The notes: generated from the letters alone by a model not told the origin. Positions 1 to 59,452 are shown, numbered from the whole stretch's first letter. The stretch is 59,452 nucleotides of DNA, filler included, from Platydemus manokwari (GCA_037951405.1; 4 parts of 4 records of this genome joined end to end with filler, not necessarily neighbours in it), one strand, 5' to 3'. Program-made: numbers and translations.

Positions 1-46
1 ATAATAATAATGATAATAATAATAATAATGATAATAGTGATAATAN
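1..46. repeat. (AAT)n microsatellite at a gap edge
   Basis: Direct inspection. Confidence 0.9.
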
Positions 47-699
47 NNNNNNNNNNNNNNNNNNNNNNNNNNNNNNNNNNNNNNNNNNNNNNNNNNNNNN
101 NNNNNNNNNNNNNNNNNNNNNNNNNNNNNNNNNNNNNNNNNNNNNNNNNNNNNNNNNNNNNNNNNNNNNNNNNNNNNNNNNNNNNNNNNNNNNNNNNNNN
201 NNNNNNNNNNNNNNTAAAATAAACGTCATCGGGTTTATGAACAAATAAGAATGTAAGAAAAACAGTGAAATACTGGAAATTAAAAATCGGTATCCAATTA
301 ACGAAAAAACCTAAAATAAACAAAGAAATACCAATCAATAACATCAGTAGAAAAATTAGTATGTAAATTCAGCTCATAACATTCAATCATTAAAAATTTC
401 AAATCTGCGAGAAACCAGGAGCTGTAATCACTGATTTCAATAAGATACAGATTTAGATTTTTGAGACGCTATTATCAAATTTCAAGAATAAATTTTTAAT
501 TTCTAAGTGTAATTATCGTAGAGGGATATTTACTGAATTTAGATTGAGTAAATATTAATTAGTTCAAATTTCCCAGCACTATCATAAGCAACTTTTAATA
601 TTAGTAAAAAGCAAAAATAATTTAAAAAATATTAAGATTTATTATAATGTAACGAAGGGTTGTACAAGTCCTCAAGTCGTCTTTTAAATTGAATTATTA

Positions 700-3600
700 G
701 GATTGATATATTTGATATTCTGGTTCTAGATTTCTTCATTTGAAGTCTTATCGTCTGCTTTGCAACATTGCCGAGTAGCTCTGTAATATATTTGTTGTTT
801 TGGCTGGCTAGTGGTACTCGTATGAGCCTTGCATGTCACATAGGTATCTCTTAGCAACGTCATTATTAGGAACCACGAGATGAAAGTGATTTGATTTTTG
901 TCGAGTCCTATATTCGAAAGAACCATATCATTATGAGGGTTCCAAAACCCGAGTACACCGATACAGATGACATCGAGGTGAGTTCCAAATTTCGATTTCC
1001 TACAGATCTCTTTGGCAATGGTTCTTTATTTCTTAATATTGAGGAAGTATATTCTGGATCTATAGTCTTATAATCTCAGAGGTCATGCCGTCTGACTCAC
1101 TGATGATTAGACAATTTTTGGAATGTGTTTGTAATATCTGCAATTGTGATTTCTTTGAGGTTTGAGTTGTCCTCTTGTCGAGGTAGGAGAGAATTCCGAT
1201 GGTAGTGGTGGAGTAGCTGGAATTGTGTAATGTGCTATGATCCAAAGGAGGCAGAGATGTTGGTGTTGAGGACAGAAGAATACTTCAAATTATCTTTTGG
1301 AGCCCTCTTAGAATTTTACTGCGAAGTTTGGAATTTGAAGATATTTGGCTATTGAAATATAGTACTGAAGGTTTGACAAGTTTCCTTGCTTAAATTCCAG
1401 AGAGTTCGACGATAGACAAGGCTTTCCTGACAATAGGTAGTATTCATGTGAAGTCTGGAGAATCATTCTTTAGCAGCTTGATAGATTCCAACAGCAATAG
1501 ATGTGTCATTTGAACTACAGCTGGTTCACTGACCTTTGATGTTTTGCGGAATAGTAAAATATTGGCCAAAGTTCGATTGATGTTATCACGAAACTATGGA
1601 AAGACTGGAGAATGAAATGTAGTAGAACCAGCTGCATAATCGAGAACACGTTGAATGATAAATAAGCCACAATCATTTGAGTTTGTTTGCTTTAGGAGCT
1701 CAGCTATAATGGACTTTTGGAATGATTATGTTTCCTTTATTGCCTGCGAATTCTATAAGAGATTGTTCAACTTTGTCCACAAAGTTTTTTGTTCATCTCA
1801 TAAGAAGATGGTGGCTGGATCAATATAATCTTGCTTAGAGCGTATACTGTCTGCGATGTAGAGATTCCAATGATTTCAATTCCAATGAATAAACCAATCC
1901 AATGATGACAACTTCTGGAATGCAAAAGAGTGGTAGAATATTTCGAAGTCTTGGTTGATGAAAATGAGGTAGGTGGAGTTGGATAGTTTTGTTAGGAGAT
2001 TGGCTTCGATTGAGACTGAAGATCTTCGTGGTTTAAAGAAATACTGGTGATTTACTGGTTTGTTTGTATGATTTCAGGGCTGGTCCAGATGTAGTTTAAA
2101 GGGTGTTGCTACTCCGATGAAACCACGATAACATCAGACATTACATTTATGGTGGCAAAATAACATCATGAATTTATAGGAAGTGCTTAGGTACAATTGA
2201 CTTAATAGTAAATGGAAATCTATAGATCTTTGAACATAAATTACACTGGGCATTACGATATTCGATTAGAGACACGAATGAAGAGGTTGTTGGAGATCCG
2301 CCATATACTTCCGATACGATTTGGTTGAGAGAAATGTGATCAGTTTGGATGTTATAGGTTGATATGTTTGGTTTAAGTTCATCATCAGATTTTTCTTCAT
2401 TGTAGACAGTATCGTTTGTAGTTTGAGTGAAGGTCCCATAATCGATTTCGATATCGGGCAGCGAGGAAACTTGATATGGAATGGGAGTATGATTGGGGGC
2501 TTGTTCAAGGTTGGTTGGAGTGGAGGGTGGTATGGTATCAGTTTGATGTTCTTTGTCTACGAATATTAGGCCTGGAAGGGAGTTTTATTAATTGATCATT
2601 GATATCAGGTGAAGCTGGGTCTGGACTAATTTTCTAATTGGTTGAGATATGACTTGGAAAGGTGATTAGGGGCATGCATTTTGTTGAATTTTGGTAACTA
2701 AATTTATTGCAAAAAGGGTGTTGAAGTTCTTCCATTTAGAGCCTTTGACTTCAAATTGAACAGTTTTGTAGCAAGTGGTGCTTGAGCACAGAAATAGGGT
2801 ACTGATGTAAAGGTGTTGGTGTGCTCTATCTTGAAATTTCGGTTGGAATCTGAAATCACATTTTATTTTGATGCTACCTTCGATGATTGGAGACTTGCAT
2901 AGGAGGTCGGATGATGGTAGCGCAATTTGGTCAGTTATTAAGTCAAAAGAACCATTCAATACTTTAGAGAAAAGTTTTGCACAGAGACTACATTTTTGTA
3001 TTGAGAGTTTGACGAGTTGCTAGGCTTGGAGACTTTCTTGGAGGCTTTCTTGAAGAATAGGTATTGATAGTGAATGGTAAAAATTGGTAGGCCAGAAAAG
3101 GTTTTCACGTAGTTTTTTATACATTGTTCAGTTTTCAGTGTTTGCTTATTTTGGGTTGCTTCTTGGTACATTTAGACTCTTAGACATAGACTTGATCAGG
3201 TGAAAAGAAGTGATTAAGTGTCGTCGCGTATTGTTGGCAATTAGGCAGGTACAGGATAGAGAATTCAGATACTTGATGAGTAATTAGAAGTTGCTTAGGT
3301 TAGGCCCACTTTTTCTTATCTTGGTTGAGTTGCTTAGATCAGGAGATTTATAATTCATTGGATTGATAGTCTCTAGGACCGAGTGGTTAATCTTAAACAG
3401 GTTTTGGAACACTGGTGGTTATTGATCATGTGGTGTCGAAATTTTGGTAGATTTTTGGTTTTGTCTTGTTCTAAAATTGAGACATAAGTTTGATTAACAT
3501 TTCAACGGTTAACAGGTTGATAGTGTCTTTATGAAAAATTGGAGAACGCCATTGTCCTGTGACATAATCGTTTTTAAGAAAAAGCTTTGTAGATGCTAGG

Positions 3601-3800
3601 CGATTTGTTTCGAAGATCTCTTTCTTGTGATCGAGTAGAGCCGAGTGGTTTTCGTGAGGGTAGGTATGAGTAGGATTTGCAGTCTGCAGGAGTGGCCTAT
3701 TTCTCTCTTTTGAATTTGTTACTTACATGAATTTAAAGACAAGTGTGTCTAGAGCTCATCTTGACACAGATCTTACTAGTAACATAGGCAAACGTTTTCT
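700..3800 (-). mobile_element. Highly degenerate NeSL-like element 5' part with a Ulp1/C48 cysteine protease relic
   Basis: Minus strand gives NHWNLYIAD...YIDP (His codon at 1872) and KQTNSNDCGLFII (DCG at 1674-1666) in the same frame, with stops in between. Cys/His zinc-finger-like remnants lie upstream and a weak RT-start similarity near 800-930. Boundaries are approximate. Confidence 0.6.
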
Positions 3801-6800
3801 TGAAATAATTTATTTAAAGATTGATGAATTTGTAAACTTCTCAATTTTCACTTTAAGTTAAACTTCATTAGTATTAAAAAGAAAGAACAAATACGGTGCT
3901 TTAAAATTTAAATGTATGTTGTAATCTACTCAAAATTGTAAGAATTGGTGTTTTGGTGAGGATGAAATTTTTATATTTCAGGTATAGTTTCAAAATATTT
4001 AAAGCTAAAATCATTCGGATATAATTAATTCCGAGTGCTTAATATTCTAATTTCAGGGAATTTTTCAAAGTTTAACATTTTTTTTACTAGGTAAAAGTTA
4101 AGTTTTTCTAAATTATATTTATAATTACGAATAGTTAACGAAATTAAAAATAAAATTTTACATTTAGCTTATGTAATCTGATTTGTTTATATTAGTCCAA
4201 ATTCATTTATATAAGCGCTTTGTTTTGCTAAATTTTAAATCTGATAATTAATCAGTGATCTACCATTTTAAGTATGATTTTATTTGATTTTCTTACATTA
4301 TATATGTATTTTGTTCAAATGATTTAAAGACTTTATTACGCAATTGTTTTAAATCTAGAAATTAATTTTACATTAGTTATATTTGAATGAATTTATCAAT
4401 CAAATTTTATTGCGTTTTTTCAATACAAAATTACATAGTCTATATTTCATGGTTGAATTTATCAAATTAGCAAATATACTTCGTCAAATATTGATGAATG
4501 ATTATATTGTTTGTCATTCGTCGCTTTGATTTATAAAACTGTATCAGTATTCTAACTGTTCGGGAATTTTTGCTACGTTAATTCTTTTCTGAAAGATTCG
4601 TGCTCTTGAATCGTATCTGGAAATTGCACAAATTATGAAAGAGACGACTGCTTATGTGGTCATGATTAAATACGGAGTTCCTGTTGAAATCCTTTTTATT
4701 ATAAATAAATAATTAAACACCTAATTTATGTAATTTTAATCATTTATTATTCATTTTATTAAATTCTTTAGATGAGCAGTGATTTCCTAAGATTTGAGTA
4801 TAAGGCTATGGTAGATTCTGATTGCATAACATATTTATTAATTTAATTAGTTTCTATGAAAACTCATTTTATCTTTCAAAGAAATACGATTATACCATGG
4901 AACACCTCATAAAATTCTTAATTAATAAGTAGCACTGGTCTCTTTTTTGGATGGTTTAGTTATTGATGAAAATTATATTGACGATGCATCTTATTCCGAT
5001 TGTGCTTGAAGTTGTATTTTAAATTATATTTACACTTAACATATGAATCTTTTCAGAATATTAATAATTGCCTTAGATATTTCATCTTTAATCTAGTACA
5101 CTACATCGACTTTACGGAATGTGATGAAAATTGTGTTTCATTACTGAAGATAAATTTGTAAATCAAATCTCATTTGCAATATATTTGAATTCTATGTACT
5201 CTGTGAGTACCAAGGAAATTCAGAAAATACTTGATAACGAACTAAAAATTTACATACGGTTCAAGAAATTCACAATGTTTTATTCCAAAAAGTTAATTTT
5301 TAAAATTTTCTTCTAATCTAGGACTATTTTCCAGTGTAAATCTAATCTCCTGGTATTAAATTTATTCTTCACATCTACTACCAGAATACTATAATATATG
5401 TATGGATATTATGATAGTTTTTCCAATAATTTTGACAATATTTTCTTATCATATTTATCTCATTCCACAGCATAAATATACATAACATCGTGTGATGTAC
5501 GTGAATACTAGTGAGTTTATGATCACTCCCGATTGAAAAATATTAATTTTTTAATATACGGGTTCATTTTTTCCACCATGGATCGTCAGAATCTAAAGAC
5601 TGATCAAAGAACCACTCGTCCAACTCGCCATAATTTATTGATATTCATTCTTTTGGTGAGATAATTATTTGTTGTATATAATTAATGAACAATGTTACAA
5701 GTTGTATGAATAAAAATTGAAATGAAATATCAAATATTCAATATTAATATACCACAATAGTTAAAAGATTACACAAATTTCCAATATTTATAAGTTGTTT
5801 GTTAATTATTGTAAGTTTTATTTCGATGTATATTACCATAAAAGAACATTCTAGATCACCAGTTGTTGTTAATTTTAATATTTTTATATTAATTTGATTT
5901 TAGTTGGATTGAATTTAAGATAATGTTTCTATTGAAAGTTGTAAAATAATAAAATAGACGAATAAAATAAATTTTTACTTTGATTAATAATGATTTACTT
6001 CTGAGTAATTGAATTACAAAAGAATAAGCAGAGATAAGATTTACCAATCTCAAAGACTGATAATATATGAAGGGTTGTCTCAATTTATATATTTGGGTCT
6101 GTCAATTTGATATTTGGGGTTTTTGATTTTTATTTGTTAGGACTTTGTTCGTAAATTTTTTTAGTAGATTTTTTCATACCTTTCATATCGTTAATGCATT
6201 TCGTTACTTTTTGTAGGTGTGTACCAATTTAAAAATGAAAATCAATCAGTCTTGATTTGAAAGCCTCTCTTGGTTACGGGGATATGTGCCCGTCATATAT
6301 ATGCATATTATTTTTCAATGGTTTTGATCAGGATTTCTGTTCCAATTTGTCTCACATTCCATAGTTTTCATGCACATAACATTAAGCCTTTCATGTTTTT
6401 GAAAATTTATTTTCTTGTTTTAATTTTTGTCCTGTTAGTGTTTGTTCATGTCGTCAAGTAACCTTCGGTGAATTTAATATCGATTTATTCGACTATATCG
6501 TTAGTTTTTGCAGTATTTTACATATATCCTTGGATCAATAAGTGAATTGATTAGTAGATTATTTTTGTGATCTATAGTAGTCATTGTACAAATGTTTGTT
6601 TTAGTGTATTCAACTGACCAAAAGTCTCAACATATTGTGCAATTACGAATGGTTATGTCGTTTTGTTTAAGGTTACTTGTAAAGCTTAATGAAAGGTGTA
6701 AAAACTTTAGTTTTAGTAATAGATATTTATATAATTTTGAATCTATATTAAAAAATTGAAGATATCGAAATGTTGACTGTTTATCCAGTTAGTATTTATT

Positions 6801-9800
6801 CGATTTATTGTAATATAAACCTGGCATAAAAGTATTACAATTATTGGAGATATTTATTTTTCTCGTATAGGGTTAAAATAACATGTATTTGGTAATCGAA
6901 CTCTCCTGTTGAGTTTAAAGTTTCTCATTGTGAACTAATCATGGATCTATTATTTTATTATTTTCGAATAAGCTAACGCACATTTGAACTTCAACTGAAA
7001 ATTTTGGTTGTAAAATTCTTTCAGGAATGTAGCTGTACAATTATAAATAAATATATTATTGCAATTCAAAGCTCCAGTTCCGATAAATTGAAATTTAGTT
7101 GAAGACATCAAGGTAATGATTCAAAATTCTATATTTTAATTAATTGAGATTTGAAACTTCTCTTATTTAAAAATCAATGTTGATATTTTTCTACTATGTA
7201 GCAATTATTTTTTCTTTTTTAAAAAGTTTTTGTTTTAATCGTTCTACTTTATCTAAATATGTTTCTAAACTTAAATCTTCGTTTTTAGATGATTATTAGC
7301 TTTTATGAGATTCAATATTTTCATCCAATAATTCATGTCATCATATGAATTAAAATTTATCTAATTGATAACTGATTCTCTATTTCTTTAACAATTCATC
7401 TTTAGTAAAATTTTATTAATCAAATCAAATTAAATAGTCCACAACTATATTTTTTATAAAATAACCGATTTTCTCTTTCATTAACATTATAATAAAATTT
7501 GCAGGAATTGACTAATGTTTCATAGGTGACATAACATTTGTGTAGTTTCCCTCATACATTATTAGAGTATCATTTCGGGGTTATGATAATTCCAAATGGG
7601 GTAAACTTTGTTCCTTGGGATATTATTCTTATTAAATCCCATATACAGTGAAAAATGTTATTCATACCAACGATACATAATAAATCAAAATCACTACGTT
7701 AGAATAAGGTTCAACAAAATGTCAAATCACAAGTGAGTTCAGTACTGGAAAGAAGGAAAAGATAATTAAAACTTTATCAATCATAAACGCTGAAAATTTC
7801 ACGGGTTATATAGTTTTAATCTTGTATGTATCGATCAATGTCTTGTGCATTAATTTTTATTTGTTCAAGATTTATTTGTCCTAAAGGGTTTTCACTGGGT
7901 GTTTTCTTCATTCTTCACTGACATTTGCCCATCTGATAGTTCGTTCTTTCCTGTTGGCATAGCTTGATTGAAGTGCAGATTTAAATTCTAATGATTTCCT
8001 ACCAGAATAGTATGTATTGCCTGTCTGTGTATATCATTTTAAGGAATGTCAGTGACAAGAGAAGTAATTAGTTATGTATGCGAAAAATTATATAAGCTTG
8101 TTATAATTATTAGTGCGTAATATTTAAATTTATAGATGAGTACTTCCATGTAAAGGTAATTATTAATCAGAAATTAAATTAAATAATAAATCGCTTTATA
8201 AAAAGTAAGTCTACAGTTAAATAGCTTTAACTAAATTGAAAAGAATGCTTAATGTAATAATATAAAGCTAACCAACGATATTTTTAATTGAACAACCTTA
8301 TTATTGTTTTGATGATTTTATTTACTTTTTACTGGTTCTTAAGGATATTCGGTAGTAAGTATTGAGGACTGTGCTGTCGGCAATTAATTATTTAAATGTT
8401 CATTTTTATTTTAAAACTGATAATTAAGCACCAAGTGAAATTAAGATGAATGTAACCTAGGTGAAACACTAACGGAACAATTTAATTAATATTGAGAGTT
8501 CAATTTAAGATTTATCTAAAACACAATCAATACTTAATATGAAAATGTTTAGCAATTATGTATAAATTGATATTCTTCCTTATGAGTCTTTCGTGTGTTG
8601 AGTTCATAGCTATGTTGATCACGTTGATTGGGTGAATTATAGCTTAGTATTTTTTGTAGTAGTTAAGTTGTAGCGTGGTGTGCTAATCATTGACATTCGG
8701 ATCAACTATTTATATTCTTTTTAACGCGTGGGATGCGTAGATAGAATCTGAATTTATTGATGGAAAATTGTGTTTGGGTTTGATTTGAACTGATTGATGG
8801 AAGAGTGTTGCTTTGTATTATTTATTTTAGATTATTTACACTGGACTACTGAGGATGTACTCCAACACTTTTATTTGCTTTTTACCAACCATAAAGCTCG
8901 TATTATGTTGCAATTAAAACTTACTTTATTTACTTAGGAATGAAAATACGTTCATCTGCTTATAAAATGAACATAAATGTTTGTTGAATTGCATTATAAT
9001 CATATTGTAATAATCAGTCAAGGTTGTTAATTTTAATATCATTTTTATCTCTTGTAACTTTTTAATTTTCCCATTTTATGCACTCTAGCATTTTTTCACT
9101 ACTATTCTTATTTTAATAATTACTGTATTTATACCTCATTTCATATACTAATAACATCTATATTGCTTTTGATTAACTAAGTAATAAATTTCTATAATTC
9201 AGTCTCGAGAAACCGTGTTGTATGTGTAGAATTAATAGTGACCTGACTTATAATTGTTATTTATATTTTTGTCAGTTTTTAATTAAAATTTTATTTAACA
9301 AATAAATCAAAATCTACACTCAACTAAAATAATGTCACTTAAATTTTAAGATTCAAAGTTCAAGAGTCAATTAAATATCACAATGGAAACGGGATCTTCG
9401 AAAAAGGAGTACATAGATTTAAAAAAAGCTGTTAATTTCTGCCAAGATTCTATTTAATATATATTCTATTTTTGTTTGTGATAATTTCTGTATTATGTAT
9501 TGATTTCCATTTGTTGTAAATATCTAAACTTTTATAAAGGATTTGGATTGGTAATTTTTCTTTTTACGATATCACTGATCGTTTCTTTTTGTAGGTATGA
9601 CTTTAAATAACTGTTCAATTAATGGTCGTTAATTTGAAAATCTTTAATTGGTTGGTAATAAATGTACTTGCGCTTGTATGTATTCCCCTTGACCGGCTTG
9701 TTTTGGAAATTTTAATCAAGATTTTCTTGTGTTTTAGTTCAAAACCAAATAAGATTTTGTCTCAAAATCGTCTCAGGACTTTATATGTCGCACGGTGGAC

Positions 9801-10619
9801 AATCAAAATAATTTTTCTTGGATATTAAATAATAGAAATTATTAAATTATTAAATAATATTAATCATATTAAATAATAGAAAAATATAAGTTTTTGATTC
9901 TTCATTATACAATTCACGATCAGCGTTAGTTTTAATTTTGTTACAACTGAATTTTTGTAAAGATTATTTTTTAGTTAACTACTTCTATTATTAACAATAA
10001 AATCAATCTCACTATTGTTATCACTTATTTATGATAAACTTTATTTTATTATAATAACTATTGGATACAGACCACTTCCCCAAATAAGGCAGAAACAATA
10101 ATCCAATTTTTTTAAGTTTTCAAAAAATTTTCTATGAAGGACGACTTGTTAAATTAATAAACCAGCAAAAATAAGAATATAATTTATTAAATTTAAAAAT
10201 AGAGCATAAATAAAAACCTAAAAATAGAAACGTGTATTAAAAGATGTAAAAATGTATATAATAAATTACTAAATTAGAAAAATTATAGCCAAAAAAAGAC
10301 ATCAAAAATAATATAAATATGAATGATTAATAATGAAAAACGCTCAAAAATATTTTCTGAATTATTACGCCCAAATAATATTATTTCTATTTAAGAAGCT
10401 CAAGCAATTATTTATGAGAGAAAAAACAATATTCTTTGTATTACATTATTAATAAATCGAGATATAGTAGTTGTGCGGAAACTCACTCACGAGAAGAGTA
10501 ATTATTTTCTACAACGATATCACGATTGCAATTAAGAAACAAACATTGTATTTCTATTACAATCTGTTTAAATCGACGTAATTTAACCTATATTGCTTAA
10601 ATTATCACGAAAATTTATT

Positions 10620-11420
10620 TTATTTAGTGTTGTACTGTAAAAGTTTTTATTTCAGAGAGCTTTCTACCTGCTGGTTTGATGCCTTTGACAATGCGTACTA
10701 AGCATGTTTTGACATTTGTGTGGGAAGATTGGGTTTCAATAGCGTTAAGATTCAGAATTTTTCTTTGTATCTGACTGCTTGTGTGTTGTTGTATGATTGT
10801 TATTCTGTTTTTTATGCTGATGCGATACTTCTGCAATTCTGATATCTATTGCTTATGATTTCTGATTAATAATTGACAGTGTTTCGGGGTTTGATATTTC
10901 TTTGACTTGATTAGGCAATGCTTCAAAGTTATTATTTACTTCTTGAACTTCTTCCATTATAATTTCCGGTTCATCGTGGATGAGTTGACTCTCATTCATG
11001 GTTTACTTTGGTCCGTCTTGATCCTTGTGATTTCAGTAGTTTAACATGGCTCAGTCAATACTAATAGTAACTTAGTAAATGCTACGGGTTCCTCAATATT
11101 TGTTTTGTATGTAAATAGCCGTTTGTTAGTCATCTGCTGGCCTACCTGGTTGTAAATTTTTAAATTTTCTTATGTTCATTTAATCTCGTCTAGAGATACT
11201 TTTGTAGATCGCTATATATAGCTGACGTGGTATAGTATTCTTTTGTTATCTTTGCCGCAACGTTGACATTTGATTATTTTTCGGTCCTTACCTGTGGTAG
11301 CGTGACATTCCTTGATTCGATGTCCGCTCCTCTAACAAATGTATTGGTTTATGGATATTTAATGGTGTTTTCGACTCAACACCTCGAGCTCGTGATAATT
11401 GATTTATTGCCCTGTTATTT
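10620..11420 (-). mobile_element. Strongly deleted LTR-retrotransposon remnant
   Basis: Knuckle-like KCQRCGK (~11270) and RNase H-like EEPVAF (~11090). Locally higher GC. Confidence 0.3.
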
Positions 11421-12558
11421 GAATGGCAATCACGTATTATTGAATAACAAACTCAAATTATTTTTAAGTTTTATTGAAATCAAATTTTGCACTAATTAGC
11501 CTAAACTACAAATATATAAACAATAAGTGCAGTTGACTTACTGAAAACGCAAGACCTTTAAGGTCTCCTTAAGAATTTTAGGTTAAAGATTTTAATGTAG
11601 TAATTATTTTATATCCAAATATTTATTTGTTTTACCAAAGATATAAATTATTATTATTTTCTTTCATTACTAAGATTTAAACCCCGATAGATTGTATGGA
11701 TCACTTTTTCCTGTCGTAACTTTATAATTTACTTAAATTCAAATTTATGAAGTTTTCGCAAGTTTTCATGTTAACGATTTCTAGTTGTTTCACATCGACT
11801 TATATAGTAGTTGGCGTTGGTTACTTTGTAACGTAATTTCGATGAAAATTTTTGACATTTGCAAGTCTAAAATGATAAATTATTGACATTAGGAATTAAA
11901 ATTGACTAAACTTCTTTTAATTTTTTTATTTTACTTATTCTTTTTAATTTATTACTAGAATAAAAATTTTAATTTTATAAATAATAATGTATTTTACATT
12001 CTCAAGAAAATTAGATTGCATATTAACAAATATAAATACTGATAATTTGTTTATTTTTTGTTGCTTTTTTAATATTTATTTTAATTTCAAATTTTTTTTA
12101 AAGCTCATTTGTTTGTGTTAAAATTAACAATAATAGATAAATTATTCTGCGTGAATATTTGGGATCGTTCTACTCCCGGAAGCATAATAATAGACGTTAA
12201 AATCAAATTAAAACATTTGAACTTCAATAATTACTCAAATCAATAAATATAATAATATTGGTCATTTAATAATTAAATTATTTATTTGATTTGCAATTAA
12301 TAATTACTTGACTTGATTATCAATATACATTGTATTTAACAATTATACTTTATTGTCAGTGTTATATTTTTATTAAGTGTATTAGTATGATTCCGGCTTT
12401 TACAAAAATGAGTTAAAATTTGTATTTCAATGAATACATTTAATTGTTATCATTTATTAATTGTAAGGTCATATATTAACTAATTGATAAACACATCTCA
12501 CTTTATTTAAATATNNNNNNNNNNNNNNNNNNNNNNNNNNNNNNNNNNNNNNNNNNNN

Positions 12559-12570
12559 TTAATTAATTAA
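12559..12570. other. Artificial scaffolding linker TTAATTAATTAA inside an N-gap (also 25080-25091 and 44760-44771)
   Basis: Identical 12-mer with stops in all six frames, centred between equal-length N-runs three times. Confidence 0.95.
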
Positions 12571-12614
12571 NNNNNNNNNNNNNNNNNNNNNNNNNNNNNN
12601 NNNNNNNNNNNNNN

Positions 12615-12686
<72 letters not shown>
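12615..12686. repeat. (AAT)n microsatellite at a gap edge
   Basis: Perfect AAT run of ~24 units. Confidence 0.95.
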
Positions 12687-12689
<3 letters not shown>

Positions 12690-14618
12690 TTATTTTATTG
12701 GTAAATAGTAACTGACGATGACGTAATAAATCAATATCATCAATATAATTGTGAACAAACATACATGCATATCCGAACCGTAACACTTTATTTATCAGCA
12801 TGTTAATCTCTCTTATATATCCTTCTTTTTAAAATCTTTTTCGATTCCGTATTTCTGAAAGTAGTTTTCGCATATAATTTATAGAATGCACGAATGTGTA
12901 TGTTTCTACGACGCATATATTAATATACTACATGAGCTTTTAAAATTAATAATGGTGTCAGTTGATATATATTTGTAAAAAATTTTATATATACCTAGCT
13001 ACTTAATTTATTTGCAGAAACTATATATTGACCCTTACAATTTATAATTAACAACATTTTTAATTGATTCCGATTGATATTTTAAACAAAAATCGATAAA
13101 GTCCGAATGATTTGTGATTTCCAATTTTAATAACTGTTTTTTCCAATAACTGTTGGTAAACCAATAAATCAAACATGCTAGTATAGATATTGATTGGCTT
13201 CGGCTTACCTAGAGGTGATGCATTTGATTTCTAAATGTTGAAAACATCATCAAATCAAGATTTTGTTTCATAGTAGTCAGTAAAAAAAATCAATTAATTA
13301 TTGACGAATAAGCAATTAGAGTGAGCAACATTATCAAACCTTTTAAATTCCTCATTACTTCAAAGCACTGCTGGTTATCTTACAGAAACTAGAAATATTA
13401 ATTGAGCCTAACCCTTTTTTATTAATTTAACTTGTTTATTTTAAAAATCACATTTAAAACACGAATATTAAATTTATTTTCTTGAAATTAGTATCGCACG
13501 AAGTTCTCTTAACATATATATAATATGATAAATGTGAAATGGTTAGAAAATTGATGCATTAATCTCATACAACATTGCAAAAATACCAAACTGAATTCAC
13601 ATTACTTGAATTTACATTTCATAAAATACATTATAAATAGATCTAAAATTATATATTTTTAAATTGAATTTTAATGCAAATATTTATGAATAATTTTAAT
13701 GTCATTGTTTTTAGAGTTGAAAAATATAAAAATTTCAGCATTATTATTAGAAAAATTTAATTAAAAACTGAAACATTGTTTTATAAAAATTCATTTAACT
13801 TGATAATTGTTATTAAAATTTAATTGTTTATTCACACTAATTATACAAATAGTATCTACTAATTTATACAATTGCATTATTTTATGAAGTATATTTATTA
13901 ACATTAATTTAATAATTAATTTTTGATTAACAAGTTTTATAATGAAAGATAATAATATATTTAATGAATATAATTTTTGATATATTTAGATTAAATAGCA
14001 TATAATAAATGAATTTATGATAATGATGATTTTGAGTTGATATCAATATTTTAGATTCATCATCTATCATCAATGTCTGAATCATTTTTGATTGATGATT
14101 TCATTATAGATGCATTTAACTTTTAATTTTCGGATATCGTGCTATGGGATTCATTGCTACTGGTGGCTATTTCAATACTAATTCATTCAGATTAATTGAA
14201 TAATCTGTATTCGTTCTGGTGAGTAATATTTTCAATTAATCAATAATTATTCTCTCCTATCATGTTTGAATGTCTAATTTATGAACTCAAGTCAAATGCT
14301 TTCTTCTGATTGCTGCTATTGCGAGTCCTGAATTGTCTCACATGTGATGTCCATTTGTCTCAAATTTGTTTTTATTATCGATTTCCACCCTTTTCCCAGG
14401 TAAACGTGAGACACTTGTGGGCCAAAACGTTGCGGCCATTCTTCTTTGGGTAGAAATCGTCATTGTAAACAACAACCATCTGTCCGACTTGATGTTCGCT
14501 ATTCGTTTTACGCAATCGCTAATTTTGGATTCGCGATATCAGTATTCACTGCATCACATGTTTCGCTGTATCGCGATTATCGGGACTGATTTATTCCCGA
14601 CTGTGTGCTTATTTCAAC

Positions 14619-14927
14619 TGTAACATTCTCATGTAATGTGTGCATGTGTCCATCATTGGTGCGTATTATATAATACGATTGTGATCAATTAACCAATGAT
14701 ATTAAATTGAGCCCCACCTTTGTCAATTTTATTAAAATCATCAATAATATTAATCGATCACGTATTAAATAACACAACAATGCAACTGTTTGTCAATAGC
14801 AAGCAAGTGAGATAGGGCAAATACCCTCTAGGCTAGTCAATATAAAAGAGCCTTTGATGTCACACTACTGTCGGTTTGCTCAGAATAAAACATGAAGTCT
14901 GTTAGTAGCAGTGACTTCGTTTGTTAC
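14619..14927 (+). repeat. Possible LTR
   Basis: TGTAACA start, TATAAAA at 14841, AATAAA at 14884, and an end TGTTAC followed by PBS-like TGGTG. No second copy in the window. Confidence 0.35.
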
Positions 14928-15699
14928 TGGTGTTGCATCAAAAGAACTCATGATTAGGATTTTCACAAATTTATTGATTTTAAAACAAATAAACATTATT
15001 CAAACAAATTTGGAAAGCTTTATCATTTAATATTCACCTTGATCAGGATTATAAATATATATAATTAATTATTTTTTAAAAATTTTAATTATAAAATTCT
15101 TTTTAAAACATTTTAAAACTTTTTAAATTCATTTAAAACATTTTATATAAAAATTTAAATTTAAAAATATTGTAAAATTTGTTATTTTTTAATTATTTTA
15201 ATTAATCCTCACAAAGTCAAAAAATCAATTTATAATTTACTCTCATTTAATGAAAACAATTTTCAAAATCTGTTTTATATTTTATCATTATTTATGAAAA
15301 TAACCCATTAAATTATCAATTAATCCGTTGATGTGTGTGTGTGTGTATCAATATTATCTCTCAGGAATGTCCCAGATTCCGAAACCTTTTTTAATGTTTA
15401 TCATCATTTACAATGTTTATTTTTGTCATTCAAACGATCATCTGCACCTTTTCTTGTTGCTAATAATATGTGTTATGTTTAACAAATGTTAATCTCAATT
15501 TATTTTGAAAATATATTTTTAACTAAAAAATAACTAATCAGTGCTTAAATCGATATTTTATTTTATTAAAAGATGTAATATTATACAGGAAACACTTTCA
15601 TGTTTTGAATCTCGACAACTTCCTATCGCATAAATATATATATATAAAAAATAATAAAAATATATTTAAAAAGGAATAGAAAAATAAATTATTTCATCC

Positions 15700-16180
15700 T
15701 CATCCTATTATTTTCTCATTTCATTTTTCTGATAATCTTCTAATTTTGTAATTCTGGTTAATTCGGTTCTAGCGTAGAAATCCTTGAATTCTGTATTCTG
15801 ATCACTTTAATTCGCGTCTGAAAATTCTGGTAATTATTCTCTTACAATTGGTACTATTTCTCTTCTTACTCAGTTTCTGTTTATTCTGTTAGTACAATCC
15901 TAACGGTAAACTATGTGCGAACTTCTAGTGAAATTTATGCAGTCAGCAACTGAGTGCCCTTACTTTTTAGTGCAGCACTGTAGAGAACTAAGTACCCACC
16001 ACCTCATGCTGTTTAATCACCAATTCCAGAAATTGATGTTGTTTAGTTCTAAAATCGGTCTAAACAATTTCGCTGATTGACTATCTTACAGTCAGGCCAA
16101 AGTCCGTTTCTTTTTATCTTCACTAATTGGCACTTTGGTCCTGACAATATACTAAATTCACGACAATTTCCGAAGTCGGA
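15700..16180 (-). mobile_element. Decayed retroelement gag remnant
   Basis: Zinc-knuckle relic QCCTKK*GHSVADC around 15985-15940 on the minus strand. Confidence 0.35.
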
Positions 16181-16897
16181 AATTGGTTTCTATTTTTAAT
16201 TAAACGATTCAGTCAAACAAACTGAATTATTTAATAATTTTATTATTTATTCTTAATATTATTTTGTTTAACTATTTATTTTTAAGTAAAATAATTTTAT
16301 TTTAATAACAATTATTCTGTTTTAGTTATATTTATTTATTTTCACATTTAGATTATTTCAGCGCAAATTCCTTTAATCCTTTTTTATCAAGTAATTTTGT
16401 TATTTCCTTTTATTAACTACGTTTATTTGGTGGGCTATTCAACTGCGATAAATAATTAAAAGTTGAAGTGTCGTGTCCTGAAAAAATATAAAATCGGTAA
16501 AGGATCTAGTTGCTCTTTGCTCCGAATAAAACTTAAGAAAAATATTTATTTTAGACTCCTACAAATTCGATATCGAATTTAACAGCTGATGATTTAACAG
16601 CTTTCAATTAATTACCAGCAGCGATTGGTAAAAAATTATAATATTAAGAATAATAATTATCGAATTATCTGTTGAAACATGATTATAGAATACGAAAGTT
16701 GACGCACAATTAATAACCGATTTGTGCGTTTATATTGTTTCTGTGTTTATTTGGTTTTGTTCATAACTGCGTTGTGTGTTTTCCTAATTGGTTGATTGTT
16801 TTTCTTGACTAATTATGGGTTATTTTCCAAGATTTATTCAGCACTCGGGCTGGTTGATATGTCAGTATGGGGTTTCCATAACTATGTGTTCAATATC

Positions 16898-16898
<1 letters not shown>

Positions 16899-16930
<32 letters not shown>
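16899..16930. repeat. (ATT)n microsatellite
   Basis: Direct inspection. Confidence 0.85.
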
Positions 16931-16931
<1 letters not shown>

Positions 16932-17911
16932 TATTTATTTTTATTATATCAATAATGATATCAATTTATTATCATTTTATTATTCTCCACTTATTATTAT
17001 TATTACCACAAGTTATTTTTCAATAAGTGGCCTTTCCGTATCGCTCAATATCGATTTGATATTATTCTTATGCTGATTTATTATTATTCTCATAAGTGGG
17101 CATTCTGTATCATTAATCATTATTCTCAAAAGTGCCCCAGTTATTAAATTAATTTTGGTACCAATTATTATTTTAATCAATTATTATTTTACAAATTATT
17201 GAGATTATTCCGATGTCAAATTCTCACATTTCCATTCTTAAGAATGTTTGAATGAACGGGAATTTTATCTTTATAAAACACTAAAAATTATATTTAACAA
17301 ATATAATTAAAATATAAATATTTTTTAAACTTCCGATTATAAATCCTTTCAATTCATTTGAAATGTAAAGTTTATTCTAGTTTTTGCTAGGTTTTCAAAA
17401 ATATCACAACTTTGACTTGAAAAGCTAATCTAATTAAATATGAATAAAATTTTGAAATAAAATTTTTTCACAAATCTATTTCAAACATGATAATAATAAT
17501 AATGATTTCCCTGTGTGCTTATTTCAAAATTTTGAAAGGAAAACAAATTTAAGAATAATAAAAATTGATTTTATAATAATGAAAATTTTTAAGATAATTT
17601 TTTATGATAACCAAGAGATGCGCAATATTATATTAAAACAACAAAATGTATTTTAAATATAATAGGATAGAATAAAAAAAATAAAATAAAGCAACATGAT
17701 GATATGATAATGATAAATTAAGTAAAATATCAATAAGAAATAAAGATGTTTATCACAACACTAATAAATGACTCAAGATATGATCAAATCAATAAACGTT
17801 GTCAATAAAATAACAAGTAAACCGCCCAAATAATAATGAGAAATAAATAAATCACAACATTTACTGATGACGCAAGATGTGAACAGATCACTATTAGTAC
17901 TAATCCTTGCT

Positions 17912-18817
17912 CTAAACTATGTAATCTCCAGCTGTGTAATCATAAAGAGCACATTGTTTGCCATTTTTAACAGAAAAAGAAACGCATCTTGTCGTCCTCA
18001 TGCACAGTATTCCACATTCCATATTTGATAGAACTTGCATTTTCATAAAATGTTTCGGAGTTCCATAAGGCTTATAGGGTTCAATCAAGCGATCTATAAT
18101 AATGTAATCAATAATCACATTTACATTAATCAATATACAAATCATTGAATTAGATTTGATAAATTCATAGCCAAATACTTCCACCTCACACATATTCATT
18201 GCTTCTAAATGAAAATATTTCGAAATAATCACTGATCTTGCAACCTACAGAATATCATTTATAGGAAAAACAGAAAATAATCAATACAAATCTATTAAAT
18301 ATGATATCAGTCTTGGTGGCTTTCTTTACTGAACTATAGTATGTATATCCGTACCGCTTCGCACTTTTATTTGAAATGTCATCATAACTGCCTATAATCC
18401 AAAGCTGCCTGGGAGGGTATTCTTGAATTTAATGAAATGTGAGATTTACAGAATAACAAAAAGCCAACTTAGCTTGTCAAGTCTAATATAAATTCGAATC
18501 ATTGTAATGACAGAAACATGATCGAGAATCACACCCCAATATTTAGTCTTATTCTCACCATAGCTTTGATAACACGAGTCTAAAAAATGAATAAAACTAT
18601 CGATCATTGAATGTATTCACCATTGCCATAAATTCCATCAACAGCTTTCTTATGCGAATAATATATGCTGTCATTGAAAATATTAGCAGCAGATGTCGGT
18701 TTATCTCTTGAAAGCAGAGTAACTAAGAAGAGTTTATTGATAAATATAAAAGTAAAATATGTTACCATTAGCAGCATTGATATGAGATACCAGATAGAAT
18801 AAATTAATAAAATACAT
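17912..18817 (-). CDS. Secreted F-type lectin (fucolectin/FTP, F5/8C-like) domain + PAN/apple domain protein, 6 exons, ~228 aa
   Basis: Exons 18817-18766, 18722-18621, 18579-18469, 18421-18288, 18244-18139 and 18093-17912. Five GT-AG introns of 43/41/47/43/45 nt all keep the frame (687 nt total). Hydrophobic N-terminus; FTP motifs LSRDKPT, KAVDG, YWGVIL, IRIYIRLD, ARSVII, MCEVEVFG; PAN motif ECGILCMRTTRCVSF...QCALY. Confidence 0.8.
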
Positions 18818-19199
18818 TTCAATATTTAGCAACAAATGATGCATTGCGAATGGAGATAAATTAAATTGGGAAATGAAATGAAATGACGTAACTATAGTTA
18901 TGATATATTCGATTGAATTTCAATTTTTTACTGGCCAATTAAAATGGGATGTTGAAAAAATTACTTAAGCATTCACATTTACTTATGCTTCATTGGGTTA
19001 GTTAGATTTTTTTGAAACGTAAGTAAATTTTATTGGTCCGGACTTTATCTAAGATTGAAATGAGACCAAATACAATGAATATTTTGAATGTTTTATATAT
19101 TTCATTTTTAGACATTTATCTTTAAACTAATAATAAAATGAAAGAAAAAAATGGATAATGATCAATAATAATTGTTGAAATTATAGTATTAAATAGATA

Positions 19200-20730
19200 G
19201 ATTTTAGAAAATGTACTCACGGATATATGAGAAAGCAGATGGTTGACAATGGAGTAAAATTGAGTGTAACATACATATCAGTTAAAGAAATTACAGCAGG
19301 TTCTTTTGGATGAAATGATATGATGAAGACTTGTGGGATTTTCCTTGCACGGATAAAATCAATTGATGCCAAGGACGTGGGAAAAAATACAGGGACCAAG
19401 ATAGATTCGAAATTGCACTGAATTATATTTCATTAAATAGGTGTGTACAATAAAATGGTTCAACTTTTATAGCATCTCGGATCGATTTGGGACTAACTTA
19501 TCTGGTTAAGTACAAAATTTGAACAAAAGCGAAACCAGAAGGCAGCCAATTAATTCAGAAATCAAAATTCCAGAATTGATAGAAAAATTAATGCCATAAC
19601 GTCTTGAAAAACTCCTGTAACTCTCCTTCGGTCATATTTTCAAAATAAAACAATAGACTAGGATGTGTTTCGACCTCTAAAAATTAAACGAACAGTAGTT
19701 TCTTCTCCGGTACCTGATATCAAAATGTTATTGAACTCGGTATATGGGAGGATAGTTTTCTTAAGTATAAATTTAAACCAAGCATATTATCAAGTCAAAC
19801 TTGAGGAAGATTCCAAGTTTAAAACGACATTCAGCACTAGAACTGGGCAGTTCCGTTTTAACAGACTATCATTTAGACTATGTTCCCACCAGCAACTTTT
19901 CAGACTCTACTAAATACAATATTCAAGGATTCAATTTAGAAAGGCATTCTTGTTGTTTATGGAAGAACACTAGACAAACACAAGGAGAAACTCAACAAGG
20001 TTTCCAGGTTGATTAAATCATTAGGTTTGAAAATCAATCCAGATAAATGTGCTTTTGGCACAAGGAAATTGCATGTCTGGATCATACAGTTAGTGCAGAA
20101 GGTATAAGAAGCAATAATGACAAAGTAAAGAAGATTAAGGAAGCAATAAAAATAGGTTTCATTACACAGTTAAGACGATTTATTATTAACTAGGCATTGA
20201 TTACAGATTTGTTATATACGATGATGACCGGAAGTGACAAGAAATTGGAGTGCACTACAGACTGTGAAAGGAACAATTATGCACCGATTGTGGCCTTTCC
20301 GAATCAAAACAAAGAGATGATTTTAGATACTGACGCTAGTTTCGGAGCGAATCGAAAAGAAGTAAATTCTTGTGCCAAACATTTATTCGTAAAAACTAAC
20401 GAGATACCACATGAAGAGTTGTGCTATATCGGTAGTAAGAAATTGGTTGATCAGATTGGTGTTGATACTGCGCACTTTGGGTAATTTATTACTAAAACAA
20501 AGCACCTGTTAGTTATTTTAGATAGATAATAAGTAAGATAGTAATCTTCGTGCAACTTATTTGACAAGATGATATCAGTATTTCCACGTCTATCATAGAT
20601 CTTTGGGTATCATGGATCTTTAGGTATGGTGCTCCAAAATCAATACTCACTGATCAGGGTAGAGTCTTTGAGAGAAAGGACATGAAGCAAGAATTCACCT
20701 CCACATACCAACACCAGGTAAATGACTTAC
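19200..20730 (+). mobile_element. Ty3/Gypsy LTR retrotransposon pol remnant (RT, RNase H, integrase pieces)
   Basis: INLNQAYYQVKLEEDSKFKTTFSTRTGQFRFNRLSF (RT); GLKINPDKC; PIVAFPNQNKEMILDTDAS (RNase H); YGAPKSILTDQGRVFE (integrase). Many stops and deletions. Confidence 0.88.
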
Positions 20731-23571
20731 GATATTTATTATTATCATTAAAAATTTCATATTTTGATAGCAGCCAGTGGTATGTAAATGATGTATGTTT
20801 GTGATTAATAATATTTGAGGTTAAATCTCAAATATTTCTTTGAACCTCAAATAAATTAAAGGATAATTTTATAGATCAATCTGATTGGTTCAAAAATGTT
20901 AAATTATACTTAATGATATACACAGTTAAATGAGATACAACACCATTGTAATCATTAAAACGTTAATAATAATTGATATCAGAACAGGATCTCTTTCCAA
21001 TACTTTTTCTGACATTCAGTTCAGAAACACCATTTGGTTATTTAACTAGTACAATTTATCTTTCGATCAAGGATATGCTTCATTCACTTATTTTGTCATT
21101 TCATTTCGGGTTTTTATTTTAAATTTTAAAATTAATATTTATTTATTATTTTTGTTTTAATTCATTTCAATCGTTTAATGCTTATTTTATATTTAAATGT
21201 GATTTAGATTTCCGTTATAGATTTCTGTGTTATCGTTCCGTATCATTCCATATTATGAGATTGATTTTTAACTTTAACCATCTATTTATAATAAGACCAT
21301 TTTCTAAAATTTCTTGAGGGAAATGTATCAAAAACTTTCAAACATGTTATATCTGTTATTTCATTTGTTTGACTCATTCTCGATTATACGAGTCAGCTTT
21401 CATAAAATAAAAGTGATATTATAATACAAATACTGAAGAATGGAAGCACATGAAGGCAGGTTGTGAGCAGACAAAAATGGAAATAGGAATTGAAAATAAA
21501 CGCATTGATAAAAAGGTATCAAATATTATGTAATGTAGAAGAAATAACTCTCATTTGGGTTTCGTTAACATTCTTGATTGTTATGAACAAGATCATTTTC
21601 GCAATTCTCAACAGCTAGTTTCATATGTTATTTCATTTTTATTTATTCTTACTACTTGTTATATTTTTGTAAAGTTATTAACTAAATCAACTAATTTGTG
21701 AAACGTTATCATACAATTTCAACAATGGACGATTGCTGTTTGACTTTTTTTAGGAATACGCAATGTGGTTTAGAAGACGAACAACAGGCGGTCAAAATTA
21801 TTTGCGGTTTTTTATAAGATTGTTATCTTTTTGGCGTGTATGAGAAAATGATGTTAGGTTAATTTAATTTTTGCTATTAAGCCATCCGTTAGGGAATTGT
21901 TGTTTTGGTTACAATATAGTGAATAACTTTGAAAGTTTGAAAACTCTAGTATTGGATCGCAATATGAATTAATTTATTATTAACAAATTATTACAAAATT
22001 TTTAACATTAATTATTATCAAATGTGAATTCTGTAAAGCTGATATTTTAATAAAATATAAATTAAAAAATAATTTTTGAAAAATAAAAACGGTTCCAATA
22101 GTAAAAAAAGCAATCGGTTTCCATCGAAAAAGTTTTTATTGATTATATTATTCTGGATATTTAAAATATGTGGCATTTATCCAACTCCAAGCAAAAATTG
22201 AATAACTGATTGATAAATTTATTGATAAACAAATTTTACAATGGATTACGCAAACTAGGATAAGAGTCATTTAGTATTTAGCTTCCTCGCAATGCTAAAA
22301 TCAATTAAATAATAATCAATAATGTTTGTAATAGAGTTTATCAAAATTACACATTACATTATCGTGCAAGTTTTTCAAATTTTTATATGGCCATAAGGAG
22401 ATTTTGTTCCAATATATGAAAAAAGTGAAGAGGCATTGTTTTCGTATGTAAATATTTAGCTGTTTATTTTGGGTTTGTGAATTTGTGAATAAACTTGAAT
22501 AAAAAATATAAAATTTTGTAAAAAGAAATATTTGTTGTGATTTTGTTGAATAGTTATGAGTTTGTTAGAAAAATTAGACTTGATTAATTTTGAGTGTTAA
22601 CAAACTTAATCAATATATTAATAAAATTATCTTTTTCAAAGATATAGATCAGCTCGGCACAGCATGTACTTTATTATTACCCTCTTTCTTACTTTTTAAA
22701 ACTTCCCCGGTTTCTTTTCATTTTTCTCATTTTTCTTATAATTACTTATTTTTATTAATTAAATAAATTTATTTTTTCTTTAGCTTGAAGATTTACGACA
22801 CTGATAGGCAATACCAGTATCCGACGCGATACCATACATTCAATAACATGAAGAAAGTAAACAAAAACAAAGTTCACCACATTGAACTCGTAAAATGTAG
22901 CTAATAGTCTCTGACAACATACCTACAAAAAAATTTTGGCAGGTTAAATTGTCTCGAATATATACTCGATGTGAACTTTTTTCGTAGTTGTAATAATATG
23001 AATTACACCACGATACTTTTGTTAATAAAAAATGTCGTTAGAAAATTTGGAATATTTTAGTAAAATTATATGATAAATGGGATATATCGATGTTTCTAAT
23101 CAATTACTCCCAGAAGTCAAAGGCACGTTATATATTTACTAAACTGAATAATGTCAATACTACTAATGTTGGTGCCTGGGGTTCAGATGTTAAAAAACAA
23201 TTAAGTTAGACTAGAAAAACAAAAAAATATTTAAAAGTAATATCTAAAAGTGGATATGAAGTATTGTAAATCCAATAAAAGAATGGTGTAACTATACAAG
23301 ATTATTGCTTTTAAAAATCACTTAAATAGGAGGCTTATGAAAATCATTATTCTAAAATTTGTATGAAAGATGGTATCGCTAAATTTACTAAACCATTTTT
23401 AGAACCGGAACTGTATCCTTACATGTTTGATGGACGTTTATAACCCTATGGGTTAACATTCGTAAAATGATTGTATCATTTCACATAGATTTCACCTTGT
23501 ATGGCGACCCTAAATGAATGAAATTAAGTAATTTTGTTTAGAAAATGTATTCATTTCTCATGAATTTTTGT

Positions 23572-23576
23572 AAAAA
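23572..23576 (-). terminator. Pol III terminator (TTTTT) of the 5S copy
   Basis: T5 run immediately 3' of the 5S mature end on the minus strand. Confidence 0.75.
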
Positions 23577-23677
23577 GTCTTCGACACCGCGTATTCCCAA
23601 CTAGTCACCCACGTAAGTACTAACACGGCCCTACTCTGCTTGACTTCGGAGGACGAACGAGATACGGTATACCCAGA
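23577..23677 (-). rRNA. 5S rRNA gene copy, 5'-truncated (about nt 18-19 to the 3' end)
   Basis: Minus strand reads TCTGGGTATACCGTATCTCGTTCGTCCTCCGAAGTCAAGCAGAGTAGGGCCGTGTTAGTACTTACGTGGGTGACTAGTTGGGAATACGCGGTGTCGAAGAC. It matches eukaryotic 5S hallmarks (ATCTCGT, GAAG..AAGC A box, GTTAGTACTT, TGGGAATAC C box). The first ~17-18 nt are replaced by a T-run. Confidence 0.92.
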
Positions 23678-23721
23678 AAAAAAAACAAACCTTTATTTAT
23701 TAAAAATACAAATAAATCAGG

Positions 23722-23900
23722 AGGTCGACTAGCCAAGAGATTGAAGGTTGCGTGACCACAAGGCAGTACCCTTAAAGAGAATCAGGTTGGTCCAGTCAAA
23801 AGGTATGAACCTGGAAATCAAGAAGGGCACTGATCTCAGACTACCTCATAGAAGGAAAAAAAGGTATCACAAAACGTTGCAAGAACAAGCTAGTCGACCC
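23722..23900 (-). ncRNA. ~180-nt multibranched structured RNA domain (unassigned)
   Basis: Closing stem GGGUCGACUAGCU/GGCUAGUCGACCU (13 bp); inner stem CAGUGCCCUU/AAGGGUACUG (10 bp); nested CAGGUU/AACCUG; hairpin UACCUU/GAGGUA. The G-U wobbles work only on the minus strand. Confidence 0.6.
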
Positions 23901-23978
23901 GCTTCTTAGAAGTTGGATTGGATTGGATTGAAGCCCGGAAGATTCATCACCGTCGAATAGTAAGGTTCATCGGCATTG

Positions 23979-25035
23979 AATCACCACCTTCTGTTTTGCT
24001 CGAGAGCGCGAAGGCAGTGACGATCTGAGCAAATACCAATCTCTGTTTTGCCAGAGGCTCGAAACTGATATTGCCAGATTCTTCGGGAATTCTTCCAACT
24101 CTACTCTATTTTGCCTTTGGCTCGAGTAAGAGTCAATCCCAGAGATCATCGGACAAGGTATTGACGCAGACTGATCTCGATCATTGAAGCGGGCTTTTGA
24201 TTGGAAATTCTTTTGGATTGGCTGAACTGATCATCAGAATTCGTATTCAGACATCGAATCGGATTAAGTCCACGAATATTTGAACCATCACCTTCTGTTT
24301 TGCTCGAAAGCTCGAAGGCAATGGCGATCCAAACAATTATCAAGTTCTGTTTTGCCAAAGGCTCGAAAATGATAATGTCGGATTCTTCGGGAATTCTGAT
24401 AACTGTGGTCTGTTTTGCTCGAGAGCTCGAACACAGTTTTTCCCACTTGATCATCAGCAATTTAGTCCTCAAAGTTCCAATCTTCTTTACTTGTTCCCGG
24501 AATAAGTCCGTTGTTCAATTCTCCATCATTTGCTAAATTTTCAAGAAAAATCTCAAGAAATTTTCATCAATTTAACAAAAAACATCACCGAATTGATAAT
24601 TGATTGTGTAATCACAACATCTGGCACCAGAGGGTTCTCAGTAGTCAGTCGTCATTAAGGTTCAACAATACTGAGGGATTAATTAGCTAAATTGGAAAAA
24701 ATTTCAAAGAAATTAGCTCCAAAAAGGCAAAAAATATCACCAGATTAATATGTGATCACGTAATCACATAATGATTGAAAAATATCATAAATTGATATTT
24801 TGAGCAATTATTGGCTACCATATATCAATTTTTGGACAGAATAAGCGGATTGAAAAATGGTAGCAAATTGTTCAAATATCCGATGAGATAGTGTATTTGA
24901 GGGACATCATTGATCATCGGAAGAGGCAACAATATGACTTGCTCGATCTTGCCCAATGATCTCTGTTTTGCCAGAGGCTCGAGAATCAATGGGAATGATT
25001 GTATCAACTCCTGTTTTGCTACGAGGCTCGGAGAT
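23979..25035 (-). repeat. Array of at least 8 stem-internal loop-hairpin units (+ strand core CTGTTTTGC-N5/6-GCTCG)
   Basis: Cores start at 23991, 24043, 24106, 24295, 24347, 24410, 24963 and 25011. Units 1-3 are duplicated as units 4-6 (304-bp offset). Each core is flanked by its own inverted repeat. Confidence 0.85.
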
Positions 25036-25674
25036 NNNNNNNNNNNNNNNNNNNNNNNNNNNNNNNNNNNNNNNNNNNNTTAATTAATTAANNNNNNNNN
25101 NNNNNNNNNNNNNNNNNNNNNNNNNNNNNNNNNNNTCGTCATTTGAATATGTTTCTGAATATTGATGTGTTGAGATTGAAATGAAAGAAATAAAATAATA
25201 AAAATGATTTATTTGAATTGATATTGGTGGAAAATATTAAAAAAATATAAATATTTTCATTGAGCATTCATATCGATTAGTTGATGTATGTGTTAGGATT
25301 TATAATTTTATTTTTATCTCACAATATTTTCATGTAGAATTGTCACACCTCGACTTTAAACGAGAAAAGTGATAAAATCAAGAAATCATTAAGTTAAAGG
25401 CGAGAACTCCGTTGCTGATTGATGTGTTGCTTTGATGCAGAACTTTATCCTTTGCAGAAATTTAGCCCAACTTTTCTCAGTGCTTTTGTCCTTTAAGGAA
25501 GCTGTCTCGTAACGTTCTGATAACTCTCTCTACTAATTTGTTCAATTGATGTTGGTATGGTGAGCAAAATCCTTGTTTGATTCCCAATTTTGAGCACTCA
25601 TCCTTCATAAATTTGCTTCCATATTGTTTCCCGTTATCAGATAGAATGCACTTTGTCTTTTCAAAACTATAAAT

Positions 25675-26020
25675 TGTAGAGTGAGATGAAATTCAGCAAA
25701 AAGAAAAACGAAATTACACCTTGGAACCCTTGTTTTGGCACTTTGAACATTTACATGCCTACATGACCATACAGGCATGCCAATTGCCCAATTACCGTGA
25801 AGCTAATTAGCAAATTACAATCCGGAAAAAAAAGGGCATAACTACACAGAACACACATCCAGGGATTGATAAATCCCATTCATGTAAAAACCTAAATAAC
25901 CAATAAGAACACAGAAAGGTAAACACCAAATCAAATTGTAGTGCATCATGGCACAGAAAGATGCACACAGATCGCGAATATAAAAGGTGATGTAAAGATG
26001 GACAACTGCCAGTTAGTAGC
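25675..26020 (+). repeat. LTR-like dispersed repeat, copy A
   Basis: Starts TGTAGAGTGAGATGAAATT. Collinear similarity over ~340 bp to the reverse complement of 43415-43749 (shared blocks CATGCCTAC, ACCATACAGGCA, AATCCCA, CAGATCGCGAATAT, GTAAAGATGG, TGCCAGTT). Confidence 0.7.
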
Positions 26021-26239
26021 CAGATTTGGTAAAACTATTGAGATCATATCGATTGTCGAGATTTTGTTAGAGTGTTTTGTATATTGATTTGTCGAGTTAT
26101 TGTCAGAGTGTTTTATATATTGATTAATATACCTTCGAGGAGTCAGAGTTTGATTTTCGTTAATAACCCAACAAAATACACGAATTTAAAAAAACCTCGA
26201 AGGTAATCTTTTCGTCTTGCTTAGATGTAACAGTGAGGC

Positions 26240-27330
26240 TCACCTCCTTCCTGAATCTTTCGATAATGACTACTTGTTACTTCTTGTTACTATGCACCGT
26301 GTCCATTTTATCAATGTCCATCATGATCTGCTCTTGAAACTACGAGCCTAATCGAGGGAGCAGAAGCTCTTTAGTTCTGGATTAATCAACCTTTCTCTTT
26401 GCATAGATAATATATTCTTTCAATATCTCTTTGATGGTATTGAACATGTCGGAGCAATAAAACTGCCTTCTAAATATGTTTTCTTTGAGTCTAAGTAGTA
26501 GAATTCCTTGTGAATAGTTCTAACAAATTGAGAGGCGAAAACTTTTACTATTTCAGCGGCCAAACCCTTCTGTTTGTACAGTATCAGCGTATCATCGACA
26601 ACATTCAGGTTATCTTTAATTCTTATCTTTAAATGAATGTTTATCCGAGATTTCCGTCCTAATTAGAGTTATTTCACCATTTAGAAATATGAATATCTCC
26701 ACTATTTCTGCATCTTTATGCTGCGCTTAGGGGATTGTATGCATTATGTCCAAATTTATTTGTAGTTGAGCTAAATATATGTTTTTAGGATTTTCCGTTT
26801 GTGCTGCACCGTGTCTCGCCTTGCACTAGGAACATAGTGTCTCGTTGATCCTAGACTATCCATCCGCATTGTTGTGACTCTCTTCTTTTTTGTATCTTAA
26901 ATCGAAATCGTATTCTAACATAGTCGTTATTCTTGTTTAAAATGTTGTAGTCAAGAATACCAAGGTCATGTAATCCTACATCGCGATGAATATCTTCCAG
27001 TACACGTATTGTCTAAAGTAAATAACATATTCATGGATAGCCAGCAGCTCCTTCGTGGTAACACAGTATCCTTTCTAGCTCATTGTAAATAATCGAGACC
27101 TATTGTTTTTTCAGTAACTTGGCTTAGAATGGCCCCGGTTGCACTGCAACATTATCGAGTTCAAATATTCTTTTACGGAATTAAGAATTGGTGCTTCACA
27201 GAGTGCCAACTTTAGCTTCAAAAGAATTTTTTGACACTATTCTGACCCATGTAATTTCTTGTCTCCACCCACTTTTGCGGTGTTTAGTGGAGCAGATAAT
27301 ACAGGATAATTGATGAATCGCATGTAATAG
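26240..27330 (-). mobile_element. Ty3/Gypsy pol remnant (RNase H to integrase N-terminus)
   Basis: LKLALCEAPIL (~27220-27185), YCVTTKELLAI (~27070-27035), HNNADG (~26875), then decayed integrase-like sequence. Confidence 0.8.
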
Positions 27331-27439
27331 TTTATCATCGGAGGAACGATGTTAAAATGTTCGATTTAATGCAATTAATTTCAAATTTATCAGATGTTGT
27401 GGTAGCCCAAGATTTCGTAGGAGGAACTCGTTGAATTTC

Positions 27440-27830
27440 ACTCATGTTTTTAGTACACCAACTGTGATTATATGGAGTATCACTTATTTTTGTATTATTT
27501 AGAGGATTTGAATCGAAAACCGAGTAATTGAGCTAGTTTTGAGGGTTTTGTTGTCTCCACTTACCAGCGCGAGTTCATCGGCATATACTAGTCAAGATAT
27601 CCTATTGCTAGAAATCAGTAATCCTCTCATTTTGTTTTCCTCCATTTTCATCAATATGGGATTAATTGGGATAATAATTGAGATTAAGAACATTCATAAC
27701 TCATTTTCCTCCAATACCACTCGCTCATCACTGTAATAGACGCCCCCTAATCCCACAATATATCTACTCCAGAACCGTTAATCGTTGCGTTACTCCACAC
27801 CCTGGCGTCATCCTTCTTAAACATCTCCTC
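27440..27830 (-). mobile_element. Non-LTR RT fragment related to the 31.8-35.9 kb element
   Basis: Translation INPILMKMEENKMRGLLISSNRIS*LVYADELALVSG aligns with MNPILIKLENNKLGGLLLANHKIYCLAYADDLALIG of the larger element. Confidence 0.75.
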
Positions 27831-28249
27831 AAATCTGGTTCCATTTCGAGTTTTCTTGTCATCTATTGATTCAACACCACCGACGAAATGTATACAATGT
27901 GTTACTTTGATCTTCTACCTTGTGCATCACTGGATCTTCGATTGGATCAAATTGCTTCTCGACCTTGTACTGATTCATAAATTTCTACCTTCTACAATAA
28001 ATCTTAAAATTTAAATTTATTAGGTAATTTAATTAAGTTTTAAAAATTTTATTTAGTTATTTGAACTATTACTGACTAACTTAAAAAATCTACCGCTTCC
28101 ATATCAGGAACATCGTAGTGGTCGTTCACCTTTTTTAATTACGGACTTTTTAATCTCTTCCAACAATTTTCACTCTTAACACTGATAGAAACTCCATAGT
28201 GTCACAGAATCTCTACTCAACCGTTGTTGACTTGACGGAATATCTAAAG

Positions 28250-28980
28250 TAGTGGTTTTCAACCTTTTTGCTGAAGAGGAACCCCACGAAATCATTCCTC
28301 TGGCTCGAGTAATCTCTGTTTCATTTAATTGTTTTATGCAGAAAACAGCATTTGTGTTCAGAGTATTGTACATGTTTGTTTACGAAATGAAAACAAAATT
28401 GCACATGTTTGAATAAACTAAATTTATTCTTATCAAAAACTCAGTGGTGCTTCTTGCACAGCTCTTTAAGATTTGGTCGTGTTTTTGACAGACACACACC
28501 ACGTTCATCTTCCACAGACAGTAATTATGTTCGTTCTTGTGTTTAATGGTTGTCAGAACTGAAAATCCAAATTCACACAAATATGAGGTTGAAAATTACG
28601 TAAGATTTCGTAGCGCTTTCCAGGCAATTATAGGATTTTCCTTTTCAACCAGCAACCAAAATGCATTCAGGTTAAGATCAAAATGCTTCAACTTTAATAT
28701 CCTGTCATTTAGAAGACTAGCAAGTTCTTCTCCTGTTAATTAGAGCAGTTCATTAGATTGCTTAAATTATACGAATGGGTTTCTAATCCAGTCATACTTG
28801 TCAACGGATATCGATGGAAATATTTTTCAAGATTTGTTAATATAAAATCATAATTTCTTGATAATCCCTTTTAAAAAGACTTGGAAACATTTCCAAATTT
28901 CCAGCAACTATATGCTTCTTTCATATTGTCAATTTCTTTTGAAAAGCTTTTATTTTGTCAATCATGTTTAATACTTATGA
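28250..28980 (-). mobile_element. hAT (Buster/Charlie-type) DNA transposon remnant, transposase C-terminus plus terminal sequence
   Basis: Minus translation DKYDWIRNPF, FWLLVEKE, FSTSYLCEFGFSVLTTIKHK (hAT dimerisation domain). TIR-like AGTGGTTTTCAACCTTTTT at ~28251. Confidence 0.85.
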
Positions 28981-29171
28981 CCAAAATCTTCTTTTTATTA
29001 AATTTTGATGTTTTTGCAGTTTATATTTCCTTAATTTGATAAATTCAAGAAATATATTTAAAAAATATTCCTTAATAAAATGTGAATAACAATGATAATA
29101 ATTCCTTATTAATGAACATATAAAAGTGAGAGATTTCTATTTATTGTCATTATTATTATTGTTGTTGAAAA

Positions 29172-31163
29172 ATGCCATCAGATAATAAGAAATCAAAAGC
29201 TGCAGCTAAGAAATTAGGTGCCAAAAAACATCAAAATAAGAAAAATGAAATTGTTGAACAAAGTAAATCAAAAGATCAGAAAATAATCATCACTGACATT
29301 AACAATATCGATAATAATCAGAAAGTATCTAAGCAAGAAATCAATGATGATGTAATTGGTCTATCAACAACAACTGAAATAGAAAGTATAAATTTATGTA
29401 GTAATGAAGTTGCACAATATAGAAGTGTGACTGGTGTTCTATCTTCTCAGAAACAATCTCGTGATATTCATTTAAGTAGTCTTTGTATAACATTCCACGG
29501 TCAAGAAATCTTAATAGATACATCAATCGAATTAAATAATGGTAGACGTTATGGATTGATTGGATTAAATGGTTGTGGTAAATCGACATTGTTTGCCGCT
29601 TTATCAAATAATGAATTACCCATTCCTTCACATATCGATAATTATTTATTACAACGTGAGATGTCTCCATCTAATAAAACAGCTTTGGAATGTGTTATTG
29701 AAGCTGATTCTGAACGTTTACGATTGGAACAAGAAGCTGAATATCTTTCTCTACAAGATGATGATGAATCACAAAATCGATTAGTTGAAGTTTATGAAAG
29801 ATTAGATGATTTGGACATTGACAGAGCAGAGAAAAGAGCTGCAGAAATTCTTTTCGGATTGGGATTTACAAAGGATATGCAAAACAAAGCAGTGAAACAT
29901 TTTAGTGGAGGTTGGAGAATGAGAATATCGTTGGCGAGAGCATTATTTATAAAACCAGCACTATTGATGCTTGATGAACCAACAAATCATCTCGATTTGA
30001 ATGCTTGTGTATGGTTGGAAAAGGAATTGAGCAAATATAACAGAATTCTTGTTATTATTTCTCATTCAGAAGATTTTCTCAACGGTGTTTGTACAAATAT
30101 CATTCATATGCATGATAAAAAATTAAATTATTATACTGGTAATTATGATCAATATATGACGACGAAGATGGAATTGGACGAAAATCAAATGAAGAAATAT
30201 AAATGGGAACAAGATCAGATCTCACATATGAAGGATTACATAGCTAGATTCGGTCATGGTAGTAAAAAGCTAGCAAGACAAGCTCAAAGCAAAGAGAAAA
30301 CATTGAAGAAAATGGTAGATAGTGGTCTAACAAAGAAGGTGACAGTTGATAGAAATGTAGTGTTTTCATTTCCTAGTTGTGGTGAAATACCGCCACCAGT
30401 GATACAGATTCAGAATGTCAGTTTTAGATATGCAGAAAATAAGGTAATTATATAATTAATTATTTTCATTAAAATTTTCATCAAACCAATTTAATAACAG
30501 CTTATAATATTGATTGATTTTATTCAGCCTTTCATATACAACAACATTGATTTTGGATTTGATTTGGATACAAGAGTAGCTCTTGTCGGACCAAATGGTG
30601 CTGGAAAATCAACTTTGTTGAAACTGATTGCATCTGAACTACAACCGACAGATGGACTCATTAGACGAAATTCACATTGTAGAATCGGTCGATATCATCA
30701 ACATCTTCATGAAATACTCGATCTTAATGTGACACCATTGCAATGGATGATGAAGAAATTCCCCAATATCAAAGAAACAAATGATATGCGTAAACGACTG
30801 GGAAGATATGGATTAACAGGAATTCACCAGACTTGTCTAATCAAATCGCTTTCAGATGGTCAACGATGTCGAATAATATTTGCATGGTTAGCCGAACAAC
30901 GTCCACATATGTTGTTACTTGATGAACCAACAAATCATTTAGATTTGGAAACAATTGATTCTCTTGCTGATGCATTGAATGAATTTGAAGGGGGTTTGTT
31001 ACTTGTGAGTCACGATTTCAGATTGATTGGTAGAGTAGCTGAAGAAATCTGGGTGTGTAATGAAGGAAAAGTGACGAAATGGCCAGGAGATATTTATAGT
31101 TATAAAAAGTATTTGATCAAAGATATTGAAAACGTGGAACGAAAGAAGCTTATCGAAAGATAA
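29172..31163 (+). CDS. ABCF2: ATP-binding cassette subfamily F member 2 (soluble twin-ABC translation factor); exons 29172-30443 and 30528-31163, ~635 aa
   Basis: Two ABC cassettes ([26 protein letters not shown]; [23 protein letters not shown]) and no TM segments. Carries the ABCF2-typical [22 protein letters not shown]. An 84-nt phase-0 GT..AG intron (30444-30527) joins ...YAENK|[10 protein letters not shown]... in frame. Confidence 0.96.
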
Positions 31164-31799
31164 TGTATCAAATAAAATAATACAATGTATCGTGATCAAG
31201 TTATTATTAAATAATATTCTTATAATTAAATTTATATTATTAACGTTAATAAGTGTTATTGAATAGCATTTATAAATTATCAGATAATATTGTTTGTGCA
31301 ATATTGTAACAGAGACTGTAGCGTTTGAAAATACATTCGAACTGAAATATTTTATAATTTTATGTTTATTATTACATTAACAAATGTAGTTAAATATGAT
31401 TGGCTGAATTGATGGAAAAATTCGACATATTTTGAAAATATCTGCTAATAAATTGAAGTAATTTTTCAATATAAAACTAAATATTAATTAATAAACACAA
31501 ACTAGCGATAAATAAATAATAATTAAAAATATCCACATCACAACCGAATAAATAATAAAATAAAATTACAATTTTATCTCTAACAAACAAAACCAAATAA
31601 TGATTAACTATTAGTCTCTTTTAAATAATAAAATTAAATTCTCCAAGTATAATTAGTCAGTAGATTTTAAATTAAACTCTTCTGATATCATAGTATAAGT
31701 TAATCTATAGATTTTTACAAATTGTAGATTCGAACATCGAACTTGAATTAGTAAATATCTTAAGTAAATACATATAAACTATCAAAAATTTTAACAGCT

Positions 31800-34700
31800 A
31801 CAAAAAAACAAAAGTCCAATATTTATTTATAAACAATGTAAGTCCAAGAAGTCATACAAGTATGACTTATAATAGAGTCCTTTCCGAGGATTAGCCCCTA
31901 GTATCAAAGTTTGCATTTTCCAATCTTTCTTGGTGTCTTGGTGTTCATGTTGTTCCGAACGTCCACGATTGATAGATAGTATCTGTAAAGTCAAAGCCAA
32001 AAACAAAATACAAGTCCAAAAATACAAGTCCAAACCCACAAGTCCGAAACCATAACTCCGAAAGAAATAAAGTTCGAAATTACAGTCTCGAACCCACAAG
32101 TCGGGACTCATAAATCTGAAATTATCCGTTTATAAAAAATTTTGTTTCAAAGTCCAAAAAAGGCAATTCAAAATCCAAAAACCACAATGTACAAAAAAAT
32201 TACAAGTTAAAATTTCACAAGTCCAAAAAGTCAAAATCAAATAAAAATAAGCCAAAGTCCGATAAATTGAAAGTCCTCCTCACTTGCCGAAAAAGATAAG
32301 TCCGGATGGAACTTACTTGCCCTTGGTATATTGACATTTCTCTTACCCGTATGAAACTGCCATTGGAGGAACGATGCGCTAATGTTTGATTTAATACATT
32401 TCATTGCCAGTTTGTTGATTAGTTGTTGACTCAACCCGAGTTTTCTTAGTATTAAATCGTTAGTCTTAACCCAAGTGCTCAATACTCCAACTATAAACGT
32501 ATATAATTCCACCGTGAATTTGGGGAATTTTGTTTTTATATCATTACGTAATTGCTCATACTTTGACAGATTTTTCTTATCTGTTTCATCGATTAACTTA
32601 GGCTCATCCATTGGGCACTTGATATCAATGAGCATAATTGTTGATTTACGCTCATTGATCATTTGTAAATCTACTCGTAGGTTGGAATCAACAAACTGGC
32701 ATTTTTCATCTATAAAAATTCTAAAGTCAGTGTTATATTCTATAAAACGTGCGACTATATCCACAATCTCATTGTGCCTATATGTTTTAAAAGAACTTGA
32801 TGGAGGGCACATGGTAAAAATATGAGTTTGAGATTCTGTTGGATATAGGCACTTCCGACACGCCATACCATTCATGAATTTCTTGTTGAGTGTTGGTAGG
32901 GTGTCGGTCTTTGCTTTGTGATGAAGTGGAACTCGGCAATCGATAGATACCCATGAAAGACAATCTTGCTCCACAATGGGCTAACGGTACCTAAAAAGTA
33001 TTATACTCCTCCCACTTCTAACTTGCTTTGTTCATTCAATCTGATAAGATTGAACGAAACACCTTCTCAACAACTTTGGTGCCTCCTTGAATTTCCTGGA
33101 CTCTATGATTCCGGAATTAGAAAAGACCCTATCTTCGACATGTATGTTTTGGTCGACTCGGAGCATGATGGTTTCATTTATGTAGATGAATTGTACCTTA
33201 GTGTTTAACTTGTTTGCTGCATATTTGATGGACTCGCGGACTTTGCCCCACCATGTTTTGCTTCTCTGAGTCTGGGTCATATGTGTGTTAATCCACTCCA
33301 GTGCTTGTGATATGTTGCAAATGTCTGTGCATGTTTCTGTTTACGCAGCCTGGCATCGAGAATGAATCGAAACTTGTCTTATCATTTCGTGCTTGCTCGT
33401 TAGTAGGTAGAAGACATGCATGATGGACTGCGTAGTGTAATCCTCACACAAGTTTCTAAGCCTACACTCTCCGCTTGATTTGGACGCGTACAGATAGTTC
33501 GTACTGCAGTATTTCGGAACTCCTAATATGTTTTTTATATACTTTCTCATCATGACATCCATCTCTAGCAGGCGCGTGAATGTTATGTAGTAGTTTCTTA
33601 GATAAAAGGTGGACTTTGTCTGAATAAAAAGTTCGAGGGCTCTTAGTTTTTGCCACGGTAAAAGGATTGAATCGGTCAGTTTTTGTAAAGCACGTTGTAA
33701 GTCGTTAAACAGTCCCTCCGTTGAATTGTGTAATTTAAGTTAACTCCGAGATACCTATAGTGGTCTTCTAATGTTATTGTTGGTATCTCTTCATTGTTAA
33801 CTTTGATCTTATCAAGGAGGGATCCTTTTCTTTCGTTATGGACATAGCCACATTTTACTGTCATAAATTTGAAACCTAATATAGTGGCTAGGTTGGTGGC
33901 CTCGTTTATCATGTCTTGTATACTTTCTCCATTCCTCCCGATCAGCGCAAGGTCGTCTGCGTAAGCTAAACAATATATCTTGTGATTCGCCAAAAGTAGC
34001 CCTCCTAATTTGTTGTTTTCCAACTTGATCAAGATTGGGTTCATAGCAATATTAAACAGCAGCATTGAAATAGGGCACCCTTGGCGGACCCCGCGCTTCA
34101 TCTCGATTGGACTTGTCTCGTAGTCGCCACATTTCAGGGTTGTTTTGCAGTTCCTATAAATACTCTTTATAAACTTGGTGGAATAAGAGTCAAGACCCAT
34201 GTGTTTCAACAATCCAATCATTGCCTTGATGCTTATTGAAGGAAAGGCTTCCTCAATGTCTATAAATGAAATATGGATGTCATCTCTTCCTTTCCTAGAA
34301 TAAGCCTCAAGAAGAGTCCGGAGTAAAAAGTTGTGTTCTGCAAACCCATCCGTAGGTTCCCGACTCTTTTGCAATGGATCGATAAGATTATCTTCATCAG
34401 TCCAGGAGCTGAGCTGCTGGCTCAAGATCGATGTAAGAATCTTGTAACAATAGTCAAGTAACGCGATCGGCCTCCATGACCCAACCTCATTATAATGCCC
34501 TTCCTTCATCAGTTTGGGAATCATAGTTGTAGAGTATGTTCGCCATTCCTCAGGAATTTCCAACTCGTCAAGGCATTTATCAAATAACGTTTTTAGCAAT
34601 ATACATTCTGGGTCTCCATAAATTATGTCTTTATATCCAATGTTGTTGCGTCCTGGAGCCGTCGGGTCTTTCTGCCTGATCGTTTTGTATATTGTTACAA

Positions 34701-35900
34701 TGTCGATCCGTCTGAAGGAGAAGTTGGGGCCTCTTTTTGTATATTTCTTGAGTTCACAAATTTTATTACAAGCCTTACTGCATGGATCTTGACATTCTGG
34801 TAGTACAAAAAGACGTTCTTGTTTCTTGGTATAATGTTTCTCCAACTCCTCCTTCTTTGGCCATGAATCCGCATTTGTTGAGCGATTGATGATCTGGAAT
34901 GCTGCAGACGGAGCCACTTTGAAGAGATTCCTAAGTTTCAAATCCGTTGAGCCACGGTCCAGATCATTGGAAGCACTGCCTAAAAAAGCTTGATTAGGTT
35001 GTTTTATCGGTGTCATGTATATTATGTGCTTACAAATTTCTTGGTACATTGTGTTTATGTCTGCTCCTTTTATGTTGGTGTTTATGTTGTGTGCTAGACT
35101 TTTGCGTATCTCTATTGTGTCTTTTGGTGTCTCTTGTGGCAAGCAGAGTAGTTGTTCGCCCCTCTTGATTTTCTTTTCGTGTTGCAAGTATACGATGTTT
35201 GCCTTTTCTTTTATCTTTGTAATGTTTATGTTGTCGAGGGGTACTCTGTTGCATGTATTTCTTAAGTAGCCAAAGACTAGAGGACCACTTTCACCGAAGT
35301 TTGCAGTTGATGTTGACTGGTTTGAGTTTTTCATTTTTCCACAATAGTCGAGATATGTTTGTGTTTGTGATATTGATGATGTTTTCTTTCTCTTCTGTCT
35401 ATATATCACCTTCTGGGTCGAGTATTGTGATTGTTTCGTTTGGTACGTGTATAATGACCACAACCAACTTCTTAGTTTGGAGCCAGAAGTGGGCAGAAGA
35501 TGATTTCTCTATAGTCAAAGTATTTGAATGATAAGAATTCTTTGATGTCTTCTGTGTTGTCTAGGGCCAGTGCTATGCTCAGAAAGGGTTCTAAAATTAA
35601 AAACTTTCTACATCTTATCTCATTTCTTGTCATTGCTGTCATGTGCTTTTCTGAGAAGAGCAGGCAGTCATCATGAAAGTTGTCTTGTTGTGTTTTTGTT
35701 TATCCTCCTCCAATTCTGTGTGTTTTTGTGTTGTCTGGTGTGTGTGCTTGGCATCTAGTGTGTATGTTTTTAATGTTGATCTTGTTAATATTGAGTTTCT
35801 TTGTTATTCCAATTGCGTATGCGCAAATAAACGTTCCGCAGTCGTCATTATTTGTCTCTTATTGTATTTCATCCAAAAATTAGATTCAAAATAATGCGGA
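31800..35900 (-). mobile_element. Degenerate non-LTR retrotransposon of the RLE (R2 group, NeSL-like) type
   Basis: RT motifs TAPG, WRPIAL, DIEEAF, GVRQGCPIS, LAYADDL and YRYLGV (33676-35463). Frameshifted downstream fragments. CCHC knuckle CRKC..ESQTHIFTMC, RHN, and PD-(D/E)xK-type RLE LRVDL...LIDIKCP...KY (32237-32974). Repetitive 3' UTR ending in AATAAA plus a T-rich tail. The 5' boundary is approximate. Confidence 0.92.
32237..35520 (-). pseudogene. Frameshifted RT-RLE polyprotein of the NeSL-like element
   Basis: Collinear ORF pieces at 33676-35463, 33462-33656, 33341-33562, 33032-33280 and 32237-32974, separated by frameshifts and stops. Confidence 0.88.
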
Positions 35901-38900
35901 ATGTTTTGTGAATATGCTGACAACAATATTTATAACAATTGCAATCGGTTGTTGTTTAAACTACTCGCAATACTGATTCCGATGAGATAAATCTATGTTT
36001 AAATATTGTTCAAAAGATCATTGTCAACCAGCTTAACAATAAAATTATTGGTGGCGAATAGATCCCGAATTAATATTAGCTGTTCAATTGAATTGTTTTA
36101 CTCCAACTAGTTTCATAACTGATTTTAACTTGTCAGCTGGCTGTCAGATCAAAGCGCCTCCCGTCACCCACTTCTTACTCATTAAACATTCGCTTCATAA
36201 TTTTTAACAATTCAGTGACCACTTTAAATGCAACTGCTGGATTAAAATTTACTGACGTTCTCATTTCATCTCTCGATTTTGCTTCTGTGAGCAAAATGAT
36301 TGGATGCTGAACTTTTGGTCAGTGATATCTTTACTAATATTCCAAATTTATTATTTTTTCAGATAGCAGGTGATTAATCGATGTGGTCAACAAGTAATTG
36401 TTGTTTTCGCTTTGTTCTTTTCTTTTAATATTTTTACTTTAGGGATATTATCTTGGAGCATCGATCTTGTTGATCTTTGGAATCTTATTCAAGCTTAAAA
36501 ACCTATGCAAACTTTCGACGAATTTATCAATTAGATTTGCTCAATGCATTATTTACTGATTTGTTTCAATTTTCATGACAAGAAAGAAAAAGAATACGCC
36601 ACACGATGCGATTATTTTTATCTTTTTGCAGTTAAGTTTAATTCTATTATCATACTTTTATTTATATTAATGATATGATAATTATAGTAGTATTAATGGT
36701 AATCATACTAATACTATAAATAGAGTACTATTATATTAACGAATGATTTTATTAATATAATAATGAAATTATTTTGACTTCTTTATAAAACAGTAATAAT
36801 GATAATGCTTGTGTGATGATAATAACAAATAATATCGGCATCACTAATTCTAATTGTAGTCATTTTAATTTATCGTCTACAAAAATATTATCATGAAAAC
36901 AATAGTTTCGGTATTTTTTGCGGTGAAGGTTCTGTCATTCTGTCTTTTCGTTATATTTCCAGAGATTTCCTCAATTGATGGTCAAGCGAAAATTCTTCTT
37001 CTTTTCGTTTAATTGACCAAACGGCTTAGGAATTCTCATCTTGCATATGCTTGTCATTTGCATACGCTTGCAGAATTTTCCTTTTTGTTGGTTTTATTCT
37101 CAAATCTCCGAATAACATTGCTTCATTTAATTCTCGATTTCACCATAGTTGATTTTGTTGGATTGCCAAGTTTGTCAATTTCATTTGATAATTATGACCC
37201 ACTAAGCTTTACCCTTTCCAAAGTACCTGTATCTTCTTTATGACTCCATATTATACTTCTAATTTCTTGCAAGATTTTCACAAATATCATTGTCAAAAAA
37301 TCTGCACTGTTAGCTGCCAACACCTCTTTGCTTTTAAGGTTAAAGTCAAAACTTATTAAAATAATTTAATTTAAATTTTAAAATTATTTAATTTAGATTT
37401 AAAGCCTCACATGCACCGTTCGAGTAAATTGGTTTTTTGAGTTAGCTTCTTGTTTTTTTGTTTGACTTTACAGGAACTAACCTGATTCGCCTTATTTTTT
37501 GTTTTTCTCGCTGCACATTTTACATTCTGAAGATCCATCAAATAGTTTCACTTTTCTAGCTTTCTCATTATTAACAGTAGTCGTTCAAATTACATTTCCA
37601 ATATGTAAGCTTAATCAGTACTTCACATTTCAACTTCTCAGAAAATTTTCGTAAGGTTCTCTTAACTTTTGTTCACCATTGCTATTTAAAACTTTTCATA
37701 CTTGTACCTGAAATATATAAAACAATTTCAAACTAGGGAGGATTAATTTCTTTACTTTAGCAGATTTACCAGACAAATATATTTTTCTAAAGATAAATTT
37801 TATAGGCACACATTTCGAGATAAAAGGGACCAATAATATTAATAAATCTCAGTGATATTATCTCTAATTTGATACATATTTTCCAATCTTCTTCATAAAA
37901 TTAATTGTATAATCATTTACCGTTTTTTGACAACTCAGTTAAATATGTAAGCGGAAATCTAACGTCTAAAATCAATAAATTTCTAAAATATGTTCAGTCT
38001 CTCTTTAATCTTTTCTCTTCAAAATTCTATTTTTCCATATATCCAATCCAAAATACTCGTCACAATTCGTTCAAAACAAAATTTAAAGCGGTGCTCCGAG
38101 AAGTTCATGTTTCACAACTTTCGAAATTAAAAATCTTATTACTGGTGAGCTTTCTTCTATTTTTCGAGTGCTTTCCTTTTTTGCTAGGTTCTCGATTATC
38201 ATCCCTTTGAATCTTTTTGCTTTACAATCATCGATATATAGAGTATGGTAAATAGAATATTCTCGCTTGAAATCTGTCTTCTAATATCTGGAATTCTTGA
38301 AAAAGAATTTAGGACACTTTAATTAAATCATGGAATAGATTTTCAATAGAAATCCTAAAATATCGACCTTTCCAATTGGCTTATATTTATTAACTTTTTA
38401 CAGAACCGATTTTAACAAATAATATATCAAATTGAAGAAAATTAAAATTTATGAGATAATTATAGTATTATTTATCAAAACATTTCTGAACAAAGCGGTG
38501 CTATGTAATGATATTTTGAATGGGGGAATTTTATAAAATTAATGTGAGAGCCACTACTTAATTTTGCATTTTCTGACAGAAGTGAAAGTGTGACATCTAA
38601 TAATAATTCCTATGCTGATCGTTACTTCACGTTTCAAAGTAGCAATTTAACATGTCCCTTTGTGATTAAATTTCAACTCTAATAAAAAATGTTTCGGAAA
38701 TAGTATTTTATAAAAAACAAAATTAAACCCTTAAACTTCAAATCTTTCATTTATTTGTGATGAATAAAATAGGTTAATGAACACAAACTTTTAAAAATGA
38801 TTTGATTTTATAACTAAGTTATTATTTAATTCCAGCTTTATATATATGTGTGTGTGTGTGTGTGATAATAATTTTATAATATAGTCAAGTTGGAATTATA

Positions 38901-41900
38901 TCACTAAAATTAATATCAATACAATTTTAAGATTATTAAAATCGAAAATCCATTCGCTATAGATTAGTAATAATTTAATTCGTTTAATATTATTTAAAAT
39001 ATTTAAATCAAGTTTTTGAAACTTTTAATACTATTTTACAATATTTTAATGAGTTCAGTTGACATAGTTAAAAGGAAAAAGCTGTCACGTAATTCATAAA
39101 AGCACCCAGTTGTGTCACATGACAATTAACGAGTTGCTTTTTACGTAAATTTAAGATTATTCATTGATTGTATTTAAAATTTAACTAATTTTTATTAATA
39201 TTCGGTCAATGTGACATTTTCATGGATTGATTGAGATTATATTAATTGAAGTTGACAGCAACATTAAACACTGTGTTGGACCAAACAGCGCAGAAATTCA
39301 TTAATATAAACTTTACCAATGATTTTATTCAACCCTCATGAAATGCATTGCTGAAACTCATGATAGAATTATATTATAAATAATTATATATAATCAATTT
39401 TATTATTCATCTTAATAGCAATTTCTTTCATAATCATGATAATTATCCAATCAGTTGTTATAATAGTCTCTCGTAATTTCATAAAATTGTGGATATTTCA
39501 AACGAATCATTTCCGTTACCATGGTATTTTCAAAAATATCTCCAATCCTTCTCCAGATATTATCAAATCATTATGGTGAGAATTAATGTTGATAAACGAA
39601 AATGCATTCATTTTCAAAGTATGAAATAAAAATTTTTTTAATAGAAAAAAAATGTGATAACAATTCCTTTTTTTGCAATTGTTCTCCGGCAATTTATCAT
39701 TCCAATCATTCCATTAGCCTGCAGCATTTAATTTGTAGAGAATTCGAAATTGGCATCGACATATTTTCTCAAACGTTGTTCCGATAAAATATTTCCATCA
39801 AAAATAATGTTCAAAATAATTTTCATTGAACGCTATTAGAGGTATTATATTGATGAATCGAGTGTATATTTGGTTTTTTATTCTTTTTTTTAATTTTTGT
39901 GTAGTTTTATGTGTTTGATTCGTTTTTATAAAATCTATTAGTGGTATCGATTTTCTATTTATTTCAAGGAAAAAATATATTTATCATTTATTATTATAAT
40001 CCATGTTGACGCCTTACAGCGGGACAATTGTCTCAAGCGATGTTCTAAACTATGTCACTTGTTTATATTTGAATTTTTTGTATGCTTAATTCTCATCGAA
40101 TTATTTTCAATTTTATTATTTAATCTCATCTAAGTGAACATATTTATGTACGTCCGTGCACTTCTCAAGGTCTTTTGCAGTTTATTGTTTAAGTTTTCCT
40201 TGTACCTGGTATCTTCTTATATATATGGCAACTCTGTGATCTACTCTTAATAGGATTTTGAGGAGATCCAAATGAAAATATTATTATTATTTCATTAATT
40301 TATTTATTTTAATCCAATCCTCAATTAGTAAAACATATATTACGCCTGGGAGATGGAGTAACCACTTGAGTATAAATCAAAATATCCCACATTCAACACA
40401 AATCTTTTATGATTATTGTGAGCCTTTGTAGTACCGTTAATATTCTTAATAGTAATTTATTAATTTCGTATTCCGGTTTTAAATCAAAGTCACTGAATAC
40501 GAGTTGATAATTATGTATTCAATCCAAACTGAAATCACTGAATCAATAAATGGATAAATAAATAAATAAATATCCAAATTTCGATCAGAAAAAGCTTCTC
40601 ATGTTTCACTGGCAAGACCGAATGTGAACTGGAGTGAAAGCTATCATTAAACATGGACTTACAATTGAAATAGGAGTGGAAATAATCAGTGGAACAATGG
40701 GAATAGAGATGGGGAAAATTAATAATTTTATATTCCTGACTTGTGATATATTTTTTGCGCCCCGAAAATTACCTTGATTGAACTATTAAAATTTTCTGAG
40801 TTTTAAAGACAAATGATTACGGATCCATTTCTTTAATAAAAGATTCCACCTATTAAAGCGTAGATCAATTTGGCGATCTACAAGTCCCTGAGATTCTTAT
40901 GTTGTTAATATATATTTGTTATCACAATTTTTTCATTAAGTTTATGTCAGTTTGTAAAATTATGTTTAAAGCTATAATCATGAGGACTTTAATATCAATA
41001 AATATTTAAAAGGACATTTTAAATGGAAAATATATTTGTATTAAATAATATAAATGATCGATTTAATTAATTAAAATATCTTGATAAAATATACTTTGTG
41101 GGTTGAGCGTCTTAAATCGTTTTCAATTGCTATTTAGCTATCTTGCTTTTGAATTAGTTTTTCTAAAGTCAATGTTATAAAAAGTACAGAAAATGGTGAA
41201 TAAGCGAGAATATAAAATATTTTAAATAGAGGAAGCTGATAGAATTGAGAAGAAATATATAAATAATTTTTTGTAATAAAAAAGAGAATAAAAAAAAATT
41301 TAACAATAAGGATCAAATCGTGGGTGTTTATCTTATTAGTCAGTAGCAAGATGAGAAATACTATTGTTTCTAATCTATCGTTTTCGAATTTTGAAATAAA
41401 GCATTTCGTGATTAAAGTAATTAAATTAATTAATTAATTAATCGATTTTTTTTTAAATGCAGAATATTATTTTTTGAAATCTCTGGAAAAATAACGAAAC
41501 TGATATCTGTATATCTTGGAAAAACCGTCTCGTGTATCCGACTGAATTATTTAGTTTTTAATTTCGATTTAAATTAATTTACTGAAATCAGGATCATTTT
41601 TTCCGCCAATTCCTACTCACCCAGTGGCATATATTTGGCAAAATTTGTATTTTCTTTTCTTTACAGAAATCTTAACAGAATCCATTGCATTATTTCAAAT
41701 TATATTTGCTACCGAATTTCAATTTGATTAAGTCGATAACGAAATATATTTTGATGGCCGGAAATACGATTTTGAAAATTGCGGTTATATATAGATAATA
41801 ATGCTCGGGAATTATTTTCAGTTATTTTTTGTAGAATAATTTTAATTAATTTTAAAATATTTTTTTATTATTTTTTTTTAATTTTATTTTATTTCCTTTT

Positions 41901-43414
41901 ATGATTTATTATATTTATTATATTTTAGTGTCGCTTTCAAAATTAAATTTCATGATTAGAGTTTAAAGGATTTTTAAATATAAATTCAAAAAAAAAAGAA
42001 TATTGAAAGTATTCCATTAACCAGATTCCATTGGTCTGAATTTCGAATAATCGATTTTTGTGTGCAAAATCAATTTTTACTTAAAATTAAAAAGTTTTTT
42101 TAAAACTTTTCAAACTTTAAAAAATCAAATATCGAATACAAATTTGTTTCAATCCATTTATTATTGATTTTACTTAATAATTTCGCCCGATTCTTTACAG
42201 GGGACACGGACTGATAATAGATCCGAATTACGATAAGTTATCCATTAATGAACCAGGCATGTTTGATATGACAATTAAAATACTTACAATTCCACAATAA
42301 AATTGGTCTCTAGAGGCAATTATCCGATCATTAGCAAAATGAATATTTCAAGTATTAGATGAAATGTTAAAAATATTAAATGTATTGATTATTGGTTGAT
42401 AATCGATTTTTGAGAGTTATGATGTGGAATTTATAATTGTCGCTGCTCGTTATTATAAATTGCTACCTTTTCAGGTTTTTATTATTATTTAAAAGCCATT
42501 AATAACCGAAAAATAAATGCCGATAAACCACCCATAAAAAACACTCAATCTGACAGTCCTCACGAAATTAAATAATTCTCAACTCATCATGAAACTGTTA
42601 GTGAAAACAAATCAGTTATATTTGTGATGATTTAACATTCGATATAAATCAGAAATTCTAAGATATTGTTTACTAAATTCCACTTATTTAAAGCATGTCG
42701 AATAAAATAAAAAGTAAGGAGAGGAATGGGCAAATTAATTGTGAGAAATTTTAAGTTTTTACAAATTATTTTAATTTTTTGAAAAAAAATATTATTATAA
42801 ATATATTTACTTTATTTATTGAAATGTTTTGATTAAACATAACCATGAGTGAGCGGAACTTCTTAGATTCGTTACCAATTCTAATTTTAATGATTTGTAG
42901 CAGCTTATATTGTGAAAACTATTTATATTCAATTTTGAGAAAGCCAATGATGAAGAATAAAGCAGATATAGATAATCTGGAAGATATTGTTATCATCAAA
43001 AAATTAGAAAACATTGAAGATATGTAGAGAAAATAGAACGACAAATAAGACGAATATCGAAAATTTTAAATAAAACTTAATTAAATCAAGAGTTAATTTG
43101 AGAAAGCCATGCAGGGATTTTAAATTTCATAAACTCATTTTTAATTATTTTTAAGAATATAACTCGTTTAAAATAAATTTAAATTATTTTTTCCAATATT
43201 TAATTAAAAATACTTTTGTGGTTGAAGTTAAAAATATGGATGAATTCTAAAGCAACGGATTTATAATGATGATTAATAAATATTGTTGGATCCCCAAACA
43301 ATTAACTAACCTCTGACTCCAAAAATAGAAGACTGATAATATATATCGATTGTGGATTATGCAGAACGCCTGCACGTAATATACACTTTGCAAAATATGA
43401 ACCTGAACCCTGGG

Positions 43415-43749
43415 TTCCAACTGGCATGAGGCCATCTTTACGTCGAGTTTGATATTCGCGATCTGTATGTAATTTTTTGTGTTATGTTGCATCATATTTT
43501 GATTCGATCTTTACTTTTCCATGTTCCTATTGGGTTTTTAAGTTTTTGCATAAGTGGGATTGGCCAAACCCTGTGTGTGTTGCTGTGATGCTATATCCCT
43601 TTTTCCAATTGTCGTTTACCATCTAACTTCACCGTGCTTGGTTGGTTGCTTTGCCTGTATGGTTGTGTAGGCATGCCAATATTTAAAACGCTTAAACAAA
43701 GGTTACAAAGTTCAAATCCGTTTTTTGCATAATTTCATCTCACTCAACA
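43415..43749 (-). repeat. LTR-like dispersed repeat, copy B (probable solo LTR)
   Basis: Minus strand starts TGTTGAGTGAGATGAAATT. Diverged homolog of 25675-26020. Confidence 0.7.
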
Positions 43750-44815
43750 ATATCACAATATTCATGAGACATCTTATAAATGTAATGTGATATCTAAATA
43801 TCTGATGACAATATATAATAAATAGATAAATATAGATCGACTGTTCTAATACGATAAATCATCAATGGTGAAAATACTCGTTGTAGTCAACGGTGAATAT
43901 ATGCTTATCGTTTGATTTGGTTTTAATTGTTTTCATTGATATCAAAGAATCGATTGATATCGTTTTGTCATGGATCTGACATTAACCGAGTTCTACTGCA
44001 CATCTAATGCTAAAAAATCAATATTTAATTCTTTTGAAAAATTCTAAAGGCAAATTTATCACGGACACCCAATCAAACAACTCGATAATTTCATTAATCT
44101 TTCAACTTCCAAACAAATTTCTACATTCAATAGTGAAACTGTATTTTGTAAATTGACTGAAAAGAGAAAATTAAGCTTCGAACAATGTTGTAATAAATAT
44201 CAAATAGGAACTCATATCGCCAATTATATTTATTATTAACAACCTCACCAAGTTTTGCATCACGGTAACTATTAGAAATAAGGATTATTAGGCGAATTAA
44301 AAGTTGTAGTGTGAGGTTCCGTTGAAATAAATGATTGGTTTAACTTTATAGTTCGTTTAGTAAATATAGATTTGACATCACGGGATATTTCATTGATTCG
44401 TTATTATTTTTGTAATTGTTGATAGCACGACGGGTTTATGAAAATATTTTCTTTATCTTTTCTGACAAAATACAATTATCAAATACAGAGCGATTGATGG
44501 AAATTGTATTGAATTGTTTAATTAGAACAGATAAAAATTTGTTACAATGTTTTTTTCGAAATTTTTGTGTTTTAATTGTGTTTCTATAGCGAGATAAGAG
44601 ATAAACAAATGTTTATCTAATTTAATTGCGAAATAATGATGGAAATAGTGAATATTTCTTGAACTATTAGAAAATTTATAATGGAAATTTTGATGATGAT
44701 TATGATGATGATAATNNNNNNNNNNNNNNNNNNNNNNNNNNNNNNNNNNNNNNNNNNNNTTAATTAATTAANNNNNNNNNNNNNNNNNNNNNNNNNNNNN
44801 NNNNNNNNNNNNNNN

Positions 44816-44907
44816 TGAGTTTTTTGTAAACCTATCATAGTTTTGGCCCTCCAAATTTTAAAAAATCAGTAATGTGGCCCTTTGCTGAAAAAGTTTGGAG
44901 ACCCCTG
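44816..44907. mobile_element. End of a hAT-family (Buster/SPIN-like) MITE or transposon
   Basis: Ends ...TGTGGCCC...AAAAGTTTGGAGACCCCTG, the reverse complement of a CAGGGGTCTCCAAACTTTT terminus. The rest is lost in the gap. Confidence 0.7.
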
Positions 44908-46414
44908 CTCAAGATCATCAAGTAAAAATAGGATTAAGTTCCGTATGGTGTGAAAAAACGACCATAGATGCTTTCCTGGGCGTTAATGCAATGACCACCA
45001 ATTACTGAACTTCTAATCTACAGCACAACACTTCTTCTTTACAGCTTAGCATAGAACAAAAATCGAGAAATAAATTCAAATTAAAGCCAATTATATTTTA
45101 CTCGTTTAATATTTTTTCATTTTGTAAATGCGTATGCTATCAAAGATGAGCTTGAATTCGAAAAGTATTTAAAAATACATTTTAAATTAAATTTTTATTA
45201 GTTTGTTATATTTTGGGTCATTGATTTTTATTATTGTAATTATTATAATTATTTGTCGATCAAATTTGTGGTAAACCTGCGACAACTTTCTGAGTTCTTT
45301 TCGACCTTCAGATAATAATTTAATCTCAGTTAATTGATTTTTCTTCTCCTCAACCGACAACAATCTTATATGAAGTTAATTGGAACTGTATGGATAATGA
45401 TTTTAATGCTTTAAATCGTATTACTGCTTCTTCTATTGTCTCAACGGAATTAAGATTGTTATCGGATTGTTGTTATGGGAATTCTATTATAATTTATTCT
45501 TCACTATTATTTCCAAAATGTGGGGTTGATTTTGTTTTTATTGTTAGTATTTTTCTGACTCATTTAAAATGCGGGATTAATTATTTATTCTAAAATTATT
45601 TTCCAAATTAAGTTCATTCAATTTATCGAAAATCACAGCGGTGATTTCCAAGTTTTGAATTTTTTCATGTCCTGTCAGTATAAGAATGTTTTACGAATGC
45701 TTTAAGTTGAAATTTTTGTTATATTTTCAAAACTGTCCATGGAAGTTCACGAAGACAGAAGTCAGTAGAGTAAAGCGTTTATTTACGTTTGATAAATTGT
45801 GAACAAAAATAGGCTGTGACTTTTTTTATTAATTGATTTCTTTAACCACGAGTAACATAATGTTATGATTTTATTGACTTTTCTATTATTCGATTATTGT
45901 TTGAAATTTTGTCGTTTAAATTTTTGTTTACATTGAATTGAGTGTTACTGTTGGCCTACTTGTCAGTGTTTGTTTTCAATTCATATAAACAAAATGTAAA
46001 TAAATTTCAATAAAATTTATTTTCGTTTAAAATAACAGATTAATATTAATTAGATAATTATAATTGTATTATTATTATTATTATTTATTTGCTTTTATTA
46101 TTTATGATATTATTGACATTGATTCAATTTCAAAACATGTTTATATTTTTAGAACTAGTAGGAAATGTTTAAATTATAAGTTGAGGTCATGAGTTGCTCT
46201 AAAATCGTCAAGAAATAAAAATAATAAATTTATTTAAATTTATTACACTTACATTTATTTTTGTAAACTCTAAAACAACCAGGTGCAAAATCACATTTAT
46301 TTTTGAAAAATCAATAATAATGCACACGAAATGCAGTAATAAAAATATTTTTTTAAAAATTATAATATATATTTCATAAAATAAATCTGGTTTTTTACTT
46401 TTTAATTTTGAAAA

Positions 46415-47719
46415 ATGTCAGTAGCTAATCGATCAGCAACCGATTCAAAACGAAATTTATTACCATGGGTAATTCTTTTATTTGCTGCATTGAATGTCAT
46501 CTTTCTCGGTGGTAAGCGGCGAGCATTTGGAATTTTTGTTGCCGAATTTCATCATGGAGATTTTAAAAATGTCAGTTTAGCAGAATTAAATTGGATAGGA
46601 GATTCGTATGCAGCTTTGGGATATTTAACAACATCTTTATCCACAACTATTATTCTAAATTATGATCGAAGATATAAAATGTTTCAATTCATTGGTTCTT
46701 GCTTTGTACTCCTTGCTTGTTTAACTAGTGCAATTGTTAATAGTGCTCACTGGCTTTTTCTTACTCATACTGTGTTACACGGTATTGGGTCGAGCTTAAT
46801 TCTCAGCACTGTTGGATTGGTAGTCAATGAACATTTTGATAAAAATCATAAATATCATTTGTTGGCAACGACATTGGTATCTGGAGGTTCAATAGCATCG
46901 ATTGTTTTTGTTCAGTTTTATGCATATCTTATTGAAGTTTATGGTTGGAGAGAAGCATTTGTAATATTAGGTGTTTTGTATTTTTTCATTAATTGTTCCG
47001 GATCATTCACTTTCAAACGAAAAAAAGTAAAAGCTAAGAAACACAAAGACAGTGGATTTTCTTTGGATTGGCGAGAACATATAACAAGAAGACACGTGCC
47101 ATTATTAATACTTTGGACACTTGATCGTATATTCACGACAATTGTTATTTATGGAATGCTTCTAAATCTAGCCGATTATTTACGAAGATCAGAAAAAACA
47201 CTGACTGATAGTACGTCATTAACTGTTTTATTCGCAGCTGGTGAAGCCAGTACTTATCTTATAGGAGCGATTATCACAGCAATGACTAAGGATTTCTTCA
47301 AGAATAGATTGAAATATATTTTAGTCACATGTACTGGCTTCATGGGCGCAAGTCTAATAGTTTGGGAATTTGTAAAATCATCAAAATTTCTATCCAATAT
47401 ATTAGCATTTAGTTCTGGATTTTTTATCGGACCTAGTGTTACGTTTCTATTTCCAGCTGGAGAGGAAATGACTCAACTGCCTGGTCATTTGGCATATCCA
47501 TTTTCCTTAGGCGGTATGGGTATTGGAATGCTTTTATCACCAACGCTGAGTGCTGTCATTGCATCGAAATATGAATACAATGGATTTTTCTTTATCCAAG
47601 GATGTCTGATGATGATGAAATTTACATGTTTATTTACATTGTGTATTTTGTCCAGGAGGATTTCAGAAAAGTCAATTGTGGAGAAAAATCATCTATTGTC
47701 GATGTCAGAGCATGAATAG
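46415..47719 (+). CDS. MFS transporter, monocarboxylate transporter (SLC16/MCT)-like, copy 1
   Basis: 434-aa intronless ORF with ~12 hydrophobic segments. MCT-like motifs: 'AELNWIG', 'LHGIGSSL...VNEHFDK', 'YLIEVYGWREAFVILG'. Confidence 0.85.
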   Translation: MSVANRSATDSKRNLLPWVILLFAALNVIFLGGKRRAFGIFVAEFHHGDFKNVSLAELNWIGDSYAALGYLTTSLSTTIILNYDRRYKMFQFIGSCFVLLACLTSAIVNSAHWLFLTHTVLHGIGSSLILSTVGLVVNEHFDKNHKYHLLATTLVSGGSIASIVFVQFYAYLIEVYGWREAFVILGVLYFFINCSGSFTFKRKKVKAKKHKDSGFSLDWREHITRRHVPLLILWTLDRIFTTIVIYGMLLNLADYLRRSEKTLTDSTSLTVLFAAGEASTYLIGAIITAMTKDFFKNRLKYILVTCTGFMGASLIVWEFVKSSKFLSNILAFSSGFFIGPSVTFLFPAGEEMTQLPGHLAYPFSLGGMGIGMLLSPTLSAVIASKYEYNGFFFIQGCLMMMKFTCLFTLCILSRRISEKSIVEKNHLLSMSEHE

Positions 47720-48423
47720 GTAGAGAAATTTTCAAATGAATGCAATGCATTGATGGTTTCGTTAATAATTTAATGAAATATAAGAAAGGTGAAATGTAGG
47801 AAAGCAATTTGTTTTAATATTATCTGGATGTGGAATTAAATTTCATAAAAAATTGTATTATTTTTATTGAATTCCATATATTTATTTGCTTTATATTTTA
47901 TAAATATAATAATTGTTTAGTTATACCATTATTGCTAGTTATTGCCAAATTCATTAAATAGTTATTGAAAGCGATTTTTTGAAATTCCACTCAAAAATTA
48001 TTTGACCAAAATTTTCTATCAAATTTTTGACGGTTATTTTAGTAATTGGTTCTATTCAAAAATGATTAAAAAATATTTATAAAAATCATAAAATCTTCAT
48101 AATTATTATCGTAAATTATAATTTTTGGAACAACTAAATTATTAAAAACGGCATTGAATCATATTTTGTTGGTCATTACATTTAAAATCCAATTCAGCTA
48201 AACGCACCATAGAATATGGCAGAAGCCAAAATAATTTACTACATTTAAATGTATTAAGTATTCTCTCAAACATAGGCAGGTGTAAATACATGTTGTCGTT
48301 TGAAAAAATCAATATCGCACACAAAGACCTGCATATATAGAAATTTATTTTATTACTGTATAAAGAGCTCAATGAAATTTTTTTATGGTATTCGTTCATT
48401 TTCTTTGGTTCTCTTTTAGAAAA

Positions 48424-49812
48424 ATGTCAGACATCAATCGAGTCGTAACTGATTCAAAACGAAATTTATTACCATGGGTAATTCTTTGTTTTGCTGCATT
48501 GAATGTCATCTTTCTCGGTGGTAAGCGTCGAGCATTTGGAGCTTTTGTTGCCGAATTTCATCATGGAGATTTTAAAAATGTTAGTTTAGCAGAATTAAAT
48601 TGGATAGGAGATTCGTATGCAGCTTTGGGATATTTAACAACATCTTTATCCACAACTATTATTCTAAATTATGATCGAAGATATAAAATGTTTCAATTCA
48701 TTGGTTCTTGCTTTGTACTCCTTGCTTGTTTAACTAGTGCAATTGTTAATAGTGCTCACTGGCTTTTTCTTACTCATACTGTGTTACACGGTATTGGGTC
48801 GAGCTTAATTCTCAGCACTGTTGGATTGGTAGTCAATGAACATTTTGATAAAAATCATAAATATCATTTGTTGGCAACGACATTGGTATCTGGAGGTTCA
48901 ATAGCATCGATTGTTTTTGTTCAGTTTTATGCATATCTTATTGAAGTTTATGGTTGGAGAGAAGCATTTGTAATATTAGGTGTTTTGTATTTTTTCATTA
49001 ATTGTTCCGGATCATTCACTTTCAAACGAAAAAAAGTAAAAGCTAAGAAACACAAAGACAGTGGATTTTCTTTGGATTGGCGAGAACATATAACAAGAAG
49101 ACACGTGCCATTATTAATACTTTGGACACTTGATCGTATATTCACGACAATTGTTATTTATGGAATGCTTCTAAATCTAGCCGATTATTTACGAAGATCA
49201 GAAAAAACACTGACTGATAGTACGTCATTAACTGTTTTATTCGCAGCTGGTGAAGCCAGTACTTATCTTATAGGAGCGATTATCACAGCAATGACTAAGG
49301 ATTTCTTCAAGAATAGATTGAAATATATTTTAGTCACATGTACTGGCTTCATGGGCGCAAGTCTAATAGTTTGGGAATTTGTAAAATCATCAAAATTTCT
49401 ATCCAATATATTAGCATTTAGTTCTGGATTTTTTATCGGACCTAGTGTTACGTTTCTATTTCCAGCTGGAGAGGAAATGACTCAACTGCCTGGTCATTTG
49501 GCATATCCATTTTCCTTAGGCGGTATGGGTATTGGAATGCTTTTATCACCAACGCTGAGTGCTGTCATTGCATCGAAATATGAATACAATGGATTTTTCT
49601 TTATCCAAGGATGTCTGATGATGATGAAATTTACATGTTTATTGACATTGTGTATTTTATCAAAGCCAATTTTAGAGAAATCAGCATTTGAATATCGTCG
49701 TGTGTCACAATCGGATAATGAAGATTCTTCAGATTCTGATCATGATTCAAAAAAAGTCGATTATTTATTAAACAACGATAAAAATGAAAATATCAAAATC
49801 AGAGTGAGGTGA
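48424..49812 (+). CDS. MFS transporter, SLC16/MCT-like, copy 2 (longer acidic C-terminal tail)
   Basis: Paralog of copy 1. The ATG at 48424 (MSDINR) aligns with the copy-1 start and follows a polypyrimidine-TTTTAG acceptor-like site, so the ORF-track start at 48385 is probably too far upstream. Confidence 0.85.
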   Translation: MSDINRVVTDSKRNLLPWVILCFAALNVIFLGGKRRAFGAFVAEFHHGDFKNVSLAELNWIGDSYAALGYLTTSLSTTIILNYDRRYKMFQFIGSCFVLLACLTSAIVNSAHWLFLTHTVLHGIGSSLILSTVGLVVNEHFDKNHKYHLLATTLVSGGSIASIVFVQFYAYLIEVYGWREAFVILGVLYFFINCSGSFTFKRKKVKAKKHKDSGFSLDWREHITRRHVPLLILWTLDRIFTTIVIYGMLLNLADYLRRSEKTLTDSTSLTVLFAAGEASTYLIGAIITAMTKDFFKNRLKYILVTCTGFMGASLIVWEFVKSSKFLSNILAFSSGFFIGPSVTFLFPAGEEMTQLPGHLAYPFSLGGMGIGMLLSPTLSAVIASKYEYNGFFFIQGCLMMMKFTCLLTLCILSKPILEKSAFEYRRVSQSDNEDSSDSDHDSKKVDYLLNNDKNENIKIRVR

Positions 49813-52800
49813 AATATGTTTGATAATGTTTTCAGTTATTTGGACTTGGAAATTTATTTGATAATATCAATTTGTTGTTGGTTATTTAAATTTTGTTCTT
49901 TTTTCTCTTTCTATTTATATTAGTATAATAATATAAATAATAATATATTTATAATCCATAATAATAAGATAAATAACTATATTCATTATTATCATCGCCA
50001 TTTTTTAAAATTATTTTCATTCGGTCATTCGGTTTATTATTTTTGTACTTTAATTTATCCGGCATACACCTTTAAGAATTTAATCAGCACACTTAAATAT
50101 TGATTGTCATCAAATAAGGATTTAATGTGGCCTTCAATACAATTACTTAATATGCCACAATTATGTTCGTTAAGGTAGTTTAGATACTATTTTAATGATC
50201 AAAAATGAATCTTCAATTGGTTGACAGAAAATTTTCGGTTGGAAAAATATGAATGATATTATCAAATGTTTTTGTTTTTGAATTTTATACGGGCTTGGTA
50301 TTTTAAGCTGAAAATCAAATAATTATGAAGTTGTAGAGAATCTATTCAATTCTGGGCTTAAGTCAATACAAGCAATGAGTTATAATATGCTATTGAAAAT
50401 TATCTTCAAAAATGTATATGTAACATTGATTAAAATATCAATTCAGGAATTCAATTGAGAAGAAATATTTCAATTTTTCGGACCTCGAGCTTGGTATGAT
50501 CTTAATATTTCTCAATTGAATGTTAATATCTATAAAATGTTAGTTCATTTTTGATTTTCTTCATTTTAGAGGTAGATATATCATTAAAATTATTCGAATT
50601 ATGTAAATCAATCCTTACGAAATCTATTAGAATATATTTCCAATAAACAAATTATTTAAACAAATTTTCAACCCATCAATACATATATATTGAAGAGCGA
50701 TTGATCAGTTATCTCGTAGCTATCGATTATCGACATGTATTACAATTATATATTTTTGGCTTTTAAAATGCATTGAATTAAAAACTACAAGGTCGTTATT
50801 TGCATATTTAATTTGATTGAATGAAACAAAGCACATTTAATAATGATTGACGTTTCACGAATATTCTTGAATTTGAACAATAGGTGGTTTGTTTTTAATT
50901 CTTAAGAATCTCCGCAAAATTGATTTTATATTTATTTCACATTGTTCTTCATTACAGGGACATGCTATAATCTATTTCATGGTTATTGTGAAAATATTTT
51001 CATACACTTACTGTTAATCGATGCCTTAACCAAGCACTTCAGTATACTCGTCAAATTTCTTCGTTTATAACGTTTTAGTGGATCATTAAATAATCAATAA
51101 GATATCAAACATTATAAATTTGTTGGAATTTTTTAAATGAGATTTTACAATAAAAAAATTTCTCAACTAAAATATAATCAATATTGTTTGACTTAATCGA
51201 CATAAATATTTATATATGGGTGTCGTATAACCAAATGTTTAACAATTATGTCCAAGAAAAATTGATTAATAATATCATTGTCAAAATATGTCCGAAATAC
51301 TGCAGAACATTTTTTGATTGTTTGTAAGCCTCTAGACAAGAAGTCAATTCGTCTTGTCTTCGGGTCTATTAACCTTATCCTATACAATCCATTTTTAAAA
51401 CAATCTATGATTTTTGATTGATTTTAATAGATCTCTTCAGTAACTCCTGTCTGGAGTAGATGGGGGAGGAGAACGTTTTTTAAAACACCAAAATTCGGCT
51501 CTATAAAAGCTTCAACAGTATCTCGTATCCGTGTCGGATATCTACTTTATATATCGCTTATACTAATAAGCAAACAATGCATAAATATATTATTCGAAAT
51601 AAATCTAAACCCAAATAATTATTGCATTGCCACTAAATTCAGCTCCAATTCTAAATGATTTTTAAAATCATCGAATTTATTTTTATTAACTTTGATAATT
51701 ATAAATTTTGAAATATCAAAAATTTTTAAATACTTTCCATATTTATTGCGAAGATTATTTTTGTTAATTAAAATCAATTTCGTTCACAGAAATAATCAAT
51801 ACATAAATTAAAAGCAGCGATGTTATAAAATAATAAATAAACAATATAAAACGATTTTAGATACCAGAAATTGGCATAACAAATGTTTGATTTGAGATTT
51901 AACTGATCGACATAGAATAAGCTTTGATTGGTTTGCCTCTTCGACAAAATATTTAAGTGTAGAAGATATGAATTGTTATATACATGATTGTCATGTATGT
52001 CATAGTTGATTCTCGGTTTACAGTATGACCGGATTTAATATAAAGTGTGTCTTAGGAGGACTGTAAATCCGTGTACATTTCTTTTCTCTTTTACATTTGA
52101 AGAGTCGTATGAAAAAGAACCCAGCGATTGTATTTGTTCATGTGATATATTGACTATTATAATTCTTGACTTTTTTCAAAAATATCCCAGAAAAAATATT
52201 TTTTCATTCAAAAATCTATTATTCTATATATGTTTTTTTCATTCATCAAATTTCAATGAAAGTTAATCTTTGAAAAAAGGTGTTTTAACGTAATTGATAT
52301 CAAACAATTTTAATAAGATTTCAACTGAAAAAACATAGATCACTTATGCCACATACAAGCCTTTTTATTTCTTGGTTTGTAAATAAATATTTATTATTAT
52401 TAGTGATAAAGATAAATATATTCAAAAAACAACCTTCAATTTATTATAAAATTCTGATCAATGAAAATAATCAAACAATGGTAAACACTTTGAATTCTTC
52501 AAATAAAATTTAACTCACGAATTTATAGTGTATCCTTTTATATTTGGTGCAATATCTCGAATAATCTGTGTAACACCGAAGTCAATTACCGGTGATTATC
52601 AAAATCAATAATTGAGATTCACAAATCTTGAGAATCGATAATTATCAGTCAAGTAATTTTTCACTGTTGACCTAATTCTGTTGATGAGACAGAAAATTGA
52701 AACTTAACGCTGTCAAATTCATTGATGTACAAACAAAGACAATCTGTGAAACAAGAAAGAAATCAAGCTTGATATAAAATAATTTTCAATATTAAAATAA

Positions 52801-52969
52801 TTAGCATAGTTTCTGTTTAGACAATCATCTCAATAAAAAATTCTGAATTCATTGGTTTGTTTAAGAATGAAACATTGTCGATTACATTCATATAAAACTA
52901 TATTATACACTGGTATTAAGATTTTTGAAGCACTTCTTTTATAAAAATTTATAAAACTCGTATTGTTAC

Positions 52970-54866
52970 TGCAAGCCGCTACTATTTTATAAAGCAATCA
53001 TTGAGAACGAACAAAAGATTCACGACTTAAAATTATATATTTAAATACAGTTATATAAGCAAATCAATATAATTTTATGTAAAATTTTAAACAAATCTTA
53101 ACAAATTTAAATCAATTATAAATTCTCCCATCCCCCTTTCTTTTAAAATATTTGATCTTTTGTATTCCTAATTGACTTTGTTTCGAATACTCTACATATT
53201 TTTCTAAATAAAGACTCAAATTATTCTATCTTCTTTACATCGTCTTTATATCTTCTTTATATCATTTTTATATGTTATCTATATATTCTCAATATCTTCT
53301 TCCTTCTCTTCCATAATTTTCAGCCAATGATCTTCTTAGAATCGAATTCAGATGCGTGGTTGCCATGTAATCTGCTACTATTTTATAATTCACGCAATGA
53401 TAACACACTGAAAAGTCACGACATTAAATCATGTATTTAAATTTAATTATATAAACTAATCGATATAATTTTATATATTAAAATTTAAATTAAATAATTA
53501 GACATTAAAATCAATTATAAATTCTCACAGTTATTTCTTAAATTTATGATTTTTTTCAACTTTTCTTGGTGATGAATAATTTAAAAGAAATAAGAATGAA
53601 TAATTTTCATTTTTATTACTTTTTACAAAAGTTTTTGAGGGTTTGCTGATTCGATTCCAATATTTATACCATTAACAGACTGTCTACTCATCAACATTGA
53701 ATACGACATTGAATCTATCAATAAATAATTCTCTCATTCCTGGATTCGAATCCAGGACCTTTTCAACGACATTAATTAATGGGTATTTTTCATAACTGCA
53801 TTTGTTGATTGTAATCGCCATATCATTTATATTCAAAGGCTTCCTTAACTGAGCTCACAATTGAAGAACATAAAAATTGCCAGAAAACAATGTTCTTAAT
53901 CATTTGAAAATTTACCATACAGTGCCTGGTGGTGATTGCTGAATTCGATTAATGCTTCAACTGATCTGACAATGATCAGCAATATGTTTAACAACGATAT
54001 TCAAATAATATCGATTAAAATATCAAAATAAACAAAGAGTAAGCAATAAAATCTATTACAACAGTCAGAATTTATCAATATTAAAGAATCATATGGGAAC
54101 GAACATAAATCAGAAATTAAACAATTAAAGTGATTCACTTAGTTTTGGCTGAAATTCTCTCAAAGAACTATTTTTAGAAAACAGATAATTTAAACGACTA
54201 TCTTTTCAAATGACAAAAAGGCTCTAAATATTTGCAGACAAAATATATTTGATTAAATAGCTTCTTTACGAATGGTATAAAATTTTCTCCACAATGTGGA
54301 TCTGTAATCCAGCTAATGTAAGTTTCAATAACGATGAGTGTCTACGGGACTGAATCAATTAATTTAACGAAATATGAAATTTTTTGAATGGAATAAGTTT
54401 TATAAAATATCATAACGAAATTAATGTACAGTTTAGTAAAACAATTTAATGCAATAACTAAGTTTTTTTCAGAAAAGAAACGAAATTATTATGCATGTTA
54501 ATTTCAATTACTTTTATATAAAATAGACGTTCATTGAGAATAACCATGGACGAAAATCGCTGTAAAAATTTATTGGAATATATGCCAGTGAAAAATTGAG
54601 AATTTTGAATGATAAAGTGATCAAGAATGTATTGAAAAATTTCCTAGATCGAATCATAAATCAATCAATATGGATGTTACTTCATTAAAAATTTGATATT
54701 AAAATTCATATCTATGGTTAAAATCTACTCTATGAGAATTTGAAAATTTAATTTTAATAAATCAATATCAAAAGATATTATTTTGTTTAAATTAAAGTGT
54801 TCTTGAATAAATAATTCGGTGTCTTGACTTTCCAGTGCAGGATTTATAAAATAGTAGCACCTTACA
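52970..54866. repeat. Three diverged copies of a ~140-160 bp dispersed repeat (52970-53128 +, 53366-53528 +, 54733-54866 -)
   Basis: All share the head GCTACTATTTTATAA and the tail AAATTCTC, with similar internal segments (TCACGAC/TCAAGAC). Confidence 0.65.
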
Positions 54867-57800
54867 TTCATGAAATTGACTGAAGTATTGAAAGGAAAAT
54901 AACTCTTGATCTTTCCTTTTTTAATTTTTAAAAGTAATTGGTGTGAATTAAAATCTGCAAATATTATTTTGTGATTTGAATAAAAGGATGAGATTTGAAT
55001 TTGACAGCAGATTTTGGAGTGAATGTGAGCTATTTGATTTTGTGATCAACGAACTTATTTGTATAATTTCTTAAAGTTTAATTATTTGATAGAAAACTCA
55101 ACAAACTTATCTCAATGAAGATACAAACACTTAGAGAACATGAGAGCCGAAGCAGAAAACTTAGGCACATAACAACTTTAAATTTATTCCCAAAATTATG
55201 TTGTGGAGATTAGAAACCATTATCAATATATCACTAAGTGTCACTGTAGATGTGTTTATTTGGAGATCGTCATGAACTTATAATGAACATAAATTCACCT
55301 CACTCATGATCCATTAAACAATATAAATGTAAAATAAAATACAAACAGGTATTTAAAGGTTGAACCTGAACTCAATTTGAGACTAAAACTAGAAACAACT
55401 TGACTAAATAAATAAAAACATACTATTACTATAGTCGATTGTATCGGAGCTGGAACAATTAGTATTCGTAATCTAAAGTGTCAAAGAAGTATCAAAGAAT
55501 TCCTAAAAATGTAAACAGTGATTTTGAGACGACATAGAATTGCTGTTGTCCTGACTTTCAATACTGGCTTGAATTTACTCTGGGTATTTCCAAAATAATA
55601 TTATACATATGTTGCGTATTTAAATCAACATTGCAATCAAGTTGGAAAAAGAAGCAGATTTCGTCTGAAGGTGAAATAATAATAAATTAAGCAATATTTA
55701 AAAAATATAAGTTAACTTGACTTAAATTTAAACCAAAAATAAATATTATTTTTATTAACCTTGCCACAAACAGAAGCCTAATAAAAATAAAATTTTGAAA
55801 ATTATAAAAATTAAATTTATCCAATAATAATTAAAAAATAATTAACTAAACTGGTCATAGTTGGCCACTATCAAATTAAACATGTTGCAATTTTGTAAAA
55901 ATAACAAAATCGAACAAATTTTTTACATGGCATCATATACCGATTTTTATGACATGTGTATCAATGTTATTATTCTGCATGACGATACGCTATATTAACA
56001 TTTGCCATGTGTATTAATTTTTATTATATTCCTTTTATCTTGAATTTGAAAAATATTTATTTTTTATAATATCACAATTCCTGGAAAGCATTAGTAAAGT
56101 CACTTTATTAAAAATTATTAATAAAATAGTATATTGGGTATTAATAATAATCATCATGAAGAAATATTTAATTATCAAAGTAATAATGTTTGAGAACCCA
56201 TTAAAATTTCCAGTATAATAAAAATATTCATAAAATAATATAAGAAATAATCCGTAACATACTATTGCGCAATGACATTGACAAATAAATTGCTATCCAT
56301 TATCGTGTACAGTAAATTCAGCCATTGATCAAAATAGTCAGTCGATTGAATTTAATCAGAGAGTATTTTTACAAATGATTCAACGCATCAAACATAGCAC
56401 CAATTCATTCAGGAAAAGAGCTCTAAAAAGCTGACTCAAAGAACCGATATTCAGGTTTAAAGTTTAGTACGAACTTTAAAAAATTAGTAGTTTAAAAAGT
56501 ATTCGAAGTAGATTTGATAATTAATAACATCAAGTGAGCTAATTTGAAGAATTCAAAGAAAAGTGTGATAATTATTCTTTATTTGTACAACATGAAAAAA
56601 TCTATATTAAGTAATTGAAAGCTATCAAAATCAATTATTCTCTAATTCATGTCAAGAATTGTTTAAAATGTTTCTGCTTTTGTAATAATTTTGTGACACG
56701 ACATATCTGAACTAAACTTCGAGTCTAGTGATTTAAAGTAAGACATTCAATTTACCAAAGTATCCTTTCAAAATTTCAAATGAACTCATCGGTTGAGTTA
56801 ATAGGCAACATGGTGAACCCAAAAGAATTTTAATAATTTATAATAACTCGTTGTTATTATAGTATTTATTCACTTATTAATTAGCTCTGCTCATTCAACT
56901 CTGATTTCACTCAACATAATAAAAATTTAGAGGCAGAATTGTTCTTTGTGACAATTATCTATGATTAATAATCTAAACATTAGATATCTCTATATTTCAT
57001 CTGGCCCATATTTTATTAAATATCTATCCAACATTCCACCTAGTGGTTCTATTCCAGTTTCCAAGGTGTAGCAGTAATGTAAACTTTTAAAATTTTTGAT
57101 ACCTATAAATTAAAAATAATCCGAATAGAAATTTGATTTAAACAATTTCACGTAAAATACTTCGTTATTATTTAAGATAATCAATCGAAAATCAATGAAA
57201 ACCTATAAATTGAGCAAAATACTACAAAAATGTTGATATCAATTAATTATTGTAATGTTTTGATTATTTCGCAGGAAATCTTGAATCCATAATTCATGGA
57301 AAGGAAACCAAATGTTGTCGGATTATAAATACAATTTTGGCATCGTGAATTATCCACCACCAATAACAACAACAAAGTGGAACTTTTATTACAAACTGTG
57401 ATTTGTGTTTCTCCTCATAAAATTTACTAATAATTTTGATTTGAAATCGAAAATTATAATATATCGATAAGAAATTGATGGAAAAAATTTTTCTGAAACT
57501 TCAAAAAATGGTTTAATAATTTACCAAATCAGAACGAATTCAATTCAAAGTCGTTTGCCACACGGCAAAAAAACATATGTTGGCCAGTTCGATTATTTCA
57601 GATAATTATTAGAAATATAATTATTTATTACTGATATATCTATTTTCATTTTCATTATGAAAAGATATTGATGGAATTATTTTAGCGAATCAAATTGCGA
57701 TTGGCTACTATAAATGATTTAAGGTTCATCAAATTTGAACTAAAAAATCCACCGAAGTAAGATTTGTTTTTATAGTTCTCTTAATTTATCGTTTATAATT

Positions 57801-59452
57801 GTTGTATTTTAATATGTTGTATTTTATCTGCGATTATTATTCAGTATGGTATTCGATTCTATTCATTTATTAGTTTTTTAAATTAAAATTTTCATTGATT
57901 AATAATCGATTATAATATTTGGTTATTCCACAAAGAATTAATTTTAATAATATTCATTCAATTGTTTCACGTTTTCTTAATTTAAAACTCAGTTTCAAAT
58001 TATTTGATTTTACATTTCAATATTGGTTTATTTCATTTTCGCTCACAATCTCGTTGATGAGAATTTTGATGAAGAATTATTTTCAAAAATTAAAATACCG
58101 CACTGTAATTATAATTATTTTTTTTCTATGATTTGATTTATTTTCTATTTTTATTAATTATAATTATTCTTCGCATTTTGTCAAACATGTGTTGAAATAT
58201 TTGTAAATTAACGAAGCAATTATCTGATTTTCTAAAAGCTCTTTTCCTCATGAGTAGTCGTTGAATTTTTCAACATTATTCACACAAAGCAGTGAAAACA
58301 GACGAAATCAATGATCACTCTTTGTACTTAATAAAAGTCGACGATTTTTCATTGTAATTAATTTTTTTCAATTATTCATTTCTAGTGGTTCAAGATCTCA
58401 TTGGAGTCATTAAGAAAATAATCATAATCATAATCATAATCATAACTGCACATATACAAATGTATAATGATCAAAAAATCATTAGATTTAATAAGAAATT
58501 AAATTTAACCACCTTAATTGATGGATCATTTGGAAATATAGATTCAAACAATAGACGATCAAAGATTCACAGACAAAAGCGTTTATTATGAATATTTATA
58601 TTTGATTGACTTACCAAATAGTTTGGTTTGTTTATTGGAGAACATTGTGTCTGTGAAAGATCTGGAACAGGACACGGAAATTCAAATCGGTTTAAAAAGA
58701 TTTGGCAAACAAATATTTTTCACTTTGTCGAATGGATTCGTTTGATTCATTAAAATGTCGAGGCGATTTTCGTGTGCTTTGTTGAACAGATTTGGCATTG
58801 GGTGGTTGGATTTTCGTGGACTGCATGATCGACTGCATTTTCAATCGGTTGATTGTAAATCGGACTAGCGATGGAAAATTTTGGATTTGAGATGGAATTT
58901 ATGAAAATTTTATTCCAATATTATGCCATGCTTGATTTCAAAAATGATAAAATTAATTTTAGATAAATCAATATCCTGATTTCATATTCATATTTTAAAC
59001 ATTATTCTTATTAACTCAACCGTGCGATTGTTTTAGAATTTCTTGTTCCCAATCTAATCACAAAGAATATTTTATTTTATGAAATATATAATTAACAGTA
59101 ATAATAATTATCAAATATTTTTTATCGTATTTGGGATTATTCAACAATTTTAGTAAGATTTAATTATCTATTAATGTTTTTGTCAATACACAATCAAGCT
59201 ATAAATATTGTGAAGCATTGCACTAATGATTTTAGAAACAAAAATTTAAAAATTGGTGTTCACGATGCATTTATATTTTTAATTATATTGAAGTTTCTAT
59301 GGTAGAAGATTAATATCTCTTTAAATATAATAATATAATTTAAACAAATCTTACATTACTTAAAATCAGTAAAAATATTATCTATTTTCATTATATATTT
59401 TCATTATATACTCTCATCGTTTTTTTTGTTAATTGTGGAGAGAGATCAATGA

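What the first reader, a model, noticed from the sequence alone, without database searches (positions are those of the whole stretch)
23979..25035. Array of at least 8 covarying RNA hairpins with a near-invariant GA/AAAACA internal loop
SEEN: on the minus strand each unit is [variable outer stem]-GA-GCY-(3-4 nt loop)-RGC-AAAACA-[outer stem']. Unit 1 has GC in place of GA and unit 3 has AAAAUA. Outer stems differ in sequence yet pair: unit 1 GUCACUGCCUUC/GAAGGUGGUGAU, unit 4 GCCAUUGCCUUC/GAAGGUGAUGGU, unit 2 AAUAUCAGUUUC/GAGAUUGGUAUU (each 12 bp contiguous using G-U pairs that exist only on the minus strand). Also unit 3 ACUC-U-UACUC/GAGUA-GAGU, unit 6 AACUGUG/CACAGUU and unit 8 CUCC/GGAG. The inner stem switches compensatorily between GCC/GGC and GCU/AGC (unit 8 is the exception), and unit 4 has a UUCG loop. 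Spacings of 52/63/48 nt are not consistently multiples of 3, so this is not a coding repeat. INFERENCE: selection on RNA structure, giving a multivalent protein-binding or packaging scaffold or a repeated ribozyme-like module in a mobile-element transcript. The GA-stem-AAAAC segment echoes the hammerhead stem II junction (GA-stem-GAAAC) but lacks CUGA. I do not recognise it as a described motif.
Basis: partly seen in the sequence, partly recalled or inferred. Interest (0 to 1): 0.88.

Follow-up and report, generated by a model that had tools for sequence, protein, structure and literature searches.

The report
Repeat-borne array of covarying hairpins
An AT-rich animal-like genome carries a moderately repeated sequence with at least eight hairpins that share an invariant 21-base core while their stems mutate in matched pairs, which marks a structured RNA module that matches no described family and whose function is untested.

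Summary
Eight copies of UC-GA-GCY-(3-4 nt)-RGC-AAAACA-GA lie on the minus strand between 23980 and 25035, against 0.2 expected by chance. Each is flanked by arms that pair.

- **Covariation:** 87% of aligned stem cells pair, against 31-48% when partners are slid, and 11 of 15 pairs show changes on both sides.
- **Strand:** the outer stems hold 13 G-U pairs and no A-C mismatch, so the folded strand is the minus strand.
- **Other copies:** they restore the two deviant core letters seen in this window.
- **Organisation:** the units sit in a roughly 304-nt higher-order repeat, three hairpins per repeat. This belongs to a family of roughly 10-40 copies in the source organism.
- **Neighbour:** the array abuts a 5'-truncated 5S rDNA unit, but that junction is unique.
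- **Searches:** no Rfam family matches. There is no hammerhead core and no k-turn. The overlapping ORFs have no homologues. Viral, metagenomic and prokaryotic collections gave only chance hits.
- **Not tested:** expression, because no RNA runs were available.

Best reading (about 0.45): a multivalent protein-binding hairpin scaffold in a repeat or mobile-element transcript. The ribozyme idea is not supported. The finding is interesting, but it rests on one genome.

The parts
23980..24021 (-). Hairpin unit 1: 12-bp outer stem (3 G-U), GC in place of GA, GCU-CUCG-AGC, AAAACA
   Evidence: CM score 48.7 bits. Most other genomic copies read A at 24008, which restores GA.
24025..24079 (-). Hairpin unit 2: extended stem of about 20 bp, GA, GCC-UCU-GGC, AAAACA
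   Evidence: CM score 52 bits. The variant at 24036 in other copies turns a U-G pair into U-A.
24095..24136 (-). Hairpin unit 3: 12 pairs plus a bulged U, GA, GCC-AAA-GGC, AAAAUA
   Evidence: CM score 43.8 bits. Other copies read C at 24108, which restores AAAACA. They also vary in the apical loop at 24116 and 24118.
24284..24325 (-). Hairpin unit 4: 12-bp outer stem (3 G-U), GA, GCU-UUCG-AGC, AAAACA. It is the paralogue of unit 1, with two compensatory double changes.
   Evidence: CM score 52.5 bits.
24330..24382 (-). Hairpin unit 5: stem of about 17 pairs with a 2x2 mismatch, GA, GCC-UUU-GGC, AAAACA. It is the paralogue of unit 2, with three compensatory double changes.
   Evidence: CM score 54.5 bits.
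24401..24438 (-). Hairpin unit 6: 9 pairs plus one mismatch, GA, GCU-CUCG-AGC, AAAACA. It is the paralogue of unit 3, with different arm sequences that still pair.
   Evidence: CM score 47.9 bits. The unconstrained minimum-energy fold prefers an alternative CUCGAG pairing.
24952..24993 (-). Hairpin unit 7: 12 pairs with a bulged U and a U.U mismatch, GA, GCC-UCU-GGC, AAAACA
   Evidence: CM score 47.6 bits.
25003..25035 (-). Hairpin unit 8. Its 5' arm is cut off by the edge of the piece. GA, GCC-UCGU-AGC with a C.A mismatch, AAAACA.
   Evidence: CM score 32.4 bits, model positions 5-46.
23976..24583 (-). Two copies of a roughly 304-nt higher-order repeat. Each has three hairpins, a conserved GAAUUCCCGAAGAAUC box and flanking YGAUGAWC boxes. 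A third, partial copy lies at 24880-25035.
   Evidence: A 139-nt core is 82% identical at a spacing of 304. Alignments A3 and A4. All 5 YGATGAWC hits in the window fall here, on the minus strand.
23692..23979 (-). Non-hairpin-array tail of the repeat family, between unit 1 and the 5S junction. It holds one long hairpin (23754-23842) and an AAUAAA at 23696-23701 followed by a U-rich run.
   Evidence: Summed contig depth is 700-1400, against about 34-40 for single-copy flanks. Fold. Sequence.
24484..24880 (-). AT-rich spacer inside the array with a roughly 125-nt tandem duplication. It has fewer copies than the hairpin blocks.
   Evidence: Depth is 125-440. The joint 24615->24741 skips 125 nt in other copies.
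23421..23690 (-). Neighbour, not part of the module: one 5S rDNA repeat unit lacking about the first 17 nt of the 5S RNA (5S at 23576-23690, spacer at 23421-23575)
   Evidence: Rfam RF00001, 47.8 bits. The canonical 278-bp unit joins 23677 to 23421 through 21 other letters in runs X2 and X3. Depth is 6x10^4 to 4x10^5. The junction contig has single-copy depth of 33.9.

Best explanation
SHOWN:
- The segment is an array of at least eight hairpin modules.
- A 21-22-nt core is essentially invariant. It consists of UC, GA, a 3-bp GCY/RGC mini-helix with a free 3-4-nt loop, AAAACA and GA.
- The 10-22-bp stem that closes the core has diverged almost to randomness, yet still pairs through matched changes.
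- Wobble pairs occur only on the minus strand, so the folded molecule is the minus-strand transcript or a minus-sense single strand.
- The modules are organised as three hairpins per roughly 304-nt higher-order repeat.
- They belong to a middle-repetitive, rearranging family in the source genome.

INFERRED:
- The constant asymmetric internal loop, with its four fixed flanking base pairs, is a recognition surface for a protein. The variable apical loop and the variable stem sequence are not read.
- Several copies in one RNA would make a multivalent binding scaffold. It would load many copies of one factor onto the repeat or mobile-element transcript, for packaging, RNP assembly, export, localisation or stabilisation.
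- An AAUAAA with a U-rich run about 280 nt downstream of the last hairpin fits a position in the 3' part of a polyadenylated transcript.
For: - **Motif count:** 8 against 0.21 expected.
- **Folds:** every complete unit takes the same architecture.
- **Arm-shuffle controls:** z = -1.5 to -3.8 per unit.
- **Covariation:** 86.8% of cells pair, against 31-48% for slid partners. 11 of 15 pairs change on both sides. 0 of 500 shuffles reach the observed values.
- **Paralogous repeats:** at least 7 compensatory double changes and 3 one-sided G-U changes, against 2 disruptions.
- **Strand:** 13 G-U and 0 A-C in the stems. The covariance model scores 32-55 bits on the minus strand and about 7 bits on the plus strand. 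For the 789-nt fold, z is -5.9 on the minus strand and -2.65 on the plus strand.
- **Other genomic copies:** the best-supported variants inside the hairpins restore GA (24008) and AAAACA (24108), change G-U to A-U (24036), or fall in the apical loop (24116, 24118). None breaks a pair.
- **Family status:** 451 contigs at 80-100% identity, summed depth of 700-1400 against about 34-40 for the flanks, and many joints between hairpin blocks.
- **Not coding:**
Against: - There is no evidence of transcription. No RNA run holds the stretch.
- All comparative evidence comes from paralogues in one genome, and from near-identical low-depth contigs in two other runs. Relatedness therefore inflates the shuffle statistics.
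- No binding protein or element-encoded gene is in view, because the piece ends inside the array.
- The identity of the repeat family (transposon, satellite or multicopy lncRNA) is undetermined.
- Two of seven units are slightly more stable on the plus strand.
- AAUAAA is frequent by chance in a genome of 25% GC.
Confidence: 0.45

Rival explanations
1. Single-stranded DNA hairpins. The modules would fold in a minus-sense DNA strand and serve a DNA-level process of the repeat. Examples are recognition by an HUH/rolling-circle-type or other transposase, replication priming, or recombination between modules.
For: - G-T wobbles are also tolerated in DNA hairpins, so the 13:0 asymmetry and the covariation fit this reading too.
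- The family rearranges between hairpin blocks: joints skip or go back between modules.
- No transcription has been shown.
Against: - Known eukaryotic ssDNA-based elements carry one or two terminal hairpins, not internal arrays of eight or more.
- No Rep, helicase or transposase gene and no element terminus is visible in the piece.
- The conserved part is an asymmetric A-rich internal loop, which is typical of RNA-protein sites. It is not a nick-site loop.
Confidence: 0.12
2. Small-RNA precursor hairpins. A constant terminal 'loop' cassette would carry variable stems that are diced into diverse small RNAs, forming a natural hairpin cluster.
For: - Units 2, 3, 4 and 5 can extend to about 17-22 pairs, giving hairpins of about 60-70 nt.
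- The hairpins are clustered on one strand.
- The arms vary while the loop is constant.
Against: - The conservation pattern is the reverse of miRNA genes, where arms are conserved and loops are free.
- Units 1, 6 and 7 have only 10-12 contiguous pairs, too short for Drosha or Dicer.
- The only miRNA-model matches were far below threshold and lay outside the hairpin units: mir-458 at 19.3 bits against a gathering score of 59, in the tail at 23754-23842, and MIR7533 at 15.6 bits against 230, in the AT-rich spacer.
- The arms match nothing else in the 12-kb piece.
Confidence: 0.1
3. Neutral satellite or minisatellite with quasi-palindromes. The arm complementarity would be kept by DNA-level templated repair (arm-to-arm correction) and the core by recent duplication. 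In this reading there is no functional RNA.
For: - The region is built of tandem duplications with periods of 304 nt and about 125 nt.
- It lies in a repeat-rich junkyard, next to a 5S pseudo-unit and a dead gypsy element.
- It is polymorphic in module number.
Against: - Templated correction gives perfect Watson-Crick arms. Here 13 G-U pairs and no A-C mismatch are seen.
- Variant counts between copies show no marked strand bias in C>T against G>A (28 against 24). Biased deamination therefore does not explain the asymmetry.
- The arms have diverged to near-randomness while the 21-nt core stays invariant. That argues for old duplications under purifying selection, not recent copying.
Confidence: 0.1
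4. A self-cleaving or otherwise catalytic RNA module: a hammerhead-like or new small ribozyme repeated in a satellite or retrozyme-like transcript.
For: - The GA-helix-AAAAC segment resembles the hammerhead helix II junction GA-helix-GAAAC.
- The roughly 304-nt tandem unit is strongly structured (z = -5.9). That is the size range of ribozyme-bearing satellites and retrozymes (own knowledge).
- CUGAUGA-like boxes (YGAUGAWC) recur in the array.
Against: - No Rfam ribozyme model (hammerhead, hairpin, twister, pistol, hatchet, HDV-like) matches, even at E up to 10.
- The general-base position G12 reads A.
- No CUGANGA strand adjoins the helix. The YGAUGAWC boxes lie 20-65 nt away and form no helix II.
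- The module is a two-helix hairpin, not a three-way junction.
Confidence: 0.05
5. A repeat within a protein-coding sequence.
For: ORFs of 108 and 60 aa run through the hairpins on the minus strand.
Against: - The ORFs have no homologues, no Pfam family and no gene on record.
- The motif is read in different frames, and the spacings of 52 and 553 nt are not multiples of 3.
- Compensatory arm changes have no coding explanation.
Confidence: 0.02

Closest known systems
Tandem protein-binding repeat modules of long non-coding RNAs (Xist A-repeat; Drosophila hsr-omega 280-nt repeats). Comparison from own knowledge.
   Same: Several (about 8) copies of a short conserved core are set in one transcript at spacings of tens of nucleotides. 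The core is presented by hairpins, and spacers evolve freely. The presumed function is multivalent recruitment of one protein. The higher-order unit is about 300 nt, as in hsr-omega.
   Different: There is no sequence similarity. Here the stems are long and covary and the conserved part is an asymmetric internal loop. The sequence is a multi-copy genomic family rather than a single gene. Expression is unproven.
3' stem-loops recognised by the reverse transcriptase of 'stringent' LINEs and their SINE partners (such as the eel UnaL2 type), and the R2 3' UTR. Comparison from own knowledge, plus the Rfam R2 model tested.
   Same: It is a cis-acting hairpin in the 3' part of a repeated element's RNA. 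Structure and a few loop nucleotides matter, while stem sequence does not.
   Different: Those elements have one terminal hairpin next to the 3' end. Here at least 8 internal copies lie 280 nt or more from the putative end. There is no Rfam R2 match, no element ORF in view, and no poly(A) or microsatellite tail in the DNA.
Dispersed packaging-signal hairpins of RNA viruses and coat-protein operator hairpins (MS2/PP7 type). Comparison from own knowledge. An Rfam MS2 hit exists only elsewhere in the piece, at 17.6 bits and below threshold.
   Same: Many hairpins have variable stems and a small constant recognition feature, such as a bulged A or an A-rich element near a short apical helix. This gives cooperative, multivalent protein binding.
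   Different: The core sequence and geometry differ. The host is an animal-like nuclear repeat. No capsid gene is in view.
Hammerhead-bearing satellites and retrozymes (newt satellite 2, Schistosoma Sm-alpha, Penelope-like element hammerheads; PMC4209133 for the last)
   Same: It is a tandem or repeated genomic family of a few hundred nucleotides with a conserved small RNA fold and a GA...AAAC motif flanking a short GC helix.
   Different: The catalytic core is absent: there is no CUGANGA, G12 is replaced by A, and there is no three-way junction. No Rfam hammerhead hit was found.
Kink-turn (Kt-7-like) internal loops. Comparison from own knowledge.
   Same: The 5' strand GA-GCC and the 3' strand GGC-AAA mimic the non-bulged strand and the C-stem plus 3-nt bulge of a k-turn.
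   Different: The bulged strand continues AC-A where a k-turn needs G-A for the tandem sheared pairs. The k-turn register also conflicts with the covarying 12-bp stem.

Membership tests
Hammerhead ribozyme | Conserved CUGANGA strand immediately 5' of helix II | tested here: not met
   The 5' strand reads YUC-GA directly after the covarying stem. The YGAUGAWC boxes lie 20-65 nt away and are not joined to the helix.
Hammerhead ribozyme | GAAA 3' of helix II (G12 general base) and a three-helix junction with a cleavage site | tested here: not met
   AAAACA is invariant, or AAAAUA in one unit. The architecture has two helices.
Hammerhead and other Rfam self-cleaving ribozymes | Match to the family covariance model | tested here: not met
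   cmscan of 23300-25035 and of the whole piece at E up to 10 gave no ribozyme family.
Any Rfam 15 family | Match at or near the gathering score over the hairpins | tested here: not met
   The only significant hit is the 5S rRNA at 23576-23690. Nothing overlaps the eight units.
Kink-turn | Tandem sheared G.A / A.G pairs after a 3-nt bulge | tested here: not met
   By inspection of alignment A1, positions 1b and 2b read A and C. The covarying stem register excludes the k-turn register.
Box C/D snoRNA | C box RUGAUGA and D box CUGA brought together by a terminal stem, 70-120 nt apart | tested here: not met
   C-box-like YGAUGAWC is present five times. No CUGA lies at the required distance (inspection). 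No snoRNA model hits the array.
Animal miRNA precursor cluster | Stem of about 22 bp or more in every hairpin, with arms more conserved than the loop | tested here: not met
   Units 1, 6 and 7 have 10-12 pairs. The arms are the least conserved part and the loop region the most conserved.
5S-rDNA-specific non-LTR retrotransposon (Mutsu-like) | Many copies joined to the 5S gene at the same site, with a 3' poly(A) at the junction and two ORFs | tested here: not met
   The contig bridging the 5S junction has single-copy depth of 33.9, while the family has 700-1400. The junction carries a T-run, not an A-tail, on the hairpin strand. No ORFs are in view. Features of Mutsu are taken from PMC5340908.
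Structured cis-acting RNA element (generic) | Base pairs maintained by compensatory changes beyond controls | tested here: met
   The caveat is that the sequences are paralogues from one genome.
Structured cis-acting RNA element (generic) | Transcription of the folded strand | not testable with these tools
   No RNA run holds the stretch.

The most novel reading that the evidence does not exclude
The module is a previously undescribed RNA family with a fixed 21-nt asymmetric-loop core on a freely evolving stem. It would either be the dedicated recognition element of an uncharacterised mobile element's RNP, or have activity of its own. The activity could be a new small self-processing motif that releases roughly 300-nt units from a tandem transcript.
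Probability: 0.15. Interest if true: 0.8.

Novelty: new variant of a known kind. Interest (0 to 1): 0.55.

Why it matters
If the hairpins are transcribed, this is a clean natural example of a multivalent RNA scaffold. One small internal-loop motif has been kept unchanged through many duplications while its stems turned over by compensatory change.

It would define a new RNA motif with no Rfam match. It would also give a handle for finding the protein that reads the motif and the repeat or mobile element that carries it. The covariance model built here could be used to trace the family in related genomes. If the sequence is not transcribed, it documents strand-specific structural constraint in a DNA repeat, which would itself be unusual.

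Tried and rejected
1. Rfam searches at permissive thresholds over the piece and over the array alone found nothing on the hairpins.
2. I tried to fetch more copies by using the overlapping ORFs as bait.
   - The search for homologous proteins with the 108-aa ORF found no hit.
   - Exact look-ups of the 60-aa and 102-aa ATG ORFs found nothing on record.
3. I scanned viral, metagenome and prokaryotic genome collections for the core pattern. Every locus had a single match. The viral loci and the listed metagenome loci scored at most 31.5 bits with the covariance model, against 44-55 bits for the seven complete units, so I take them as chance. The prokaryotic loci were not scored with the model.
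4. RNA evidence: two run searches found no RNA library.
5. Organism identification:
   - An F5/8-type-C/PAN-like exon gives only a weak animal signal in the Atlas, with a score of 0.81 and Mollusca, Arthropoda and Cnidaria clusters.
   - It has no homologue in the word-indexed search.
6. A Mutsu-like 5S-targeting LINE was rejected, because the junction is unique and there is no A-tail.
7. Nematode Ruby-motif and Forkhead-site readings of the plus-strand CTGTTTTGC were rejected. The sequence differs, and neither explains the covarying arms.
8. k-turn, C/D box, hairpin-ribozyme loop B and MPMV CTE-like readings were rejected by inspection.
9. Small-RNA target search: the arms match nothing else in the piece. 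The piece is only 12 kb, so this says little.
10. Literature searches for the motif, and for hairpin-bearing satellites with compensatory change, found nothing relevant.

Full report
**What is there.** On the minus strand between 23980 and the edge of the piece at 25035 there are eight copies of a module. I write it as [5' arm]-UC-GA-GCY-(3-4 nt)-RGC-AAAACA-GA-[3' arm].

- The nonamer GCAAAAYAG occurs 8 times in the window. All 8 are here and on this strand, against 0.21 expected from shuffles.
- Start-to-start spacings are 52, 63, 189, 52, 63, 553 and 48 nt.
- Unit 8 is cut by the edge of the piece, so 'at least 8' is right.
Units 2 and 5 extend to about 17-22 pairs.

**Is it more than chance?**

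- ViennaRNA gives the proposed architecture as the minimum-energy fold for units 1-5 and 7, and for unit 6 under a core constraint.
- Keeping the core and shuffling each arm gives z-scores of -1.5 to -3.8. Between 1 and 81 of 1000 shuffles fold as well, depending on the unit.
- On the 8-unit alignment A1, 86.8% of cells form standard pairs, against 30.7-48.2% when the 3' partners are slid by 1-3 columns.
- 11 of 15 pairs show changes on both sides, and no shuffle of 500 reaches the observed values.
- These are paralogues, so the shuffle control overstates significance. The slide control keeps relatedness and is equally clear.

**Higher-order organisation.** Units 1-3 and 4-6 are two copies of a roughly 304-nt repeat with a 139-nt core at 82% identity. 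Units 7-8 belong to a third, partial copy.

- Between the two full copies, the stems carry at least seven compensatory double substitutions. Examples are U-A to C-G and C-G to U-A in units 1 and 4, and three in units 2 and 5.
- There are also three one-sided changes through G-U and two disruptions.
- Units 3 and 6 occupy the same position yet have almost unrelated arm sequences that both pair.
- The repeat also carries a conserved GAAUUCCCGAAGAAUC box. Its UUCCC can pair with a conserved GGGA upstream of units 3 and 6.
- It also carries YGAUGAWC boxes. All five matches in the window lie in the array, on the minus strand.

**Which strand?**

- The outer stems hold 13 G-U pairs and no A-C mismatch. 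On the plus strand, each of those G-U pairs would be a mismatch.
- Covariance model R1 scores the eight units at 32-55 bits on the minus strand and about 7 bits on the plus strand. Nothing else in the 12.4-kb piece exceeds 14.5 bits.
- The 789-nt minus-strand fold has z = -5.9, against -2.65 for the plus strand.
- Five of seven single units are more stable on the minus strand.
- A strand-biased mutation process is an unlikely cause. Differences between genomic copies show C>T 28 against G>A 24.

**Evidence from other copies.** I laid the contigs of three public runs on 22900-25035. In the run that holds the sequence:

- 23692-25035 collects 451 contigs at 80-100% identity.
- Their summed depth is 700-1400, and 125-440 over the AT-rich spacer 24484-24843.
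- Contigs that match this locus exactly have depth 34-40.

This is therefore a middle-repetitive family, of the order of 10-40 copy equivalents. Many joints skip or go back between hairpin blocks, so module number varies between copies.

Five of the best-supported variant positions printed (the table is truncated) fall inside the hairpins:

- 24008 restores GA in unit 1.
- 24108 restores AAAACA in unit 3.
- 24036 turns a U-G pair into U-A.
- 24116 and 24118 lie in the apical loop.

None of the five breaks a pair. Two other runs hold near-identical fragments at depth 2.5-2.8. These are probably the same or a very close organism at low abundance, so they give no independent phylogenetic depth.

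**Surroundings.**

- The piece is about 25% GC and poor in ORFs.
- It has a degraded Ty3/gypsy-like pol on the plus strand at 19662-20801.
- It has a fucolectin/PAN-like exon. That hit is weak: Atlas score 0.81, animal clusters. It suggests an animal-like nuclear genome.
- Immediately 3' of the family on the minus strand lies a 5S rRNA match at 23576-23690 (47.8 bits).
- The read data show that 23421-23677 is one 278-bp 5S rDNA unit lacking 21 letters. That is about the first 17 nt of the 5S RNA plus 4 spacer letters. The unit stands at enormous copy number elsewhere.
- The contig bridging the 5S junction has single-copy depth (33.9). The hairpin family is therefore not a 5S-specific insertion element, and the juxtaposition is a local accident.
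- The family's last 30 nt before the junction read AAUAAA, UAAAGG and a U-rich run. This is compatible with a poly(A) signal for a minus-strand transcript, but weak evidence in so AT-rich a genome.

**What it is not.**

- **No Rfam family** matches the hairpins at E up to 10.
- **Hammerhead:** the resemblance is limited to GA-helix-AAAC. The CUGANGA strand is absent, G12 is A, and there is no three-way junction.
- **K-turn:** the core mimics half a k-turn (GA-GCC / GGC-AAA). It lacks the G-A on the bulged strand, and the covarying stem fixes a register incompatible with one.
- **C/D snoRNA:** C-box-like YGAUGAWC boxes have no D-box partners.
- **miRNA precursors:** the conservation pattern is the inverse of miRNA genes, and several stems are too short.
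- **Coding:** the overlapping ORFs have no homologues, no Pfam family and no record, and they read the motif in different frames.
- **Other collections:** scans of viral, metagenomic and prokaryotic collections returned only single chance matches. The viral and listed metagenome loci scored at most 31.5 bits with R1.

**How it most likely works.**

What is shown: a single-stranded, minus-sense nucleic acid is under selection to form these hairpins and to keep a 21-nt asymmetric internal-loop core.

What I infer:

- The apical loop and stem sequences are free, while the internal loop and its four neighbouring base pairs are fixed. The loop probably folds as 5' G-A facing 3' AAAA-C-A. The G may pair with the C, which unit 3's U would also allow.
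- The core is therefore a docking site for a protein, and the array is a multivalent scaffold on a repeat-derived transcript.
- The most natural setting is the 3' part of a mobile-element or repeat lncRNA, serving RNP assembly, packaging, reverse-transcriptase recognition, export or stability.

I put this at about 0.45. The more general statement, a selected minus-strand structure, I would put near 0.8.

Rivals:
- ssDNA hairpins for a DNA-level process (0.12)
- small-RNA precursors (0.10)
- neutral quasi-palindromic satellite (0.10)
- a catalytic module (0.05)
- coding (0.02)

**Novelty and limits.** I could not place the module in any described family. As a kind, tandem protein-binding hairpin modules in repeat-derived RNAs are known: the Xist A-repeat, hsr-omega repeats, LINE 3' stem-loops and viral packaging signals. 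I therefore rate it a new variant of a known kind.

The limits are these:
- Expression is untested.
- All sequences come from one genome.
- The carrier element is unidentified, because the piece ends inside the array.
- The organism is unknown to me.

Noticed in passing
window 23421-23690 (-): This is one 5S rDNA unit: the 5S at 23576-23690, 47.8 bits, lacking about its first 17 nt, plus a 155-nt spacer. In the public runs the canonical unit is a 278-bp tandem repeat. Its summed depth is 6x10^4 to 4x10^5, against about 35-40 for single-copy flanks, so it is an exceptionally abundant 5S or 5S-derived satellite. The window's copy differs from that consensus at several positions (for example 23590 and 23638), so it is probably a pseudo-unit.
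   Followed up: partly
window 23144-23972... specifically 23965-23972, 24144-24151, 24229-24236, 24449-24456, 24912-24919 (-): A second recurring motif, YGAUGAWC, looks like a C box. All five matches in the window lie inside the hairpin array on the minus strand, and they flank the hairpin triplets. No D-box partner or snoRNA model match was found.
   Followed up: partly
window 24484-24880: An AT-rich spacer within the array contains a roughly 125-nt tandem duplication. Other genomic copies have only one unit (joint 24615->24741, depth 65.8).
   Followed up: no
window 23696-23701 (-) and 23678-23690 (-): An AAUAAA is followed by GGUUUGUUUUUUUUU right at the junction with the 5S fragment. It could be a poly(A) signal with a U-rich downstream element for a minus-strand transcript, or a chance match in AT-rich DNA.
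   Followed up: no
window 19662-20801 (+): A degraded Ty3/gypsy-like pol has reverse-transcriptase, RNase H and integrase remnants in three frames, with stops. The Pfam hits are weak (RVT_1 and RT_RNaseH_2). No LTRs were found in the piece.
   Followed up: partly
window 17915-18244 (-): An open stretch of 110 aa has an F5/8-type-C (fucolectin-like) end and a PAN/Apple-like cysteine pattern. The nearest Atlas clusters come from molluscs, arthropods and cnidarians (score 0.81, a lead only). It may be an exon of a host lectin-like gene.
   Followed up: partly
window 12615-12688 and 16898-17005: There are long trinucleotide microsatellites, (AAT)x24.7 at the piece's left edge and an imperfect (TAT)x36. 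They are typical of a very AT-rich eukaryotic genome.
   Followed up: no
window 23754-23842 (-): A long hairpin of about 90 nt lies in the non-array tail of the repeat family. It has a weak sub-threshold resemblance to a miRNA precursor model (mir-458, 19.3 bits against a gathering score of 59). Other copies vary within it, for example at 23767, 23776, 23781 and 23795.
   Followed up: no
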